A stretch of DNA of 64,000 nt from Acidimicrobiia bacterium (GTDB lineage Bacteria; Actinomycetota; Acidimicrobiia; Spongiisociales; UBA5794). Positions 1 to 64,000 of the stretch are shown piece after piece. The translations under genes and the position numbers were made by a program. The stretch is from contig JALSQW010000056.1 of NCBI GenBank assembly GCA_026985095.1, positions 7,144-71,143 on the forward strand. The letters run 5' to 3'. Position 1 is the first letter of the stretch; each line of letters opens with the position of its first letter. The notes below the pieces were generated by a model that did not search any database, was not told where the DNA came from, and worked only from the letters and a program-made list of their open reading frames with translations.

Positions 1-20
1 CGGTCGCCGACGGCGACGCC

Positions 21-458
21 GTGCGGGCGGTGACCCTCGGGAACCTCGGGACGGCATCGATGTTCTTCGGGTTCACCATGGTCTTCACGGCCATCGCCTT
101 CGCCATCGCCCGGATCCTGGGAGCGTTCCGGGTCGGAGGGAGCGGCGTTCAGGCCTCGCTCGGCAGCGGGGTGAAGGTGCTCCAGATGCCGACCGTCGGC
201 AAGGCCTTCATCGGTCTCATGGCGATGGGGATGATGATCATCCTGGCCGGGGTCGTCGGCCACGTCGTCGTCGCCACGCAGGTGAACTCGGGCAGCATGT
301 CCCTGCTCCAAGCCGAGCAGTGGGATTGGTGGCTGGAAGCTGCTCGTCGGTTCGGGGTGCAGGTCTACCTGTTCTCGATCCTCCTGGGTCTCGCCACGAT
401 CATCTACGTGGTCCGATTCCAGACCATCAGGATCCGCGAGCTCGCGCAGATCGCCTGA
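21..458 (+). CDS. hypothetical integral membrane protein; the frame is open to base 1, so it may be 5'-partial
   Basis: The 145-aa ORF is hydrophobic with a high GC3 bias. There is no upstream stop inside the window. I recognise no family. Confidence 0.4.
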   Translation: MRAVTLGNLGTASMFFGFTMVFTAIAFAIARILGAFRVGGSGVQASLGSGVKVLQMPTVGKAFIGLMAMGMMIILAGVVGHVVVATQVNSGSMSLLQAEQWDWWLEAARRFGVQVYLFSILLGLATIIYVVRFQTIRIRELAQIA

Positions 459-508
459 ACGGACGGAGCGCTGGAGGGTCGCCGAACGGCGACCCTCCAG
501 CGCGCCCA

Positions 509-1816
509 TCAGTCGATGCGCGGGACCGTGTCGACCGTGGAGACCTCGGGCAGTCCTTGCGCTGCGCACGCCGACTTCGGCGAGGACCCCACGATCGCGT
601 CGGCGGGTTCGACGAGACGGCGCAGCAGCGCCAGGATCGGTAGGGCTGCCGCGGTGACGACCCCGGCCGTCACGTAGCCTGCCGCGAGACCCTGTCGATC
701 CGAGAGGCGTCCGAGACCGACCTGGCCGAGCACGCTGCCGCCCGATCCGATCATCGAATCGAACGACACCACGGTGGCCCGCTCGGCCGACGGGATGACC
801 TGATGCAGGTACCCCTGCTTGACCGGCGACAGGACACCGGTCGACCCCATCACCACGAGCAGCAGCCCGGTCGCCGCCCAGAACGACGAGGTGAGTCCCA
901 TCCCCACCGCGGCTGCGGCCTCGACCCCGACCGCCCACAACAGGAGCGTCGATCGCCTGCCGCAGACGCGGGTCAGTCGATCGGCGATGCCGTTGCCGAG
1001 CATCATCGCCACGGCGATGGCTCCCGCGACGGCGCCGGCCACCCACACCGCATCGGCATCCAGCAGCTCGAGCAGGTACGGCGGCCAGGCGTAGAACATC
1101 CAGGTCAGCACGCCCCCTTGGACGAACGAGACGCCCATGAGCAGCCGAACCGAGCGCCGGTCCCATCCGTGGCGGATCCCGGCGAGGGCGATCCGGCGCA
1201 TCTCCGACGGGTAGGCACCCAGCGGGATCCTGCGGGTCTCGAACCCCACGTCGTGCATCCCCGCCGCGGCCAGGGAGAACACGATCGCCAACAAGGCCGC
1301 ACGGACGACATAGGGCAGGGCCAGGGACACCTGTCCGAGGAACCCGCCGCCGACGGTCCCCACCAGCATCGCCGCCCCGGTCACGTAGCCGCCCTTGGCG
1401 AACACCGAGTCCAATGGACCGTCGAAGTCGGTCGTCGCCAAGGCATCGACGAGCCACGCCTCCACCGCCCCCGAATAGAACGTGAAGCCCAACCCGAGGA
1501 GCACCGACGCCGCGGAGAACGCGACGACGCCCGCCTCGATGTCGTAGAGCCACAGGTACAGCAGCGTGCCGGTGAACAGCACCACGATCGACGCCAGGAA
1601 CGAGATCCGCCTCCCCGAGGTGTCGGCGACGACCCCGGTCGGGATCTCGAAGAGCATCATCCCCGCCGTGAACGCCGCGTTGGCCACGAACACCTCGGTG
1701 ATCGTCAAGCCGGCCGCGAGGAGGAACAAGGTGTTGACCCCCCAGATGAGCGACGCCGACAGCGTGTAGAGGCCGGCGATGGCGAGGTACGTGCCGATGA
1801 CGCGTCGAGAGGTCAC
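509..1816 (-). CDS. MFS transporter
   Basis: 435 aa with about 12 predicted TM helices. It has an MFS-like 'GxxADxxGRR' motif in the loop after the second TM helix and a duplicated 6+6 TM architecture. Confidence 0.8.
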   Translation of the reverse strand: MTSRRVIGTYLAIAGLYTLSASLIWGVNTLFLLAAGLTITEVFVANAAFTAGMMLFEIPTGVVADTSGRRISFLASIVVLFTGTLLYLWLYDIEAGVVAFSAASVLLGLGFTFYSGAVEAWLVDALATTDFDGPLDSVFAKGGYVTGAAMLVGTVGGGFLGQVSLALPYVVRAALLAIVFSLAAAGMHDVGFETRRIPLGAYPSEMRRIALAGIRHGWDRRSVRLLMGVSFVQGGVLTWMFYAWPPYLLELLDADAVWVAGAVAGAIAVAMMLGNGIADRLTRVCGRRSTLLLWAVGVEAAAAVGMGLTSSFWAATGLLLVVMGSTGVLSPVKQGYLHQVIPSAERATVVSFDSMIGSGGSVLGQVGLGRLSDRQGLAAGYVTAGVVTAAALPILALLRRLVEPADAIVGSSPKSACAAQGLPEVSTVDTVPRID

Positions 1817-1954
1817 TGTCCGACCCTAGGCCGCGACGGCGCCCGGCGTCGCCGATCTGTCGGCAACGCTCCGGTCGGCCGCACAGGGCGAGGATCCGTG
1901 TGCTAGGCATGTGGGGAGCTATCGCCTCGCTGGGGCACAGAAGGAGAACCACGT

Positions 1955-3730
1955 ATGCAGCGCACTCGAAGGAGATCCATGGGACGGTTCACGACGTTGC
2001 TCGTTGCCGTCCTCATCGCCGGACTCGCCGCTCCCGTCGCCGCGGGTGCTCATGGGTCCGACGACCGCGACGAACGACCCGACCACGGCAGAGAGGAACG
2101 CGAGCGCGACATCGTCGACCTCCGGTTCCTGACGTTCTCGGACTGGCACGGTCAGATCGATCCGCTGTTCGTCTTCGGTCAAGGGACCTTCGGCGGTGCC
2201 GCCGAGCTGTCGAGCTACTTTCGCGCCGAGGAGGCGGACAACCCGAACACCTTGATCTTCACCGCAGGGGACGCCTACGGGGCCTCGCCGCCGTTGTCGA
2301 GCTTCTTCGGTGAGGAACCGGCGGTGCGTTCCATGCGCCTCATGGGGGTCGATGCCGACGGTCTCGGCAACCACAACTTCGATCGTGGGATCGCCCCCTT
2401 GCAAGGGCTCGTCGACATCGCGCGGAGTCACAGCGCCAACGAGCCGGGCGACCCCTTCGTGTACGTCTCGGCCAACCTGAAGAACCGCAGGAACCAGCTC
2501 AAGCACGTGAAGGACTTCCAGATCTTCGAGATCGATGACGTCAAGGTGGCGGTCATCGGGGTCATCAACCCGGAAGCGCCGACGCTCGTGTTCCCTGGAT
2601 CGTTCGGCGACCTCCGGATCACCGACCCGGTGAAGGCGGCCAACCGGGCCCGCCGGAAGGCCCAGCGCCGCGGCGCGGACGTGTTCGTCCTCCTCGCCCA
2701 CATGGGCGTCACCGATTTCGACGCGTCCGGGGCGCCGATCGGACCGCTCGTCGACCTGGCCAACGGCGTGCGCGGCTTCGACGTGATCGTCGGCGACCAC
2801 ACGAACGTCGAGTTCGCCGGCGAGATCAACGGCGCGTTGGTGGTCGAGAACCGGAGCAAGGGGCGCACCTACGCCCGGGTGGACGTCCAGGTGGAGGAAC
2901 GCCGCAAGCATCGGTTCCGCATCACCGACCGCTCGGCGACCTTCGTGGAGCCGGTCAGCTCGGCCGTCACCCCCGACCCGGAGATCGTGTCGTTCCTCGA
3001 GCCGCTGCGCGCTCAGCTCAACGCCATCTTGGGGACCGTGATCGGACAGTCGACGGTCTTCATCCCGAGGGCCGACGAGTGCGGGCAGTCCTCCGGCCGA
3101 ACCTGCGAATCGCTGGTCGGCGATGTGGTGACCGACGCCCTGCGTGATCGCTACGGCACGGACTTCGCCATCACCAACTCGGGCGGCCTGCGCGCCGACC
3201 TGACCTGTCCGACGACCGACGACCCGAACGACCTGTGCCCCGCTCCCGACGGCGGCGACTTCGAGATCACCGCGGGTCAGGTGCTGACCGTCCTGCCCTT
3301 CGGCAACTCGGCGGTCACCTTGTCGGTGACGGGCGACGAGCTGAAGCAGCACCTCGAGCAGGGCGTGTCGGCCATGCCCGGTGTGTCGGGCCGCTTCGCT
3401 CAGGTGTCGGGCCTCTGCTTCACCTACGACATCGATGCTCCGGTCGGCAGCAGGGTGCTCTCTGCGGTGTTCCAGAACGCGGACGGAACGTGCTCGGCCA
3501 CGGCGGTCGACCTGTCGGCGGCGAGCACCTACACCCTGGCCGAGAACGACTTCATGGCCAGCGGCGGCGACGGGTACCCGAACCTCATCTCGAGGGCGGT
3601 GACCAGGGACCTGCTCGATCAGGTCGTGTCCGACTACATCGCGGCGACCACGCCGATCACGCCGACCATCGACGGACGGATCACGTGTACCGCATCGGCG
3701 GGCGGAACCTGCCCGGCGCCGCTGCCCTAG
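1955..3730 (+). CDS. secreted 5'-nucleotidase / UDP-sugar hydrolase family metallophosphoesterase
   Basis: N-terminal signal peptide. Calcineurin-like motifs are present (DWHG, GNHNFD). The C-terminal 5'-nucleotidase substrate-binding region is present. An AAGGAGA ribosome-binding site lies 8 nt upstream of the ATG. Confidence 0.8.
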   Translation: MQRTRRRSMGRFTTLLVAVLIAGLAAPVAAGAHGSDDRDERPDHGREERERDIVDLRFLTFSDWHGQIDPLFVFGQGTFGGAAELSSYFRAEEADNPNTLIFTAGDAYGASPPLSSFFGEEPAVRSMRLMGVDADGLGNHNFDRGIAPLQGLVDIARSHSANEPGDPFVYVSANLKNRRNQLKHVKDFQIFEIDDVKVAVIGVINPEAPTLVFPGSFGDLRITDPVKAANRARRKAQRRGADVFVLLAHMGVTDFDASGAPIGPLVDLANGVRGFDVIVGDHTNVEFAGEINGALVVENRSKGRTYARVDVQVEERRKHRFRITDRSATFVEPVSSAVTPDPEIVSFLEPLRAQLNAILGTVIGQSTVFIPRADECGQSSGRTCESLVGDVVTDALRDRYGTDFAITNSGGLRADLTCPTTDDPNDLCPAPDGGDFEITAGQVLTVLPFGNSAVTLSVTGDELKQHLEQGVSAMPGVSGRFAQVSGLCFTYDIDAPVGSRVLSAVFQNADGTCSATAVDLSAASTYTLAENDFMASGGDGYPNLISRAVTRDLLDQVVSDYIAATTPITPTIDGRITCTASAGGTCPAPLP

Positions 3731-3784
3731 CCGTCGGATCGGGCGTTCGTCGCGACGGGATCGGTCGCGACGAACGCCCGACGG

Positions 3785-4297
3785 TCATTCCGAGGCCAGG
3801 TTCCGGTAGGTCGCCGCGAAGCGCAGGTAGGTGTCGACACCGTGGTCCTGGCGGGTGATCTCGGTTTCGGTGAGGTCCCGCACCGGTCTGGCGGGGATCC
3901 CGACCGCCAGCGTCCACGGTGGGATCTCCTTGCCTTCGGGGAGGATCGAGCCGGCAGCCAGCCAGGCCCCGTCACCGACCCGGGAGCCGTTGAGCACGAT
4001 GGCGCCGATGCCGATGAGGCAGTGATCGCCGACGGTGGCGCCGTGGACGATCGCGCCGTGGCCGACGGTCACCCGGCGGCCGATGGCGCACGGCACGCCC
4101 TCGTCGGCGTGGAACACGGCATTGTCCTGGAGGTTCGTCTCGTCACCGACCGAGATCGGGGCGAGTTCCGCTCGCATGACGACCCCGAACATGACGGCCG
4201 CGAGGCGGCCGATCTGGACATCGCCGTAGATGCGGGCGGTCGGCGCGACGAACGCCGTCGGGTCGATGGTGGCGGCAGGGAGGTCCATGGGTTCCAT
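3785..4297 (-). CDS. gamma-class carbonic anhydrase family protein (hexapeptide-repeat, PaaY/YrdA-like)
   Basis: 170 aa with left-handed beta-helix hexapeptide repeats and conserved His ligands (HADEG, HGA.VHGATVG). Confidence 0.75.
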   Translation of the reverse strand: MEPMDLPAATIDPTAFVAPTARIYGDVQIGRLAAVMFGVVMRAELAPISVGDETNLQDNAVFHADEGVPCAIGRRVTVGHGAIVHGATVGDHCLIGIGAIVLNGSRVGDGAWLAAGSILPEGKEIPPWTLAVGIPARPVRDLTETEITRQDHGVDTYLRFAATYRNLASE

Positions 4298-4360
4298 GGG
4301 CGGTCACCGTAGCGCGATCCGGCCTCGGGTTCGCGGCGCTCTCGGCGGTACGCTGGTGCG

Positions 4361-7102
4361 ATGGACATCGACGAGATCGACGGTGCCTTCCGGGAGGCGG
4401 ACGAATCGCTCCGTGCGGACATCCGTCGGGTCGGAGCGCAACTCGGCGAGGCCCTCGTCCGTCAGCACGGCAGCGGGTTGCTGGAGCGTGTCGAGGCGGT
4501 CCGAGGGATGGCCAAGCGTGCTCGTGGCGGCGACACGGCTGCGGGGGCCGAACTCCGTGCGCTCGTCGAAGCCATGCCGGTGGGGGACACCATCCCGCTC
4601 GTGCGGGCCTTCACGACCTACTTCCGCCTCGCCAACGCCGTCGAGCAGGTCCATCGGGTGGGCGACCTGGCCGCCGAGTCCCGCACCCCGCCGATGGTCG
4701 ATGCGGTGGATCGCATCGCCGCCGCCGGGTTGCCGTCGGAGCTGATCGGGAAGATCTCGGACGAGCTCGAGCTGCGACCGGTGCTCACGGCCCATCCGAC
4801 CGAAGCGGCTCGCCGGACGCTGCAGGTGAAGCTGCGGACGATCGCCGAGCTGCTCGAGGATCGGCTCGATCCCCGCTCCACGGCCCTCGAGATCGACCGG
4901 ATCGACCGTCGGATCGCGGAGCTGATCGACGAGATCTGGGAGACCGACGAGCTCCGAGTCGAGAAGCCGACCCCCCTCGACGAGGCCCGATCGATGATCT
5001 TCTACCTGGATCAGCTGCATCGAGCGGTGATGGCCGACCTCGCCGAGGAGGTGGATCTGCAGCTCGGTCGCCTCGTTCCCAGCAGCACCGAACGTGTCGC
5101 GATCCGGTTCGGCACCTGGGTCGGCGGGGACCGTGACGGCAACCCCGCCGTCACCCCGGAGGTGACCCTCGACGTCCTGCGCCTCCAGCACCAGCACGGG
5201 ATCCGCGACCTCATCGAGGATGTCGAGTCCCTCGCCGAGGAGCTGTCGGTGTCGGCGCGGATCTGGCCGGTGTCCGACGAGCTCATCGGGTCCCTGGACC
5301 GTGACCGGGAGCTGTTGCCCGACACCTGGCGCCGTTTCCGGTCGCTCAACGCGTACGAGCCGTACCGGCTCAAGTTGGCCTACGTCCACCGCCGGCTCCA
5401 CGCCACCTCCGAGCGGATCCTCGAGGGCAGCGTCCACATCCCCGGCGTCGACTACGCAGGGCCGGGGGAGCTCTTGGCCGATCTCCGCATCGTGCAGCGG
5501 TCCCTCGACGAGCATGCCGGCGGCTTGATGGCCCGCGGGTCGGTGGCGCGGCTGATCAGGAAGGTGGAGACGTTCGGGTTCCATCTGGCCACCATGGACG
5601 TCCGTGCCCACGCCGAGCGGCACCACGAGACGCTCGTGACGCTGTACCGCCGGATCGGGGTCGACTACGGGAGCCTCGACGCCGGCCGACGGGCCGAGAT
5701 GCTGGGTCGGGATCTCGCCGGGGGGAGGCCGATCGCTCCCGCCGGCGCCGTCGGTCCGTCCTTGGGTGACACCTTCGGCACGTTCGTGGCGATCCGCGAG
5801 GCGCTCGACGCGTACGGGCCGCGGGTCATCGAGTCGTACATCGTGTCGATGACCCGTGACGTCGACGACATCTTGGCGGCGGTGGTCCTGGCCAGGGAGG
5901 CCGGCCTCGTGGACATCCCCGGCGGCGTCGCCCGCGTGGGGTTCGTTCCGCTCCTCGAGACGATCGAGGAGGTGCGACGAGCCGGCGAGTTCCTTGACCG
6001 TCTCCTGACGGTGTCGCCGTACCGGCGCTTGGTCGAGCTGCGGGACGACCTGCAGGAGGTCATGCTGGGCTACTCGGACTCCAACAAGCAAGGCGGGATC
6101 ACCACCAGCCAGTGGGAGATCTACAAGGCACAGCGGGAGCTGCGCGATGCCGCGGCTCGCCACGGGGTGACGCTGCGTCTGTTCCACGGCCGCGGTGGGA
6201 CCGTTGGCCGGGGAGGAGGGCCGACGCACGAGGCGATCCTCGCGCAGCCCTTCGGCACGATCGAGGGGGCGCTCAAGGTGACCGAGCAGGGGGAGGTCGT
6301 TTCCGACAAGTACGGGCTCCCGAAGCTGGCGAGCCGGAACCTGGAGCTCGCGGTCGCCTCGGTCCTGGAGGCGTCGCTCCTCCATCGCGAGCCGCGTCAG
6401 CCGGCGGAGGTCCTGGCGCGATGGGACGAGGCCATGGATCACATGTCCGCGGCGGCGTATCGCGCCTATCGGGGCCTGGTCGAGGATCCCGATCTGGTCG
6501 CCTATTTCCTCGCCTCGACGCCCGTGGAGGAACTGGCCGAGATGAACATCGGATCGCGTCCGTCGCGGCGCCCGGGGGGTGGCGGGGGCCTCGAGGACCT
6601 GCGGGCGATCCCCTGGGTGTTCGGGTGGACCCAGTCCCGCCAGATCGTGCCGGGGTGGTTCGGTGTCGGGACGGGATTGGAGGCCTTGGAGCGGGCAGGC
6701 GAGTGGCCGCGGGCGGTGGAGATGTGGCGCGAGTGGTCCTTCTTCCGGACGTTCCTGTCGAACGTCGAGATGACCTTGGCCAAGACCGACCTGGTGGTCG
6801 CCCGGTCCTATGTGGAGCAGCTCGTTGCGCGGTCGAGGTGGCACATCTTCGAGGCGATCGAGGACGAACATGCGCGCACGGTGGCTGCCATCGGCAGGCT
6901 CACGGGTCGCCCGCTGCTCGCCGACAACCCGATCCTCGCTCGGACCCTTCGGGTTCGGGACGCGTACCTGGACCCGATCAACCATCTCCAGGTGTCGCTG
7001 CTGGCGCGGTCGCGCAGCGGGACCGAGCCCGACCCGGAGCTGCGCCGGGCGCTGCTGTTGACCGTCAACGGTATCGCCGCCGGGATGCGGAACACGGGGT
7101 GA
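4361..7102 (+). CDS. ppc: phosphoenolpyruvate carboxylase
   Basis: 913 aa. It has the PEPC signatures TAHPTE, VMLGYSDSNKQGG and FHGRGGTVGRGGGP. Confidence 0.95.
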   Translation: MDIDEIDGAFREADESLRADIRRVGAQLGEALVRQHGSGLLERVEAVRGMAKRARGGDTAAGAELRALVEAMPVGDTIPLVRAFTTYFRLANAVEQVHRVGDLAAESRTPPMVDAVDRIAAAGLPSELIGKISDELELRPVLTAHPTEAARRTLQVKLRTIAELLEDRLDPRSTALEIDRIDRRIAELIDEIWETDELRVEKPTPLDEARSMIFYLDQLHRAVMADLAEEVDLQLGRLVPSSTERVAIRFGTWVGGDRDGNPAVTPEVTLDVLRLQHQHGIRDLIEDVESLAEELSVSARIWPVSDELIGSLDRDRELLPDTWRRFRSLNAYEPYRLKLAYVHRRLHATSERILEGSVHIPGVDYAGPGELLADLRIVQRSLDEHAGGLMARGSVARLIRKVETFGFHLATMDVRAHAERHHETLVTLYRRIGVDYGSLDAGRRAEMLGRDLAGGRPIAPAGAVGPSLGDTFGTFVAIREALDAYGPRVIESYIVSMTRDVDDILAAVVLAREAGLVDIPGGVARVGFVPLLETIEEVRRAGEFLDRLLTVSPYRRLVELRDDLQEVMLGYSDSNKQGGITTSQWEIYKAQRELRDAAARHGVTLRLFHGRGGTVGRGGGPTHEAILAQPFGTIEGALKVTEQGEVVSDKYGLPKLASRNLELAVASVLEASLLHREPRQPAEVLARWDEAMDHMSAAAYRAYRGLVEDPDLVAYFLASTPVEELAEMNIGSRPSRRPGGGGGLEDLRAIPWVFGWTQSRQIVPGWFGVGTGLEALERAGEWPRAVEMWREWSFFRTFLSNVEMTLAKTDLVVARSYVEQLVARSRWHIFEAIEDEHARTVAAIGRLTGRPLLADNPILARTLRVRDAYLDPINHLQVSLLARSRSGTEPDPELRRALLLTVNGIAAGMRNTG

Positions 7103-7110
7103 GGTGGCGG

Positions 7111-7138
7111 CGTGGACCGTCGGGAACCCGACGGTCCG
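7111..7138 (+). terminator. putative intrinsic terminator hairpin after ppc
   Basis: Perfect 11-bp inverted repeat ggaccgtcggg-aa-cccgacggtcc, 9 nt after the ppc stop. No clear U-tract follows. Confidence 0.45.
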
Positions 7139-7198
7139 GAATGCCGGGGGACTGTCGCGGGCTTGACAGGATCGTCATCGAAGTGAGCGGGAGGGACG

Positions 7199-8017
7199 AT
7201 GTCCTCATTGCCGGAACTGCCAGTGGATTGGGAGCCCACGCGGGCGACGTTGCACGCCTACGCCAAGGCCGTCGGGGTGCTCCCGCGGGCGTTCGCCGTG
7301 TTCCATCCGAAGTGGTGGCACATCTCCTTGAAGGTCCGGCCCGACGGTCTCGTGACCGAGCCGATGCCCCTGCCCGATGGGGGGACGGCGTTCGTGCGGA
7401 TGGATCTGCGCACCCATCGGGCCATCGTGGAATCGAGCCATGGGGACCGCGTCGAGTTCCCTCTGGACGCGGGGACGACCGCGACCGATCTGGGGGACGC
7501 CCTGGTCGCTGCCGTCGCCGAGCTCGGGCTCGCCGGTGAGGTCGATCGAGCCAAGTACGACGACGACGAGCGGCGGGTGTACGACGCGACGGCCGCGGCC
7601 GCGTACTTCGATCTCGTCCAGGTCGTCGACACCGTGTTCACCCGGCATCGCAACACCCTCGAGGGTGTGGTCGGACCGATCCAGTTGTGGCCCCATGGGT
7701 TCGATCTCGCCTTCGAGTGGTTCGGGACCCGCGTGGAGACCTACGAGGAGGACGGCGAGACGGGCGAGTACCCTTCGCAGCTCAATCTGGGCTTCTACCC
7801 GGCCGGCGACGCCTACTTCTACTCGAACCCGTGGCCCTTCGAGCGCGATCGACTGGTGGGCCGTGCGTTGCCGGCTCCGGCGCGCTGGCACACCGAGGGT
7901 TGGGAAGGCACGATCCTTCCGTATGACGAGATCCGTGCCGATCCCGATGCCACCGACACGCTCCTCGCCTTCGCCCGGGCGGTGCACGAGATCGCCGCGC
8001 CGACGCTGATGGCCTGA
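7199..8017 (+). CDS. conserved hypothetical protein
   Basis: 272-aa ORF with coding-like GC3. I recognise no catalytic motif. Confidence 0.55.
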   Translation: MSSLPELPVDWEPTRATLHAYAKAVGVLPRAFAVFHPKWWHISLKVRPDGLVTEPMPLPDGGTAFVRMDLRTHRAIVESSHGDRVEFPLDAGTTATDLGDALVAAVAELGLAGEVDRAKYDDDERRVYDATAAAAYFDLVQVVDTVFTRHRNTLEGVVGPIQLWPHGFDLAFEWFGTRVETYEEDGETGEYPSQLNLGFYPAGDAYFYSNPWPFERDRLVGRALPAPARWHTEGWEGTILPYDEIRADPDATDTLLAFARAVHEIAAPTLMA

Positions 8018-8042
8018 CGCGCTGCAGCGATCGGGGGCCGGG

Positions 8043-8228
8043 TCAGGCTTCGGTCCTGAGTCGTCTGATCTCTTCGGCGATGTCCGCGGCAGCTTGCTCG
8101 AGGTCTCGTTGACGTTCCTCGAGCAGGGCCAGGATGTCGTCGGTGCTCGCCCGGTGGTGGCCGCCGCCACAGCAGCGGCCGCGATCCATGCCTCGAGGCA
8201 TGCCTCGACGCATGCCTCGACGCATGCC
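8043..8228 (-). CDS. small coiled-coil protein downstream of padR; its N-terminus lies in a 12-bp tandem repeat (RRGM repeats)
   Basis: The frame continues from a 124-aa ORF. Four in-frame ATGs lie within repeats encoding MRRGMRRGMPRGM. The C-terminal 30 aa are a charged helix (DDILALLEERQRDLEQAAADIAEEIRRL). The start choice is uncertain. Confidence 0.35.
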   Translation of the reverse strand, partial: GMRRGMRRGMPRGMDRGRCCGGGHHRASTDDILALLEERQRDLEQAAADIAEEIRRLRTEA

Positions 8229-8234
8229 TCGGGT
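8187..8234. repeat. 12-bp tandem repeat x4 (catgcctcgacg, imperfect at the ends)
   Basis: Seen directly: catgcctcgagg catgcctcgacg catgcctcgacg catgcctcgggt. Each unit carries an in-frame ATG on the minus strand. Confidence 0.8.
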
Positions 8235-8263
8235 GGTTCGCCCGTCGGTGTGTTCGCTGCAAC

Positions 8264-8701
8264 TCACGCTGGTGCTCCTTGTTCGTATCGGCCGATGAAG
8301 TCGGCGATGGATGTGTGGGTTCGCCTCAGTGCCTCCGCCCAGGCGTCGAGGAGATCCCGACCCTCCGGCGTCAACTCGTAGGTCCGTTTCGATCGTCCGG
8401 GGAGGTCGTGACGCCACTGGCTCGTCACGATCCCTTCTGCCTCGAGCGACCGGAGGAGGCGGTAGAGGTTGCCGATGTCGACGCCGCCTTCCGCCAAGCC
8501 GGTGGAGAGGCGATCGAGGAGGTCGTAGCCGTGGGTGGGCCCGTTGCGGATCGCCAGGAGTAGCTCCGGCTCGATCGAACGGGCCACCTTGGCGTCGACC
8601 TGCCAGGTCCCGTCGGAGGCCTTCCGCCGGAAGCGGCTGGCCCGCGGGCCGCGTCGTCGGCCTCGGTGGTGTCCACGCTGATGCATGTCCACAGCATACA
8701 T
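8264..8701 (-). CDS. PadR family transcriptional regulator
   Basis: Winged-helix PadR signature (GPTHGYDLLDRL...GNLYRLLRSLEAEGIVTSQW). The N-terminal start is uncertain. Confidence 0.75.
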   Translation of the reverse strand: MYAVDMHQRGHHRGRRRGPRASRFRRKASDGTWQVDAKVARSIEPELLLAIRNGPTHGYDLLDRLSTGLAEGGVDIGNLYRLLRSLEAEGIVTSQWRHDLPGRSKRTYELTPEGRDLLDAWAEALRRTHTSIADFIGRYEQGAPA

Positions 8702-8784
8702 GTCATGAACATATATGTGGCGAAGAAGGCCCGCCGCTCGTACCTCGCAGCATCAGGGCTCGTCGGCGGCGGTAACGTACGGGC

Positions 8785-10158
8785 ATGGAGCCGCATGCGA
8801 CGAGCCTGTGGGAGACGACCGCCGGAGCCCGGCAACGGCGTCCGGCCCTGCCCAACGACATCGCCGTGGACGTCGCGATCGTCGGTGGCGGCTACACCGG
8901 CCTGTGGACGGCGCACGCCCTCAAGACCACCGACCCCGCCTTGCGGGTGGCCCTCGTCGAAGCCGAGCACGTCGGCTTCGGCGCTTCCGGGCGCAACGGC
9001 GGCTGGGTCTCCGGCAAGCTGTCGGGCCTCGACATGCTGCTCGCCGACCCCCGCGGACGCTCCTCGGCCGTCCGGCTGCAACGGGAGATGATCGACACCG
9101 TCTCCCGTATCGGTGACGTCATCTACGACGAGGGCATCGAATGCGGCTGGGCGCACGGCGGCACGATCGTCGCCGCCACCCGACCTCCACACGTCGACCG
9201 CCTGAAGGAGACCATCGAGCTTCGACACGCGGTCGGCTTCGGTGAGGAGGACTACCGATGGCTCGACGCCACCGAGGCACGAGCGCGGCTCGGAACCTCG
9301 CGGAGCTACGGCGCCTCCTACACGCCGCACTGCGCCGCGGTGGATCCCCTGCGACTCGCCCGCGGCCTCGCCGACACGATCGAACGCCTCGGCGTGGACA
9401 TCTACGAGGGGACCGCGGCCCGCCGGATCGCTCCGGGCATGGTCCGAACGGACCACGGCGACGTCCGGGCCGAGATCGTCGTCCGGGCGACCGAGGCGTA
9501 CACGGCTCGGTTCCCGGAGCTCCGACGCGAGATGGTGCCGGTCTACTCGCTCATGATCTCCACGGCTCCCCTCGACGACGCCACCTGGTCGCAGATCGGG
9601 CTGCAGCGACGGGAGACGTTCTCCGACGGCAGGAAGCAGGTCATCTACGGTCAGCGGACCGACGACGGCCGCCTGGCGTTCGGCGGTCGGGGAGCCCCCT
9701 ACCACTACGGATCACGGATCCGACCCTCCTACGACTCGGAACCCGCGGTCTTCCGGAGCCTGCAGGAGACCCTCGGCGATCTCTTCCCGATCCTCGAGGG
9801 GGTCGAGATCGACCACCGCTGGGGTGGTCCCCTGGCCGTCACCAGAGACTGGCTGCCGACGGTCACCTTCGACCGTGACACCAAGATCGGATGGGCCGGG
9901 GGTTATGCCGGCCAGGGTGTGGCGACGGCGAACCTCGCCGGGAGGATCATGTCCGACCTGATCCTGGGGCGGGACACCGACATCACGTCGCTCCCCATCG
10001 TGGGGCATCGCTCCCGACGTTGGGAGCCCGAGCCGCTGCGCTGGCTCGGGATCAACGTCGGGTTGGCGATGAGCAAACACGTCGACCGCTCCGAAGACCG
10101 AACGGGCGAGGCCGCTCGACGCCGCAGCGCCGTGATGAAGCGGCTCATCGGTCTGTAG
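8785..10158 (+). CDS. FAD-dependent oxidoreductase (DAO family, amine/gamma-glutamyl-amine oxidase-like)
   Basis: N-terminal Rossmann fold dinucleotide-binding motif VAIVGGGYTGLW. 457 aa, typical DAO-family length. Confidence 0.75.
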   Translation: MEPHATSLWETTAGARQRRPALPNDIAVDVAIVGGGYTGLWTAHALKTTDPALRVALVEAEHVGFGASGRNGGWVSGKLSGLDMLLADPRGRSSAVRLQREMIDTVSRIGDVIYDEGIECGWAHGGTIVAATRPPHVDRLKETIELRHAVGFGEEDYRWLDATEARARLGTSRSYGASYTPHCAAVDPLRLARGLADTIERLGVDIYEGTAARRIAPGMVRTDHGDVRAEIVVRATEAYTARFPELRREMVPVYSLMISTAPLDDATWSQIGLQRRETFSDGRKQVIYGQRTDDGRLAFGGRGAPYHYGSRIRPSYDSEPAVFRSLQETLGDLFPILEGVEIDHRWGGPLAVTRDWLPTVTFDRDTKIGWAGGYAGQGVATANLAGRIMSDLILGRDTDITSLPIVGHRSRRWEPEPLRWLGINVGLAMSKHVDRSEDRTGEAARRRSAVMKRLIGL

Positions 10159-10275
10159 CGGATCCCGTCGGCCGGCGAGATCCTCGCACCGATCCCACCG
10201 ATCCCCCCTCGAGGCCATCGAGGACGACCGCCTCGAGGAGGCACCCCGGCGGCCGCCAGGCACTAGCGTCGACCC

Positions 10276-12702
10276 ATGACGACCGGCGCTTCCTCATCGT
10301 CCGATCCGAGCACGCCCCTCCCGGCAGCTCCCGCCCCGGGGTTGTCCGCCGCTGCGGTGGCCGAACGGCGACGGGCCGGTCTCGTCAACGGCAGCCCAGC
10401 GCGAGGCTCCCGGTCGGTCGGGAGCATCCTCGCCGCCAACATCTTCACCCGCTTCAACGCCATCATCTCGGCGATGCTCGCCGTCGTGTTGACCTTCGGC
10501 AGGTTGCCGGATGCGCTCTTCGGTGGCGTCATGATCGTCAACGCCGCCATCGGCATCGTTCAGGAGCTCCGCGCCAAGCTCACGCTCGATCGCCTCCGGC
10601 TCATCGTCACGCCGACCATCGGCGTCGTCCGAGACGGCGAGGCATCGCAGATCCCGGTCGACGAGATCGTCCTCGGCGACGTGATGATCCTCCGTCAAGG
10701 AGACCAGATCCCGGCCGATGGAGAGGTGCTCGCCGCCGATGGGCTCCAGGTCGACGAGTCCCTCGTCACCGGTGAAGCCGACCCGGTCGATCGCGTCCCT
10801 GGCGATCCGGTGCTGTCCGGATCGTTCGTCATCGCCGGAAGCGCGTACGTACGGACCACCGCCGTCGGCGAAGCCGCCTACGCCCGCCGTCTGGCCGCCG
10901 AAGCTCGAGCGTTCTCCCTCGCTCGAAGCGAGCTGCGCGACGGGATCGACCGGATCCTCAGTTTCGTCACCTGGCTCATCGTGCCGACCGCCGCGCTGTT
11001 GGTGTGGAGCCAACTCCAGACCGGACACGGCGTGTCGGCCGCGGCGGTGTCGACCGTCGCCGGTGTCGTCGGGATGGTCCCGCAGGGGCTCGTGCTGCTC
11101 GTGTCGATGGCGTTCGCCGTCTCGGTGATCCGACTCGGTCGGCGCGATGCCCTCGTCCAGGAACTCCCTGCGGTCGAGACCCTGGCCAGGGTCGATCTCG
11201 TCGCCGTCGACAAGACCGGTACGTTGACGACCGGTCGGATGCGCGTCGACGCGGTGGAGCCGATCGACGTCGACCCGGACGAGCTGCGAGCGGTCCTGGC
11301 CGCGATCGCCGTCACCGAACCGCATCCGAACCCGACCCTGGCGGCGATCCGGAACGGCTACCCCGACGATCCGGGATGGACGATCACCGGTCGGGTTCCG
11401 TTCTCGTCACAGCGCAAGTACTCGGCGGTGGAGTTCGCCGGCCGCGGCGTGTGGCTCCTCGGGGCGCCGTCGAGCGTCGGAGCCGGACTGTCGGAGGAAC
11501 AGCGAAGGAGGGTCGCCTACCTGGCGTCCACCGGCCGGCGGGTCCTGCTCGTCGCCACGGCCGAACGCCTCCCGGACCCGTCGGGGCTGCCGGACGCGGT
11601 CGTGCCGGCGGCGATCGTGTCGATCATCGAAGAGGTGCGGGACGACGCCGAGGCGACGATCGCCTACTTCCTCGAGCAGCGGGTCCGTGTCAAGGTGATC
11701 TCGGGCGACGACCCCGGCACGGTCTCGGCGATCGCCACCAAGGTCGGGATCCCAGGGGCGGAGCGGGCCGTGGACGCACGGGACCTTCCCGCACCCGGGA
11801 CCCCCCAGCATCGGGAAGCCGCCGACCGGTACGTGGTCTTCGGTCGGGTCGTCCCCGAGCAGAAGCGGGACCTCGTCACGGCGTTCCAGGACGCCGGTCA
11901 CGTCGTTGCGATGACCGGCGACGGCGTCAACGACGTACCGTCGCTGAAGCGAGCCGACATCGGCATCGCCATGGGTTCGGGATCGCCCGCCACTCGGGCG
12001 GTGGCCCAGCTCATCCTCCTCGACGATCGATTCGCATCGCTGCCGGCGGTCGTGGCGGAGGGCAGGAGGGTGATCGCCAACATGGAACGGGTCGCCAAGC
12101 TGTTCCTCGCCAAGACCGTCTACGCCACGTTGCTGGCGATCGCCTTCGGCGTCGCGGTGCTGCCGTTCCCGCTGCTTCCGAGGCATCTCACGTTGATCGG
12201 GACCCTGTCGATCGGGATCCCCGCGTTCGTGTTGTCCTTCGAGCCGTCCAACGAGCCTGCTCGTTCGGGGTTCGTGGGTCGGGTGCTTCGTTTCGCCATC
12301 CCTGCCGGTCTGGTCGCGGGTCTGGTCGGATTCGAGACCTTCGTGATCGCCCGCAGCCCGTTCGTGCGGATGTCCCTGGAGGCGGCGCGCAGCGTCACCT
12401 CGATCACGCTGCTGGCGGTGGGGCTCCTGATCCTGCACGAGCTGATCGAGCCGCTGGACGCGTCCCGCCGCCGCCTGCTGGCCGCCTTGGTGACGGCCGC
12501 CGTCGCCGCCGTCGCGGTCCCCCCGGCCCGACGGTTCTTCGCTCTGGAGGTGCCCGATCTCGCCGGCGCGGCGATCGTCGTCGTCGGCGCGTTGACGTCG
12601 CTCGTCGCGTTGCACGTGGCGGTGGTCGCGGTGGCATGGATCGCGGATCGATGGTTCCCGGACCGGGCCGGACTCGAACGTGAGGTCCTCAGGAGCGGCT
12701 GA
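10276..12702 (+). CDS. cation-transporting P-type ATPase (HAD-IC family)
   Basis: DKTGTLT phosphorylation motif, TGES actuator motif, MTGDGVNDVPSLKRADIGIAMG hinge motif, and about 10 TM helices. Confidence 0.9.
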   Translation: MTTGASSSSDPSTPLPAAPAPGLSAAAVAERRRAGLVNGSPARGSRSVGSILAANIFTRFNAIISAMLAVVLTFGRLPDALFGGVMIVNAAIGIVQELRAKLTLDRLRLIVTPTIGVVRDGEASQIPVDEIVLGDVMILRQGDQIPADGEVLAADGLQVDESLVTGEADPVDRVPGDPVLSGSFVIAGSAYVRTTAVGEAAYARRLAAEARAFSLARSELRDGIDRILSFVTWLIVPTAALLVWSQLQTGHGVSAAAVSTVAGVVGMVPQGLVLLVSMAFAVSVIRLGRRDALVQELPAVETLARVDLVAVDKTGTLTTGRMRVDAVEPIDVDPDELRAVLAAIAVTEPHPNPTLAAIRNGYPDDPGWTITGRVPFSSQRKYSAVEFAGRGVWLLGAPSSVGAGLSEEQRRRVAYLASTGRRVLLVATAERLPDPSGLPDAVVPAAIVSIIEEVRDDAEATIAYFLEQRVRVKVISGDDPGTVSAIATKVGIPGAERAVDARDLPAPGTPQHREAADRYVVFGRVVPEQKRDLVTAFQDAGHVVAMTGDGVNDVPSLKRADIGIAMGSGSPATRAVAQLILLDDRFASLPAVVAEGRRVIANMERVAKLFLAKTVYATLLAIAFGVAVLPFPLLPRHLTLIGTLSIGIPAFVLSFEPSNEPARSGFVGRVLRFAIPAGLVAGLVGFETFVIARSPFVRMSLEAARSVTSITLLAVGLLILHELIEPLDASRRRLLAALVTAAVAAVAVPPARRFFALEVPDLAGAAIVVVGALTSLVALHVAVVAVAWIADRWFPDRAGLEREVLRSG

Positions 12703-14428
12703 TGCGGGCGGCCCGGTCGCGTTCGGAGCGTCGGAGGCGCCGTTCGATCGCTGCCAGGGTCCCGTCGTCCACCGGGAGGTCGAACGCTCCGGAGATCGCA
12801 GCGGCGAGATCGGCGCGATAGTCGTGGCCGTGGGCGCGGAACTCGCCGGGGACGACGTCGGCGGCGTTGTTGGTGTCCACGGCGGTGAGCCAGAACGTCG
12901 CCGCGGGAACCCAACGTTCACGGGCCGGCACGGAGGCGGGTCGGCCGTCCGTGTCGAGCCATGAGGGACGGTGGGTGAGGAGCGACACGTCGAACCGGGT
13001 GACCGGATCTTCGGGATGATCGAGGAACGAGTGGCACCATCGCCGACCCGATCGCCGGGCCTCCCGGATGGCCGCACCGTTGGTGAACCCGAGGGCGTAC
13101 GATGGGCCGACGGCGAGGGCCCGGTATCGCCACCTGCTGCGGTACGGCGTCCCCACCCACAGGGCGGCGGCGATGCCGAAGCGGTCGTGGCGGGCCGGTT
13201 CGGCATCGTCTTCGGCAAGGTCGAACGCGTCCTGACCGGTTCTGGCTCCCAGACTCTCTCCGTACACGACGAGTCGGGGTGGGGAGTCGAGGCCGTCGAG
13301 ACGATCGGCGATGGCTTCGAGGAGGGCGTGGTTCTGGCGCGCCCCGACGTGGACTCGGTCGGGGGACAGGACCGAGGGGCGCTTCCCGTATTGGATGGCG
13401 ACCGTGGCGACGTCGCCACCGGTCAGGTACTCGGCCGCTTCGACGGCGATCGGGTTGACGTACCCGGTCCCGGCCGGTGATGCGACGATGATCGTCGAGC
13501 GGGTGAAGGCGCCGGTTCGCTCGAGCTCGTCGACGGCGAGCTCGACGCGCTCGCCGACGGTGGGAGCCGATCCCACGCCGACGTAGACCCGGATCGGCTC
13601 GGCGACGGCGGTGCCGGTCACCTCGGCGATCCGTTGCCTACCGGCGGCTTCGGAGACGAACCGGCGTCCTTCGACGGTGAGGTCGTCGTAGGCGACGAGA
13701 CTTCCCGGGCCGCCCGACACGGTGGGTTGGGTCGGGGGTTCGCCGTACCCGGGCTCGACGCGGTCCTCGGCGGCCTCGGCCGCCTCGACGACCCTCCGAG
13801 CGGCTCCGACGATCGTCACGACGGTGGGGGCGACGGCGATCGGGCCGGTGGCGGCGAGCCACCTCGACGGACGGCCCCCCGCCGCGGCGGCGGATCGCTC
13901 GGCCATCCACCTCGCGGTCCACGTCTCGGTTTCGGTGAGCAGATCGACGGCGAACGAGAGCGCCGTGCCGGCGGCGAGCTCTCGGGCCGCGCCGCGACCG
14001 CGTCCGGCGCCGGTCGCCCGGTCCAGCGCCACCGCAGCGCCGGCGGCGCCGGCCGTCGACGCGGCGAGCCGCAGCGGGGAGGCGGTGAGGGGGGCCGCCG
14101 CCCGGGCCAGGGCGCCGGCGACGAGGCTCCATCCCAGCGCGCGGAACGCCACCGAGCGGAGGGGAACGGGGTCGGGTGGGGGGCGGAGACGGCTGAGGAC
14201 GGCGGCGCCGGCCAGTGCGCCGACGGCGGCGAACGGCCCGCCTGGGCGCAACCGGGGCGGGAGCAGCCGGAGGGAACGGGCGCCGAAGGCGGCGGCAGCG
14301 GCGGCGGTGAGCGTCGCGCCGGTGACCGCCAGGACCTGGTCGGATCGGTGCTTGGGCATCAAGGACGGCTGGAACGTCGACACCGCGGCGAGCAGTCCCA
14401 CGCCGAGGCGACCCCGATCCCTCGTCAT
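12689..14428 (-). CDS. membrane-anchored alpha/beta-hydrolase family protein
   Basis: N-terminal multi-TM region followed by an alpha/beta-hydrolase domain (VVYGESLGARTG nucleophile elbow). The start was chosen at the MTRDRG ATG to avoid overlap with the downstream gene. The longer ORF begins at 14497. Confidence 0.6.
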   Translation of the reverse strand: MTRDRGRLGVGLLAAVSTFQPSLMPKHRSDQVLAVTGATLTAAAAAAFGARSLRLLPPRLRPGGPFAAVGALAGAAVLSRLRPPPDPVPLRSVAFRALGWSLVAGALARAAAPLTASPLRLAASTAGAAGAAVALDRATGAGRGRGAARELAAGTALSFAVDLLTETETWTARWMAERSAAAAGGRPSRWLAATGPIAVAPTVVTIVGAARRVVEAAEAAEDRVEPGYGEPPTQPTVSGGPGSLVAYDDLTVEGRRFVSEAAGRQRIAEVTGTAVAEPIRVYVGVGSAPTVGERVELAVDELERTGAFTRSTIIVASPAGTGYVNPIAVEAAEYLTGGDVATVAIQYGKRPSVLSPDRVHVGARQNHALLEAIADRLDGLDSPPRLVVYGESLGARTGQDAFDLAEDDAEPARHDRFGIAAALWVGTPYRSRWRYRALAVGPSYALGFTNGAAIREARRSGRRWCHSFLDHPEDPVTRFDVSLLTHRPSWLDTDGRPASVPARERWVPAATFWLTAVDTNNAADVVPGEFRAHGHDYRADLAAAISGAFDLPVDDGTLAAIERRLRRSERDRAARISRS

Positions 14429-14441
14429 CGTGGGCGGGCCG

Positions 14442-14795
14442 TCAGTCCGGCGTGACGATCTGGAGCACCCACGAGACGAGGGCCAGGACGAGACCACCCA
14501 AGAGGGTCACGCCGAAGCCGGTGCTGGAGAGCCCCAGGTCCAGCGTGCTGCCGAGCCAGATGACGATCGCCATGAGGACGACGTTGAGGACGAGGGTGAA
14601 CAGCCCCAGGGTCATCACCCTGAGCGGGAGCGTCAGGAGCTTCGCGACGGGTTTGATGACCGCGTTGACGACGCCGAGGACGATCCCGAGCCCGAGCAGG
14701 ACCCAGATGCTGCCGTCGAAGTCGAGTCCGGGAACGAGCCAGACGGTCAACCAGACGGCCAGGGCGTTGACGACGAGCCGGATCAACAGTCTCAT
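14442..14795 (-). CDS. phage holin family 4 (DUF360-like) small membrane protein
   Basis: 117 aa with 4 TM helices. The LTLPLRVMTLGLFTLVLNVVLM pattern is typical of the Phage_holin_4_2 family common in actinobacteria. Confidence 0.6.
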   Translation of the reverse strand: MRLLIRLVVNALAVWLTVWLVPGLDFDGSIWVLLGLGIVLGVVNAVIKPVAKLLTLPLRVMTLGLFTLVLNVVLMAIVIWLGSTLDLGLSSTGFGVTLLGGLVLALVSWVLQIVTPD

Positions 14796-14875
14796 GCGCC
14801 GAGCCTAGCTGCGATCGGTGAGGTTCCCGGTCTCCCGCCGTCCACGACGAGTACGATGGACCCAGGAGGCTCCAG

Positions 14876-15190
14876 ATGCGACCGACCAAGCCGATCGTGC
14901 CGTCGTCCCGTCGACCGCCGCGGCGGGCGGTGAAGTCCCGCTACACGACCGCCGCTCCCGAACTCCCCGACGGCGTCGAGGTGACGACGAGCGGCGAGGC
15001 CCGGCGTCCCGGATCGGGCGGTGCCGGGGTGTCGGACCTTCCCGACGCGGGTCCCCCGGCGCCCGTGTCCCCTGCTCCTCCGTCGGTCCCCGAGGCGCCG
15101 CGGCGGGTGGTGGACCTGCGGGAGGCCCAGTGGGTCGTCGAGACCTCGGTGGACGGTTCGCGGTACCGACGCCGGGATGTCCGTCGCTGA
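14876..15190 (+). CDS. small hypothetical protein (104 aa, Pro/Arg-rich)
   Basis: An AGGAGG ribosome-binding site lies 7 nt upstream of the ATG. GC3 is high. It is convergent with the LCP gene. Confidence 0.45.
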   Translation: MRPTKPIVPSSRRPPRRAVKSRYTTAAPELPDGVEVTTSGEARRPGSGGAGVSDLPDAGPPAPVSPAPPSVPEAPRRVVDLREAQWVVETSVDGSRYRRRDVRR

Positions 15191-16672
15191 TCAGGAGCTG
15201 CCGGGCGGTTTCGGACAGACGTTGTTGAGGTTGTCGAGCCCGAGTTCGGTGACCGCCCGGTCGGGATCCTCGAGGACGAGCTGCACGTGTTCGTGGACGA
15301 GGTCGATGTTGGCGATCCGTCCCGGTTTCCCGTCGTCGCGGAACTTCAGGTGGTACTCGGGCGGGATGAACCGCACCGAGACGATGTTGTCCCGGTCGAT
15401 CTTCGGGAGCAGCTCGACGAGCTGGGGGAGGGCGTCGATCGGGATGTCGGTCTGGACGGTGTTCTTGACGACGTCGGCGAGCCGACCGAAGTTGAGGAGC
15501 AGGTCGGTGGGCTCGGTCTGGTCGAGCACCGCTTCGAGCACGCAGCGCTGGCGGTTCATCCGGAAGTAGTCGGAGTCCTGATGGCGGGTGCGGGCGTAGG
15601 CGAGGGCCTGCTCGCCGTTCATCTTGTGCTCGCCTGGTTCGATGACGAGTTCCCCGATCGTTCCGTCCAGGTACGGGTAGGCGTCGTCGACGATCCGTTC
15701 GGGCACGTAGATGTCGACCCCGCCGAGGGCGTCGATGAGTTCGACGAACCCGTCGAGGTTCACCAGCGCGTAGTAGTTGATCGGGATCCCGAGGAACTCC
15801 GAGACGACGCCCTTGACGGCGTTCACCGACGGCTCCTGGGGCCCGGGGAAGGCGTCGGGGTAGCGCTCGCCCATGATCCACAGTTCGTTGATGAGCTCCG
15901 GATAGCAGTCACAGTCCCAGATCCCCATGCCGTCGGGGAGCGGCGCGTAGGTCCAGTTGCGGGGGATCGAGAACATCGCGACGTCGCCGGTGGCGGGGTC
16001 GATGCTCACGGTGATCATGGTGTCCGTTCGGATGCCGGTGCGGCCGACACCGAAGTCGCCGCCGAGGAGGAGGATGTTGAGCCGGTCGAGTCCGTCCCAC
16101 AGCGGCGCCCCGGTCTGCGCCGGCTGGGTGGTCGTGGTCGACGTCGTCGGCGTGCCCGGCTCGGTGGAGACGGTCGTGCCGTCGGCGGGTGGCGTGGTGC
16201 TCGTGGTGGACGACGCCGGGGCGGCGGCGGGTTCGTCGGGACCGAAGACCGTCGTGATGAGGTTGTACTGCACCATGTCGTAGTAGCCGAAGACGACGTG
16301 GGGTGTGAACACGACGATGGCGAGTGCCCCGACCGCGGCTGCGACCGCGGCGCGGCTGGTCGCCCCGGCGGGACCGGTGCGGCTCGCGGTTCGGTAGGCG
16401 TCGTCGGCGGCCCACAGCCGGTAGGCGAGGAGCAGGATGTTGACGACCATCATCGCGGCCAGGCTGGTCGGTCGGACGAACGCGGTGAGCGCGGCCACCT
16501 TGTCCCGGAAGAAGAACGCGATGATCGCCACGATGACGGCGTCGACGACGTAGAGGCGGACGGCCTTGCGGCGGTCGCCGACGAGGAACTGGCCGAGCCC
16601 CGGGATCACGGCCGAGGCGAACGCCGCGAGGAACGGGTGGACGGTTGGTCGGGGGTCCGGTCGGGTGGTCAT
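15191..16672 (-). CDS. LCP (LytR-CpsA-Psr) family glycopolymer ligase with an N-terminal 3-TM extension
   Basis: LCP core motifs (LLLGGDFGVGRTGIRTDTMI..., YARTRHQDSDYFRMNRQR) and a Thr/Ser/Pro-rich linker. Confidence 0.85.
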   Translation of the reverse strand: MTTRPDPRPTVHPFLAAFASAVIPGLGQFLVGDRRKAVRLYVVDAVIVAIIAFFFRDKVAALTAFVRPTSLAAMMVVNILLLAYRLWAADDAYRTASRTGPAGATSRAAVAAAVGALAIVVFTPHVVFGYYDMVQYNLITTVFGPDEPAAAPASSTTSTTPPADGTTVSTEPGTPTTSTTTTQPAQTGAPLWDGLDRLNILLLGGDFGVGRTGIRTDTMITVSIDPATGDVAMFSIPRNWTYAPLPDGMGIWDCDCYPELINELWIMGERYPDAFPGPQEPSVNAVKGVVSEFLGIPINYYALVNLDGFVELIDALGGVDIYVPERIVDDAYPYLDGTIGELVIEPGEHKMNGEQALAYARTRHQDSDYFRMNRQRCVLEAVLDQTEPTDLLLNFGRLADVVKNTVQTDIPIDALPQLVELLPKIDRDNIVSVRFIPPEYHLKFRDDGKPGRIANIDLVHEHVQLVLEDPDRAVTELGLDNLNNVCPKPPGSS

Positions 16673-16799
16673 CGCGGCTCGGATGCTAGGTGGCAGCGTC
16701 GAGTATCCGGTGGTTCGTCTGTCCGGTGGTTCCTCGAGATGTCATGGAGATGTCCCGCCAGGGCGAGGCGGTCCGGTAACCTCGGCGGGTCCCGACCCC

Positions 16800-18734
16800 G
16801 TGTGGATCCGAGCCGTGACCGACGCCGACGTGAACCCTCCGCAGCGCAGCGGGCCGTCCCGCGCCAGGAACCGCTACGCGTACCTGACGCGCGACGGGAC
16901 GCTCGACATCGTTGTGGGCAGCTTCGTGGCCGGTGTCGCCGCCTACGTGTACCAGTTCGTCGGCGGTCGGGTCCTGGGGCCGCATGCGTTCGCGCCGATC
17001 GGGGCGCTGCTGACCGCCCACTTCCTGACGTTCGTCATCATCTTGTTGCCGATCGAGCAGTTCGTCATCCGGCGTCTGACGTTGGGGGCGCGGGGCTGGG
17101 TGGTGCCGTTGCGGGCCCAGGTGCTGGCGGCGGTGACGGCGATCGTCGCGGCGGGGGTGGTGTGGGCGACGTCCGATGCGTATTTCGAGGGCAACTCGGC
17201 GTTCGTGTGGTTCGTGGTCGCCACGGTGGTGCTCCACTTCTTCTTCGCGGTCGGTCGCGGCTATCTGGCGGGGTTCCGTCGGTTCCGCGAGTACGGCGTC
17301 GCCAGCGGCGGCGCTTCGGTGCTGCGGCTGGTCATGGCCGGGGCGATCGTGATGATCAGCCCGACGGTGGTGGGGTTCGCCTGGGCCCACATCCTCGGGC
17401 CGCTGATCATCTTCGTGTTCCGTCCCTTCCGGACGCCACCCGAGGCGCCCGCCGGCAGCCGGGGTCGGCTGGCCGACGAGCACGTGGCCGCGGTGGACGA
17501 ACGGGGCCTGTTGACCGGGTTGGTGCTGTCGTCGGCGGCCTCGCAGGCGCTGCTGTTGTCGGGTCCTCTGGTGGCGGGATGGCTGGGGGCCACCGCCGCC
17601 GAGTTCTCGATCCTGTACGCGACGTTGCTGCTGGCGCGGGCGCCGCTGACGTTCGGATACAACCTCCTCGCTCGGGTCCTGCCCCCGTTCACCGAGATGG
17701 CGGCTCGGGGCGAGCGCCCGGAGCTGCGGGCGTGGGCTCGGGGTCTGGCGATCGCCGGGGCGTTCCTCGGTGTCGTGGCTGCCGGTCTCGGGTACCTGTT
17801 CGGTCCTTCGATCGTGGCGCTGGCGTTCGGAGCGGGGTTCCGGCCGTCGGCGGTGGTCGCCGCCTTGGCTGCTGCCGGGGTCGTCTTCGCGGGTGCCGGG
17901 CTGTTTATCGGCCAGATCCTCGTGGCGCGGGGACGGGCGTCCCGTCTGGCGGTGTCGTGGGCGGTCGCGATGGCGGCCGCCGCGGCGACGCTGGCCGTGC
18001 CGTTGACCGATCCGGTGTTTCGGGTCGCGGTCGGGTTCGTGGTCGGCGAAGCCACCGCCCTGCTGGCGTTGGTGGGGGTGGCGCTGTTGCGGGATCCCCA
18101 GGAGGGGGCGATCTCGCACGGCTACCTGGTGATGAAACGCTCGATGGACATCGGGATCGCGGTGGCGGCGCTCGTGGTGCTGTCGCCGGTGCTGGCCGCC
18201 GCGGCGGTGGCGGTACGCCTCGACTCGCCCGGCCCGGCGTTCTTCCGCCAAGCCCGGACGGGGCGCGGAGGTGACGAGTTCTGGATGGTGAAGCTGCGCA
18301 CGATGGTGATCGACCACGACGAGGAGGTGTTCAGGGAGCATCTCCGCAAGATCCGGGAGTCGGGGGACGACGAGCCGTACACGATCAAGATCGACGACGA
18401 TCCCCGCATCACGCGGGTCGGGGCGCGGCTGCGGAAGTGGTCCCTGGACGAGCTCCCGAACCTGTGGAACGTCCTGCGCGGTTCGATGTCGCTGGTGGGG
18501 CCGAGGCCGCTGGTTCCGCAAGAGGCGGAGCTCGTCGGGTTGGACAACCCTCGGTTCACCGTCAAGCCGGGAGTGACCGGACTGGCCCAGGTGATGGGCC
18601 GCGACGAGCTGTCGATCGCCGAGCGCACGGCGTTCGACGAACGCTACGTCGCCGAGGCGTCGATCCGTCTCGACGTGGCGATCTTGTTCCGGACGCTGGT
18701 GGCCGTGTTCCGTCAACCGGGGAAGCAGGACTGA
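16800..18734 (+). CDS. fusion protein: PST/Wzx-like polysaccharide-biosynthesis membrane domain (about 430 aa) + bacterial sugar transferase (polyprenyl-phosphate glycosyl-1-phosphate transferase, PGT) domain
   Basis: The 16566..18734 frame is continuous with no stop. The N-terminal region carries the Wzx-like motif [14 protein letters not shown] and about 10-12 TM helices. The C-terminal 205 aa begin MKRSMDIG... and carry PGT catalytic motifs ([31 protein letters not shown]). The true start (GTG near 16800/16815) is uncertain because the ORF's 5' end overlaps the divergent LCP start. Confidence 0.65.
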   Translation: [644 protein letters not shown]

Positions 18735-18815
18735 GCGCCGATGCCCGGGGTGTCCCCCGAGCAGGGGCCGTCCGGGCTCGGGAATCCGCTCGATGCGGGG
18801 CCGGTTGGTCGTGCC

Positions 18816-19226
18816 ATGAGTGAGATCGCGACCTTGTTGAACGAAGGAGATCCGCTGATCGCGGTCGTTGGTGCCACCGACGACCCGACGAAGTACGGTG
18901 CCACGATCTACCGGGATCTGAAGCGGAAGGGATACCGGGTGGTGGCGGTCAACGACCGGCGTGACCGGGTCGACGGCGATCCGGCGTACCGGGACCTGCG
19001 GTCGCTTCCCGAGCGTCCCGACATCGTCGACATCGTGGTGCCTCCGGCCTCGGCGGCGGCGGTGGTGGAGGACGGGTTGGAGCTGGGTCTGGAGCGTTTC
19101 TGGCTTCAGCCGGGCGCCGAGTCGCCGGCGATCGTCGAGCGTCTGGTGGCTGCCGGGGTCGACCATCTCGTCAACGCCTGCATCATGACCCGGAGTCGGG
19201 TGCGCCGTGGCGACGGCGTCGGGTGA
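18816..19226 (+). CDS. CoA-binding domain protein (YccU-like)
   Basis: LIAVVGATDDPTKYGATIYRDLKRKGYRVVAVN matches the CoA_binding_2 fold. The start is taken at MSEIATLL. Confidence 0.65.
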   Translation: MSEIATLLNEGDPLIAVVGATDDPTKYGATIYRDLKRKGYRVVAVNDRRDRVDGDPAYRDLRSLPERPDIVDIVVPPASAAAVVEDGLELGLERFWLQPGAESPAIVERLVAAGVDHLVNACIMTRSRVRRGDGVG

Positions 19227-19321
19227 GGCATCGTTGCGGGAGCTTCGCCTCGGGGGCTCGCATGGTTCGGATCCCGGTCTATGATGGATGCCGTGGTAGG
19301 GGGTTCGTGTAGGGGGAACAC

Positions 19322-19969
19322 ATGGCAGTCGAGGATCTGCGAGCAGCTCTGCTCGCCGTCCCAGGGGTGGCGTCCGTCGAGGTGACGGAGGTCGCCGATT
19401 CCGAACCCGTGGTCCGTCTCTGGCTGGACGGGACCCGGGAGGCACCCGATGTGCAGCGTGACGTCGATCACGTGATCTCGTTGCGGGGGTACCGGCGCAA
19501 GGCCGTGCCTGAACCTGCCGCGGCGGTCGCCGAGCCGCCGGGCAACGGACGTCGCGGCGGTCTCGGGCGGGGTCTCGAGACGTTGATCCCGGTGGCGCTC
19601 GAAGAGGAGCCGCCGAGTCATCTGCATGCGGTGCCGCGGATCCGGTTCACGAAGCTGTCGATCGAGGAGTCCTCTGGTGGGGTGTCGGTACGCGCCATCG
19701 ACGCTTCGGGTCGGGAGCGGGCGGCGACGGTCCATGGCGACGGGGAGCGGGCGCTGCTCGATGCGGTGGCTGCGGCGGTGGCTGGGCTCCACGGCGTCTC
19801 CGCTCCGCGGCTGTTGGCGGTCGAGGAGCAGGCGCTGGCCGGGTCCGACGTGGTGACGGTCGTCGTCGAGCTGAACGACGGGTCCCGACGGGCCGGCGCG
19901 GCGGTGATCTCGGGTGGCAAGCCCTTCACGGTGGGCAAGGCCGTCGACGCTGCGCTGTCCGTGGACTGA
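19322..19969 (+). CDS. hypothetical protein with an internal ParB-box-like GRRGGLGRGLETLIP motif
   Basis: 215 aa with coding GC3. Its stop overlaps the next gene's ATG (TGATG). Confidence 0.5.
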   Translation: MAVEDLRAALLAVPGVASVEVTEVADSEPVVRLWLDGTREAPDVQRDVDHVISLRGYRRKAVPEPAAAVAEPPGNGRRGGLGRGLETLIPVALEEEPPSHLHAVPRIRFTKLSIEESSGGVSVRAIDASGRERAATVHGDGERALLDAVAAAVAGLHGVSAPRLLAVEEQALAGSDVVTVVVELNDGSRRAGAAVISGGKPFTVGKAVDAALSVD

Positions 19970-20301
19970 TGCCGCTCGAGGTCGTCTGTCCCGCCTGCGG
20001 CGAGTCCGACGACCTACGTGGGACCGGCGACGGCGATCGGATCTCGTTGGTCTGTGGCCGCTGCGGCCGCGAGTGGGAGCGTTCCGCCCGTCCGCGATGT
20101 TCGAGATGCGGGACGGAGGATGTGGAGCCGGTTCCGCTCGCCATCGTGGAGAAGGGCCGCGGGACGCAACTGTCGGTCGTCGGCACCCGCACGATCCATC
20201 TCTGTGCGAGCTGTGATGCCGAACGCCTCGCTCGGTACCACGCCAACCGCCCCAACCCGTTGATGCCCGATGCGCTCCCGACCCTCCCGGATGGCACGTA
20301 G
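19969..20301 (+). CDS. double zinc-ribbon protein (two CxxC...CxxC pairs)
   Basis: CPAC..CGRC and CSRC..CASC pairs. It is translationally coupled to the upstream gene. Confidence 0.5.
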   Translation: MPLEVVCPACGESDDLRGTGDGDRISLVCGRCGREWERSARPRCSRCGTEDVEPVPLAIVEKGRGTQLSVVGTRTIHLCASCDAERLARYHANRPNPLMPDALPTLPDGT

Positions 20302-20442
20302 CGAGCGGGGCGGTGTGGTGTCGCCGAGGTCGGGTCGTCGGGTGGTTCGCTTCGGTGTCCTCGGTCGATATCGTGGCTCGGGAACCTGTAAGGATCGACG
20401 TTGCGACGCGTCTCCTCTTCGAAGCGACGAAAGGAACGACCG

Positions 20443-21276
20443 ATGAGGATGAGGACCTTGTCGATGATGTGCTGTCTGGCGTTCGTTGCCGCCGCCTGCG
20501 GCGGGGGAGGGACCGGTGCGACGACGACGCTCCCGCTCGCCGCGGCGACCACGTCGTCCACGACGTCGTCGTCCACGACGACGACCACGACACCGCCGGC
20601 GACGTCCACGTCGACGACGTCGTCCACGACGACGTCCAGCACCACGTCGACGACGACGACCACGATGCCGTCCACCACGACGACCACGACGGTCGCGGCC
20701 GCTTGCCCGACGGCACCGGCGATCCCGGTGGGCGCCACGGTGTCGGCGACCAAGAGCATCGACGCGGACGGCGATGCCGCCCTCGATGTGATGACGACCT
20801 ACCTGGTCGGCGCCGATTGGCATCTCCGGGTCGACTTCGGCGCGGGTGGAAGCGCCGACGTCGTCGTCCCGGACGTGTCGCCGCTGACCGGGGCGCTGGC
20901 GCTCGGCGCGTTCGACATCGAGGGTGACGGCACCGGCGAACTGTTCGTGAAGGTCGACGCCGGAGCTCACGCGATCCTCGTGGGGCTCTACGACGTGGAC
21001 GGGTGCGGGCTGGTTCCGATCACGATCGGTGGCGTGCCGGCGGTCTTCCCGGTCGGCGCCTCGGTGGGGAACTTCTCCGGGTTGAACTGCGACGGTTCGC
21101 TGCTGTGGACCTTCGAGGGCACCCTGATCGAGGGTTCCGAAGGGATGTACGAGGCGATGGACATCCCCTACACCCTCGAGGGGCACGTGCTGACCCAGGG
21201 CTTCGGGGACGGCGCGGTGGTGTCGGCCGACGAGATCGGGCCGCTGCTGACCTGCGGAGACGTGGACCTGGGATGA
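20443..21276 (+). CDS. lipoprotein with a Ser/Thr-rich linker, unknown function
   Basis: Lipobox FVAAAC follows the MRMRTLS start. The T/S tract is about 70 aa, followed by a folded domain with several Cys. Confidence 0.55.
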   Translation: MRMRTLSMMCCLAFVAAACGGGGTGATTTLPLAAATTSSTTSSSTTTTTTPPATSTSTTSSTTTSSTTSTTTTTMPSTTTTTTVAAACPTAPAIPVGATVSATKSIDADGDAALDVMTTYLVGADWHLRVDFGAGGSADVVVPDVSPLTGALALGAFDIEGDGTGELFVKVDAGAHAILVGLYDVDGCGLVPITIGGVPAVFPVGASVGNFSGLNCDGSLLWTFEGTLIEGSEGMYEAMDIPYTLEGHVLTQGFGDGAVVSADEIGPLLTCGDVDLG

Positions 21277-21279
21277 TCG

Positions 21280-21684
21280 TCAGGTGATCTTCGGCTCGTC
21301 CCGTCGGGTGGGCTGGGACAGGACGTACCAGGCGATGCCGAGGCCGAGGAGGCCGAGGGCGACCCGCAGGATCGTCGTCTCGTGCGACCACCAGATCGAC
21401 AGGGAGAAGGTGGCGGCGATGCCGACGGTGGCGACGACCTTGGAGCGGACGGTGAAGCCGCGCCCGGAGCGCCAGTCGCGTACGATCCCGCCGAAGAAGC
21501 GGTTGGTGGCCAGCCACCGGTCGAACCGTTCCGACGAGCGGGAGAACAAGAACGCGGCCAGCAGGACGAGGTCGACGGTGGGGATGAGCGGAAGGAACGC
21601 GCCGACGATGCCCACCGCGAGGGCGAGGAAGCCGAGGACGACGAGGAGCGCCCGCAGCGGACGGTTCTGCACGACGGTCGCCAT
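21280..21684 (-). CDS. DUF454 (YbaN) family inner membrane protein
   Basis: 134 aa with the FLPLIPTVDLVLLAAFLFSRSSERFDRWL signature. Confidence 0.7.
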   Translation of the reverse strand: MATVVQNRPLRALLVVLGFLALAVGIVGAFLPLIPTVDLVLLAAFLFSRSSERFDRWLATNRFFGGIVRDWRSGRGFTVRSKVVATVGIAATFSLSIWWSHETTILRVALGLLGLGIAWYVLSQPTRRDEPKIT

Positions 21685-21762
21685 GGCGCCAGGATACGGG
21701 GGCGGGGGACCGACAGCACGTCGGGGTGGGCGGTGACCGGCTGGTTGCGGCGGATCCGGGCG

Positions 21763-22521
21763 ATGGCGGCGCCGCAGGCCCGGACGTCGGGATTCCCGAC
21801 GAGCGGGAACGGCGCGTCGTCGTTCCATCTGTGGTGGTCGGTGCCCTACGGCAGGCTGTTGTCGGCGGCGGCGGTGACGCTGGAGGTCGTCGAGCCGCCG
21901 GTGGTCGACCGTCTCGTCTTCTGGGCCCTGCAGGTGTCGTTCGTCAAACCGGGTGGGGGAGGGGCCCATCTGGGTCTGCAGTGGAACCGGAGGCATCCCG
22001 GCGGGACGGCTGTCAACTGGGGTGGCTACGCACCCGACGGGTCGCTGCTGTCGGGGAGCGACTCGCTGCTGCCGTCGACCCCCGACGATCCGAACACGCG
22101 CGATCTGTCGTGGTGGCCGCGGCGGCCGTACCGGCTGTCGATCGTCCGTGCCGACGAGCAGACGGCCGGAGGCCTGTTCGGGTGGCGGGGGACGGTGACC
22201 GATCTGGAGGCGGGGACCGAGCATGTGGTCCGGGCGCTGTGGAGTCCGGGTGAGTTCCTGCGCGGGCCGGTGACGTGGGTCGAGTCGTTCCAGCGATGCG
22301 ACGATCCGTCGTTCGCGGTGCGGTGGTCCGACGCGGTGGTGGTCGACGACCGCGGCGAGCGTCACCGGGTCGACACGATGTCGGCCGACTATCAGCGGGT
22401 CGAGGCTGGTGGCTGCTCCAACACCGATGCGTCGGTCGATGCCCGGGGGTGGGTGCAGCGGACCAACGTCGAACGGGTGAACGCCCCCGGGAGCCGCCTG
22501 ATGCTGCCCCGGGGCGTGTGA
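21763..22521 (+). CDS. hypothetical protein
   Basis: 252 aa from the MAAPQ ATG. The upstream part of the 21382 ORF is Gly/Asp/Glu-rich junk overlapping the DUF454 gene. Confidence 0.45.
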   Translation: MAAPQARTSGFPTSGNGASSFHLWWSVPYGRLLSAAAVTLEVVEPPVVDRLVFWALQVSFVKPGGGGAHLGLQWNRRHPGGTAVNWGGYAPDGSLLSGSDSLLPSTPDDPNTRDLSWWPRRPYRLSIVRADEQTAGGLFGWRGTVTDLEAGTEHVVRALWSPGEFLRGPVTWVESFQRCDDPSFAVRWSDAVVVDDRGERHRVDTMSADYQRVEAGGCSNTDASVDARGWVQRTNVERVNAPGSRLMLPRGV

Positions 22522-22551
22522 CACGCCTGCGGGTAGCATGTGGCCCGCTTC

Positions 22552-22625
22552 GGGCGTTTAGCTCAGTTGGCGAGAGCGCTTCCCTTACAAGGAAGAGGTC
22601 GGCGGTTCGAGTCCGTCAACGCCCA
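22552..22625 (+). tRNA. tRNA-Val (anticodon TAC)
   Basis: Cloverleaf: acceptor GGGCGTT/AACGCCC, D-arm GCTC..GAGC, anticodon stem CTTCC/GGAAG with loop CTTACAA, T-arm GGCGG-TTCGAGT-CCGTC, discriminator A. Confidence 0.9.
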
Positions 22626-22695
22626 CCGGGCGGCGGCCGCCTATCGGCAAGGCAACGAAGAGCTCGGCGACGAGATCGTCGATCAGGCGGAGGAG

Positions 22696-23503
22696 TTGGC
22701 CATCGAGATCGCCACCACCAAGGCACAGCAGACCAACGAGCCGGGGGTGCTGCTGACGTTGGCGGCCCAGGCCCGGAGTCTCGGCCGGCCGGACATCGCC
22801 CAGAGGGTCATCGACAAGGCACTCGAGATCGTCACGGACGACCTGGCGTCGAGGACGGAGGGCGATACGGGCCTCGGGACGCCACCGTTCGATCCGTGCA
22901 CCGCCACCTTGGACGAGGCCCGTGAGTACATCGATGCGGTCGGTCGGGTGTTCATCCTCGGCGGTCACGAGACCACGACGGGCAGGAGGTGTCTCGCCAA
23001 CGTGAGGACGACCTACGAACGGGTGCACGACTATCAGCTCGCGGCCGACGAGTGCGGCAACCTGGTGTTCACGGCTATCGACGAGGTTCCCGGCTGGAGC
23101 GGGCTGATCGCGTTGGAGATGCGCACCTGCGACGCGTCGGGTGTGGACGGGCACGATGACGATCGACGTCACCCTCTCCGCCGGTGGCGGCACGGGTCGT
23201 CAGACGGGCGTCGCCGACGTCGCGGTGACCCTCGAGCTGGGCGACGTGCAGGCCTCGAACGGCATCCAGCTCGACCGCACGATGACCTTCGAGGCCGCAG
23301 GCGAGAGCGTGCAGGTGTCGAATCCGTTGGAGGGGACGATCACCTTCGGGGTCGACGCCCTGAACGCGACGGCCAGAGCCGTCGTGGACTTCCCGAGCTC
23401 GACCGAGACCGTGTCCGCCGAGGGCATGTCGTTCTCGATGCCGGTGCAGGGGATCCGCGCCGAGTTCACCGGCTCCCTCAGCCACGACGGCGAGTGCGGT
23501 TGA
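22696..23503 (+). pseudogene. disrupted/frameshifted hypothetical gene immediately 3' of tRNA-Val (two coding-like frames joined near 23141-23160)
   Basis: Frame 1 (22540 ORF) has coding GC3 from just after the tRNA but no ATG; only TTG 22696 or a nearby GTG could start it. It turns into Arg-rich junk after about 23160. Frame 2 (23141..23503) has coding GC3 and a proper stop. Confidence 0.4.
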
Positions 23504-23747
23504 TCCCGGCGGCCGAGGCCCCGAGATCGGTCCCGCCCACTCCCGCCGAGCCGGCCGCACGCTCTGCAGGCCAGAGGACGAGCGTGGACCGCACATGAGC
23601 ATCTTCCGGAAGCCCCGGGATCTCCCCTTCGCCGCGTCCAGGCCCCGAACCTGTTCCTCGGGCGTCCCCGTGAGAGACGTCCCAGCGCCGCGCCTTCTCA
23701 CCAGCGCCCACCTTTCCCTGTCTCGACGGTCATGACATGCGCTCCCT

Positions 23748-23795
23748 CGCGGTCTTCCGGATCCGCGGTCTTCCGGATCCGCGGTCTTCCGGATC
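23748..23795. repeat. perfect 16-bp direct tandem repeat x3 (cgcggtcttccggatc) in a 490-bp leader upstream of the peptide ABC operon
   Basis: Seen directly in the sequence. Each unit contains ggatcc and ccgcgg palindromic cores. Confidence 0.9.
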
Positions 23796-23993
23796 CGGCG
23801 GCGGATCGGCGGTCCGCGCCACCCGCCGTCGTCCACGACGATGCATCGCCCCGGAGCCTCTCGGAACCCGTCGGCCCCGCCCGGCATGGACCGTCCCTCG
23901 GGGCGAGCTCGCGCCGGCCCCTCCTATCGGGTAGCGTGGAGACGCGAGGGGCCACCCCCTGCGCCCCGCCCGCACGATGAGAGAGGAGTCGAG

Positions 23994-25679
23994 ATGAGAC
24001 GACTGCGATGGTTGGCGTTCCTCGCCGCACTGGCGATGGTCGCCGCCGCATGCGGAGGTTCCGCCCAGCCGACCACCACGACCGGGGCAACCGGCGGTAC
24101 CGAGGGCCCGACGACCACGACCACCACCCGAGCCCCGTCTCCCGACTTCGAGGGCGCCGTCCTCGACGCCGGAGGTTGCGACTACGGCGGCAAGGTCCAG
24201 AAGATCACCGCCGTCGACGAGTTCACGGTCGTCTTCGACCTGTGCAGCCCCGACCCGGCGTTCCTGGCCAAGATCGCCTTCGGCGTCTTCGGCATCCAGC
24301 CCGCCGAGCACCTCGAGGCGACCGGCGGCGCACCGATCACGAACCCGATCGGCACCGGTCCGTACAAGCTCGTCGAATGGGTGCAGGGCGACTCGGTCGT
24401 CTACGAGCGCTTCGACGACTACTACGGGGAGAAGCCCGCCCACAAGACGGCGGTGCTCCGATGGGCCACCGAAGGCGCCCAACGGCTCCTGGAGCTCCAG
24501 ACCGGCAACGTCGACGGGATCACCTTCCCGAGCACCGACGACTATCCGGTCATCGAAGGCGACCCGAACCTCGCCCTCGTCAACAAGCCGGAACCCAACA
24601 TCCTGTACGTCGGGATGACCAACACGTTCAAGCCGTTCGACGACGTGCGGGTCCGCAAGGCCATCGCCCTGGCCATCGACCGGCAGCGGATCGTCGACAC
24701 CTTCTATCCGCCGGGCTCCGAGGTGGCGTCGCACTTCACGCCGTGCTCGGTGAAGTTCGGCTGCGAAGGGGACCCCTGGTACGACTTCGATCCGGCCGAG
24801 GCCAAGAGGCTGCTCGCCGAAGCAGGCTTCCCCGACGGCTTCGCGACGAAGATCGGCTACCGCGACGTGTTCCGCGGCTACCTGCCCGAACCGGGCGCGG
24901 TCGCCCAGGACATCGCCGCACAGCTCGAGGAGAACCTCGGCCTCGACATCACCATCGAGGTGGTCGAGTCGGGTGAGTTCATCCAGACGACGACCCAGGG
25001 CAACTACGAGGGGTTGTACCTCCTGGGGTGGACGGGTGACTATCCGCACATCACGAACTTCCTCGACTTCCACTTCAACGCCGACAACCCGCAGTTCGGG
25101 AAGAACGATCCGTCGTACTACGAGCCGTTGGCAGAGGCCTCCAAGCAGGTCGACCCCGACCCGGCCCTGTACGCCGAGGCGAACAACGCCATCAAGGAGT
25201 TCGTCCCGATGGTGCCGGTGGTCCATTCGGTGACGGCCTTCGCCTACCGTGCCGACGTGAACGGCGCCTACGCACCGCCGTGGGGTCAGGTGCAGTTCCA
25301 CCTCATGGACAACGGCAAGGACACGTTCGTGTTCATGCAAGGCAACGAGCCCATCTCGTTGTACTGCGCCGACGAGTCCGACGGCGAGTCGCTGCGAGCC
25401 TGCGCCCAGGTGGTCGAAGCCCTCTACGACTACGACCCCGCCGGCGAGGTCGTGCCGCAGCTCGCCACCGAGTGCGTCGCCAACGCCGACCTGACCCAGT
25501 GGACCTGCTCGCTGCGGCAGGGTGTCAAGTTCCACGACGGGTCGGACCTCGACGCCAACGACGTGGTGGCCTCCTTCACGGCCGGGTTGGACGCATCCAG
25601 CCCCCTCCACGTGGGCAACTCGGGAGCCTTCGACTACTACTCGTACCTGTGGGACTCGCTCATCGGGGACGAGGGTTGA
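23994..25679 (+). CDS. ABC transporter substrate-binding lipoprotein, peptide/nickel family 5 (DppA/OppA-like)
   Basis: GAGAGGAG ribosome-binding site. Signal peptide plus lipobox AAC. Family-5 substrate-binding-protein length and motifs. Confidence 0.9.
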   Translation: MRRLRWLAFLAALAMVAAACGGSAQPTTTTGATGGTEGPTTTTTTRAPSPDFEGAVLDAGGCDYGGKVQKITAVDEFTVVFDLCSPDPAFLAKIAFGVFGIQPAEHLEATGGAPITNPIGTGPYKLVEWVQGDSVVYERFDDYYGEKPAHKTAVLRWATEGAQRLLELQTGNVDGITFPSTDDYPVIEGDPNLALVNKPEPNILYVGMTNTFKPFDDVRVRKAIALAIDRQRIVDTFYPPGSEVASHFTPCSVKFGCEGDPWYDFDPAEAKRLLAEAGFPDGFATKIGYRDVFRGYLPEPGAVAQDIAAQLEENLGLDITIEVVESGEFIQTTTQGNYEGLYLLGWTGDYPHITNFLDFHFNADNPQFGKNDPSYYEPLAEASKQVDPDPALYAEANNAIKEFVPMVPVVHSVTAFAYRADVNGAYAPPWGQVQFHLMDNGKDTFVFMQGNEPISLYCADESDGESLRACAQVVEALYDYDPAGEVVPQLATECVANADLTQWTCSLRQGVKFHDGSDLDANDVVASFTAGLDASSPLHVGNSGAFDYYSYLWDSLIGDEG

Positions 25680-25755
25680 TCCGAGCCGTAGGAACGGGAT
25701 CGGCGGGGGAGGCGTCTTCGGGCGCCTCCCCCGCACCCGCGCGCGTGACCCGCCG

Positions 25756-26835
25756 ATGATCGGCTACGTCGCCCGAAGGATCCTCCTGGCGATCCCGGTC
25801 CTCGTCGGGATCATGCTCGTGGTCTTCTTCCTTATCCGGGCCATCCCCGGGGATCCCTGCACCGCGCTGTTGGGGGAGCGAGCGACCGCCGAAGCATGCG
25901 CCCGCTTCAACGAAGCCAACGGACTGGACCAGCCCATCGTCGTCCAGCTCGGCATCTACATGAAGAACGTCGTCACGTTCAACCTCGGCGAGTCCGTGCG
26001 GTTCTCCCGACCCGTCAGTCAGCTCCTCATCGAACGACTTCCCCTGACCACCGAACTGGCGATGTCGGCCCTCCTCATCGCCGTCACCGTCGGCGTGCCG
26101 TTGGGCATCCTCGCCGCCCGCCGCCACAACACGATCGTGGACACGGCGACGATGGCGTTCGCCAACGTCGGGGTCTCGATGCCGGTGTTCTGGCTGGGGC
26201 TCATGCTCGCCTACCTGTTCGCCCTGGTCCTCGCCGACACGCCGCTGCACCTGCCGCCGTCGGGGCGATTGTCCGCCGGGGTCCTGTCGACGCCCTACTA
26301 CGAGGTGTGGGGATGGAACCTGCAGGAAGGCACCTTCTGGGCCGGACTGAACGAGTACATCTCCAACCACTACATCTTCAACAGCTTCATCACCGCCCAG
26401 TGGGAGGTGTTCGGGGACGCGGTCCGCCACATGATCCTCCCCGCCGTCGCGCTCGCCACGATCCCGCTGTCCATCATCGCCAGGATGACCCGATCGTCCC
26501 TCCTCGAGGTGATGGGCAAGGACTACATCCGCACGGCCCGGGCCAAAGGAGCCTCCGAACGCCAGGTCGTGCGACGCCATGCGCTGCGCAACGCCCTGCT
26601 GCCGGTGGTGACCATCATCGGCCTCCAGCTCGGCCTCCTCCTCGGCGGTGCGGTCCTCACCGAGACGATCTTCAACCTCGCCGGCGTCGGGCGGGCCCTC
26701 TTCGACGCCATCTTGGGACGCGACTACGCCATCGTCCAGGGCTTCACCGTCATCGTCGCCTCCATCTACGTCATCGTGAACCTGCTGGTCGACCTGTCCT
26801 ACGCCTACCTCGACCCGAGGATCAGGCTCGAATGA
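25756..26835 (+). CDS. ABC transporter permease (DppB/OppB-like)
   Basis: BPD_transp_1 permease with 6 TM helices. Confidence 0.9.
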   Translation: MIGYVARRILLAIPVLVGIMLVVFFLIRAIPGDPCTALLGERATAEACARFNEANGLDQPIVVQLGIYMKNVVTFNLGESVRFSRPVSQLLIERLPLTTELAMSALLIAVTVGVPLGILAARRHNTIVDTATMAFANVGVSMPVFWLGLMLAYLFALVLADTPLHLPPSGRLSAGVLSTPYYEVWGWNLQEGTFWAGLNEYISNHYIFNSFITAQWEVFGDAVRHMILPAVALATIPLSIIARMTRSSLLEVMGKDYIRTARAKGASERQVVRRHALRNALLPVVTIIGLQLGLLLGGAVLTETIFNLAGVGRALFDAILGRDYAIVQGFTVIVASIYVIVNLLVDLSYAYLDPRIRLE

Positions 26836-27821
26836 GCACCGAGAACACACCGCGCCGGCCCTCCCTCGCCGCCAAGGCCGCCCTCGTCGAGCAGCTCGAG
26901 ACGCAGGCCGGCGACGTGGGTCGCCTCTACGAGCGGCCTACCAGCCAGTGGCGGCTCGCCGCCCGCCGCTTCCGGGAGCGGAGATCCGGGATGATCGGGC
27001 TCGGCATCGTCGCCACGTTGCTGCTCGTCGCCTTGTTCGCCCCGGTGATCGCACCCTACGAGCCGACCGAGATCCTGATCGGCAAAGAGGACGTCACCCG
27101 CCGGTCGCCTCCATGCGTCCACGTCCTCGGATGCTCCGAAGACCAACCCCAACACATCCTCGGCGTCGACGGGAACGTCAGGGACGTGTTCTCGCGGATC
27201 GTCTACGGCTCCCGGGTGAGCCTCCGCCTCGGGTTCTTCACCGTCACCCTCGCCCTGGTCGTCGGCACCACCCTCGGTGCCATCGCCGGGTATCGGGGCG
27301 GTTGGCTCGACAACGGCATCATGCGCATCATGGACGTCGTTCTGGGTTTCCCCGCCCTGCTGCTCGCCATCGCCATCGTCGCCGTCCTGGGGCCCGGACT
27401 GACGAACGCCCTGATCGCCATCGCCATCGTCACGCTGCCCCAGTACGCCCGGGTGGTTCGGTCTCAGGTCCTCGCCCTCAAGGAATCCGACTACGTGGCG
27501 GCATCGAAGGCCCTCGGCTCCTCCGGGGCCCGGGTCCTGTTCCGCAGGATCATCCCCAACGCCCTCACCCCGCTGGTCGTCCTCGCCACCCTCGGGATCG
27601 CCACCGCCATCCTCGAGGCCGCCGGCCTGTCGTTCCTCGGCCTGGGCGCCCAGCCGCCCACCCCGGAGTGGGGAGCGATGCTCGCGGAGGAACGCAACCA
27701 GGTGTTCACCTCCCCCCACCTCGTGTTCTTCCCCGGCCTGGCGATCATGATCACCGTCTTGGGCTTCAACCTCATGGGCGACGGCCTCCGCGACGCCCTC
27801 GACCCCACCCTGAACGCATGA
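26832..27821 (+). CDS. ABC transporter permease (DppC/OppC-like)
   Basis: ATGA overlap with the upstream permease. N-terminal OppC domain plus EAA loop region. Confidence 0.9.
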   Translation: MSTENTPRRPSLAAKAALVEQLETQAGDVGRLYERPTSQWRLAARRFRERRSGMIGLGIVATLLLVALFAPVIAPYEPTEILIGKEDVTRRSPPCVHVLGCSEDQPQHILGVDGNVRDVFSRIVYGSRVSLRLGFFTVTLALVVGTTLGAIAGYRGGWLDNGIMRIMDVVLGFPALLLAIAIVAVLGPGLTNALIAIAIVTLPQYARVVRSQVLALKESDYVAASKALGSSGARVLFRRIIPNALTPLVVLATLGIATAILEAAGLSFLGLGAQPPTPEWGAMLAEERNQVFTSPHLVFFPGLAIMITVLGFNLMGDGLRDALDPTLNA

Positions 27822-28852
27822 CCGCCGAGCACCGGCGACCGGACGGCGCTCTCGCGGTCGACGACCCGCCGCTGCTGGAGGTCCACGACCTCCAGACCCA
27901 CTTCTTCACCCGCGACGGTGTCGTCCGCGCCGTCGACGGCATCGACCTCGAGGTGCGACCGGGAGAGGTGCTGGGGCTCGTCGGCGAATCCGGTTGCGGG
28001 AAGTCGGTCACGTCGTTGAGCATCATGGGTCTCGTTCCACATCCGGGCCGGATCATCGCCGGGCGCATCCTCTTCGACGGCGTCGACCTGACCGAGATGC
28101 GAGCCGCGGACCTGCGGCGCTTGCGGGGTGAGCACATGTCGATGATCTTCCAACAGCCGTCCTCGGCGCTCAATCCCGTCCACCGCGTCGGCGCCCAGAT
28201 CAAGGAGGTCTTCGAGCTCCACCGCGACTGGTCCAAGGACGTGGCCGACGAGAAGGTCGTCGAGATGCTGGCGCGGGTGGGCATCCCCGATCCCGCCCGG
28301 CGGGCCCTCGCCTATCCCCACGAGCTCTCCGGTGGGATGGCGCAGCGGGTGATGATCGCCATGGCCCTGGCCTGCGAACCCGAGCTCCTCATCGCCGACG
28401 AGCCGACAACCGCCCTCGACGTCACCATCCAGGCGCAGATCCTCGATCTCATGCGGGAGCTCCAGGCGTCGGAAGGAACCGCCGTCGTCCTCATCACCCA
28501 CGACCTCGGCGTCGTCGCCGAGATGGCCGACCGGGTCGCCGTCATGTACGCCGGCAAGATCGTCGAGGAGGCCGACGTCCGGACCCTGTTCAACGCACCG
28601 CAGCACCCGTACACCCGAGGCCTGCTCGGAGCGATCCCCGTGCTGGGTCAGCCCAAGGCGCGTCTGGCCACCATCCCCGGCGTGGTGCCGTCCCTCGTCG
28701 ACCTCCCGCCCGGCTGCCGGTTCGCCTCGCGTTGCGCGGCTCGGATCGAGAACCGCCTCACCGAATGCACCGAGGCCGAGCCGCCTCTCGTGGAGACCGA
28801 GCCCGGTCATCGGGTCCGCTGCTGGCTGTACGGGGAACCGGCCGATGGATGA
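27818..28852 (+). CDS. ABC transporter ATP-binding protein (DppD/OppD-like)
   Basis: Walker A GESGCGKS, signature LSGGMAQR, Walker [13 protein letters not shown], and an oligopeptide C-terminal domain. ATGA overlap with the upstream gene. Confidence 0.9.
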
Positions 28853-29840
28853 ACCGCTCGTCCGGGTCCGGGGCCTCGTCAAGCGCTTCCCCGTCAAGGG
28901 CGGCTTGCTGCAGCGAACCGTGGCCCACGTCGACGCGGTCGCCGGTGTCGACCTCGACATCCCCAGAGGCCAGACGGTCGGGCTCGTCGGTGAGTCCGGC
29001 TGCGGCAAGACGACCCTGGGCCGGATGCTCGTGCGGCTCCTCGAACCCACCGCCGGGACGATCCGGTTCGACGGGACCGACGTCACCCGGCTCGCCGGCA
29101 AGGACCTGCTCGCCTTCCGTCGTCGAGCCCAGATCATCTTCCAGGATCCGTTCGGATCGCTCGATCCCCGCGCCCAGGTGGGCGAGCAGATCGCCGAGGG
29201 TCTCCAGATCCACGGGATCGGCGATCGGGACGAGCGCCGGCAGAGGGTCGGCGAGATGCTCGAGCTCGTCGGACTCAAACGCGACCATGCCGGCCGCTAT
29301 CCGCACGAGTTCTCCGGAGGGCAGCGGCAGCGAATCGGGATCGCCAGGGCGCTCATCCTCCGTCCGGACTTCGTCGTGGCCGACGAGCCGGTGTCGGCCC
29401 TGGACGTGTCCGTCCAGGCCCAGGTCCTCAACCTCCTGCGCGACCTGCAGTCCGAGCTCGACCTCACCGTGCTGTTCGTCGCCCACAACCTGTCGGTGGT
29501 CGAACACGTCGCCGACACCGTCGCCGTGATGTACCTGGGACGGATCGTCGAGATCACCGACCGGGACACCCTCTACCGCCGACCGCTGCACCCCTACACG
29601 GAGGCGTTGTTGTCGGCGATCCCGATCCCGGACCCCGACCGCCCCCGGAACCGGCGCATCCTGCAGGGGGAGATCCCATCGCCCCTCGATCCGCCGGCGG
29701 GCTGCCACTTCCATCCTCGCTGTCCGATCGCCGAGCAGGGTCGCTGTGACGTGGACCGACCCGAGCTGCTCCCGGCTCCCGGCGTCCCGACCCATCTCGT
29801 GGCCTGTCATCTCCGGACCGACCGGGCGGCGACCGTCTGA
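28845..29840 (+). CDS. ABC transporter ATP-binding protein (DppF/OppF-like)
   Basis: Walker [10 protein letters not shown], signature FSGGQRQR, Walker [12 protein letters not shown]. Confidence 0.9.
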
Positions 29841-29935
29841 GACGGCGTCGACCCGGAAGGTCGCATCGGGACTTCCCGCCCTACCCGTCGGTCGCCCCAG
29901 GGTGCATCCTCGATGCGGCGACGAAGGGAGATGTC

Positions 29936-30172
29936 ATGGTCGACGAGCTCGGCACCGAGATCGAGGAGCTGTCGCGGATCGTCACGGACCTGGCCAACCT
30001 GATGACCCGGCTCCTCGAAGCACGCGGATCGGCGCTCGCCGTCGAAGCGCAAGAGCTGACCGATCGGGCACGGGCGACCCATCACCGGATCCAGTCCTAC
30101 CGCTACCCGGAGCCCCAACAGGACCGAGCGCGGCCGGTCACCCCTCCCGGGGGGCCGCCCCGGCCACGATGA
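29936..30172 (+). CDS. small hypothetical protein (78 aa)
   Basis: GAAGGGAG ribosome-binding site upstream. GC3 is high. It is convergent and overlapping with the next ORF. Confidence 0.3.
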   Translation: MVDELGTEIEELSRIVTDLANLMTRLLEARGSALAVEAQELTDRARATHHRIQSYRYPEPQQDRARPVTPPGGPPRPR

Positions 30173-30473
30173 GCTGGACGGACATGAGGTTCTCGAGGAG
30201 GCGCGCGTAGAGGGGGAGGCGACTCGGCGCGCAGCATCCGATCTGGAGCCGGCCGATCTGTGCACCGGCGTTCTCGAGGACGGCGAGCACCGCCGGCGCG
30301 GCCGCCGGGTCGTCCCGCATCGCGGCGAGACGCGACCGGCCGGCGGCCAACGTGTCCGCCAACGCCGCCATCTTCGGGCTGCGCCCCGGTTCACAGCACC
30401 GCGCCTCCAGCTCGGCGACCGCCTCGTCGCAATCGTCGAGCAGGTCGAACGCGGGATCGAGCGCCGTCGTCAT
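30138..30473 (-). CDS. small Cys-pair-containing hypothetical protein (111 aa; DDCDE, RCCEPG, GCCAPS motifs)
   Basis: Coding GC3 from MTTALDP. There is no obvious ribosome-binding site. Confidence 0.35.
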   Translation of the reverse strand: MTTALDPAFDLLDDCDEAVAELEARCCEPGRSPKMAALADTLAAGRSRLAAMRDDPAAAPAVLAVLENAGAQIGRLQIGCCAPSRLPLYARLLENLMSVQLIVAGAAPREG

Positions 30474-30606
30474 GGGCGTGCAGCGTAGTGGAGGCACCAC
30501 ACCGAGGGCCACGGCCGGCATGCGCATCGAGCGGTCGCCGGAGACGCGACGGATCCAGCCCGGTCGAGATGATCGCTCCGCCCGGGTCCGAGGGTGCGGC
30601 CGTCGC

Positions 30607-33600
30607 TCAGGCCTTCGTTGCTTCCTTCCACGCCTTCTTGAAGTGCTTGATCGCCTTGTCGTCTCGACCCGCGCCGACGTAGCGCTCGGCCTTCTCCAGC
30701 TCGCGGATCGCCTTGCGTATCCGTCGCTCGTCGCCACCGCGGGCGATCGCCGCGTCGACCGCATCCGAGGCGAGACGTCGATCGGCGTTCACGAGCAGGT
30801 CGATGATGCCCTGCAGGTCGGCGTCGACCTTGCGCAGCTCCTTGACGGCCTGGCGTTCACGATCGAACACCTTCTTGCCTTCGTGGTCGTCGAGGGTGTA
30901 GGCATCGACCCAGTACTCGGGATCGAGGCTGTCGTCGATCCGCTCGATCGCCTTCGCGATCCGCTTCAGATCCTTGTCCTCGTCCTCCCGCTCGTGGGCG
31001 AACCGGCCGTGGTGGTCGTCGTCTTCCCCGTCGTCGTCGAAGCCGGGCGGGAGGAGCGCCTCGAGCATCATCGTCGCCTGGACCTTCAAGCCGCGGGGGC
31101 TGGTGTCGATCCCGATCACGACCGGATCGTGATCCGAGCTCCGGAACGCATCCGGGTGATAGAGCGCCGCCTGGTTGAAGTCGTTGTAGTCCAGGGCCCG
31201 AGGCTCGTCGGCGTTGACGTGCCAGAAGGCCGCACCCGTCACCTGCTCGGCCATCGATGCGTTGGCCAAGCCGTGATCGAGGTACCCCGACTGGGAGAAG
31301 AAGTTGAACGAGTAGGCCCCGTCTTCCCAGCCGCTTCCGACGAACTCGGCGATCAGGTCGGTGTAACCCCCCGCCTTCAGAGCGTCGATCGGGTCCTCCA
31401 TCGCGTACGAGTTCAGATCGCCGATGATGAGCACGTCGGGATCGTTGCTGTGGGTCGGATCCGACGCCGTCCAATCGGCCAACGCCTCCGCGGCCGCGGT
31501 ACGGGTCAGGTTGCAGTTCCCCTGCCCATCTCCGACGTCGGGGTCGCCCAGCGCGTCGCAGGGGGACCCCTTCGACTTCAGATGGTTGACGACCACCGTG
31601 AAGCGGCCACCGGTCGACGTGTCCACGAACGTCTGCGCCAGCGCCGGCCGGTTCTTGTCGTCGTTGAACCGAGCATCCACCGACGAGTCGAGCACCGCGA
31701 AGGCTCCCACCGGCATCACCGACGCCGGCTGGTAGATGAGCGCCACCCGGATGGCGTCGTCGCCGATCGCGCCCGTTGCCACGTAGTCGTAGGTACCGGC
31801 ACCGAGGGCGCCGTTCAGGCCGTCGACGAGATCCGCCGTCGGCACGTCCCCGGGATGGTTCTCGATCTCCATGAGGCCCACGACATCGGCGTCGAGGCCA
31901 CCGATCGCAGCGACGATCTTGGCCTTCTGACGAGCGAGCTCGTCGGCGCTGTCCGCGCCGCGGCATCCCTGATCACCGTTCGGGCCGCAGATGGGTGCAC
32001 CCGTGTCGATCGTGGTGAAGTAGTTCAACACGTTGAACGACGCCACCGTCAGGTCGCTCCCGACGTCGGGCACACCCGGACGCGGGTTCGTCTGGTCGAA
32101 GGCGACGGTCGCCGTCGGATGGACCTCGTAGTTGCCGAAGCTGTAGCTCAGGACGCCGGTGAGCCCGTCGACCGAGTCGCCGGTCCGCAGCGTCCCGTCG
32201 AACACGAAGTACGGCGGCGGCACCGGGTTCTGACGGGTCGAGCCGTCCTCGAGTTGGATCCGGCTACGGTCGTTCAGGTCCTGGAGGGCCACCGCGGCCG
32301 CTCCCGGCTCGACGACGTTCGTCGGGTTGTCGAGGGGGCCGCCCACCGACAGGTCCACCTCGCCGAAGCGCCCCTGGTTGAAGTTGCCGCTCACGTACAG
32401 CGTCTGGCCGAACGTGACCGCCATGCCCTCCCAGCGTTCCCACTCGCCGATCGACGACACGGGAAGGGTCGGTGCAGCCGCCGTCGGCAACGTCGACCCG
32501 GAAGCGCAGATGGTCAGATCGGTCAGGTCGTTGAGCTCGGTCAAGTCGAAGAACTCGGTCACCGACCCGCGCACGCGGACCGTGTCGCCGACCGACACGT
32601 TGGTCCCGAAGGAGCCCTCGAAGACGAAGATGCCCTCGGAGGTCGCCGGATCGGCGTCCGCATCGGCGTCCTCCTCCTGCAGGAAGAACCCGCCGAGCTG
32701 GTCGGGCCCGTCGAAATCGCCGACCACGACACCCTCGATCGTGCGGATCGACCCCACGTCGGGGCTCGACGATCCCGAGCCCTGGATGTCGTGGATCAAC
32801 GTCGTGGGGACCCCGCACGAACCGAACGGATCGGTCGGCACGGTCACGACCTCGTTGGGAGCGTCGGGGGTGTTGACGGCTTCCCCGACGTCGGGATCGC
32901 CGACGAAACCGGGCAGTCCCCAACCGAAGAAGTCGTTGCGGACCCAGTCCGCGGCCGTATCGGTGTCCGTGCCGTTGGGGATCCGAGAGGCGCCGCCGAC
33001 GGTGAACGACGACCCGTCGTAGCCGCGGGTCAGCACCGTCTCGACGTAGTTGCGGTCCGAGGCTCCTCCGTCGTGGACGCCGACGCCGTCGACGATCCGG
33101 CTCCATGGCGTGACATCGATCGTGCCGTCGTTGTCGATGTCGATGTCGTCGCCGACCGAACCGGTGAACCCTTCCACGAGGAGGATCGTGATCGTGCCGT
33201 TCTCCATGTCCTCGCCGTCGACGAAGAAGCCGGCGCCGTCGGTGGTTCCGACCGTCCCGGCGTAGTCGATCGTGCCGGCGCCGCCCGAGTCGCCCTCGAT
33301 CTCGAGGAGCGTGAACGCCGAATAGTCGGTTGCCGGAGTACCGAGGATCTCGGTGAACGCGGCCGTGTCGGCGCCGGTGTGGTTGGCGACGAACTCGTTG
33401 ACGAGCGGATCGGCAGGACCGCCACCCCCGCCGGTGAACGACTGCCCGGTGTTCACCGCTCCGAACGTGTTCGGCTGCGGCGCTGCCCACGAGAAGTCGC
33501 CGTAGCCCGTCCCGGATCCGGTGAGCTGCAGCGAGTCGCCCACCGGGGTGCTGCCCGGTTCCGACACCCCGATATCGGTGCTGGTCAGACCGTCGGCCGG

Positions 33601-34026
33601 CCCGCCGCTGGCGGTGAACGATCCCTCGTAGGAGAGGAACTGGGCCACCGCACCGGTGTCGTCGATCAGGGCGAGGCCGTCGGGTGCGCCGTTCTGGATC
33701 CCGCTGTGGGAGAAGGCGAGGACGCCGAAGCCACCGCCGAGGTCCGGGATGGTGCCGCTCAAGGCGACCGTGGAGTAGCGCGCGCCGCCGTTGCCGTTGT
33801 ACAGCGCCACAGACCAGCTCGACAGGTCGGTGCCGGCCGGTCCGGCCACCTCGAAGCCCTCGCCGGAGTCGGCGCCGGCGTTGTCGTAGTGGATCTCGTT
33901 GATGAACACGTCGGTCCGTGCGACGGTCGCCCGTGCGGTGCTCGGAACCAGCACCATGAGAGCGGCCGCCGTCGCCGCGACCACGAACGCGCTCGTCGCG
34001 CGCCTCGGAAGTGTCGTTGACACCAT
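30607..34026 (-). CDS. ExeM/NucH family extracellular endonuclease (lamin-tail domains + OB-fold + endonuclease/exonuclease/phosphatase domain)
   Basis: Signal peptide. Two lamin-tail-domain-like segments (VFINEIHYDNAGADSGEGFEV, PLVNEFVANHTGADTAAFTE). Endonuclease/exonuclease/phosphatase motifs (VASFNVLNYF, VNHLKSKGS, IGDLNSY, SDHDPV). A K/E-rich C-terminal tail. Confidence 0.85.
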   Translation of the reverse strand: MVSTTLPRRATSAFVVAATAAALMVLVPSTARATVARTDVFINEIHYDNAGADSGEGFEVAGPAGTDLSSWSVALYNGNGGARYSTVALSGTIPDLGGGFGVLAFSHSGIQNGAPDGLALIDDTGAVAQFLSYEGSFTASGGPADGLTSTDIGVSEPGSTPVGDSLQLTGSGTGYGDFSWAAPQPNTFGAVNTGQSFTGGGGGPADPLVNEFVANHTGADTAAFTEILGTPATDYSAFTLLEIEGDSGGAGTIDYAGTVGTTDGAGFFVDGEDMENGTITILLVEGFTGSVGDDIDIDNDGTIDVTPWSRIVDGVGVHDGGASDRNYVETVLTRGYDGSSFTVGGASRIPNGTDTDTAADWVRNDFFGWGLPGFVGDPDVGEAVNTPDAPNEVVTVPTDPFGSCGVPTTLIHDIQGSGSSSPDVGSIRTIEGVVVGDFDGPDQLGGFFLQEEDADADADPATSEGIFVFEGSFGTNVSVGDTVRVRGSVTEFFDLTELNDLTDLTICASGSTLPTAAAPTLPVSSIGEWERWEGMAVTFGQTLYVSGNFNQGRFGEVDLSVGGPLDNPTNVVEPGAAAVALQDLNDRSRIQLEDGSTRQNPVPPPYFVFDGTLRTGDSVDGLTGVLSYSFGNYEVHPTATVAFDQTNPRPGVPDVGSDLTVASFNVLNYFTTIDTGAPICGPNGDQGCRGADSADELARQKAKIVAAIGGLDADVVGLMEIENHPGDVPTADLVDGLNGALGAGTYDYVATGAIGDDAIRVALIYQPASVMPVGAFAVLDSSVDARFNDDKNRPALAQTFVDTSTGGRFTVVVNHLKSKGSPCDALGDPDVGDGQGNCNLTRTAAAEALADWTASDPTHSNDPDVLIIGDLNSYAMEDPIDALKAGGYTDLIAEFVGSGWEDGAYSFNFFSQSGYLDHGLANASMAEQVTGAAFWHVNADEPRALDYNDFNQAALYHPDAFRSSDHDPVVIGIDTSPRGLKVQATMMLEALLPPGFDDDGEDDDHHGRFAHEREDEDKDLKRIAKAIERIDDSLDPEYWVDAYTLDDHEGKKVFDRERQAVKELRKVDADLQGIIDLLVNADRRLASDAVDAAIARGGDERRIRKAIRELEKAERYVGAGRDDKAIKHFKKAWKEATKA

Positions 34027-34227
34027 TCACCCCTTCGTCTGCAGCGATCTCTCCGATCGCCTCCCGTGCGCGTCGGACGCGCTGGACTCTCCTCTCGGTC
34101 AACCCTAGACGGCGCCGACACCGAGCGCGGCGGACTAGTCACGTCGGGTGGCATTGGGTCGCCCGACCCATGGTGACCTCCCCCGCTGCACGGTACATTC
34201 GAGACGTTCACCACCACGGGGGCACCG

Positions 34228-34410
34228 ATGTCGATGATGGAGATCATGCAGAAGACCTGGGCCAGGCTGCTGTCGGATGAACGGGGCGCCAGCCTCGTCG
34301 AGTATGCCTTGCTGGTCACGTTCATCGCGATCGCCGCGTTCGCCGCGGTCGCGTTCTTCGGGAACGAACTGAACTCGAGCTACTCGGACATCACCACGTC
34401 GATGCCCTGA
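34228..34410 (+). CDS. flp: Flp family type IVb (Tad) pilin precursor
   Basis: 60 aa. The ERGASLVEYALLVTFIAIAAFAAV segment matches the Flp prepilin G/xxxxEY processing motif and hydrophobic core. Confidence 0.8.
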   Translation: MSMMEIMQKTWARLLSDERGASLVEYALLVTFIAIAAFAAVAFFGNELNSSYSDITTSMP

Positions 34411-34444
34411 CGGCCGCCCCGGATCTCGGGCGAACGCCGAGGGT

Positions 34445-34678
34445 TCACACCGGCGGCTGGGTGAGGAGGTCGGACGCCGCGGCGACGTCCTCGGGCCGGA
34501 CGAGGAGACGAGCACCGCCGGTCGCCATGCCCAACGGCGGAAGCGCACCACCCGCGTCGTCCTCCAGCACGAGCGCATCGATCCCGTTGTCTTCGAGGAG
34601 CGCCCGGGCCGCCTCTGCCTCGAACGCCGTGGCGAACCGCGCCACCTCGACCGGCGCGGCGTGCGTGTCGTCGACCAT
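34445..34678 (-). CDS. DUF2007 (putative signal-transducing) small protein
   Basis: 77 aa. AGGAGG ribosome-binding site. VARFATAFEAEAARALLEDNGIDAL matches the DUF2007 pattern. Confidence 0.6.
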   Translation of the reverse strand: MVDDTHAAPVEVARFATAFEAEAARALLEDNGIDALVLEDDAGGALPPLGMATGGARLLVRPEDVAAASDLLTQPPV

Positions 34679-34731
34679 GGAGCCTCCTGGGGGTGGGGAC
34701 CCCAGATGGTAGAGCCGACGCCCGACCAACC

Positions 34732-35373
34732 TCAGGGCTCCAGTCCCACCGGGCACGACACCCCCGTGCCGCCGATCCCGCAGTAGCCGTTCGGGTTCTT
34801 CGCCAGGTACTGCTGGTGGTATTCCTCGGCGTAGTAGAACGGCCCTGCACGAGCGATCTCGGTCGTGATCGGACCGTAACCAGCCGCGGTGAGCTGTGCC
34901 TGGTACAGGACCTTCGACCGTTCGGCGGCGTCGCGTTGGGCCTCCGACGTCCAGTAGATGGCCGAGCGGTACTGGGTGCCGACGTCGTTGCCCTGCCGCA
35001 TGCCCTGCGTCGGATCGTGGTTCTCCCAGAACGTCGTCAGGAGCTGCTCGTAGGAGATCCGCTCGGGATCGAACACGACCAGCACGACCTCGGCGTGGCC
35101 GGTGCGGCCCGAGCACGTGTCCTCGTAGGTCGGGTTCGCCGTGGTCCCTCCTGCGTAGCCGACCGCGGTCGCTTCCACCCCGGGGAGCTCCCAGAAGATG
35201 CGTTCGGCACCCCAGAAACAGCCCATCCCGAAGATCGCCCGCTCCGAGCCCTCCGGGAAGGGCGGGACGATCGGACGGCCGCTCACGAAATGGACGCCCG
35301 AGATCTCCATCGGACGGTCACGGTCCGGCAGGGCTCGCCCTCCGGCTTCCTGGTTCTTCCGTCGGTTCCACAT
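34732..35373 (-). CDS. msrA: peptide-methionine (S)-S-oxide reductase
   Basis: GCFWG active-site motif with C-terminal Cys residues. Full-length MsrA similarity. Confidence 0.9.
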
Positions 35374-35380
35374 GGTCCGC

Positions 35381-36190
35381 TCAACGCTCACGGCACGGAT
35401 CGTGTTCCGGGCCGGCCAGCCAGCGGAGGATCTCCTCGGCGACCGTCTCCCACCGGGCGCCGAGCATGAGATCGTGGCCGGCACCGTCGACGATGAGCGG
35501 TTCGGTCCCGTACGCCCGAGCCGTGGCCGCCACTTCGCCGGTCGTGAAGATCGCGTCCTCGCTGCCGCCGATCACCAGCATCGGCGATCGCACCAGTCGG
35601 GTCCGGACCGGAACGAACATCCCCAGGTACGCCGTGTACGACTCGTCCTGCAGCCGGTCGAGGTACCGGCCGGCGAGGTCGTCGGGCATGTCCGGATCGA
35701 ACAACAACCGGGCAGCCCGTGCGCGGTCCTCGACGATCGGCCACATCGACCACGTCGCGGTCGCCTTGGCGAGGGCGGCCGGATGACGCGCGCCGATCCG
35801 GATCGACGCCGCCGCCACGCCCCGATGGGGCACGGGGGCCAGGAGCACCCCCGGGCCGCCGCGCCGGCGTGCCAGATAGCGTTGCACGAGGTAGCCGCCC
35901 ATGGAGTGGCCCACCAGGACGGTCGTGCGGGGGAGCGCGGCCAGGGCGCGGTGGATGTCGGACAGATAGTCCCCGATCGTCACCCTGCGCAGGTCCGGTC
36001 TCGGGCCGGGGGGCGTCCCGTCTCCGTGGAAACGCAGGTCGATGGCGTAGGCGTCGTGGCCGGCGTCTGCGAACCGGTCGAGGAAGTGCTCCGCCCAACA
36101 CCACGATCCATGCCAGGCTCCATGGACGAACAGGACCGGGCATCGTCCGGCCGGATCGGCCTTGCGGGAGACGATCGTCGCGTCGCTCAC
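35381..36190 (-). CDS. alpha/beta hydrolase
   Basis: HG oxyanion hole (LFVHGAWHG). Nucleophile elbow GHSMGG. Start set at a GTG after the terminator hairpin. Confidence 0.7.
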
Positions 36191-36210
36191 GCCCCGATCG
36201 TATCGAACGA

Positions 36211-36240
36211 GGAGGGGCGGCGTCGAAGCGCCGCCCCTCC
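36211..36240 (-). terminator. strong GC hairpin (12-bp perfect stem ggaggggcggcg/cgccgcccctcc, loop tcgaag) downstream of the secreted-protein gene
   Basis: The inverted repeat is seen directly. It lies 20 bp after the stop of 36261..37187(-). Confidence 0.55.
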
Positions 36241-36260
36241 CATCGTCGGGATGGCGGGGG

Positions 36261-37187
36261 TCATCCCTCGTGTTCGGCTCCGGTGCGGACGAAGGAGAAC
36301 ACGGCCCGACCACCGTCGGAGCTCTCGATGACCACGGTGAACGGATCGTCGAACGGGGCCTCGGGGAACGTGACCTTGGCCTCCCACTTGCCGCGGTCGT
36401 TGGCGGTCGTGGTCGCCGATCCGTAGGGGGATTCGATCCACACGGTGGCGCCGGGGGTCGCTCGGCCGTAGAACACGTCGTAGGGCACCGGTTCGGAGCA
36501 CGAGCCGTACTTCTGGTAGGCCTCGAACTCGACCTCGGCGGGCGGTGGCTCCTCGCCCTTGTCGCCCTTGTCGCCCTCGTCGGCGGCCGGAGCGTCGTAG
36601 AACACCGTCACCGATCGCTCCGTCTCGTTCCCGGTCTCGTCGACGGCCAGGAACGACACCACGTTCTTGCCCGGGGCGAGGACCAGCTCGATACGCCATC
36701 CGTCGTCGCTCACCTCGGCCTGGTACTTGCCCCGGTGGACCGTGGCGCCGGGCTGGACCGAGCCTTCGAACACGGCGACGGCGCGGTCGAACCGCGTCTC
36801 GTTCTCCGGGTAGTCGATCGAGAACTCCGGGCCGGCGGGCTCGTGTTCGGGCTCGTCGGCTTCGGCTTCGGGCTCGTCGGCTTCGGCTTCGGGCTCGTCG
36901 GCTTCGGCTTCGTTGGCTTCGGGCTCGTTGGCCTCGGGCTCGGTCCCGTCGGTCTTGTCGACCTCGGGGATCTCCGACCGGTGCTCCGGCTCGACGACCT
37001 CAGGCTCGTCGGCCTCATCCCCGACCTGCTCGTCGCCCACGGGGACCGTCAGCTCGGAGGCGGCATCGAACATGGCCACCGGATCGTCGGATCCCACCGA
37101 GAACGTCCCGACCTGCGCCAGGGCGACCCCGGCGACCAAGACGACGGTGAACGCCACCGTGAAGATCGTCAGCGAACGTCGTTTCAT
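36261..37187 (-). CDS. secreted protein with an acidic EPEAEAD tandem-repeat linker and Ig-like beta domains
   Basis: Signal peptide MKRRSLTIFTVAFTVVLVAGVALA. Acidic heptad repeats. The C-terminal part is beta-rich. Confidence 0.65.
   Translation of the reverse strand: MKRRSLTIFTVAFTVVLVAGVALAQVGTFSVGSDDPVAMFDAASELTVPVGDEQVGDEADEPEVVEPEHRSEIPEVDKTDGTEPEANEPEANEAEADEPEAEADEPEAEADEPEHEPAGPEFSIDYPENETRFDRAVAVFEGSVQPGATVHRGKYQAEVSDDGWRIELVLAPGKNVVSFLAVDETGNETERSVTVFYDAPAADEGDKGDKGEEPPPAEVEFEAYQKYGSCSEPVPYDVFYGRATPGATVWIESPYGSATTTANDRGKWEAKVTFPEAPFDDPFTVVIESSDGGRAVFSFVRTGAEHEG
36849..36911. repeat. perfect 21-bp tandem repeat x3 (gggctcgtcggcttcggcttc), in-frame within the secreted protein gene
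   Basis: Seen directly. Degenerate copies follow. Confidence 0.85.
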
Positions 37188-37288
37188 GTCTGCTCCCTCG
37201 TCGATGCCCCGACCTGCGGAGCACTGGCCACTTCTCGGGGTCACTCGCCGCACGAGCCCGGAAGGTTTACCCGTGTACCGTTCGGCCC

Positions 37289-37918
37289 ATGCAGGCCCAG
37301 ACCGTCTACGAGATCATCGGGTACGTCGCGTCCCTCCTCGTCGTGGTCTCGCTGGCGATGAGCAGCCTCATCCGGCTCCGGATCGTCAACCTCGCCGGCG
37401 CGTTCCTGTTCGCCGTGTACGGAGCCCTCATCTCGGCGTGGCCGATCGTGATCACCAACGGGGTCATCGCAGTCATCGACGTGTACTTCCTGTGGAAAGC
37501 CCTCCGAGACGAAGCCTCGTTCGGGCTGCTGGCGGTGCGGCCCGACTCGGCCTACCTCCGTCAGTTCCTCGACTTCTACGCCGTCGACATCCGCATGTTC
37601 CTTCCCGACTTCGATCCCGACGACCTCCGCACCGCCGACGTCGTCCGCCTCCTTCTCCGCAACGCGGTCCCGATCGGCGTCTTCGTCGGCAGGCCCGCCG
37701 GCGACGGCGTGTTGGAGGTCCTCGTCGACTACGTCATCCCCGAATACCGCGACTTCAAGACGGGCCGGTTCCTCTACCGGAACCGGGCCGAACGGTTCCG
37801 TCAGGCCGGCTACCGGCAGCTCATCGCCCGCCGGGGCTCACCCCGCCACGACGCCTACCTCGAGAAGATGGGGTTCCGGCGTCGCGGGAACCATCACGTC
37901 CTGGTGACCGCCGCCTGA
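37289..37918 (+). CDS. membrane protein (YgjV-like 3-TM N-terminus) with a GNAT-like C-terminal domain
   Basis: Hydrophobic N-terminus. The C-terminal FLYRNRAERFRQAGYRQLI...YLEKMGF resembles a GNAT beta6-beta7 region. Confidence 0.45.
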   Translation: MQAQTVYEIIGYVASLLVVVSLAMSSLIRLRIVNLAGAFLFAVYGALISAWPIVITNGVIAVIDVYFLWKALRDEASFGLLAVRPDSAYLRQFLDFYAVDIRMFLPDFDPDDLRTADVVRLLLRNAVPIGVFVGRPAGDGVLEVLVDYVIPEYRDFKTGRFLYRNRAERFRQAGYRQLIARRGSPRHDAYLEKMGFRRRGNHHVLVTAA

Positions 37919-38739
37919 TCGGAGGCGGTCCTCGCCACCGTCCGGACGGCCAGGACGACGAAGAACAGCGCCACCGCCACGAACGACATCGTCGCCCCAC
38001 CGGCCGTATCGAGATGGAAGCTCACCACCAGCCCGGCGACGACCGACAACATCCCCAACACCGCCGCCACGACCATCATCGCCGGCACCCGCCGCGTCAC
38101 GAGCGCGGCGGTCGCCGGCGGGGCGACCAGCAGACCGAACACCAGCAGCGCCCCCACGGTGCGGAACGACGTCACGATCGCCAACGTCACCAGGCCCAAC
38201 ATGACCAGATGCGTCCAGCGCGGAGCGAGACCGAGGACCTCGGCCTTGGCCTCGTTGAACGACAACGCCAGCAACGGCCGGTACAGGACGACCACCGACA
38301 CGAGCACCACGATCCCCACGGCGCCGTTGAGGATCAGATCCCCGGTGGTCGTGCCCAACACGTCCCCGAACAGGATCGCGACCACGTCGACGGCGAACGA
38401 CCCCGATCGAGAGATGATGATCACCCCCAGGGCCAGCATCCCGACGAACAGCAGACCGATGGCGGTGTCCTCGGACAGTTTGGTCGTGCGATGGATCAGC
38501 GAGATCGCCGCGATCATGACGACCGCCGCCGCTGCGGCGCCCACCATGGGGTTCACGTCGAGCAGGAACGCCACCGCGATGCCCGGAACCACCCCGTGGG
38601 CCAAGGCGTCGCCCATGAACGCCAGGCCCCGCATCACGACCCAGGTGCCCACCAGCGAGGTCGTGACGGCCACCAGCAGGCCCGCGACGAGCGCGCGTTG
38701 CATGAACTCGAGCTGGAACGGCTCCAGTAGCCATTGCAC
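37894..38739 (-). CDS. znuB: metal (Zn/Mn) ABC transporter permease
   Basis: ABC-3 family permease motifs with 8 TM helices. Confidence 0.85.
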   Translation of the reverse strand: MQWLLEPFQLEFMQRALVAGLLVAVTTSLVGTWVVMRGLAFMGDALAHGVVPGIAVAFLLDVNPMVGAAAAAVVMIAAISLIHRTTKLSEDTAIGLLFVGMLALGVIIISRSGSFAVDVVAILFGDVLGTTTGDLILNGAVGIVVLVSVVVLYRPLLALSFNEAKAEVLGLAPRWTHLVMLGLVTLAIVTSFRTVGALLVFGLLVAPPATAALVTRRVPAMMVVAAVLGMLSVVAGLVVSFHLDTAGGATMSFVAVALFFVVLAVRTVARTASDQAAVTRT

Positions 38740-38772
38740 GGTCCGCCCGCTCCTTCCTCCCCGCCCGTAGAA

Positions 38773-38787
38773 TGAGAACGAATCTCA
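38773..38787. promoter_or_regulatory. putative Zur box palindrome TGAGA-acgaa-TCTCA in the divergent znuB / zur-znuC promoter region
   Basis: The inverted repeat is seen directly. It resembles the actinobacterial Zur consensus (TGAaAAtgATTtTCA). Confidence 0.45.
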
Positions 38788-38818
38788 GTTGGGGAGTCTA
38801 CCCGAGGAGGCGGGGACG

Positions 38819-39280
38819 ATGACCGGCAGACCAACGGTCCCGACGGCCGAGCCCGGGGAATCCGTTCTCCGACGCGCGGCGGACGCCGGGCTCCGGCTCA
38901 CCAGAGCACGGCGGGCGGTCGTCGCCGCCCTCGAGGCGTGCACCGGGCCGACCACCGCCGCCGACCTCGCCGAACGCCTCGCCGACGTCCCCATCTCGTC
39001 GCTGTACCGCAGCCTCGCCGTGCTCGTCGACGCCGGCGTCGTCGCCCGCGTCCACGAGACCGAAGGCATCGCCCGCTTCGAGCTCGCCGAAGCCGTCGCC
39101 GGGCACCATCACCACCTGGTCTGTCGATCCTGCGGCACCGTCATCGATGTTCGGCCCACGCCCAGCGCCGACGACACGGTCGCCGGGATCGTCGAGGCCG
39201 AAGCCGCCCGGCACGGGTTCACGGCCACCGGCCACCACGTCGACATCGAAGGAGTGTGCGCCGCATGCCGGACGCCGTAG
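38819..39280 (+). CDS. zur: Fur family transcriptional regulator, likely Zur
   Basis: GAGGAGG ribosome-binding site. Fur fold with HHHHLVCRSCG ... C..C metal sites. Confidence 0.8.
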   Translation: MTGRPTVPTAEPGESVLRRAADAGLRLTRARRAVVAALEACTGPTTAADLAERLADVPISSLYRSLAVLVDAGVVARVHETEGIARFELAEAVAGHHHHLVCRSCGTVIDVRPTPSADDTVAGIVEAEAARHGFTATGHHVDIEGVCAACRTP

Positions 39281-40062
39281 CCGCCTCCGGGACCGGCGTC
39301 GCCGTCACCTACGGGCGTCGCATCGCCATCGCCGCCTCGGACTTCACGATCCCCGCCGGCCGCTTGACCGCCGTCATCGGGCCCAACGGGTCGGGCAAGT
39401 CGACGCTGCTCAACCTCCTCACCGGTCTCGTCGAACCCGCCTCGGGAACCGTCGAGGTGCTCGGGACCGACCCGGTGTCCGCCCGTGCCCGGGTCGCCTA
39501 CGTCCTCCAGACCAACGCCGTCAACGAAGCCGTACCCATCACCGTCCGCGAGGTCGTGGCCATGGGCCGCTACGCGGAGCTCGGTCCGTTCCGACCGTTC
39601 CGCGACCCCGATCGCCGGCTGGTCTCCCAGGCGATGGAACGCCTCGGCGTGACCGACCTCCACGACCGTCACCTCGGCGAGCTCTCGGGCGGACAGCGCC
39701 AGCGGGTCTTCGTCGCCCAGGGTCTCGCCCAGAGCGCCGAGTTGCTCCTCCTCGACGAACCGGTCACGGGGCTCGACCTCGTCTCCCGTCAGCGGATCAT
39801 CGACGTCGTCCGCGACGAACTCGATCTCGGTCGAACCGTGGTGTACACCACCCACGATCTCGCCGACGCTGCCGAAGCCGACCACATCATCCTCATGGCG
39901 TCCAAGGTCTTCGCCCAGGGGCCCCCCGACGTCGTGTTGGACCCCGATCTGCTCTCCACGGCCTTCGGCGTCGGCATCATCCACTTCGGTGACGGTCACC
40001 TGGCCCTCGACGACGGCCACCACGTGCCCGGGCGCCACGTCCACTTCGAACGCAAACGCTGA
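39265..40062 (+). CDS. znuC: metal ABC transporter ATP-binding protein
   Basis: Walker A GPNGSGKST, signature LSGGQRQR, Walker B LLLDEP. It overlaps zur by 16 nt. Confidence 0.85.
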   Translation: MPDAVAASGTGVAVTYGRRIAIAASDFTIPAGRLTAVIGPNGSGKSTLLNLLTGLVEPASGTVEVLGTDPVSARARVAYVLQTNAVNEAVPITVREVVAMGRYAELGPFRPFRDPDRRLVSQAMERLGVTDLHDRHLGELSGGQRQRVFVAQGLAQSAELLLLDEPVTGLDLVSRQRIIDVVRDELDLGRTVVYTTHDLADAAEADHIILMASKVFAQGPPDVVLDPDLLSTAFGVGIIHFGDGHLALDDGHHVPGRHVHFERKR

Positions 40063-40131
40063 CGCGCCGGCATCGGCCATCGCGCCGCCGGCCGTCGAGA
40101 CGCGGGCCGTGCACCGGGTACGATTGACGCC

Positions 40132-41223
40132 GTGTCCGTCACCACCGTCCGAGACCTCGTTGCCGCCGTCGACCGGATCGCACCTCTCGCGAAGGCCGCC
40201 GAATGGGACCGCGTCGGACTCCAGATCGGAGATCCCGACGCCGTCGCCGGACCCGTCGCCGTCGTTCACGAGGTCACCGACGCCGTCGTCTCCGCGGCCG
40301 TCGCACGCGGCATCGGCACGCTCGTCGCCTACCACCCGCTGCTGTTCACCCCCCAACGGCGGTTCGTCGCCGGATCCGGCCCCGGGGGACGGTCCTACGC
40401 CTTGGCTCGGGCAGGCATCGCCGTCGTCGTCGTCCACACCGCGTTCGACGTCGCCGAAGGAGGGACCGCCAACGCCCTCGCCGACGCCCTGGGCCTCGAA
40501 GCGATCAGACCGTTCGGTCCCGCATGGCCACCCGAACAGGTCAAGGTCGTCACCTACGTGCCGTCGGCCTCCGTCGACCTCGTCGTGACCGCGATGGCGA
40601 ACGCCGGAGCCGGTGTCATCGGACGGTACACCGGATGTTCCTTCCAGACCCCAGGGATCGGGACGTTCCGGCCCGGACCGGGCGCGGCCCCCACCGTCGG
40701 CACCGTCGGCGAGCAGGCCGCCGTCGACGAGACCAGGATCGAGATGGTCGCCCCCGCCTCCGCCGCCGACGACGTCGTCACCGCCCTCGCCGCCGCCCAC
40801 CCCTACGAGGAGCCCGCCTTCGACGTGTTCCCGGTCGCCTCGGGGGCAGGCTTCGTCGGTCGCTGCGGTTCCCTGCCCACTCCCTGGAGCCTGTCGGACC
40901 TGTCCCGGTTCGCCGGATCGGTGCTCGCCACCCGATGCCGGATCGCCGGAGCACCGGACCGTTCCGTGAGGACCGTCGCCGTCGTGCCCGGCTCCGGCCG
41001 GTCGTTCCTTCCCGCCGCGTCCGCCGTCGCCGACGTCCTCGTCACCGGGGACGTCTCCCACCACGCCGCCCGCGAAGCCCTCGACCGGGGACTGGCCGTC
41101 ATCGACGCGGGCCACGTGCCCACCGAACGTCCCGGCCTCGCGAGCCTCTACGCTTCCGTGTCCGAGATCGTCGACGTCGTCGATCTCGGAGCGCCCGATC
41201 CGCACCCATGGGAGGAACCTTGA
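40132..41223 (+). CDS. Nif3-like dinuclear metal center protein
   Basis: NIF3 family with conserved His/Asp ligands and an inserted PII-like domain. Confidence 0.85.
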   Translation: MSVTTVRDLVAAVDRIAPLAKAAEWDRVGLQIGDPDAVAGPVAVVHEVTDAVVSAAVARGIGTLVAYHPLLFTPQRRFVAGSGPGGRSYALARAGIAVVVVHTAFDVAEGGTANALADALGLEAIRPFGPAWPPEQVKVVTYVPSASVDLVVTAMANAGAGVIGRYTGCSFQTPGIGTFRPGPGAAPTVGTVGEQAAVDETRIEMVAPASAADDVVTALAAAHPYEEPAFDVFPVASGAGFVGRCGSLPTPWSLSDLSRFAGSVLATRCRIAGAPDRSVRTVAVVPGSGRSFLPAASAVADVLVTGDVSHHAAREALDRGLAVIDAGHVPTERPGLASLYASVSEIVDVVDLGAPDPHPWEEP

Positions 41224-41933
41224 TGGAGGAGCTCGAGAGCCTCGCCGACCTGCTCGACCTGCAGGACGTGGACCTGCAGATCGATCGGCTCCTCGATCGA
41301 CGGGCCGGCCTCCCCGAGCTCGACGAGTACAAGGCCGCCCACGCCGACGTGGAGCGCCTCACCAAGGACGTCGAGACGGCCGCCGAACGGCTCAAAGCCC
41401 TCGAACTGGACCTCGACAAGACGACCGGTGAGCTCGAGCTCACCGAACAGAAGGCGGCCGCCGAAGAGAACCGGCTCTACGCCGGCGGCATGTCGGCCAG
41501 GGACGCCGACTATCTCCGTCGCGAGGTCGAGATGCTCCGGACGAAGGTCTCGACCATGGAGGAACGGGTCCTCGAGCTGATGGAGGAGAAGGAGGAAGCC
41601 GAACGGGCCATCGCCGCGCTCGAACAGGACCTCGCCGACGCGACCGCCCGCAAGCAGGAGCTCGAAGGGATCATCGGTGAGGCATGGCGGAAGATCGACG
41701 CCGAGATCGGCCTCAAGGAGGCGCGCAAGGCCGAGATCGTTCCGTCGATCGACCCCGACCTCCTCGAGCTGTACGAGGAGCTGCGGCGCAGCCGGAAAGG
41801 AGCCGTCGTCGGGGCGCTGGAGAACGGGATCTGCGGCGTGTGCCATCTCAAGCTCTCCGCAGCCGAGGTCTCCGAGGTCCTCCGGGAGTCGCCGCCTCGG
41901 TGCATCCACTGCCGCGGCATCCTCGTCCCCTGA
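41223..41933 (+). CDS. C4-type zinc ribbon domain protein (COG1579, conserved Nif3 partner)
   Basis: Long coiled coil followed by a C-terminal CGVCHLKL...CIHCRG motif. 1-nt overlap with the Nif3 gene. Confidence 0.8.
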   Translation: MEELESLADLLDLQDVDLQIDRLLDRRAGLPELDEYKAAHADVERLTKDVETAAERLKALELDLDKTTGELELTEQKAAAEENRLYAGGMSARDADYLRREVEMLRTKVSTMEERVLELMEEKEEAERAIAALEQDLADATARKQELEGIIGEAWRKIDAEIGLKEARKAEIVPSIDPDLLELYEELRRSRKGAVVGALENGICGVCHLKLSAAEVSEVLRESPPRCIHCRGILVP

Positions 41934-41936
41934 GCC

Positions 41937-42467
41937 GTGTTCTTCTGGCACGCCGGGGCCACCATCGCGCTCATCCGGTACGCGTTCCGCGACGAACGGA
42001 TGGACCTCCGGTTCCTGGTCGTCGGCGCCGTCCTGCCCGATCTGCTCGACACCCCGGCCGGGTTGATCTTCTGGGATCGCTTCCACGCCGTCAGGCTCGC
42101 CGCCCACTCGCTCACGTTCGCGGCACTGATGATGATCGCCGTGATGGTCGCGACCCGCCGCGGTCGACCCCGCAAACGATGGATGCCGGTGGCCGTCGGC
42201 GTGCTGATGCACCTGTTCCTCGACGGCATGTGGAGGTTCCCGGCGACGTTGTGGTGGCCGTTCCTGGGCACCACCTTCGCGTCGAGCGGGTTCGCCACGG
42301 TGGGGGAGTACCTGCGGTGGCTCCTCACCGACTGGCGCACGTGGCTCGGAGAGGCCGTCGGGTTCGGGTACCTCGCCGTCCTCGCCCGACGGTCCCACCT
42401 CGGGGAGCCGGAGCGGCTACGCCGGTTCCTCCGAACGGGCGTCGTCGACGCCCCCATCGGCCGCTGA
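41937..42467 (+). CDS. membrane-bound metal-dependent hydrolase (YdjM/DUF457-like)
   Basis: GTG start. Multiple TM helices with conserved His/Asp (HLFLDGMW). Confidence 0.55.
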   Translation: MFFWHAGATIALIRYAFRDERMDLRFLVVGAVLPDLLDTPAGLIFWDRFHAVRLAAHSLTFAALMMIAVMVATRRGRPRKRWMPVAVGVLMHLFLDGMWRFPATLWWPFLGTTFASSGFATVGEYLRWLLTDWRTWLGEAVGFGYLAVLARRSHLGEPERLRRFLRTGVVDAPIGR

Positions 42468-42854
42468 ATGACGGCGGTCGTACACGTGCTTGGCGCGGAA
42501 GAACATCCGGAGGGCCAACACCAGCAGGAGGATGGAGAACAGCCGACGGAGGACGGCGGCGTCGAGCTGGCGAGCCAACGCGGCCCCCCCGAGCGCGCCG
42601 AGGATCCCGGCGACCGCCAGCGGCACCGCGATGCGCCACACGACCCGTTCGCCCTTGTGGTGAGCCACCGTCGAGACGACGGCCGTCGGGAGGATGACGG
42701 CGAGGGACGTCCCCTGAGCCACATGCTGATCGAAGGCGAACAGGACCACGAGCGCCGGGACGAACACGACGCCACCGCCGATCCCCAGGCTCGCTGCCAA
42801 GGCTCCGGTCAGGAACCCGAGCGCCACCAACGCCACGAAGGTGCTCAGAGCCAC
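42417..42854 (-). CDS. TSUP/TauE-SafE family permease, C-terminal 4-TM half
   Basis: Motifs GALAASLGIGGGVVFVPALVVLF and ...GALGGAALARQL. A GTG start overlaps the upstream half's stop by 10 nt. Confidence 0.55.
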   Translation of the reverse strand: MALSTFVALVALGFLTGALAASLGIGGGVVFVPALVVLFAFDQHVAQGTSLAVILPTAVVSTVAHHKGERVVWRIAVPLAVAGILGALGGAALARQLDAAVLRRLFSILLLVLALRMFFRAKHVYDRRHSAADGGVDDARSEEPA

Positions 42855-43198
42855 AGGCGGACCCCCGCGATCAGCAACACGAGCGCGAACCCACCGGCGA
42901 GGACATGCTCGGGGATCCTCTCGATGAGGCGGCCACCGATCCACGCCCCGGCGCCCGAACCCACGAACAGGGCGAAGGCCGCGAACCAATCCACCTTGCC
43001 GTCGGCGGCGAACAACACGAGGGCCGCGGCGGACGACGCCACGATCGTCGCGACCGCCGTACCGGACGCCTCGTACTGGGTGAGACGCAGCCACAGCACC
43101 AGGCCGGGGACGATGATGACCCCTCCGCCGATCCCGAACAGCCCGGCCAGGAACCCGGCGACGGCGCCCAGGGCCGCTCCTTCGACGTACGCGCGCAT
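42845..43198 (-). CDS. TSUP/TauE-SafE family permease, N-terminal 4-TM half
   Basis: Motifs GFLAGLFGIGGGVIIVPGLVLWL and ...GAWIGGRL. The stop is immediately followed, in another frame, by the second half. Confidence 0.55.
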   Translation of the reverse strand: MRAYVEGAALGAVAGFLAGLFGIGGGVIIVPGLVLWLRLTQYEASGTAVATIVASSAAALVLFAADGKVDWFAAFALFVGSGAGAWIGGRLIERIPEHVLAGGFALVLLIAGVRLWL

Positions 43199-43269
43199 CA
43201 GCGGAACATATACGACCACGGGAGCGAACGCACATCGGGTTCGGGTCACCCCTCACTAACCTCCCAGCC

Positions 43270-43944
43270 ATGTCCCGACGCCTCCGCCCCGTCCTGGTCG
43301 CCGTTGCGTTGCTCGCTGCGGCCTGCGGCGGCGACACGACGCCGACGACCACCGGGATCCAGATCCCGACCCAGGCGGTCGCCGATTGGCTTGACGCCGT
43401 CGAGGCCCTCGACATGCCCACGCTGTCGAGCGTCGTCGTCGACGGGTCGTTGGCGGTGGTCATGGGCATCGAGAACGACCTGCCGCCCGAGCAGATCGCG
43501 GCGCTCCTCGACGGCGGCGTCCCCGCCGACGTGGAAGAGGCCTACTGGCGATCCTTCCGTGAGGAATTCGCTGCCTTCGCCGGGCGACCGATCTCCACCC
43601 TCGCCGTCGGTGACGCCGAGGAGTTCGAAGCCGAGGGCGTGAGCTACGCCGCGGTGGAGGTCGTCGGGACCGGTGGAGCGTCGTCGGTGGTGATCGTTCG
43701 CCGTGACCCGGCCTCGGGATGGGCCGTCGACCCGGTGGCCACCCTCGCCCCCGGGTTCATCGGGCCGCTCCGGCGGGAGTTCGAGAACCTCCCCGGGGGG
43801 GAGGCAGGTGAATCCGTCACCGCCGCCTATCGCGCCTTCGTCTCCCCATCGCTGTGGGCGGCGCTGGGCTCGGGCGCCTTCGACGACCGGTTCGCCAGAG
43901 AGGCGTTGTCGTTGATCGAGGAGATCGACGCCTCAGGGGCATAG
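43270..43944 (+). CDS. lipoprotein, unknown function
   Basis: Signal peptide plus lipobox LAAAC. 224 aa. Confidence 0.55.
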   Translation: MSRRLRPVLVAVALLAAACGGDTTPTTTGIQIPTQAVADWLDAVEALDMPTLSSVVVDGSLAVVMGIENDLPPEQIAALLDGGVPADVEEAYWRSFREEFAAFAGRPISTLAVGDAEEFEAEGVSYAAVEVVGTGGASSVVIVRRDPASGWAVDPVATLAPGFIGPLRREFENLPGGEAGESVTAAYRAFVSPSLWAALGSGAFDDRFAREALSLIEEIDASGA

Positions 43945-43962
43945 GACCCGCACGGCGACCCG

Positions 43963-44952
43963 TCAACCCACCGGTTCGAGGGCTCGGAGACGGGGCAACA
44001 CCTCGGACCCGAGCATCCGGATCGTCTCCTCCTGGTGCAGGGAGGTCGTCTGGATCGTCACCACGTCCGCTCCGACTTCGGTGATCAGCGGCCGGTAGAC
44101 CTCGACGTAGTCGTCGGCGTCCTCGACGATGCTGTAGCGCGCCAAGATCTCGTCCCGCGGCATCTGGTCGGCGCGTTCGCGTAGCTCCAACGGGTCGACG
44201 GCCTCGAGGCGCCCAGGCGCCCGCAGACCGCGCCATGCCAGCAACGCCTGCCACGCCTCGTCGGCGTCCGCGGCTCGTACGGACCAACGGGTCCCGACGA
44301 TCGTCGGCATCGGTCCTCCGTCGATCGCGACCCCCGCAGGATCGATCACCCGCTCCTTCGTGACCGCCGGATCCTTCACCGAGGTGATGATGCCCTGGGC
44401 CTTGGTGGCTGCCAGCGTGGCCGACTTCGGCCCCCCCGCCGCCATCCAGATCGGGACGGGGCCGATCGGCGGGCTGTAGAGCTTCGCCCGGTCCGTCCGG
44501 TAGTACTCCCCGTCGTAGGTCAGTTTCTCGCCGTCCAGGAGCCGGCGCATGATCTCCAGGGCCTCGCGCATACGGGCCGCTCGCTCTGCGTACTTCGGGA
44601 ACCGGTAGCCGAGCGGTCCTTCGTTCAGGTTCTCCCCGGTGCCGACCCCGAGGTTGAACCGTCCCCCGGAGAGGCGATCCAACGTGGCGGCCGCCTGGGC
44701 GACGACGCCGGGATGGAACCGGAACAGCGGAGTCGTCACCGCGGTGGTGAGCTCGACGCGTTCGGTGACCTGCGCCATCGCTCCGATCGTCGAATACGCG
44801 AACCCCGCTGCGGAGGCGTCGTCGACCCAAGGATGGAAATGCTCGGACACCAACACCATGTCGAAGCCCGCCTCTTCGGCCAGGGCGGCGTGACGAACCA
44901 GGACCTCCGGCTGGAACTGCTCGTGGCCACAGAAGTACGCGAATCTCGTCAC
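43963..44952 (-). CDS. LLM class F420-dependent oxidoreductase (luciferase-like monooxygenase family)
   Basis: TIM-barrel LLM motifs (GRFNLGVGTGENLNE ... PIWMAAGGPK). Confidence 0.85.
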   Translation of the reverse strand: MTRFAYFCGHEQFQPEVLVRHAALAEEAGFDMVLVSEHFHPWVDDASAAGFAYSTIGAMAQVTERVELTTAVTTPLFRFHPGVVAQAAATLDRLSGGRFNLGVGTGENLNEGPLGYRFPKYAERAARMREALEIMRRLLDGEKLTYDGEYYRTDRAKLYSPPIGPVPIWMAAGGPKSATLAATKAQGIITSVKDPAVTKERVIDPAGVAIDGGPMPTIVGTRWSVRAADADEAWQALLAWRGLRAPGRLEAVDPLELRERADQMPRDEILARYSIVEDADDYVEVYRPLITEVGADVVTIQTTSLHQEETIRMLGSEVLPRLRALEPVG

Positions 44953-45026
44953 GGGAGCTCTCCAAGGTCGGGGTCCGCAGGCTAGTGTCGGTGGGGAAGG
45001 GGAGAGAACGAGGCAGGGAGGACCCC

Positions 45027-45692
45027 ATGTCGGGCAACGTCCGGAAGCTGATCGCCGAGGTGCTCGGAACCTACGCCCTGGTGCTGTTCGGAGGTCTCGC
45101 GATCCTGGCCGCCGCCAAGAGCGGAGCGGCCACGCCGCTGCTGGTCATCGCCTTCGGGTTCGGGCTCGGACTGATGGTGGGACTGTACGCCTTCGGTGAG
45201 GTCTCCGGAGGCCATTTCAACCCCGCCGTCAGCCTCGCCATGGCACTCGACGGTCGCATGACGGCGACCGACATGGTCGCCTATTGGATCGCACAGATCG
45301 TCGGCGGCGTCCTCGCCGCCCTCACCATCCTCGTCGCATCCTCACAGGCGGCCGTGGCCGGAACCGCCACGGTGCTGGCCGAGGACGTGAGCGTCGGCAG
45401 CGGGTTCCTGCTCGAGGCGCTGTTCACGGCGCTGTTCGTCGCCGTCATCTTGAAGGCCACCACGAGCGACGCGTCCTCGCCGAGCGCGTTCTTGGCCATC
45501 TCCCTGACACTGCTGATCGTCCACGTCGTCCTCGTGCCGTTCACGGGAACGGGGGTGAACCCGGCGCGATCCCTCGGCCCCGGGATCGTCGGGAACGTGT
45601 GGACCGACCAATGGATCTACTGGATCGCGCCCCTGGTCGGCTCGGCGGTGGGGTGGGGCCTCTACCGGGCCGTCAGCGCCGAACGCGTCTGA
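45027..45692 (+). CDS. MIP family channel (aquaporin Z / glycerol facilitator)
   Basis: Two NPA boxes (GGHFNPAVS, GTGVNPARS). 6 TM helices. GGGAGGA ribosome-binding site. Confidence 0.85.
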   Translation: MSGNVRKLIAEVLGTYALVLFGGLAILAAAKSGAATPLLVIAFGFGLGLMVGLYAFGEVSGGHFNPAVSLAMALDGRMTATDMVAYWIAQIVGGVLAALTILVASSQAAVAGTATVLAEDVSVGSGFLLEALFTALFVAVILKATTSDASSPSAFLAISLTLLIVHVVLVPFTGTGVNPARSLGPGIVGNVWTDQWIYWIAPLVGSAVGWGLYRAVSAERV

Positions 45693-45787
45693 CCGACCGA
45701 GCCTCCAGGATCCACCGGGATCGCTCAAGGGCAGGCCGGAACCACCCGAAAACCTCCACGTGAGCCGCCGAACGGTGGAGAAGGACC

Positions 45788-46639
45788 ATGGCCACGCCAG
45801 ACGACCGATCGACCCCGAAGATCCTCCTCGTCGAAGACAACCCGTTGCATGCCCGCCTCGTCATGACGATGCTGAGCGAAGCCTGGCCGGGGTTCGACAC
45901 CTTGGCCCAGGCCAGACGCCTCGATTCCGCCCTCGAGCTCGCCGGCACGGCCTCGCCCGACTGCATCCTGCTCGATCTCGTCCTCCCCGACGCCGACGGG
46001 GTCGAAGCGGTGGAGGCCATGGTCGCCGCCGAGCCCGATGTCCCGATCGTGGTGCTGAGCTCCCACGACGACGACGCGACGGCGCTGCGTGCCCTCGCCG
46101 AAGGCGCCCAGGACTACCTCGTCAAGGGCATCGTGGACGCCGAGGGTCTGGCACGGGCCATCCGGTACGCGATCGGCCGGCATGCCACCCGATCCACGCC
46201 GGGCCGACGTCGGGTCGTTCCCTTCCCGACCCTTCCGGAACCGCCGGGCGCCGCCGACGGCCCGCCTCCCGCCGGTTCGGCCCTCATCGACCGGCGCGGC
46301 ACGATCCGCTACCTGGAAGAGGGCGTCGCCGAGATGCTCGGTCGTCCCCTTCACGAGATCGTCGGGTCCTCGATCGCCACCCTCACCCATCCCGACGACG
46401 TGCCGATCTGGGACGATGCCCTCGCAGGCACCACGGCGGTCATCGACGGCACACGGTCGATCATCGTCCGTGTCCGCCACGGCGCCGGCCACGATCAACG
46501 AGTGACCGTGCAGCTCGATGGCCTGCGGGGTGGGTCGGGGGAGATCGAGGCGTATCTCGCCACCTACCATCCCCACATGGAGGAAGGCACCGTCGCCTCG
46601 GGTGGCACCTACGTCGTCATGTCCGACTGGAGCGGGTGA
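45788..46639 (+). CDS. response regulator: CheY-like receiver + PAS domain (no DNA-binding output)
   Basis: Receiver Asp residues (LLVEDNP, DLVLPDADG). PAS-like C-terminus (TIRYLEEGVAEMLGRPLHEIVG). Confidence 0.75.
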   Translation: MATPDDRSTPKILLVEDNPLHARLVMTMLSEAWPGFDTLAQARRLDSALELAGTASPDCILLDLVLPDADGVEAVEAMVAAEPDVPIVVLSSHDDDATALRALAEGAQDYLVKGIVDAEGLARAIRYAIGRHATRSTPGRRRVVPFPTLPEPPGAADGPPPAGSALIDRRGTIRYLEEGVAEMLGRPLHEIVGSSIATLTHPDDVPIWDDALAGTTAVIDGTRSIIVRVRHGAGHDQRVTVQLDGLRGGSGEIEAYLATYHPHMEEGTVASGGTYVVMSDWSG

Positions 46640-47930
46640 ACGAGGAAGGTTCCCGGGCCGGGAAACCACCGACCAGGACGACCCCGCCGGCGACCAACGC
46701 CACCAGCTCCCAACGCACCTGACCGCCGGTGTCGACGATGCCGCGAACCACCAAGAACGCGATACCCACGATCGTCGCGGCGACCCCGATCGCCGTCAGC
46801 CACGGCGTCGGTGAGGTCACCACCGGCCGGACCCGATGCTCGAACCGGCCGAAGATCCACAACAGCGGCCACGTCGCGGCACCCAGGACGACCAGCCACA
46901 AGGGCCGTGTCCACCACCACGCCGCCGACAGCGGTTCGATCCCGAATCCGACGCCGAGGCCGTAGCCGGCCAGGACCACCAGGGCCAGCGCGGTGAGATG
47001 CCACAGGTACAACGTCATGATGACCGCCTGGATCGACACGACCACCGTCCACGGTCCCGTTCGCCTCAGGAACCGGTTGGCGACGGGTTCGACGGCTCGG
47101 ATCGCGAAGTACTGGACGGCCGTCAGCGCCAGCAGGGCCGCCGTCGGAGGCAGCGTGTTGTTCCTCGTCGCGCCCGGGATCCCGACCATCGAGATCGGAT
47201 ACACCCCGCCGACCGTCGACGCCACCAGGACCACCGCCGCGATCGCGGCGCCCACCCCGATCGCACGCGGCGACGGCCGGCGCTCCTCATCGGCCCACCG
47301 GTAACCGAGCTGATGGGCCGTGAACCACACGAACACGTAGTTGCTCCACCCGATCCAATCCTGCCCCGTCGCCGCCCTGGCAGCGTCGACGACGACGGCG
47401 GCCGTCGTCCCCGCCACGATCGACCACCAGCCGAGACGTTCCCACACCCGCAACGTGACCGGTACCGCCGCGATGACCAACAGATAGACCGCCAGGAACC
47501 ACAGCGGCGTCACGGCCGCCAGGCTGCCGCTGCGGACGAGCGCCGGGTCGATCCCGGCCGCTTGCGTCGCGAGGACCAACGCGAGCCAGGTGAGGAGGAA
47601 GGGCACCACCGGGGTCAGGAGCCGCCGGAACCGCACGACGATCCACGCCGCCGGTTGCACCCCTCGAGCCTCAGCCGACCGGAAGGACCGCAGGTTGGCG
47701 TAGCCGCCGGCGATGAAGAACACCGGGATCACCTGCACGATCCATGTCAGCCAGGTGGTCCAGGAGGCCAACTCGAGGATGTTGGTGAACCGAAGCGCGC
47801 CATCGTCGACCCACACCGCGGCTGCCAGCCAGTGGCCGAGGACCACCAGCGAGATCGACACCGCCCGGGCCAGATCGACGGTGCGGTTCCGGTCGTCGGG
47901 CGTGGCTTGGACGGCGCTTCGGATGTCCAT
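46617..47930 (-). CDS. acyltransferase 3 family membrane protein (OafA-like)
   Basis: GGGAGGAG ribosome-binding site. 10-11 TM helices. Acyl_transf_3 motifs (SISLVVLGHWL, FFIAGGY). Confidence 0.8.
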   Translation of the reverse strand: MDIRSAVQATPDDRNRTVDLARAVSISLVVLGHWLAAAVWVDDGALRFTNILELASWTTWLTWIVQVIPVFFIAGGYANLRSFRSAEARGVQPAAWIVVRFRRLLTPVVPFLLTWLALVLATQAAGIDPALVRSGSLAAVTPLWFLAVYLLVIAAVPVTLRVWERLGWWSIVAGTTAAVVVDAARAATGQDWIGWSNYVFVWFTAHQLGYRWADEERRPSPRAIGVGAAIAAVVLVASTVGGVYPISMVGIPGATRNNTLPPTAALLALTAVQYFAIRAVEPVANRFLRRTGPWTVVVSIQAVIMTLYLWHLTALALVVLAGYGLGVGFGIEPLSAAWWWTRPLWLVVLGAATWPLLWIFGRFEHRVRPVVTSPTPWLTAIGVAATIVGIAFLVVRGIVDTGGQVRWELVALVAGGVVLVGGFPAREPSSFTRSSRT

Positions 47931-48010
47931 GGTCTCCTCCCGCCCAGGAGGGTACCGGGGGCGCGTCCCCGGACGCGGAGCGACCCCCGTTCCCGGGGGT
48001 CGCTCCATGC

Positions 48011-48365
48011 GGCGAGTCCGTCGGTAAGCCGGATTCTGTCGTGGGCGATCATCTATCTGGGGCCGACGTTGCCGCCGACCTCGATGCGGCCTACCCGGGA
48101 CGTGACGGGCGGGCCACCCTGTCCCTGTTCGGCCTTGCTCCGGATGGGGTTTGCCGAGCCGTCCCGGTCGCCCGGGACGCTGGTGGTCTCTTACACCACC
48201 GTTTCACCCTTGCCTGTGCCCGTTGCCGGGCCATCGGCGGTCTGCTCTCTGTTGCACTTTCCGTCGGGTCACCCCGCCTGGGCGTTACCCAGCATCCTGC
48301 CCTGTGGAGTCCGGACTTTCCTCGACCGGGGTCGCCCGGCCGCGATCGCCTCGCGAACTCGCCTC
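48011..48365 (-). ncRNA. rnpB: RNase P RNA, bacterial type A
   Basis: The minus strand reads GAGGAAAGUCCGGACUCCACAGGGCAGGAUGCUGGGUAACGCCCAGG...AGUGCAACAGAGAGCA...GGGUGAAACGGUG...GUAAGAGACCAC...AAACCCCAUCCGGAGCAAG...ACAGAAUCCGGCUUA. These are the universally conserved P4, CR-II, CR-III and CR-V blocks. The ends are approximate. Confidence 0.85.
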
Positions 48366-48437
48366 TCGGGAACGTTACCGACCGGTGGCGGATTCCCTCG
48401 GCGTTCCCCCGGTCGGTGGGGAGAACCCGGCCGCGAC

Positions 48438-48824
48438 CTACAGCGAGTCGCGGACCCGCATCAGCTTGTCGCGAACCTGTGCGGCGATGTCGTGCACACC
48501 CGCAGCGTCGACCAGGCCGAGGACGGCGGCGGGATCCATGAACGACACGACGACGCCGTCACCGTCCTCACGGACGACCACGTTGCATGGCAGCAACGCG
48601 CCGATGTTCGGATCGGCTTCGATCGCCTGATGGGCCAGCGGCGGGTTGCAGGCGCCGAGGATCAGGTAGGGAGCCATGTCCACATCCAGCTTGGTCTTCA
48701 GCGTCGACTGGACGTCGATCTCGGTGAGCACGCCGAAACCCTCCGACGCCAGAGCGTCCCGTACGCGCTGGACGACGGCGGAGAACTGGCCGTCGGGTCG
48801 AGTCTCGAAGGTGTAGGTGGGCAT
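48438..48824 (-). CDS. DUF302 domain protein
   Basis: 128 aa. AAAGGA ribosome-binding site. It is the typical end gene of sulfide-oxidation operons. Confidence 0.7.
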   Translation of the reverse strand: MPTYTFETRPDGQFSAVVQRVRDALASEGFGVLTEIDVQSTLKTKLDVDMAPYLILGACNPPLAHQAIEADPNIGALLPCNVVVREDGDGVVVSFMDPAAVLGLVDAAGVHDIAAQVRDKLMRVRDSL

Positions 48825-48934
48825 CGTGGGTCCTTTCGGACGGGACGTTCGGTCCCCAGCGTATCGGACTCCACCGGCAACGCGACCCGGCTCTCGCAGG
48901 GAGGGTCGCGAGAGCCGGGTCGCGTCTCGGTGGG

Positions 48935-49459
48935 TCAGATGAACATCGTCTGGGCGCCTTCGATCAGCTCGATGAAGTCCGTCGCGGAGATGATGCCCTC
49001 GACCTCGTCGAACAGGTCGTCTTCGGTCAGCTTCATCATGTCGACCGACATCTTGCAGGCCCACAGATGGCCGCCCGCATCGGCGATGAGCTGCAGGAAC
49101 TCGGGCACGTCGGGCACGTCGAGCTCCTCCAGTTGCTTCCGCATCTGATGGGTCGCCATCGTGGTCACGCCCGGCAGCGGCGTGAGCGCCGCGGGCATGT
49201 GCGTCGCCGGGTTCGCCATGGGCGTGAACTTGAGATCGCCCATCGTCTTCTTGTTGATGATGTCCATGCCCCAGAAGGTGAAGAAGATATGGGTCTCGAT
49301 CCCCTCACCCAGGGCGGCGTTGGCCATCACGAGCGCCGGGTAGGCCATGTCCAGGGTGCCCTTGGAGGCGACGAAGGCGATCTTCCGGTCGCTCTCGTCC
49401 TCCCCGAAATCGGGCACCACGGCGGTGGCCTGCTCGGGGGCCTTCTCGGTGGTGGTCAT
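48935..49459 (-). CDS. DsrE/DsrF-like family protein (sulfur-carrier / peroxiredoxin-like fold)
   Basis: AAGGAGGA ribosome-binding site. IFFTFWGMDI motif with a conserved Cys in ...WACKMS. Confidence 0.65.
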   Translation of the reverse strand: MTTTEKAPEQATAVVPDFGEDESDRKIAFVASKGTLDMAYPALVMANAALGEGIETHIFFTFWGMDIINKKTMGDLKFTPMANPATHMPAALTPLPGVTTMATHQMRKQLEELDVPDVPEFLQLIADAGGHLWACKMSVDMMKLTEDDLFDEVEGIISATDFIELIEGAQTMFI

Positions 49460-49479
49460 GTTCGGTGTCCTCCTTGTTC

Positions 49480-49797
49480 CTACACGCAACCGTGGGGCTT
49501 CGGCAGGCCGGCGATGTACGCCATCTTCTTGGCGGGCTTCTTCGGGAAGAGCTTGAACAGCTCCTTGGTGGGGAAGCCACCGACGGTCGACACCCGCCGC
49601 AACGTCGGGGTCTCGCCCGTCTCGGAGAAATCCTCCCTGAGGAACTTGATGACCCGCCAGTGCTCCTCGGTGAGCTCATCGATCCCGATGTTCTTCGCGA
49701 GTTGCTTGGCGAGCTCCTCGTCCCACTCGTCGTAGTTGGTCATGAAGCCTTCGTCGTCGACGTGGACTTCCTTGCCTCCGATCGTGGTGACCGGCAT
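49480..49797 (-). CDS. TusE/DsrC/DsvC family sulfur relay protein
   Basis: AGGAGG ribosome-binding site. C-terminal ...GLPKPHGCV signature with a single penultimate Cys (TusE-like). Confidence 0.8.
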   Translation of the reverse strand: MPVTTIGGKEVHVDDEGFMTNYDEWDEELAKQLAKNIGIDELTEEHWRVIKFLREDFSETGETPTLRRVSTVGGFPTKELFKLFPKKPAKKMAYIAGLPKPHGCV

Positions 49798-50585
49798 CAC
49801 GCACCTCCTGCGTCGTCTCGTTCCTGGTCGTCCTTCGCGTCCGGCTCGGGGAACGCTTCCGTGCCGGGGACGAACTTCCGTGGCGGCCCCGTGTCCACCG
49901 TGGAGACGGCCTTGAGGGTGCTGAGCGCCCGACGCAGTCCACGACGGACCTCGGGGTCCCGCATCAGCTTGAGGAGCTCCCACATGCTGGGCGGCTCTTC
50001 GGGTTCGCTGGCGAGCTGCTCCTGCTGCTGGTGGATCCGCTCCAACATCCGGTAGATGATCGCCATGATCTCGGGCTGGGTCATCTCCTTGACCGTGTTG
50101 AGGATGAGCACCACGTTGTCGCCGAGCGCCTCCACGTCCTCCTCGGTGAACCCGGTGACCACCCGGTCGACGACCTCCAATCCGGCCTTGGCGAACGAGA
50201 AGTAGCCGCGTTCGTCGAGGGTCTGGAGTCCGTCGGTGGCCAGGTCCATGGCCTGGGCCGAGATCGGCGAGAGGACCTCGACCAGTTGGGCGGCGCTCTC
50301 GAGCTGCGCCACGGCCGCATCCATCGTGTCGATGTTGGCCGCCAGGCGTCGCAACAACGACACGACCTGGTCTGCGGTGATGCCGGCTTCGTCGAGCTCC
50401 GCCGCGACGTCGCCGAGGACCTTGGCGCCGATCGGCATGATCGTCGCCTGGAGGTCCTCCCAGCCCTCACGGCGGATGCGGGCGGCGCGGGCCTCCTCGA
50501 CCAGGAAGGCGACCTGCTCGCTCAACGCGTCCACCTTCCGTTCGAGCTCGGCGGTGCGGTCATCGGTGATCGTGGTAGCCATCAC
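49797..50585 (-). CDS. DUF1641 domain protein
   Basis: 262 aa helical protein, characteristically encoded next to SQR/NADH-dehydrogenase-like genes. 1-nt overlap with tusE. Confidence 0.7.
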   Translation of the reverse strand: MMATTITDDRTAELERKVDALSEQVAFLVEEARAARIRREGWEDLQATIMPIGAKVLGDVAAELDEAGITADQVVSLLRRLAANIDTMDAAVAQLESAAQLVEVLSPISAQAMDLATDGLQTLDERGYFSFAKAGLEVVDRVVTGFTEEDVEALGDNVVLILNTVKEMTQPEIMAIIYRMLERIHQQQEQLASEPEEPPSMWELLKLMRDPEVRRGLRRALSTLKAVSTVDTGPPRKFVPGTEAFPEPDAKDDQERDDAGGA

Positions 50586-51820
50586 TCGTCCTCCGGGATC
50601 TTCCCTGCCATCGACATGAGCGCCGGCAGCGGGAGCTCCTTGCCGGGGAGCAGCAGGTTCCAGTACATCCAGCGGAACAGCAACTTGCCCCAGTGGTTCA
50701 TCTCGGTCTCGCCGAGCAGCGTGAACGGCCCGATGCCCGGCAGCGGGTACTTGCCCGGGAGCGGCTCGGTGTCGTAGTTGAAGTCGATCAACAGTCCCTT
50801 GCCGTGGCCGGACTCGATGAAGCAGTTCGAATGCCCGTCGAAGCGCTCCAGCATGGGGAGCCCCTCGATGTGGCGGAGGAAGTTCGGCACGAAGATGTCG
50901 ACCGCGAAGTGCGCCACGGATCCCGCCTTCGAGGTCGGGATGTTCGCCGCGTCGCCGAGGACGAACAGGTTGTCGTGGTCCTTGTGGATGAAGGTTCCCT
51001 TGTCGACCGGGATGTGGTTCAGCTCGTCACCCAGGCCGGACTTGGCGACGAAGTCGGCGCCCATGTTGAGCGGCACGGTGACGACCAGGTCGTACGGGAC
51101 CTCCCGCTCGTCGTAGGAGACGAGGGCGTTCTTGTCGGTGTCGATCCGCTCGATGTAGAAGTCCGACTCGAGGTGGATCTTCCGTTCGTCGAACATGTTG
51201 CCGAGATGGGCCGACGCCACCGGCTTGGTGAAGGCGCCCGACATCGGTGTCACGTAGGTGATCTCGACCTGGTCGCGCATGCCGAGTTCGGTGAAGTAGG
51301 CGTCGGCCAGGAACGTGAACTCGAGCGGGGCGACGGGGCACTTGAAGGGCATGTCCACCATGTGGACGACGAGCTTGCCGCCTTCGAATCCCTTCAACGC
51401 CTCCCGCAGCGCCAAGGCGCCCTCGAACGTGTAGAACGTGTGGATGGACCTGCCGAACTCGGGCCCGTCCATCCCCGGCGTCTCCTCGGGACGCGGATGC
51501 GTTCCGGTCGCGATCACGAGTTCGTCGTAGGTGAGCTGCGTTCCGTCACCGAGGAGCACCGTGTTGGCGTCCGCGTCGACCGAATCGATCGTCTGCTCGA
51601 TGAACTCGACGCCGGCGGGGATGAAGCGCTTCTTGGGTTTCTTGACGTCCTGCGGCTCGTACTCGCCGAAGGGCAGGAACAGGAAGCCGGGCTGGTAGAA
51701 GTGCGTCGGCTCCTGATCGACGATCACGATCTCCCACTCGTTGCGGTCGAGCCGCGGCCGTAGCTTGTTGACGACCATCGTGCCGGCGGTGCCTGCACCG
51801 AGGACCACCAATCGTTTCAC
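50582..51820 (-). CDS. sqr: NAD(P)/FAD-dependent oxidoreductase, sulfide:quinone oxidoreductase-like
   Basis: GAAGGAGAG ribosome-binding site plus GTG start. Rossmann motif VVLGAGTAGT. Conserved Cys (FKCPVAP). About 412 aa. Confidence 0.8.
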   Translation of the reverse strand: MKRLVVLGAGTAGTMVVNKLRPRLDRNEWEIVIVDQEPTHFYQPGFLFLPFGEYEPQDVKKPKKRFIPAGVEFIEQTIDSVDADANTVLLGDGTQLTYDELVIATGTHPRPEETPGMDGPEFGRSIHTFYTFEGALALREALKGFEGGKLVVHMVDMPFKCPVAPLEFTFLADAYFTELGMRDQVEITYVTPMSGAFTKPVASAHLGNMFDERKIHLESDFYIERIDTDKNALVSYDEREVPYDLVVTVPLNMGADFVAKSGLGDELNHIPVDKGTFIHKDHDNLFVLGDAANIPTSKAGSVAHFAVDIFVPNFLRHIEGLPMLERFDGHSNCFIESGHGKGLLIDFNYDTEPLPGKYPLPGIGPFTLLGETEMNHWGKLLFRWMYWNLLLPGKELPLPALMSMAGKIPEDE

Positions 51821-52602
51821 TGTGCTCTCCTTCGTTCGTGGACCGTCGGAGCGGTCCGTTCGGCGCCCGACTGGCGCTTGGCGGCGAGCCGGGAAAGGTG
51901 TACGGCGAGGCGGGACAAGCCATCGAGGGCGCGGCGTCGGTCCTCCTCGGTGAGGTGATAGATCCGGTCGACGGCGGCATCCAAGGTGGCGACGTCGGCA
52001 CCGACCTCGGCGGCGATGCCCTCGAGGACGCGGGCGGGAGGCGGCCAATCGGCGGGGGCGACGCATCCGGCGATCACCATGCCCTCGAGTCGGTTCCCGA
52101 CCCGGATGAACGCCCTGGCGCAGAGGAACCCGAGATGCCCGAGGTTGAAGGTCGGTTCGAAGTCGTAGTGGCCGCCGAGGGCCTTCCACTCCGCGACGCA
52201 CCGCTCCACCGTGCGAGGCGCCTCGGCGATGGCCCGGAAGTACCCGCAGGGGTGCGACGGCGTCGTGATCGGCCGTCCTTCCATGTCGGTCACGACCGCC
52301 ATGACCCCCATCAGCTCCGCGTACAGGTCGGTCAGATGCTGCGCCTCGGCGGTGAACAAGGCGTCGAAGTCGGATTCGGCGGCTCCGTTGCGTCGGCGCC
52401 GCAGCCAGCGTTCGATCTCGTCGGCGGGGAACCGCCATTGCCTCCCGACCTTGATCGCCGGAAGACGCCCCGCCTCGGCCATCCGGTAGATCGTGGATTT
52501 GTCGACACGGATCAGTTCCTGAACGTCCCGGGTGGTGAGGAACGACCCGGCCGGGCGGGCCGGAGCGGCGTCAGGGTGCATCTGCTGCGTCGAGGCGGTC
52601 AT
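51817..52602 (-). CDS. helix-turn-helix (excisionase/MerR-like) + PocR sensor domain transcriptional regulator
   Basis: N-terminal HTH (LTTRDVQELIRVDKSTIYRMAEAGRLPAIKVGRQWRF). PocR-like C-terminal domain with conserved Cys. 4-nt overlap with sqr. Confidence 0.6.
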   Translation of the reverse strand: MTASTQQMHPDAAPARPAGSFLTTRDVQELIRVDKSTIYRMAEAGRLPAIKVGRQWRFPADEIERWLRRRRNGAAESDFDALFTAEAQHLTDLYAELMGVMAVVTDMEGRPITTPSHPCGYFRAIAEAPRTVERCVAEWKALGGHYDFEPTFNLGHLGFLCARAFIRVGNRLEGMVIAGCVAPADWPPPARVLEGIAAEVGADVATLDAAVDRIYHLTEEDRRRALDGLSRLAVHLSRLAAKRQSGAERTAPTVHERRRAQ

Positions 52603-52682
52603 CTGTGCATCTCCTGCATCTCTTGCAGGTTATGGCGGACTCTGCACCCCCGATAGGGCCGTTCGGCCCGTTCCGACGCTGA

Positions 52683-53051
52683 TCAGGCGCCGTCGTCGAG
52701 CAGACGGGCGATCCCGCCGCCGACCGACCCCAGGATCGCCGCGATGAGCCCGAGGATGATCAGCTCGATGGTCGTGGGACCCGCCGTGGCGGCGATCGAG
52801 ACGATGCCGATGACCAGGAACATGGCGATCCCGGCCAGACCGCCATGAGCCATGGGGGCCCGATGGCCGAAGCGACCGGCGACGAACCCGCCGACGACCA
52901 AGGCGCCGAACTGCACGAGGATCAACGGGATCGGGTTGCTCGTCGGCCCCGTCACCCCGACCACCCCGAGGACGACGAACGCCACGATCCCGACGAACAG
53001 GCCGGTCATCGCCCCGAGGGCGACCGCTCCCCAGTTGGCGGCTCTCAGCAT
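52683..53051 (-). CDS. small integral membrane protein
   Basis: 122 aa from MLRAANWG with 4 predicted TM helices. Confidence 0.4.
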   Translation of the reverse strand: MLRAANWGAVALGAMTGLFVGIVAFVVLGVVGVTGPTSNPIPLILVQFGALVVGGFVAGRFGHRAPMAHGGLAGIAMFLVIGIVSIAATAGPTTIELIILGLIAAILGSVGGGIARLLDDGA

Positions 53052-53076
53052 GGGCTCCGGTCGCCGGGACCCGGCG

Positions 53077-53478
53077 TCACGATGACGCCGAGAGGTGCTC
53101 TTCGAGGCCGGCGATCCATCCGGCGGGGAGTTCCCAATGCCGGGAACCGGCGAGCATGATCCCCACATACCGACTCGACGGCGGATGCGTGGCGGCCTCC
53201 CCGTCGTACACATGGGTCACCACCTCGTGGCGGCGACCCATGCGGTCCATGGCCTCGACGACCCGCGGGACGCGCTGTTCGGCCCTCTCGGCCTCGTGGA
53301 GGCCGTCGATCTCACCGTCGGGAACGTCGAAGACGGCTCCCCACACCGTGTGGCCCTCGGCGTCGATGACCGTCGGCAAGCCGCCGCTCCATCCGTTGCC
53401 TCGGATCGGGAACGAGATCCCCCGGTCGGGGAGGTGCGCGATGAACTGGAAGACCGCTCCGGGCGCGGCCTCGGCCAT
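53077..53478 (-). CDS. gamma-glutamylcyclotransferase (AIG2/GGCT-like) family protein
   Basis: 133 aa. The fold pattern is consistent with the GGCT family, but the canonical YGSL motif is degenerate. Confidence 0.45.
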   Translation of the reverse strand: MAEAAPGAVFQFIAHLPDRGISFPIRGNGWSGGLPTVIDAEGHTVWGAVFDVPDGEIDGLHEAERAEQRVPRVVEAMDRMGRRHEVVTHVYDGEAATHPPSSRYVGIMLAGSRHWELPAGWIAGLEEHLSASS

Positions 53479-53643
53479 CTTGGCGGGCGCGATCCGAGCG
53501 GTGTAGGCGAAGTACAGCAGAGCCGCCTCCCTCCTGATTCAAGGTTCCGGGAACAGCGGTCGATGAGTGTAGCGAGGACCGCGGCGGGAACCCAGCGGCG
53601 CCAGGGAACGTCATATAGGAGAACAACGACCGTGGAGTGGGCG

Positions 53644-53919
53644 ATGAACGCGATGGACGACACCCTCGAGATGGAGATCCTGGCCGCGCCGATCCTCGAG
53701 GAGCGCCCTTGGGCCGTCTTCTCGGCATGCCGGGACGCCGACCCGGACATCTTCTTCGGCGCCACCAAGGAGGAGACGAAGCAGGCCTTGGCGCTGTGCG
53801 GCGTGTGCCCGGTGCGCTCGGACTGTCTGGAACACGCCCTCGAAGCCCGCGAGCGCTTCGGGATCTGGGGTGGCACCACCGAATCGGAGCGTCGCAAGAT
53901 CCTGCGTCGGATCGCCTAG
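53644..53919 (+). CDS. whiB: WhiB family transcriptional regulator
   Basis: Four Cys (ACRD, LCGVC, DCL), PDIFF motif and a C-terminal basic GxWGG-like turn (GIWGGTTESERRKI). An alternative GTG start lies at 53632. Confidence 0.8.
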   Translation: MNAMDDTLEMEILAAPILEERPWAVFSACRDADPDIFFGATKEETKQALALCGVCPVRSDCLEHALEARERFGIWGGTTESERRKILRRIA

Positions 53920-56297
53920 AGCGACCGTTCCCTGACCACCTCGGCGACATCGATCTCGCCGACGGACCGGATCCCCGGCCACAGCGACAACGCCGCCACG
54001 ACGAACATCGCGGCGGCAGCGAACACCGGCGTCGTCGGCCGCATGCGCAGATCGAACGAGAACAGGTCGCTCGAGTACTGCCCCATGAACCACACCGCGA
54101 CCCCGTAGCCCACGATCAGCCCCGGGACGATCCCGAGCGCGGTCAGGAGCAGGTTCTCTCCCGTGATGAGCCTGGCCACCTCCCGCCGCGACAGCCCGTT
54201 GGCCCGCATCGTGGCGTACTCGGAGGCGCGTTCGACGACGTTGACCGAGATGGTCGAGAAGATCAAGGCGAACGCCATCGCTCCGCCGAAGAACAGCATC
54301 GCACCGACGAACGCCCAGAAGAGCCCCATGAAGCGTTGGATGAGGGAGAACAGGGCCTTGCTGTCGATGGCGGTGACCACACCATCGAGGGAGCGGATGA
54401 CGCCGAGGACCGCGTCCCGATCGACGCCGGGTTCGAACCGGGTCGCGACCGAGCTGATCGACGGGTCGGCCAGGGTGGTCTCGTCGACGGCCGGATCCGA
54501 CGCCGCCAACGCGGCGACGAGGGCGTCGCGGCGCATGTAGGCGAACGTCCCCATCGGTTCGTCGACCAGCGCCACGATCTCCGTCTCGAAACCCGTCCCC
54601 AGCGAGGGGAACGACACCCGGACCGGATCGCCCACCTCGACGTCGGTCTGGTGTTGGATGCCCTTGCCGACGACGATGCCGCGAGCGGGAAGCCCCCCTG
54701 CGGGGATGTCGAACCCATGCACCACCGTGTCGGCGACGAACGCCCGGAGCTGAGTCGCGTAGTCACCTCCGTCGCTCCGCAGCGACGCATCGAGAACGAC
54801 GACCGGCTCGGCGGCGGCGACGCCGTCGACCGCAGCGATCGTTGTGACGTCGACGCGGGTCACCCGATGATCGAACACGACGGTCGCATCGGAGAGATCG
54901 ACCTGCTCGAACTGCCGGTCGAGGAGGAGCTGGACCGTGTCGATCATGCCCCACGACGGCAGGATCAGGACCAGACCGAGGATCACCCCGAGGATGGTCG
55001 AGACGGACCGCCGTAGGCTGCGGCGGACACCACGCAGCACCATCCGCCATCGGATGGGCCAGCGCCGGGCGGGTGGGAAGACCCGTTCGACGATGCTCGG
55101 GTGACCATCCGCGGTCGGGACGTCCCCGCGGATCGCCACCGCGGGTGCCAGGCGCAGGACCAGTCGAGCCGGAACGAACGCGCCGACGAGACCGGTGGCG
55201 ACGCCGAACACCATCCCCACCAGCGGGGTGATCGGATGGAACTCGCGGACGGTGTCGGGGATGCCGAGCGAAGCCGTGTACACGCCGGTGGTCGCCCATC
55301 CTCCCGTCATCCCCAGCACCGTGCCGACGGCGGCGCCGAGGGTGCCGACCAGCACGCCGTACGACAGGTAGTGCAGGGACAGGGTCATCCGGCGCATGCC
55401 ATTGGCACGGAGGGTGCCGATCTGGCCTCGTTGTTCGTAGACCAGTCGGGTGAGGAGCACGAACGCCGCCATCCCCGCCGCGATCATGAACAGGAGCGGG
55501 AACAGGACCGAGAGTTGCTGGAACCCCTCGACGTCGAGCTGCAGGGTCTCGTTGGACGGATGCTGTGCCCGCGGGATCACCGATTCGGCTCCGTAGTCGG
55601 CGGCCAGGGAACGGACCCGGTCGTCCATGGTCGCGGCGTCGGTGCCCTCCGCGTAGGTGATGAGCGTCTGGCGGTGGACGGCGACGGGAGGAAGGGGATC
55701 GAGGACGCGCTCGTCGACGAACGCGACCGCGAACGTGCCGGGAGCCGGGAAGAGGTCCTGCCGGCTCCTCGCGGGCCAGATGTACTCGGGTGAGACGACC
55801 ACGCCGACCACCTCGACCGGCCGCCACGCCGACCCGTCGAACACGTCGAAGGCATCGCCCACGACCAGGTCGAACTCGGTCGCGGCGTGGGTCTCGATCA
55901 GCACCCCATCCGGGCGGCTCGGATCGAGGTAGGTCCCGTCGACGACGTCGACCTGGTCGACGGCGGGTTGATCGTCGGGAGGCATCCCGACGAGGCGACC
56001 GACGAACGTGGCGTCGCCGATCCGGAAGGGAGCATCGACCTGGCGGCGGTGGACGGCGGCCGAGACGCCATCGAGGGCCACGACGGCCTCGGCGAAGCCG
56101 TCTCGGGCGCCGGTCACGGTGATGTCGGCGAAGGCGAGACGGTCGTAGGTGCCGTTGTACGAGGACGACAGGTTCCGGTACGCGTCGTACGACGTCGCGT
56201 AGGCGAAGACGCCCAGGAGGATCGTCACGAACACGGCCAGGAACTGCCAGCGTTGACGCCGCAGGTCCCGGCGGCGCTTGACCGCCAGCAGGCTCAC
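53916..56297 (-). CDS. ABC transporter permease with two FtsX domains (MacB/LolE-like)
   Basis: 793 aa with 4+4 TM helices and two large extracytoplasmic loops. FtsX C-terminal motifs. Confidence 0.85.
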   Translation of the reverse strand: MSLLAVKRRRDLRRQRWQFLAVFVTILLGVFAYATSYDAYRNLSSSYNGTYDRLAFADITVTGARDGFAEAVVALDGVSAAVHRRQVDAPFRIGDATFVGRLVGMPPDDQPAVDQVDVVDGTYLDPSRPDGVLIETHAATEFDLVVGDAFDVFDGSAWRPVEVVGVVVSPEYIWPARSRQDLFPAPGTFAVAFVDERVLDPLPPVAVHRQTLITYAEGTDAATMDDRVRSLAADYGAESVIPRAQHPSNETLQLDVEGFQQLSVLFPLLFMIAAGMAAFVLLTRLVYEQRGQIGTLRANGMRRMTLSLHYLSYGVLVGTLGAAVGTVLGMTGGWATTGVYTASLGIPDTVREFHPITPLVGMVFGVATGLVGAFVPARLVLRLAPAVAIRGDVPTADGHPSIVERVFPPARRWPIRWRMVLRGVRRSLRRSVSTILGVILGLVLILPSWGMIDTVQLLLDRQFEQVDLSDATVVFDHRVTRVDVTTIAAVDGVAAAEPVVVLDASLRSDGGDYATQLRAFVADTVVHGFDIPAGGLPARGIVVGKGIQHQTDVEVGDPVRVSFPSLGTGFETEIVALVDEPMGTFAYMRRDALVAALAASDPAVDETTLADPSISSVATRFEPGVDRDAVLGVIRSLDGVVTAIDSKALFSLIQRFMGLFWAFVGAMLFFGGAMAFALIFSTISVNVVERASEYATMRANGLSRREVARLITGENLLLTALGIVPGLIVGYGVAVWFMGQYSSDLFSFDLRMRPTTPVFAAAAMFVVAALSLWPGIRSVGEIDVAEVVRERSL

Positions 56298-57010
56298 CAG
56301 TCGAGCTCCGTCGGGTCCGCAGGAGTCGGGTTCTCGTCCACGGAGACGATCTCGCCGTCACGGAGCCTGAAGACCCGATGTGCCATCCGAGCGATCGTCG
56401 AATTGTGGGTGACTACCAGGACGCTTCGGTCGTCCTCGGTCGTCCGCCTCAGCAGCTCGAGAATCTTGACGCCGGTTTCGACGTCCAGGGCCCCGGTCGG
56501 CTCGTCACATAGCAGCAGCGGCGGGTCCTTCACGAGGCCGCGAGCGATCGACACCCGCTGCTGCTCTCCGCCGGAGAGCTGCCCGGGGAAGTGCCCGAGT
56601 CGATCGCCGAGACCGACGGCGTCGAGGACCTTGCGACTCGTCGCCTCGGCGTCCTCGTCGAGGAGCTCGGCGATCAACGCCACGTTCTCGAGCGCCGTCA
56701 AAGACGGCACCAGGTTGTAGAACTGGAAGACGAAGCCCACCGAGTGGAGGCGATAGTCGGTGCGTCGATCCTCGTCGAGCTCGGTCAGCTCCGTTCCGTC
56801 GGCGATGATCGTGCCCGAGGTCGGTGCTTCGAGAGCTCCGATGAGGTTCAACAGCGTGGTCTTGCCCGAGCCGCTCGGCCCCAGGACGACCACGAACTCG
56901 CCCTGCGGGATCTCGAACGTCACCCCACGCAGCGCATGGACGGCGGTCTCCCCGGTCCCGTAGGTCTTCGTCAGGTTCTCTGCCCTGACCGCGGTCGGAT
57001 TCGACACCAT
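56294..57010 (-). CDS. ABC transporter ATP-binding protein (MacB/LolD-type)
   Basis: Walker A GPSGSGKTT, signature LSGGEQQR, Walker B LLLCDEPTGALD. Overlaps the permease. Confidence 0.85.
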   Translation of the reverse strand: MVSNPTAVRAENLTKTYGTGETAVHALRGVTFEIPQGEFVVVLGPSGSGKTTLLNLIGALEAPTSGTIIADGTELTELDEDRRTDYRLHSVGFVFQFYNLVPSLTALENVALIAELLDEDAEATSRKVLDAVGLGDRLGHFPGQLSGGEQQRVSIARGLVKDPPLLLCDEPTGALDVETGVKILELLRRTTEDDRSVLVVTHNSTIARMAHRVFRLRDGEIVSVDENPTPADPTELDW

Positions 57011-57063
57011 CGCTCGTCCCTTCCGGCGGCTGCCGACCCATGCTATCGACCTGATCTCGCCGC

Positions 57064-58767
57064 TCAGCCACCGGGATCGCCGTTGGAGCGGTCGACCGTG
57101 TGGGCGGCCAGGCGCCACAGGAAGGTCCGGGGCGCTCCGACGTCGAGGTCGTCGACGGCGACGATCACCGCGCCGTGCCCGGAGGTCGCCGACGTCGGTA
57201 CGCCAGGGGAGAGCTCGGTGACGGTGGCCGTGTCCGAGGAGATCGTCACCGCCAGGTTCGTCGAGGAAGGGTCGCTCCGAAGGATGTCGAGGAGGGCGTC
57301 CAAGGCGCGGAAGGAGATCGTGACCGACCTCGACGGATCGTCCGGATCCGTGAGGGAGATCGAGGCTCGGTCGAGATCGGCGGCATCGGGCAGGAGATCC
57401 CCGTACGCTCGGGGCCGGAAGGAGCTGCCATCGGGCGGGGTGACCACCAGCGCATCGCCGTCGAGGGCGACGACCGTCCCGTTGTCGGTCGCGATCGCGG
57501 CCGAAGGAGGCGGGAGCTCATCGGGGATCGTCGACAACACGACGGCGATGGTGTCCGCGGTGAGTGTCGAGGCCTGAGGGAACCAGCTCGGCGAGGGGAC
57601 GTCCATCTCGGCGATGGGAACCCACTCGTCGCCAGGGAAGCCGCGTTCGATGCGCGCTCGACCGTCGCCGACGTCGGACATCCGCAGGATGGAGCCGTCC
57701 TCGAGCAGCAGCGGGCTCGATGGGAGGAGGGACCGCTCCCACGATTCGGCGTCCAGCGAGGTGGCGACGATCGGCGAGGTTTCTCCGTCCCCGGCGGCGA
57801 CGAGCATCGGCTCGCCGGTGGCCGGGTCGATGCGCTCGGCGAACTGCAGGTTCCAGCGGGGGAGCCGGTCGGCGTCGAGGATCCGGTCGCCGACGAACAG
57901 GGTGCGCCGGACCGTCTCGACGGTCACCATCCCGGGGAGCCGTCGCGGGTCGATGCCCAGGGACGACGGTTCGAAGCGGGCGATGGTCCCCACGAGGGGG
58001 TAGCCGATCGCGATGTCGTCGCCCACGAGGTCGATCCAGGCGAGAGGATGATCGATGAGGAACCTCCGGGCCGGCTCCGGAAGGCGTGGGTACGCGAGCG
58101 CGGCGACCGACGGGACCGTCGCGGTGGCCACCACGAGCTCCCCTCGAAAGGACCCGACGCCGCTCACTCGTCGCACCTCGTCGTCTCCCAGGCCGCCGCG
58201 GGGGAGCGGCGACATCGACCAGGTGCCTCCGTCGGCGGCCCAGACCTCGATGGTCTCTTGGATCGTGCCAGGGGACCGCCTGGCGACCAGCACCCATGCT
58301 CTCTCGCCGGTGGTGACCAAGCCGACGACCCGGCCGGGACCGTCGCCGAGGACCGTCGGGTCGGACCATCTCAGGCCGTCGGTCGAGGTCCGGACGGTCA
58401 CCTCGCCACTGCCCGGGACCGGGGGCGCCGGTGCGGCGAGGATGAAGCCCTGATCGGAGCGCGCCACCACCCCCGCAGGTGCATCGATGACGGCCGCACG
58501 CGTCCACGGGGCTGTCGCGTCGGCGACGGGTACCACCTCGGTGGGTGTGGTGCCTCGCGGCCCGGTGGCCGGCTCGGCGATCTCGGTCGAAACGGTCGAA
58601 GCCGCCGGCGTCGGCGGGTCGGATGAGCGCGTGACGACGAGGGCCACCATGGCCAGGACCACGACCGCCCCGGCGACGGCGATCGACCAGCCGGGTGGCC
58701 CGGGCGGTCGCGCCGCATGTTCGGGTGGATGCTCGCGGATGCTCAAGGGGGTCTCCCTGATGGTCAT
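57064..58767 (-). CDS. membrane-anchored extracytoplasmic protein of unknown function (567 aa)
   Basis: A single N-terminal TM helix (WSIAVAGAVVVLAMVALVV) followed by a large extracytoplasmic region. It shares a strand with the ABC pair. Confidence 0.5.
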   Translation of the reverse strand: MTIRETPLSIREHPPEHAARPPGPPGWSIAVAGAVVVLAMVALVVTRSSDPPTPAASTVSTEIAEPATGPRGTTPTEVVPVADATAPWTRAAVIDAPAGVVARSDQGFILAAPAPPVPGSGEVTVRTSTDGLRWSDPTVLGDGPGRVVGLVTTGERAWVLVARRSPGTIQETIEVWAADGGTWSMSPLPRGGLGDDEVRRVSGVGSFRGELVVATATVPSVAALAYPRLPEPARRFLIDHPLAWIDLVGDDIAIGYPLVGTIARFEPSSLGIDPRRLPGMVTVETVRRTLFVGDRILDADRLPRWNLQFAERIDPATGEPMLVAAGDGETSPIVATSLDAESWERSLLPSSPLLLEDGSILRMSDVGDGRARIERGFPGDEWVPIAEMDVPSPSWFPQASTLTADTIAVVLSTIPDELPPPSAAIATDNGTVVALDGDALVVTPPDGSSFRPRAYGDLLPDAADLDRASISLTDPDDPSRSVTISFRALDALLDILRSDPSSTNLAVTISSDTATVTELSPGVPTSATSGHGAVIVAVDDLDVGAPRTFLWRLAAHTVDRSNGDPGG

Positions 58768-58808
58768 CGTATCGGGGCGCCGCGCGTGGTGACGTCGGTC
58801 GTCTACGC

Positions 58809-59873
58809 TTGCCGGCCATGACGGACTTCGACTGGCCGGGAACCCTGCAGACCCTCGTCGAGCGGGGAGCGATCGACCGCTATCGGGCACGGGCCGCGAT
58901 GGCCGAGATCATGGCCGGACGCGCCACCGAGGCGCAGGTGGCCGCCTTCGTCATCGGTCTCAGGGCCAAGGGAGAGACGGCCGAGGAGATGGCGGGGATG
59001 GTCGACGCCATGATGGAAGCGGCCGTCACCGTCGAGATCCCAGGTCCGGTCGTCGACATCGTCGGGACGGGAGGGGACCGGTCCGGGACGTTCAACATCT
59101 CCACCACGGCGGCGCTCATCGCCGCCGGAGCAGGCGCCAAGGTCGCCAAGCATGGCAACCGAGCCGCGTCGTCGAAGGCCGGCTCGGCCGATCTCGTCGA
59201 AGCCCTGGGGATCTCGCTCGATCTGCCGCCCGAAGCAACCGTCCAGATGATCCAGGAGACCGGCTTCGGCTTCTTCTTCGCTCCCCGATACCACCCGGCG
59301 ATGAGACACGCCGGGCCTGCCCGCGGCTCGATGGGGATCCGCACCGTCTTCAACTTCCTGGGACCGCTGTGCAACCCGGCTCGGGCCCGCAGGATGGCGG
59401 TCGGGACTTCGGATCCCGCCATGGCCGAGCTGATGATCGAGACCCTCGCCGATCGCGGCGCCGAGTACGGGTTCGTGTTCTACGGCGAAGACGGCCTCGA
59501 CGAGCTGACCACCACCGGCCCGTCGTTCATCTACCGTCTCCGCGCCGGGGAGATCACCCACGCCCAGTTCACCCCGGAGGACTTCGGGGTGGCGAGGGCG
59601 TCGCTGGCCGACCTGAAGGGCGGCGATGTGGAGGCGAACGTGGCGATCACCCGGGCCATCCTCGCCGGCGAGCGAGGCCCGAAGCGGGACATCGCCATGG
59701 TCAACGCCGCTCCCGCCATCGTCGTGGCCGGACTGGCCGACGGGTTCGCCGAGGCCATGACCCTGGCCGAGCAGGCGATCGACTCGGGAGACGCCGCCGC
59801 CGCGCTGGAGGCGGCGGTGACGTTGTCCCGGGAGCTCTCCAACCAGGCCGAGCGGGAGGAAACGTCCCGCTAG
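58809..59873 (+). CDS. trpD: anthranilate phosphoribosyltransferase
   Basis: GTGGD motif and KHGNRAASS signature. Confidence 0.9.
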   Translation: MPAMTDFDWPGTLQTLVERGAIDRYRARAAMAEIMAGRATEAQVAAFVIGLRAKGETAEEMAGMVDAMMEAAVTVEIPGPVVDIVGTGGDRSGTFNISTTAALIAAGAGAKVAKHGNRAASSKAGSADLVEALGISLDLPPEATVQMIQETGFGFFFAPRYHPAMRHAGPARGSMGIRTVFNFLGPLCNPARARRMAVGTSDPAMAELMIETLADRGAEYGFVFYGEDGLDELTTTGPSFIYRLRAGEITHAQFTPEDFGVARASLADLKGGDVEANVAITRAILAGERGPKRDIAMVNAAPAIVVAGLADGFAEAMTLAEQAIDSGDAAAALEAAVTLSRELSNQAEREETSR

Positions 59874-59891
59874 GCGCGGAGTTCAACTAGC

Positions 59892-60494
59892 GTGCCGTGG
59901 ATGCGGAAACCGCTGATGCTCGTGGCGACCCTCGTGATCGTGGCTGCCGCCTGCGCTGGTGGGACGGCGGGGGACACGCCCTCCTCGACGTCGATCGCAT
60001 CGTCGCCGGCCACCTCCACGACCGCTCCTACGCCATCGTCGACGTCGTCGACCACGGTGTCCGATGGCGATGCTCCGGCTCCCGACGGCCCGACGGCGCC
60101 GGACTTCACCCTCGCCCTCGCCGACGGTGGGACGTTCGTCCTGTCCCAGGAGCCCAAGCCCGTCTACCTGATCTTCTGGGCCGAGTGGTGAAGCATCTGT
60201 CGACGGGAGTTGCCCGTCGTCGATGCCATCGCCCCCGACTACGAGGGTGAGATCACGTTCGTGGCCATCGCCGGGAGGTCGACCCTCGACAAGACGACAC
60301 CGGCCGCCGGCGAGCTGCTCTCGAACCTGCCGTGGGGTCTCGATGATTCGATCTGGGAGCTGTACGGCATCCCCGGTCAGCCTGCTTCGGTGTTGATCAC
60401 CGGGAACGACATCGTCGTCGACGGGTGGTTCGGCGCTCTGCCCGAAGACGAGATCCGAGCCGCCCTCGATCAGCTCGTCGCCTACGGCGCCTGA
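59892..60494 (+). CDS. TlpA/ResA-family thiol-disulfide oxidoreductase lipoprotein with an in-frame TGA at the first redox position (W-TGA-S-I-C): candidate selenoprotein, or a Cys-to-stop pseudogene
   Basis: One reading frame runs from the lipoprotein signal (lipobox VAAAC) through FWAEW-[TGA 60189..60191]-SICRRE into a complete thioredoxin-fold C-terminal half (WELYGIPGQPASVLI). The ORF track splits this into 59892..60191 and 60210..60494. Confidence 0.55.
60201..60219 (+). promoter_or_regulatory. candidate bacterial SECIS-like hairpin (cgacggg-agttg-cccgtcg) starting 10 nt after the in-frame TGA
   Basis: A 7-bp perfect stem with a 5-nt loop containing GU, at the spacing expected for bacterial SECIS elements. 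Confidence 0.35.
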
Positions 60495-61201
60495 GTCTCC
60501 ACCGCGGGGGGACGGGCCCGTCCACGCCTCGCGGCGGCGACGGCCAGTGCTCCGCCCGCGACGATCGCGGCGGCGTAGAACCAGACCGGGCCACCTCCCA
60601 GGGATGGTCGAAGCGGCTCGGTGACGAGACGAACCGCACCGGCGACGGCGATCGCGACGGCGGTCGGCATCCCGGGGATGGGCCGCCGGTAGGCCTTCCA
60701 CCACGCCAAGGCCACAGCCGCCGTCAGGTAGGCGAGCGCGGCGTACAGCTCGACGGGATGGCGGGTCACGGCGCTGCCGGGTTGCGCCCATGCCCACGGG
60801 AGGTCCGTCGCGCTTCCCAGACATGCCCCGCTCCTGAAGAGGCAACCGGCCTGCCATCCGGCCAGGCCGGCCAGGGCGGCGGCGGCGATGGCATCGGCGG
60901 CCACGACCGGTTGGCGGCGGAACGACCACAGGAACACCGCTACGGCGATGAGGCTCGCGCCCACGGTGGAGACCCCCGAGCGGACGATGATGATGTCGCC
61001 GGGGTTCGTCAGGGGATTGACGCCGTTGAGGAGCATCGTCACGATCCGTCCCCCGAAGATCCCGGCTACGGCAGCGAACAGCGCGGTGTCCCACAGGCTG
61101 CCCGCGCAGCGATCCGCGTTGCCCTCTTTGGCTTCCCACCACAGCATGGCCCACGACCCGAACGCTCCCAGGGCGGCCGCGGCGAGCAGGGTGAACTCCA
61201 T
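60482..61201 (-). CDS. lgt: prolipoprotein diacylglyceryl transferase-like membrane protein
   Basis: 239 aa. Lgt-like blocks are present: FGGRIVTMLLNG, GVSTVGASLIAVAV, HPVELYAALAYL. ATGA overlap with the upstream tlpA paralog. The assignment is moderately confident. Confidence 0.5.
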   Translation of the reverse strand: MEFTLLAAAALGAFGSWAMLWWEAKEGNADRCAGSLWDTALFAAVAGIFGGRIVTMLLNGVNPLTNPGDIIIVRSGVSTVGASLIAVAVFLWSFRRQPVVAADAIAAAALAGLAGWQAGCLFRSGACLGSATDLPWAWAQPGSAVTRHPVELYAALAYLTAAVALAWWKAYRRPIPGMPTAVAIAVAGAVRLVTEPLRPSLGGGPVWFYAAAIVAGGALAVAAARRGRARPPAVETQAP

Positions 61202-61704
61202 CAGCCCGACGCCAACAGCTCGTCGATCTGGAGCGCCAACGTGCGTTCGTCGATGACGCCGATGTGGATCTCTCGGAGGACGCCGCCGGCCTCGTAGAAG
61301 AAGGTGATGGGGATCCCCGGTCCGGCGCCGAGATCGGCGGGGATGCGTCCGTCGGGATCGGCGTAGTGCTCGATCGGCGCATCGGGGTAGAACTCGGCGA
61401 TGAAGGCCCTGGCGTTGTCCTGGCTGTCCTGGATGTTGAGGCCGACGAACCGTACCCGCCCCTCGAGGTCGGTCGCCGCGCTCGACAGGAGGGGCGCCTC
61501 GGAGCGACATGGGATGCACCACGATGCCCAGACGTTGAGCACGACGGGAAGGTCCGACGCCGTGACCAGGTCGTTCATCTCGGCGGTGGTGACGACCGGC
61601 AGCTCGGGGACGTCGTCGACGGAGACGCCCCGCGACGTGCCTCCGGCACAGGCCGCCGCCATGAGCGACACGGCGACGGCGACGACGGTGAGGCGGGTAC
61701 GCAC
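61201..61704 (-). CDS. TlpA family thiol-disulfide oxidoreductase lipoprotein (Cys version, WCIPC)
   Basis: Lipobox MAAAC. VLNVWASWCIPCRSEAP active site. Confidence 0.8.
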   Translation of the reverse strand: MRTRLTVVAVAVSLMAAACAGGTSRGVSVDDVPELPVVTTAEMNDLVTASDLPVVLNVWASWCIPCRSEAPLLSSAATDLEGRVRFVGLNIQDSQDNARAFIAEFYPDAPIEHYADPDGRIPADLGAGPGIPITFFYEAGGVLREIHIGVIDERTLALQIDELLASG

Positions 61705-61730
61705 GCCGGCAGGCTACCGGAGGAGCGGAG

Positions 61731-62330
61731 TCATCGGCGGCGGTCGAGTTCTCGGAGGACCTCGGCGAGATCGACACCACGCTCGGCGATCGCGACCAGC
61801 AGGTGGTAGAGGAGATCCGCGGCCTCCTCGACGACGCGGGCGCGATCCCCTCCCCAGTCGGCGTCCTTCGACGCGATGAGGACCTCGGTCGCTTCTTCGA
61901 CGAGCTTGCGGCCGGTCGCGTCCGGCCCGCCACGGATCAGCTCGGCGGTGTAGGAGCCCTCCGGCAGCGTCTCGGCACGGTCGGAGATCGTGTCCCACAG
62001 CGCGGTGAGGCCGAGGGGCCGGGGCTCGCCGAAGCACGTGGTCGATCCCGTGTGACAGGTCGGACCTGCGGGCCGGGCGGTCACCAGCAGGGTGTCGCGG
62101 TCGCAGTCGGCGTCGATCGCCACCAGGTGGAGGGTGTTGCCGCTCGTGGCACCCTTGCGCCAGAGTTCTCGGCGGCTGCGACTCCAGAAGTGGACCATGC
62201 CGGTGTCGATGGTGGCCTCGAGCGCCTCGCGATTCATGAACCCCACCATGAGGACATGGCCGGCGATCGCGTCCTGTACCACGGCAGGTACGAGGCCATG
62301 GTCGTCCCAGTGAAGGTCGTCGCCGATCAT
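61731..62330 (-). CDS. hisIE: bifunctional phosphoribosyl-AMP cyclohydrolase / phosphoribosyl-ATP pyrophosphatase
   Basis: HisI motif ([16 protein letters not shown]) followed by a HisE helical domain. Confidence 0.85.
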
Positions 62331-63106
62331 GGCGCCACCACCAGCGAGGGGACGCGAACCGGTAGGCCGGCCGAGGCCAGGGTCGCTTTCACCTCCGAGA
62401 TGGCGTGCTCGGACCGATGGAAGATCGACGCCGCGAGGACGGCGTCGGCGCCGCCGGCGACGAGCGCCTCGACCATGTGGTCGGCGTCGCCGGCGCCGCC
62501 GGAGGCGATGACCGGGATGTCGACCGCAGCGCGCACCCTGGCCAGCAGGTCGATGTCGTACCCGTCTTTGGTCCCGTCGCGGTCCATCGAGGTGAGGAGG
62601 ATCTCGCCGGCGCCGAGGGCGGCTCCGGCGGCGCACCAGTCGATCGCATCGATCCCGGTGGCCCGGCGCCCGCCGTGGGTGTAGACCTCCCACGATCCGG
62701 CGCCGTCGCTTCGGGCGTCGACCGCGAGGACGACGCATTGCCGTCCGAACGCGGCGGCGCATTCGACCAGCAGTCGGGGCCGCCGCACCGCGGCCGTGTT
62801 GACTGCCACCTTGTCGGCGCCGGCTCTCAGGACCGCCCGCATGTCGGCCACCGATCCGACCCCGCCGCCGACGGTGAACGGCACGGTGAGCACCGCCGCA
62901 GTCCGGTGGACGAGTTCGAGCAGCGTGCCGCGTGCTTCATGAGAGGCCGTGATGTCGAGGAAGCAGATCTCGTCGGCGCCTTCGGCCACGTACCGGGAGG
63001 CGAGCTCGATGGGGTCGCCTTCGTCGGTGAGGTCGACGAAGCGTACCCCCTTGACGACGCGGCCGTCGGCGACGTCGAGGCAGGGGATGATGCGCTTACG
63101 CAGCAT
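62327..63106 (-). CDS. hisF: imidazole glycerol phosphate synthase cyclase subunit
   Basis: [12 protein letters not shown] start and conserved TIM-barrel motifs. ATGA overlap with hisIE. Confidence 0.9.
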
Positions 63107-63707
63107 GGGTCGCCTGCCGGCAGGCTCGGACGAAGTTCGACAGCAGACGCAAACCGGCGGTGCCGCTGCGTTCGGGGTGGAACTGCACGCCGATGCGGTT
63201 GCCCGACCGGACCGCGGCGGTGAACCGTCCACCGTGGGCGGACGTGGCGATGATTACCGCAGGATCCTCGGGGACCGGTGCGTACGAGTGAACGAAGTAG
63301 AACGGCTCGCCCGAAGGGATGCCGTCGAACAGCGGGTCGCCGCGATGATGCACGTCGTTCCACCCCATGTGGGGGAGCGGTCGGCCTGCGAGCTCACGGA
63401 CCGTGCCGGGGATGACGCCCAGGCACGAGCCGCCGTCTTCGTCCGAGGTATCGAACAGGAGTTGCAACCCGACGCAGATCCCCAGCATCGGCCCGGGCCA
63501 GGCGGCGAGGGCGCGGTCCAAGCCGCGCTCGTTGAGCCGAGCCATGGCGGTGCCGGTCGCCCCGACCCCGGGGAGGATGACGGCGTCGGTCGCCTCCAGG
63601 GCGTCGGGTGCGGCGGCCACTACCGGGTCGATGCCGAGCCGCTCCAACGCAGCGACGATCGACACGAGATTGCCGGCCCCGTGGTCGATGACCGCGATCC
63701 GCATCAC
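63096..63707 (-). CDS. hisH: imidazole glycerol phosphate synthase glutamine amidotransferase subunit
   Basis: Class I GATase triad region ([12 protein letters not shown]..., FHPE). Confidence 0.9.
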
Positions 63708-64000
63708 AGTGTGCCCTTCGTCGAGGGGATCCCGGTCCGCCGGGGGTCGGGTTCAACGGCCATCCGCAGCGCGCGGGCGAGGGCTTTGAAGGCCGCCTCG
63801 GCGAGATGATGGTCGTTCCGGCCCGTCGCGGTCAGGTGGATGGTCATGCGGGCGCTGCGGGCGAACGCTTCGAGGGCATGGGGGATCATCTGGGTACCGA
63901 GGGTGCCGATGGCCGGCGTCAGGAACGGGAGCGACACGACGGCGTAGGAGCGTCCTCCGGCATCGACGGCGGCGGTGGCGAGGGCTTCATCCATGGGCAC
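63704..64000 (-). CDS. hisB: imidazoleglycerol-phosphate dehydratase (C-terminal part; the gene continues beyond the window end)
   Basis: C-terminal IGPD motifs (GRNDHHLAEAAFKALARAL). Overlaps the hisH start. Confidence 0.8.
   Translation of the reverse strand: MPMDEALATAAVDAGGRSYAVVSLPFLTPAIGTLGTQMIPHALEAFARSARMTIHLTATGRNDHHLAEAAFKALARALRMAVEPDPRRTGIPSTKGTL

Follow-up and report, generated by a model that had tools for sequence, protein, structure and literature searches.

Acidimicrobiia are an abundant and almost uncultured actinobacterial class. In this study, a gene module was analysed in the window, namely, the whole stretch of 64,000 nucleotides taken from an Acidimicrobiia MAG contig. 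A flippase-type domain and a phosphoglycosyl transferase (PGT) are joined here in one real gene, and this arrangement was confirmed. The fusion gene stands divergently to a gene for a LytR-CpsA-Psr (LCP) glycopolymer ligase and is followed on the same strand by a small CoA-binding gene. The features of the module are as follows:

15191..16672, minus strand: gene for an LCP glycopolymer ligase of 493 aa, in divergent orientation to the fusion gene (PF03816, E 2.2e-32; TIGR00350)
16673..16814, no strand: divergent intergenic region between the LCP and fusion genes, 142 bp, presumed shared promoter region (from the ORF coordinates)
16815..18734, plus strand: fusion gene, 639 aa, MOP/Wzx-like 12-TM domain, short linker and monotopic PGT domain (continuous ORF, codon bias)
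16899..18086, plus strand: N-terminal transporter-like domain, aa 29-424, 12 TM helices (6+6), predicted N-in/C-in (AF2 helices, Foldseek, charge counts)
17637..17639, plus strand: Arg275 codon, in TM8 (family alignments A3 and A4)
18123..18722, plus strand: monotopic PGT domain, aa 437-636, predicted re-entrant helix-break-helix at 437-470 and then a cytoplasmic catalytic domain (PF02397, 196.8 bits)
18447..18452, plus strand: Asp545-Glu546 codons in the SLDELPN motif, which aligns with WbaP SLDELPQ at the catalytic dyad position of monotopic PGTs (residue-by-residue WbaP alignment)
18741..19226, plus strand: small CoA_binding_2 (YccU/PH1109-like) gene, directly 3' of the fusion gene (PF13380, E 1.3e-30)
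19322..19969, plus strand: conserved ORF, 215 aa, which in most related loci comes after the CoA-binding gene (homologues placed there by tblastn, 27-61% identity)

Both neighbours named in an earlier sequence-only reading of this DNA, a divergently adjacent LCP ligase and a separate YccU-like CoA-binding gene that follows, were recovered at these coordinates. The LCP gene scored 112.7 bits against PF03816 and 98 bits against TIGR00350; in its product, a membrane segment at the N-terminus is followed by a linker rich in Ser, Thr and Pro and by an extracytoplasmic LCP domain. The product matches the solved TagV, TagU, TagT, Cps2A and MsrR structures (E 3e-19 to 1e-10). No sigma-70-type consensus was found in the 142-bp intergenic region, a promoter and terminator scan around the gene gave nothing above shuffled expectation, and an Rfam scan returned no family in or near the module, including 16673..16814. 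The CoA_binding_2 gene begins 6 nt past the stop of the fusion gene and is probably co-transcribed with it; its true start may be an internal ATG near 18816, and the homologue in the related locus L001 is 132 aa long. The CoA_binding_2 protein matches the solved structures 1y81, 1iuk and 2d59. The 215-aa ORF has no Pfam match, and its membership of the module is uncertain. Genes for glycosyltransferases, polymerases or sugar-nucleotide enzymes were absent near the module, both in the window and in the loci of relatives.

Reading frame and conservation of the fusion gene

Approximately 430 aa of codon-biased polytopic membrane protein had been read as preceding the PGT without a stop. This description holds, because the ORF at 16566..18734 (plus strand) is uninterrupted, with zero in-frame stops, and 12 TM helices are predicted. 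Third-position GC remains steady at 0.78-0.96 from approximately 16866 to the gene end, thereby placing the junction within a single coding frame. The GTG at 16815 is the likely start codon, since an identical 639-aa protein (P0001) is found in a public collection. The AF2 model of the full-length protein reached a pLDDT of 83.5 and a pTM of 0.84.

The co-occurrence of the fusion in related genomes, which the earlier reading had left to be looked for, was found at 64 of 74 related loci with the frame intact; nearly all of these loci are labelled Acidimicrobiia or Actinomycetota, every sequence is taken from an uncultured MAG, and the fused loci include contigs of 0.6-2.7 Mb. The protein collection contains more than 120 clusters of proteins of approximately 640 aa, and the junction linker is conserved (...SHGYxVVKRSxD...). 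The recurrence of the same in-frame fusion in 64 of the 74 independent loci takes the arrangement far beyond chance.

A missed stop or frameshift could in principle have wrongly joined a wzx-like gene and a small PGT gene, which would make the fusion an artefact of assembly or sequencing, or a pseudogene. Such a reading can draw on L084, a relative of 46% identity whose N-terminal part and 212-aa Bac_transf part are separate genes with an 8-nt overlap, so that a single indel would join them, and on 3 of the 74 loci in which the gene changes frame at some point. Two of these three apparent exceptions (L050 and L057) carry the frameshift inside the N-terminal domain, and their junction is still in frame. 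An in-frame junction with the conserved linker in 64 independent assemblies, which differ in study and technology and none of which has a stop between two genes, argues against the artefact, as do the clusters of full-length proteins and the codon bias that continues over the junction. An assembly artefact is therefore effectively refuted by these 64 loci, and the reading as a whole retains a negligible probability.

The surroundings of the gene are also conserved. The LCP gene is adjacent in 57 of the 74 related loci, and the CoA_binding_2 gene lies directly downstream in 51. In distant clades, fused homologues of 35-41% identity still adjoin an LCP gene, in a different (convergent) orientation. 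Another family member that stands alone is overlapped by an LCP gene, and distant stand-alone members lie within GT2/GT4/epimerase/DegT polysaccharide clusters. Some genomes hold a second fused paralogue beside ftsK.

The two domains of the fusion protein

The C-terminal domain belongs, by strong family membership, to the monotopic PGTs and is complete, with all key motifs intact. Its approximately 200 aa matched PF02397 (Bac_transf) with 196.8 bits against a cut-off of 27 bits (E 2.9e-58), and positions 1-178 of the 179 in the profile were covered; the domain starts with ...VMKRSMDIG, in agreement with the complete small PGT (MKRSMDIG...) that had been proposed. It aligns end-to-end with WbaP residues 278-474 (E 2.5e-38), matches the C-terminal halves of TIGR03025 and WbaP_sugtrans (NCBIfam), and also matches PglC by sequence. 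In a fold search with the AF2 model, PglC (E 1.5e-8, TMt 0.79) and WbaP were matched. The motifs KRxxDI, LSP, SLDELP and VGPRP align with those of WbaP, and D545, E546, P548, K441, R442, D445, P458 and G562-P563-R564-P565 are invariant in 47 orthologues. Helices are predicted at 437-455 and 457-470 with a break at L456-S457-P458, which would form the re-entrant membrane helix. The catalytic core, Asp-Glu dyad motif and PRP of monotopic PGTs (small PglC, large WbaP/CpsE/WcaJ) are all present in the protein and their re-entrant helix is predicted in it, and the catalytic domain seems closest to the WbaP/hexose-1-P type.

A fold of the MOP (multidrug/oligosaccharidyl-lipid/polysaccharide) superfamily, with a core of 12 TM helices divided into two lobes of six, is strongly supported for the N-terminal domain by two confident AlphaFold models, of which the sole non-PGT matches in the PDB were MOP-superfamily transporters. 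The domain-only model (pLDDT 92.5, pTM 0.90) was the query of a Foldseek search, a predicted structure rather than a solved one, and all 45 of its 45 PDB matches at E<=1e-3 were MurJ, MATE or WzxE (prob 1.00, TMq 0.49-0.68, approximately 430-480 columns aligned). The full-length model likewise gave only MOP transporters among its non-PGT matches at E<=1e-3. The 12 helices (6+6) fall within residues ~29-424, which answers the call for a check of TM topology. Predicted cytoplasmic loops carry at least 16 K+R and the outside loops one; this charge distribution predicts an N-in/C-in topology, which would put the PGT domain on the cytoplasmic side, where it is required.

Conservation among orthologues is 0.775 for the N-terminal domain and 0.785 for the catalytic domain. 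Among 107 fused and stand-alone family members (alignments A3 and A4), Arg275 in TM8 and Trp382 in TM11 are the only invariant residues, and a set of intramembrane polar residues (R52, E81, R86, R148, R171, Q244, R275, R287, Q367 and W382) is at least 80% conserved. Stand-alone relatives share with the domain the invariant R275 and W382 and the conserved R52, E81, R148, Q244 and R287. An arginine-rich central region is expected of MurJ-type flippases for a diphosphate-lipid substrate. The RxLGPxxFG-type motif that had been noticed in this region is present as a stretch of 12 residues, and the wider family keeps R52, L54, G55, A60 and P61 at 90% or more.

Relationship of the N-terminal domain to known families

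The label of a Wzx-like flippase-type domain stood in its general part, as the two AlphaFold models give a flippase-type (MOP) fold, and assignment to the Wzx/PST branch, as opposed to the MOP superfamily at large, is indicated only indirectly. Searches of Pfam and NCBIfam returned no match to the N-terminal domain, and the expected profile match to Polysacc_synt failed even at E<=10, with the window protein as with the consensus of the family. Eight of 107 relatives match PF01943, weakly (best E 9.3e-7), and one matches PF13440; the match of the relative P0269 to PF01943 (E 0.0058) keeps its register along positions 3-180 of the profile. E. coli WzxE, for comparison, scores no more than 33.9 bits against PF01943. 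None of the 107 matches PF01554 (MatE) or PF03023 (MurJ). These weak PF01943 matches, the name 'O-antigen/teichoic acid export membrane protein' given to relatives by IMG, the count of 12 TM helices and the gene context point to the Wzx/PST branch.

Comparison of structures and of single sequences did not separate the branches. The lowest Foldseek E-values of the domain (7e-6 to 1e-4) belonged to MurJ and MATE structures rather than to WzxE, and the WzxE structure (PDB 9g9p as an example) was matched with TMt 0.57-0.66 over approximately 430 columns; fold comparison against the PDB cannot discriminate Wzx, MATE and MurJ for this domain. Searches of the family with hmmsearch and phmmer against E. 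coli Wzx proteins (WzxE, WzxC, RfbX), MurJ, MdtK, Wzy and ThrP were insignificant and showed no discrimination, and in hhalign the probabilities stayed below 1% when the family profile A4 was compared with one E. coli sequence at a time (WzxE, WzxC, MurJ and MdtK). A PST profile built from E. coli WzxC was too shallow (matches all at least 86% identical, template Neff 1.4), and hhalign against it was insignificant. The A4 alignments with WzxE and with MurJ covered roughly equivalent regions, at a statistically meaningless level. The family itself comprises 1164 representative clusters at 50% identity, mostly stand-alone proteins of approximately 400-450 aa.

Several other relationships were rejected. 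The usual WbaP N-terminal/CoA-binding module, which the sequence-only reading had already discounted, does not fit, since PF13727 is not matched and 12 TM helices are predicted rather than a 4-TM bundle plus cytosolic domain. Bac_transf is the only Pfam match of the protein, and TIGR03022/03025 match only from model position ~250 on, below their cut-offs. No fold match in the PDB searches supported a Wzy- or O-antigen-ligase-like domain. A search of the profile against PDB sequences had FieF as its sole result (78 residues, E 1.5e-4); we regard this as a chance match of TM helices, unsupported by the fold searches, as FieF is a cation-diffusion facilitator of a different fold.

Proposed pathway and its alternatives

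We consider it probable that the fusion gene encodes a bifunctional inner-membrane protein that starts and flips a polyprenyl-diphosphate-linked glycan, which the adjacent LCP protein would ligate to the cell wall. The C-terminal PGT, on the cytoplasmic face, would move sugar-1-phosphate from a UDP-sugar to polyprenyl phosphate to form Pren-PP-sugar, as its strong family membership and intact motifs suggest. The lipid-linked sugar may be lengthened by glycosyltransferases encoded elsewhere, since none lies nearby. The N-terminal 12-TM domain of the same polypeptide would then flip the lipid-linked glycan into the outer leaflet, in the way that Wzx and MurJ handle their own substrates. From family membership and conserved adjacency, the LCP phosphotransferase would finally transfer glycan-1-phosphate to peptidoglycan or another wall acceptor, thereby freeing polyprenyl phosphate. 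More speculatively, the CoA_binding_2 protein may be a partner with a role in regulation or nucleotide sensing. The fusion probably arose when the stop that separated a wzx-like gene from an overlapping small-PGT gene was lost. The earlier suggestion of an unusual polypeptide that initiates and possibly translocates a glycan is upheld in that the fusion is real and conserved; its flipping part we infer from the fold, the conserved intramembrane Arg/Gln/Trp residues and the gene context.

Wzx proteins normally act on finished repeat units, so a physical tie to the first enzyme is hard to square with multi-step cytoplasmic assembly. A minimal 'make, flip, ligate' pathway can be put forward only as a doubtful possibility, in which the fusion and LCP proteins would suffice with no cytoplasmic glycosyltransferases. 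Pren-PP-monosaccharide would be passed within the polypeptide to the flippase domain and then either be ligated to peptidoglycan as a decoration of one sugar-1-phosphate or serve as a primer for extracytoplasmic extension.

Transport might instead have been lost, with the MOP-fold domain now a degenerate scaffold or regulatory module for the PGT, like the 4-TM bundle and DUF of WbaP, and another protein doing the flipping. Large PGTs do bear non-catalytic N-terminal membrane and regulatory modules (PMC10942596), and the window protein matches none of the flippase sequence models, both of which would suit this explanation. Among orthologues, conservation of the N-terminal domain nevertheless matches that of the catalytic domain, and its invariant and charged intramembrane residues are those of the stand-alone relatives that lie in polysaccharide clusters expected to contain a flippase. 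Monotopic PGTs such as PglC moreover have their re-entrant helix as an anchor and function with no further TM helices (PMC10942596). Loss of transport is judged unlikely. It is less probable still that the domain is an active MOP transporter with a substrate unrelated to the PGT product, for instance an exporter of small molecules like MATE or a flippase of lipid II like MurJ, to which the PGT was fused incidentally. The best Foldseek E-values and the position of the second fused paralogue beside ftsK would agree with this, but PST models are matched by 9 of the 107 members and MATE or MurJ Pfam models by none, and the domain has 12 TM helices only, without the additional C-terminal helices of MurJ. 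Linkage to the PGT (fused or overlapping) and to LCP is also kept across 35-100% identity and through rearrangements, which would be unexpected of an incidental fusion.

The resemblance of the protein to known systems is one of parts. With Wzx/PST proteins (PF01943, PF13440, COG2244) the domain has in common 12 TM helices, the MOP fold, the N-terminal R-x-L-G...F-A/G motif, cationic intramembrane residues and genetic linkage to a PGT and a downstream ligase, whereas a significant match to PF01943 or PF13440 or similarity to E. coli WzxE, WzxC or RfbX is absent. As a rule, a Wzx-type flippase and the initiating PGT are two distinct proteins, whereas the domain is covalently fused to the initiating enzyme here. 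MurJ (MVF) and MATE share the two-lobed 6+6 TM fold; however, MurJ has helices beyond TM12, whereas the present domain ends after TM12 and is directly followed by the PGT re-entrant helix, and the gene context is that of glycopolymer synthesis and ligation rather than of peptidoglycan precursors or drug efflux. WbaP carries a 4-TM bundle and PF13727 at its N-terminus where this protein has the 12-TM domain. In LCP-dependent attachment of wall glycopolymers (TagO/TagTUV, Cps2E/Wzx/Cps2A, mycobacterial Lcp1 and arabinogalactan) the logic is the same, from PGT initiation through export to LCP phosphotransfer to peptidoglycan, whereas initiation and presumed flipping reside in one polypeptide here and the conserved module is devoid of glycosyltransferase, polymerase and ABC exporter. 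The Bi-PGT class likewise fuses a second functional domain to the core, with acetyltransferases and glycosyltransferases as the named partners (PMC11257628) and a 12-TM transporter fold in the present case. Full-text searches, whose scope took in neither the primary PGT-fusion survey by O'Toole et al. (2021, PNAS) nor a 2021 review, found no PGT-flippase fusion; within the literature searched, the fusion is apparently undescribed and presents known parts in a new combination.

A natural and conserved single-chain PGT-flippase would offer a defined 1:1 complex for the study of substrate hand-off, and bears on how flippases obtain their substrate and avoid flipping unfinished intermediates. The module suggests that Acidimicrobiia attach a simple phospho-linked glycan to the wall through a compact system of fusion and LCP proteins. 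If the minimal pathway were true, it would be the first natural covalent coupling of lipid-linked sugar initiation and translocation and a minimal wall-glycosylation system, with a MOP family unrecognised by current sequence libraries; if the parts behave like those of an ordinary Wzx pathway and the glycosyltransferases are encoded elsewhere, the gene is merely a tidy domain fusion of moderate interest. A sizeable MOP-fold family (~1,160 clusters at 50% identity) escapes Pfam and NCBIfam, and thousands of its members are annotated just as 'sugar transferase' or 'hypothetical'.

The fusion gene and its C-terminal domain

The fusion gene lies in a window with a G+C content of about 69%. The ORF at 16566..18734 on the forward strand contained no in-frame stop, and GC3 was 0.78–0.96 in each 150-nt block from about 16866 to the gene end, with no such bias in the 5′-most 300 nt. 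Because coding bias was absent from these first 300 nt, the real start was placed near 16800–16830, and it was set at GTG 16815 because an identical public protein (P0001) has 639 aa. Publicly, the fusion proteins are annotated only as ‘sugar transferase’, ‘glycosyltransferase’ or ‘hypothetical’.

Bac_transf was the sole Pfam match (residues 446–637 of the 644-aa translation, profile positions 1–178 of 179, E 2.9e-58), in agreement with the family proposed for this part in the sequence-only reading. Among NCBIfam models, only the C-terminal halves of EPS_sugtrans, WbaP and WcaJ were matched, all under full-length cut-offs. The first ~435 residues had no Pfam or NCBIfam match even at E ≤ 10, and the polysaccharide-export models suggested for them were thus not recovered with the window protein.

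The phosphoglycosyl transferase (PGT) domain aligned end to end with the solved catalytic domain of WbaP (residues 278–474, E 2.5e-38), with the motifs KRxxDI, LSP, SLDELPx and VGPRP in common; both also carry a helical insertion that is absent from PglC. K441, R442, D445, P458, D545, E546, P548 and G562–P565 were invariant in 47 orthologues, and a re-entrant helix-break-helix segment was predicted at 437–470 by AlphaFold. Foldseek analysis of this region matched PglC (E 1.5e-8, TMt 0.79) as well as WbaP. Judged from its sequence, the C-terminal domain is an intact monotopic PGT with a catalytic core resembling the WbaP type.

Fold and family of the N-terminal domain

Hydropathy and both AlphaFold models indicated 12 TM helices in the N-terminal domain, arranged as two sets of six and separated by a charged loop of ~30 residues (203–231), which agrees with the polytopic membrane protein read from the sequence. 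Lys and Arg were concentrated in the predicted cytoplasmic loops (at least 16, versus 1 in the predicted outside loops), and an N-in/C-in topology was therefore predicted. This is the topology required for a cytoplasmic PGT domain joined by a 13-residue linker.

The full-length model (pLDDT 83.5, pTM 0.84) matched, besides PglC and WbaP, only transporters of the MOP superfamily in the PDB at E ≤ 1e-3. The domain-only model, built from an alignment of 107 diverse relatives, reached pLDDT 92.5 and pTM 0.90, and all 45 PDB matches at E ≤ 1e-3 were MurJ, MATE or WzxE, over ~430–480 columns with probability 1.00 and TMq 0.49–0.68. A MOP fold of the N-domain is thus well supported by the predicted structures. 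Fold comparison could not distinguish one MOP branch from another: MurJ and MATE had a slight advantage by E-value, and the target-normalised TM-score reached 0.57–0.66 for WzxE.

The N-domain profile was scored against 1.84 billion representatives, yielding 1164 clusters at E ≤ 1e-3, of which 153 reached E ≤ 1e-30. Family members were mostly stand-alone proteins of ~400–450 aa, with a few of ~590–650 aa, and the stand-alone members are named ‘O-antigen/teichoic acid export membrane protein’ in IMG. Among 107 near-full-length relatives, PF01943 (Polysacc_synt) was matched by eight (best E 9.3e-7), PF13440 by one and the MatE and MurJ models by none, and Bac_transf was carried by five. One relative (P0269) aligned in register with PF01943 (residues 37–212 to profile positions 3–180, E 0.0058); for scale, authentic E. 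coli WzxE scores just 33.9 bits on this model. No significant match was obtained when the family profile was compared directly with E. coli WzxE, WzxC, RfbX, MurJ or MdtK, or with a shallow alignment of WzxC. The N-domain is a divergent MOP-fold family undetected by the current Pfam and NCBIfam libraries, and it is tentatively assigned to the Wzx/PST flippases from faint sequence signals that are transitive, from the number of TM helices (12) and from gene context.

Averaged over the alignment columns of the 47 orthologues, the most common residue had a frequency of 0.775 in the N-domain and 0.785 in the PGT domain. R275 (TM8) and W382 (TM11) were the only residues invariant across the 107-member family, and R52, E81, R86, R148, R171, Q244, R287 and Q367 were at least 80% conserved within predicted helices. 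Wzx and MurJ bind the diphosphate-sugar head group via cationic residues lining the central cavity.

In P0122 (593 aa; locus L009, 8001–9782), the 12-TM N-domain is followed by ~190 aa without a Pfam match instead of the PGT, and an LCP gene lies ~500 nt downstream; here the transporter scaffold may be paired with another C-terminal partner. In P0205 (596 aa), the MOP-like domain is represented by its N-terminal half (profile positions 33–290), joined to a rhamnosidase-like six-hairpin glycosidase (PF17389, PF17390); this could be either a genuine fusion or a chimera created in gene calling.

Conservation and origin of the fusion

With the N-terminal 432 aa as sole query, 422 proteins were returned from a public collection. 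The best 120 of these were nearly all 616–674 aa long and 60–100% identical to the query, PF02397 was the only precomputed domain in nearly all of them, and their named sources were Acidimicrobiia MAGs. A survey with a single genome for each GTDB species provided 74 loci. Every locus came from an uncultured MAG, and the label was Acidimicrobiia, Acidimicrobiaceae or Actinomycetota in nearly all cases.

The junction was analysed across these loci by tblastn and ORF tracing. Both domains were in one frame without a stop in 64 of the 74 loci; the gene was cut by a contig end in six, changed frame in three, and in one (L062) the rest of the gene was missing from a short contig. In two of the frame-changed loci (L050, L057), the shift lay inside the N-domain and the junction itself was in frame. 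Given these in-frame loci, which include contigs of 0.6–2.7 Mb, an assembly artefact with an overlooked stop or frameshift between two genes is ruled out. The single polypeptide and its recurrence in related genomes, both raised in the sequence-only reading, are thereby confirmed.

The likely origin of the fusion is visible in the sequence of a locus with 46% identity (L084), where the two parts are separate genes, one for a stand-alone N-domain homologue of 418 aa and one for a Bac_transf protein of 212 aa, with an 8-nt overlap (...GAT GGC TGA over ATG GCT GAC...). In some Acidimicrobiia MAGs (loci L002/L033, L016, L023), a second fused paralogue (~65% identical) sits immediately between ftsK and a pabB-like gene, with no LCP or CoA_binding_2 neighbours; two MAGs (MFD03804.bin.2.108 and MAG_seacave_67) each contained two copies.

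Six loci (L012, L018, L022, L024, L026, L060) were labelled Acidobacteria, Kiloniellales, Saprospiraceae or Gemmatimonadota. Because their fusion copies are 60–70% identical to those of the remaining loci, they are probably mis-binned or mislabelled Acidimicrobiia contigs.

Gene neighbourhood and proposed function

Genes and RNAs of the window
10267–14795: upstream genes for a P-type ATPase, an Abhydrolase_9 membrane protein and a 117-aa, 4-TM ‘Phage_holin_4_2’ family protein
15191..16672, minus strand (opposite to the fusion gene): LCP gene (PF03816, E 2.2e-32)
18741..19226, plus strand: CoA_binding_2 gene, 6 nt past the fusion-gene stop (PF13380, E 1.3e-30)
19322–19969, plus strand: 215-aa ORF, no Pfam match
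20401–21276, plus strand: 291-aa ORF, lipoprotein-like (…LAFVAAAC GGGG), then a long Thr/Ser-rich run; no Pfam match
22552–22627, plus strand: tRNA-Val (anticodon TAC), the sole tRNA of the window
48009–48361, minus strand: bacterial RNase P RNA class A (RF00010, 277 bits)

The LCP and CoA-binding genes noted beside the fusion were both verified by these matches. The order in the window's clade is LCP (divergent), fusion, CoA_binding_2 and the conserved 215-aa ORF. Of the 74 loci, 57 have the LCP gene and 51 have the CoA-binding gene; many loci lacking either are short contigs. In fused homologues with 41% and 35% N-domain identity, an LCP gene likewise directly adjoins the fusion, but on its downstream side and in convergent orientation, and no glycosyltransferase was found within 10 kb. 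An LCP gene overlaps the start of a stand-alone homologue at 45% identity. The genes of more distant stand-alone members belong to classical polysaccharide clusters that also encode GT2 and GT4 enzymes, epimerases, UDP-glucose dehydrogenase, a DegT aminotransferase and a nucleotidyltransferase. The large ORFs scanned in the 64-kb window included none for a GT2 or GT4 glycosyltransferase.

Sequence and family membership establish an intact monotopic PGT, an adjoining LCP phosphotransferase, a single polypeptide and a compatible predicted topology. We infer that the N-domain would flip a polyprenyl-PP-linked sugar or glycan produced by the C-domain, and that LCP would then ligate the flipped product to the wall. 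What argues most strongly for the N-domain acting on the lipid-linked PGT product is the LCP adjacency, which survives rearrangement, together with PGT fusion or overlap. A minimal pathway, in which the monosaccharide-PP-lipid itself is flipped, is attractive because the conserved module is without glycosyltransferases and the first enzyme is physically coupled to the flippase; it is nevertheless considered unlikely, since genes for wall polymers, tagO and the LCP genes among them, are often dispersed in other bacteria. The CoA_binding_2 protein might, speculatively, regulate in trans. The ‘CoA-binding’ DUF of WbaP itself senses uridine nucleotides (PMC10942596). The neighbouring protein is an ordinary YccU/PH1109-type member, and no evidence was found linking it to a WbaP-DUF-like regulatory role.

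Monotopic PGTs are classed as small, large (4-TM bundle plus PF13727) and bifunctional, with acetyltransferases and glycosyltransferases named as bifunctional partners (PMC11257628, PMC10186338, PMC10942596). A full-text literature search, whose scope excluded the fusion survey of O'Toole et al. 2021, returned no description of a PGT–flippase fusion. The catalytic and transporter folds are already known, and the conserved covalent PGT–transporter architecture is apparently new to the literature. It is noteworthy for specialists and experimentally useful, and its functions beyond domain identity are those that we infer.

The P-type ATPase, Abhydrolase_9 and holin_4_2 order upstream of LCP is kept in many related MAGs. 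The 215-aa ORF directly follows CoA_binding_2 in most related loci (27–61% identity), and its stretch ‘GGLGRGLETLIP’ recalls a ParB N-terminal motif. The 291-aa ORF could encode a glycosylated surface protein. A mechanical ORF (22540..23598) crosses tRNA-Val, and its part over the tRNA is probably not a real gene. The ORF at 46617–48203 on the minus strand, with an Acyl_transf_3 match, overlaps the 3′ part of the RNase P RNA, and its true start is therefore placed further downstream.

Follow-up and report, generated by a model that had tools for sequence, protein, structure and literature searches.

A probable selenocysteine codon in a TlpA-like lipoprotein gene of an Acidimicrobiia bacterium

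The 64,000-nucleotide stretch of Acidimicrobiia DNA analysed here (the window) contains a reading frame for a thioredoxin-fold lipoprotein in which the codon expected for the first cysteine of the redox motif is TGA. The question raised by this locus is whether that codon is decoded as selenocysteine (Sec), is read through by some other means, terminates translation, or marks a gene that has lost its function. An earlier note, made from the letters of the window alone, had favoured Sec and had named a recent TGC/TGT-to-TGA inactivation as the alternative. The analysis that followed draws on homologous proteins, on the occurrence of the same TGA codon in other DNA, on the RNA structure downstream of it, and on the neighbouring genes.

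The gene and its predicted protein

The single open frame that had been described at this locus is borne out by translation. Its start codon is GTG 59892 or ATG 59901, and its parts are as follows.

59892..60494, plus strand: candidate selenoprotein gene, complete, with 200 codons plus a stop and one internal TGA, encoding a TlpA/ResA/DsbE-like thioredoxin-fold lipoprotein
59901..59954, plus strand: predicted lipoprotein signal peptide, MRKPLMLVATLVIVAAA-C, recognised from sequence, with lipobox Cys codon TGC 59952..59954 (Cys21)
59955..60095, plus strand: low-complexity linker rich in Ser, Thr, Pro, and Ala, joining the lipid anchor to the redox domain, from the translation
60189..60191, plus strand: UGA, the predicted Sec codon, residue 100 and attacking residue of U-S-I-C, aligned with Cys in homologues, with 252 instances of TGA at this codon
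60198..60200, plus strand: TGT, resolving Cys of UxxC, residue 103, in an invariant alignment column (C103)

The active site of the window protein is WAEW-U-S-I-C, in the context FWAEW-TGA-SIC-RRELPVVD. With Cys substituted for the internal stop, the protein scores above the Pfam cut-offs for AhpC-TSA (31.8 bits, cut-off 26), Thioredoxin (28.8 bits, cut-off 23.5), and Redoxin (27.0 bits, cut-off 26.6). The Cys behind the hydrophobic stretch is kept in most of the aligned homologues that have an N-terminus, and the signal and lipobox pattern could be recognised in 208 of the 225 distinct Sec forms, by pattern matching rather than by a trained predictor. The Ser/Thr/Pro/Ala-rich linker that follows varies in length and sequence across homologues. 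Domain scores, the W-U-x-x-C site, and the lipobox signal pattern together place the product among the TlpA/ResA/DsbE-like thioredoxin-fold oxidoreductases, and the assignment to a TlpA/ResA-type lipoprotein made in the earlier note stands.

The nearest solved structures are Mycobacterium tuberculosis DsbF (3ios) and MPT53/DsbE (1lu4), the Streptococcus pneumoniae thioredoxin-family proteins 4evm and 4hqs, and ResA, the best matches having E-values from 1.9e-11 to 8e-8. These Cys-type proteins, including the ResA of Bacillus subtilis, agree with the window protein in fold and in the position of the active site. The window protein differs from Cys-type TlpA, ResA, and DsbE proteins in its predicted Sec residue, in a putative SECIS element lying inside the codons of the active-site helix, and in its low identity to them; its best NCBIfam match, ResA, scores 42.8 bits where the cut-off is 170.

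The ORF listing of the window shows the gene as two pieces of 99 and 94 aa, and it has to be considered whether UGA is a true stop. The locus would then specify a 99-aa lipoprotein stub and a separate 94-aa C-terminal product starting at TTG 60210, which is a possible start codon. Neither half, however, amounts to a complete thioredoxin fold, the helix that carries CxxC would be divided between them, and the C-terminal piece would have no signal peptide. The homologues are single polypeptides, and the conservation of the TTG triplet is explained by the loop of the RNA hairpin described below. On the grounds of fold and homologues, two separate products from programmed termination were rejected as very improbable.

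The TGA codon in homologues and in other DNA

A protein search and alignment provided 27 closest full-length homologues, which are 40-60% identical to the window protein, align with it from end to end, and carry the motif FWAEWC(P/G)xC. All 27 have Cys at the column aligned with TGA, forming a Sec/Cys pair. The claim that TGA occupies the place of the N-terminal Cys of CxxC, with the resolving Cys retained two residues on, is thereby confirmed. A Sec/Cys pair taken alone is also compatible with a pseudogene. One substitution suffices to turn TGC or TGT into TGA, and a recent mutation of this sort, or a sequencing error, in a Cys-type TlpA-like gene would leave a pseudogene that gene callers would divide and whose full-length homologues would have Cys, as all 27 do.

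DNA was scanned for the Sec form with the pattern TTY TGG GCN GAR TGG TGA N6 TGY N6 GAR N3 CC (FWAEW-TGA-xx-C-xx-E-x-P), which holds about 23 base-equivalents of information and is estimated to match by chance about 0.02 times in 596 Gb. It matched at least 120 stretches in species-representative genomes and at least 120 in metagenome contigs. Among the matches listed, the titles of 120 genome loci name Acidimicrobiia, Acidimicrobiales, Acidimicrobiaceae, or Ca. Spongiisociaceae in 79 cases; the other 41 comprise 16 from Actinomycetota without further rank, 17 unclassified, and 8 with other names. Ca. Spongiisociaceae is a family within the Acidimicrobiia.

The 252 instances of TGA at the same codon come from 240 listed independent contigs and the window, and tandem TGA copies, two or three in number, are found on several closed chromosomes (L072, for example). 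Closed Acidimicrobiia chromosomes with the gene include OZ244034.1, OZ246890.1, and OY282370.1. Where the frame is uncut by a contig end, it remains open for at least 97 codons past the TGA in 223 of 225 frames, mostly for 97-107 codons, and the sequence there continues the thioredoxin fold. Among the proteins of the listed TGA forms, identity to the window protein ranges over 26-94% (median 54%). The nearest relative among the listed loci (L023, JALVQZ010000214.1) shares 87% nucleotide identity with the window over 3.6 kb; its protein shares 94% amino-acid identity, and it also has TGA. The 240 loci do not include the genome from which the window derives. Between the post-TGA parts of these two genes dN is 0.025 and dS is 0.34 (dN/dS 0.074), and dN/dS is 0.22-0.36 when the window is compared with seven more distant relatives. 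Relaxed selection downstream of the TGA had been proposed as a mark against Sec, and what is found there instead is purifying selection.

The recurrence of TGA across this range of identity, the open frames, and purifying selection on the part downstream of a codon that the compared relative also has as TGA are joined in the window by a complete hairpin, with seven of seven pairs and an AGUUG loop built partly of rare codons (see below). Together they rule out a pseudogene or a sequencing error for practical purposes, and the recent inactivation that had been offered as the alternative retains a negligible probability. These comparisons, made at the level of sequence, show that evolution has maintained UGA 60189..60191 as a sense codon for the N-terminal residue of the redox motif, and that the roughly 100 codons past it are translated.

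Judging from the scan, the TGA form is widespread in the Acidimicrobiia rather than rare in this lineage, and the suggestion that selenoproteins of this kind are uncommon in high-GC actinobacteria fails for this class. No TGA-split fragment of the Sec form was found among the 64 proteins from the protein search, and the 27 close homologues all have Cys; many MAGs of the Acidimicrobiia are therefore likely to contain similar mis-annotation, through the splitting of the gene by gene callers. The pattern for the Cys form had no match in viral contigs. Further UxxC/CxxU candidates, and TGA-plus-hairpin candidates in open, coding-like frames, were sought in the window and the loci; only this gene looks real, the 33 other matches having the look of ordinary gene ends or off-frame noise.

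The stem-loop and the decoding of UGA

A GC-rich, SECIS-like hairpin had been noticed 10 nt downstream of the TGA, and fold, covariation, and codon bias uphold it. Two features are distinguished.

60201..60219, plus strand: putative SECIS core, a 7-bp stem CGACGGG/CCCGUCG with the 5-nt loop AGUUG at 60208..60212, identified by fold, covariation, and codon bias
60193..60226, plus strand: extended helix of the putative SECIS, with GCAUC 60193..60197 paired to GAUGC 60222..60226 and G60199 paired to C60221, from the RNAfold minimum-free-energy structure

The core is encoded by the codons of R-R-E-L-P-V-V and begins at the 10th nucleotide past the TGA. For a 65-nt region RNAfold gives -31.6 kcal/mol (z = -3.6), and one of 200 dinucleotide shuffles is as stable. 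The position of the hairpin and its loop are nearly invariant across the family, with AGUUG present in 182 of 228 distinct sequences. Outer pairs are kept family-wide only at +10/+32 (85% paired) and +8/+33 (74%), the lower pairs being variable.

The amino acids encoded here, C-R-R-E-L-P-V-V-D, are themselves conserved and are a confound for an RNA signal; three tests separate the two. Codon usage at the hairpin departs sharply from that of the remaining codons of the same 248 genes. Arg+4 is encoded by CGA in 64% of cases (13% elsewhere), Arg+5 by CGG in 99% (37%), Pro+8 by CCC in 88% (34%), and Val+9 by GTC or GTT in 94% (54%), while for Leu+7 TTG accounts for 82% (13% elsewhere), with TTA adding 9%, and CTG for less than 1% (34%). 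The biased codons are exactly those that preserve the pairing of the stem and the AGUUG loop.

Pairing is likewise maintained where the bases change. In an alignment of 150 sequences (A2), 92.3% of cells are paired under the proposed structure, against 39-70% when structures are slid by 1-3 columns. Compensatory cells, in which both sides have changed, number 78 where 19.8 are expected, and none of 500 shuffles gave as high a count. The pair +13/+29 is found as GC (151), AU (43), GU (11), and CG (10), and the pair +14/+28 as AU (140), GU (52), and GC (17). When Arg+4 is replaced by Gln (CAA or CAG), Val+9 tends to change from GTC to GTT.

Six or seven of the seven stem pairs are present in 206 of 228 Sec forms. 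The seven genes examined for the Cys form retain 2-6 of the seven pairs, even where the peptide is RRELPVV, which Cys forms encode with CGC, CTC, CCG, and GTG instead; the hairpin has decayed also in those Cys forms that share the gene neighbourhood of the Sec gene. The window copy has all seven pairs and the AGUUG loop, partly by use of CGA and TTG, rare codons that in these genes each account for 13% of their amino acid (Arg and Leu, respectively). Bias, covariation, and the contrast with Cys forms show, by sequence comparison, that the stem-loop past the UGA is under selection of its own.

The hairpin resembles the E. coli fdhF-type SECIS in being a coding-sequence stem-loop directly 3′ of UGA, with a small apical loop in which G is followed by U. 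What sets it apart is the AGUUG loop with its GC-rich 7-bp stem, both peculiar to this family and tied to R-R-E-L-P-V-V. The loop starts 17 nt past the UGA, a distance within the 16-37 nt that the bSECISearch consensus reportedly spans. Bacterial SECIS elements are sparsely covered by Rfam, and the lack of an Rfam match for the hairpin is therefore to be expected: no SECIS family was found in the whole window at gathering thresholds or in 60100..60320 at permissive ones. The permissive search returned only weak chance matches, to FMN and sR10. Measured by published criteria for bacterial SECIS elements, namely a hairpin directly past UGA and a small apical loop with G (PMC1088965), the window has a stable stem-loop directly past the UGA whose small apical loop contains G.

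Genes for Sec insertion were sought in the same DNA. ARAGORN identified no tRNA-Sec in the 64-kb window or in any of the 240 loci (about 1.5 Mb), the RNAs of the window being one tRNA (Val) and RNase P RNA. Using approximate E. coli queries, tblastn gave no match to SelA, SelB, or SelD with E < 1e-3 in the window and the 240 loci, and Pfam searches of 30 further window ORFs revealed no selenium-related gene. Tables S1 and S2 of Peng et al. 2016 (PMC5029168) record Ilumatobacter coccineus, I. nonamiensis, and Ca. Microthrix parvicella as SelD+, SelA+, and SelB+, with 15, 10, and 7 selenoproteins, respectively. Another Acidimicrobiia isolate, Acidimicrobium ferrooxidans, is without the Sec trait (PMC5029168). 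The trait is present in many high-GC actinobacteria (Table S1); among the Table S2 entries considered they mostly have one selenoprotein each, and Ilumatobacter is rich by comparison. The selA, selB, selC, and selD genes are reported for 84 of 84 complete Actinomarina genomes (2026 preprint, bioRxiv 10.64898/2026.04.03.716425). For the genome from which the window derives, we infer Sec machinery from lineage only, that is, from class-level Acidimicrobiia records.

UGA might also be read without Sec, by near-cognate insertion of Trp or Cys or with stimulation by the hairpin, giving a protein with Cys-xx-C or Trp-xx-C that would need no Sec machinery. Stop-codon read-through can be stimulated by downstream hairpins, and the 64-kb window and the listed loci yielded no Sec machinery. 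Several observations speak against such decoding: UGA in place of the catalytic Cys of CxxC is the standard Sec/Cys signature, Trp as the attacking residue would abolish redox activity, and the hairpin combines a near-invariant position and loop with the features of a bacterial SECIS (criteria of PMC1088965). Acidimicrobiia with SelA, SelB, and SelD and with 7-15 selenoproteins are, moreover, documented (PMC5029168). Read-through without Sec was rejected on the Sec/Cys pair and the SECIS features; it keeps a small probability, somewhat above that of two separate products.

Most likely, the in-frame TGA is a real Sec codon and the gene is functional, because several hundred related sequences from the Acidimicrobiia have this TGA together with its RNA insertion signal. 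Every testable sequence-level prediction of the Sec reading advanced in the earlier note was borne out. The gene would thus encode a Sec-containing, membrane-anchored thiol-disulfide oxidoreductase of the TlpA/ResA/DsbE/DsbF type, a reading to which we assign a probability of about 0.92.

During translation the hairpin would serve as a bacterial SECIS, binding SelB-GTP with Sec-tRNA(Sec), whose delivery to the UGA would compete with RF2. The protein would then be exported and lipidated at Cys21, and would reside at the external surface of the membrane, tethered by the Ser/Thr/Pro linker. There the selenolate of Sec100 may attack substrate disulfides or sulfenates to form a selenenylsulfide, which Cys103 would resolve. 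The oxidised U-C pair would be re-reduced by a putative membrane electron shuttle of the CcdA/DsbD type.

Known selenoproteins and the gene neighbourhood

The window gene belongs, by its predicted active site, to an already described kind of selenoprotein, the UxxC TlpA-like proteins, which have been listed since 2005. Predicted Sec families of this kind include the 'Thiol:disulfide interchange protein' and the 'DsbG-like'/Rcas_1661 (seleno)lipoprotein (PMC13188914, PMC1088965, PMC5029168). The 'thiol-disulfide isomerase-like' UxxC selenoprotein first came from the Sargasso Sea metagenome (Zhang, Fomenko and Gladyshev 2005, PMC1088965), is listed in Table 1 of a 2026 review (PMC13188914), and is given for 3 organisms and 5 proteins by Peng et al. 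2016 (PMC5029168 Table S3), numbers that, as a guess, would fit Ilumatobacter and Microthrix. Like the window protein, members of this family (cd02966) have a TlpA-like thioredoxin fold in which Sec is the first residue of UxxC; they too have homologues with Cys, and a SECIS directly past the UGA. The comparison (example MGB1650493.1) is one of name, motif, and cd02966 only, and not of sequence. The family of the window protein has more than 240 TGA members, against a handful, and a conserved place beside trpD; perhaps the window protein falls in an already listed family.

The families NF041054 (ResA-like WAxxUGC, WAxxUGC_long) and NF041057 (Rcas_1661, 'DsbG-like') likewise comprise exported or lipid-anchored Sec proteins resembling ResA or thioredoxin, with a motif of the W-A-x-x-U type. 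The window protein scores 24.4 bits with NF041054 (cut-off 300) and 17.3 bits with NF041057 (cut-off 190), far under both cut-offs, and membership in either family was therefore rejected. Its motif is WAEW-U-x-x-C, in contrast to the UGC of NF041054. No NCBIfam or Rfam model is dedicated to the family of the window protein.

Three genes flank the candidate selenoprotein gene.

58809..59873, plus strand: trpD, anthranilate phosphoribosyltransferase, from Pfam Glycos_transf_3 and Glycos_trans_3N
60482..61201, minus strand: Lgt-like membrane protein of 239 aa, Pfam LGT PF01790 at 72.8 bits (cut-off 24.9), E = 3.6e-20
61201..61704, minus strand: Cys paralogue, a DsbE/TlpA-like lipoprotein with WASWCIPC, from Pfam and NCBIfam

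The trpD gene ends 18 nt before the selenoprotein gene on the same strand, and the Lgt-like gene is convergent with the latter, their 3′ ends overlapping by 13 nt. The two genes that had been described beside the selenoprotein gene, for a WCIPC paralogue and an Lgt-like protein, are both real and both recur. Among 241 sources (the 240 listed loci and the window), a TrpD homologue adjoins the Sec gene in 115, an Lgt-like gene in 60, and a Cys paralogue with WASWCxPCRSEAPL in about 50, many loci being too short to reveal neighbours. The Lgt-like protein reaches at most 38.9 bits with the NCBIfam Lgt equivalogs (cut-offs 118.9-428); by these scores it is an LGT-family paralogue, and a housekeeping Lgt role is only putative. 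In the sequence TGATG the stop codon of the Cys paralogue (TGA) and the start codon of the Lgt-like gene (ATG) overlap, and the two genes are therefore probably translationally coupled.

Two homologues of the Cys form occupy the same surroundings. One (P0001) is preceded by Pyr_redox_2, PocR/HTH_17, AIG2_2, WhiB, and TrpD, an arrangement that is also that of the window, except that WhiB was not identified in the window; in another (P0002) an LGT gene comes next. These two share the neighbours of the Sec gene, and Sec and Cys therefore alternate, on the evidence of gene order, within one neighbourhood.

A more far-reaching reading joins these observations. The genes would represent an undescribed, Acidimicrobiia-wide family of selenolipoproteins in which Sec is prevalent and possibly ancestral and in which the SECIS lies inside R-R-E-L-P-V-V; in one subfamily the gene, a Cys-type TlpA partner, and an Lgt paralogue dedicated to them would make up a fixed extracytoplasmic module. 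We regard this combination as tentative and, as a whole, rather unlikely. If true, the undescribed family would offer a tractable exported, lipid-anchored selenoenzyme and a marker with which gene calls could be corrected in hundreds of MAGs.

The current understanding of Sec decoding is unchanged by this locus, and specialists would not be surprised by it. An exported, lipid-anchored UxxC redoxin would be added to the extracytoplasmic selenoproteins of bacteria. The conserved TGA and the AGUUG hairpin would together serve as a simple DNA marker for the Sec-decoding trait in the Acidimicrobiia, a class known almost only from metagenomes. With Sec and Cys forms present in the same neighbourhood, the gene also offers a natural setting in which to study when Sec is favoured over Cys.

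A second subfamily of the Cys form, the 'VAPAWKS' type (P0009, P0010, P0012, P0023, and P0027), is located elsewhere, and its neighbours include MIP, AIG2_2, DUF4440, and PAF-AH. Three of these loci (P0012, P0023, and P0027) continue with another TlpA-like gene and ccmH, joined at P0027 by ccmF; this gene order hints at a link between the 'VAPAWKS' branch and cytochrome c maturation. Because this related Cys subfamily adjoins ccmH/ccmF and a second TlpA-like gene, maturation of cytochrome c or of a copper centre can be named, speculatively, as a candidate role for the window protein.

Arrangement of the selenoprotein gene and its neighbours

The genes on either side of the Lgt-like gene meet it in two overlaps.

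61199..61203, minus strand: TGATG overlap of the stop codon (TGA) of the Cys-type TlpA paralogue with the start codon (ATG) of the Lgt-like gene
60482..60494: 13 nt shared by the selenoprotein gene (plus strand) and the Lgt-like gene (minus strand) at their 3′ ends

The stop/start overlap suggests that translation of the Cys-type paralogue, a lipoprotein redoxin, may be coupled to that of the LGT-family paralogue, and the pair is found again in about 50 related loci among the matches listed. This gene and the selenoprotein gene run towards each other, and no intergenic terminator region separates them.

Tandem copies, contig labels and an unlikely candidate

Two or three TGA-containing paralogues of the family lie in tandem in five of the comparison loci (L036, L038, L045, L072 and L077), several of which are from Ca. 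Spongiisociaceae and two of which (L072 and L077) are from closed chromosomes.

L072 (OZ241841.1), 3540..6008: TGA-containing members of the family of the window selenoprotein, in tandem
L069, about 2380, plus strand, and L089, about 4305, minus strand: ALIEASNGGG-TGA-x-x-C followed by a hairpin

The tandem copies point to a local expansion of the predicted selenoprotein. The Acidimicrobiia-type gene was also found on contigs titled as Acidobacteria, Gammaproteobacteria or Kiloniellales MAGs (L027, L051, L055, L073, L088, L090, L096), labels that probably reflect binning or labelling errors in the assemblies. The ALIEASNGGG-TGA sequence is an unlikely further Sec candidate; the upstream peptide is conserved in both loci while the sequence after the TGA differs between them, and the TGA is thus probably an ordinary gene end.

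Neighbourhood of a Cys-form subfamily

In the Cys-form loci L247, L249 and L253, the 'VAPAWKS' Cys subfamily has as neighbours DUF4440, PAF-AH or both, together with ccmH and a further TlpA-like gene; ccmF is additionally present in L253. This setting suggests a link between the subfamily and system I cytochrome c maturation. Two genes of this neighbourhood are shared with the window, where no FWAEWC gene was found at their site.

52683..53538, minus strand: DUF3792 and AIG2_2 genes

Other genes of the window

57064..58890, minus strand: 608-aa ORF directly upstream of trpD, coding-like (GC3 0.86), with no Pfam match
34732..35571, minus strand: MsrA, peptide methionine sulfoxide reductase (PF01625, E = 2.4e-65)
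48009..48361, minus strand: RNase P RNA (rnpB), bacterial class A (277 bits)

In S. pneumoniae, thioredoxin-like lipoproteins have extracellular Msr enzymes as clients. The stop-to-stop frame of the window MsrA reaches about 110 codons upstream of the PF01625 domain; because its gene lies 25 kb from the selenoprotein gene, we claim no link between the two. The distance from rnpB to the Sec-TlpA gene is 12 kb in the window, and the two lie within a few kb of each other in 62 of the comparison loci among the matches listed.
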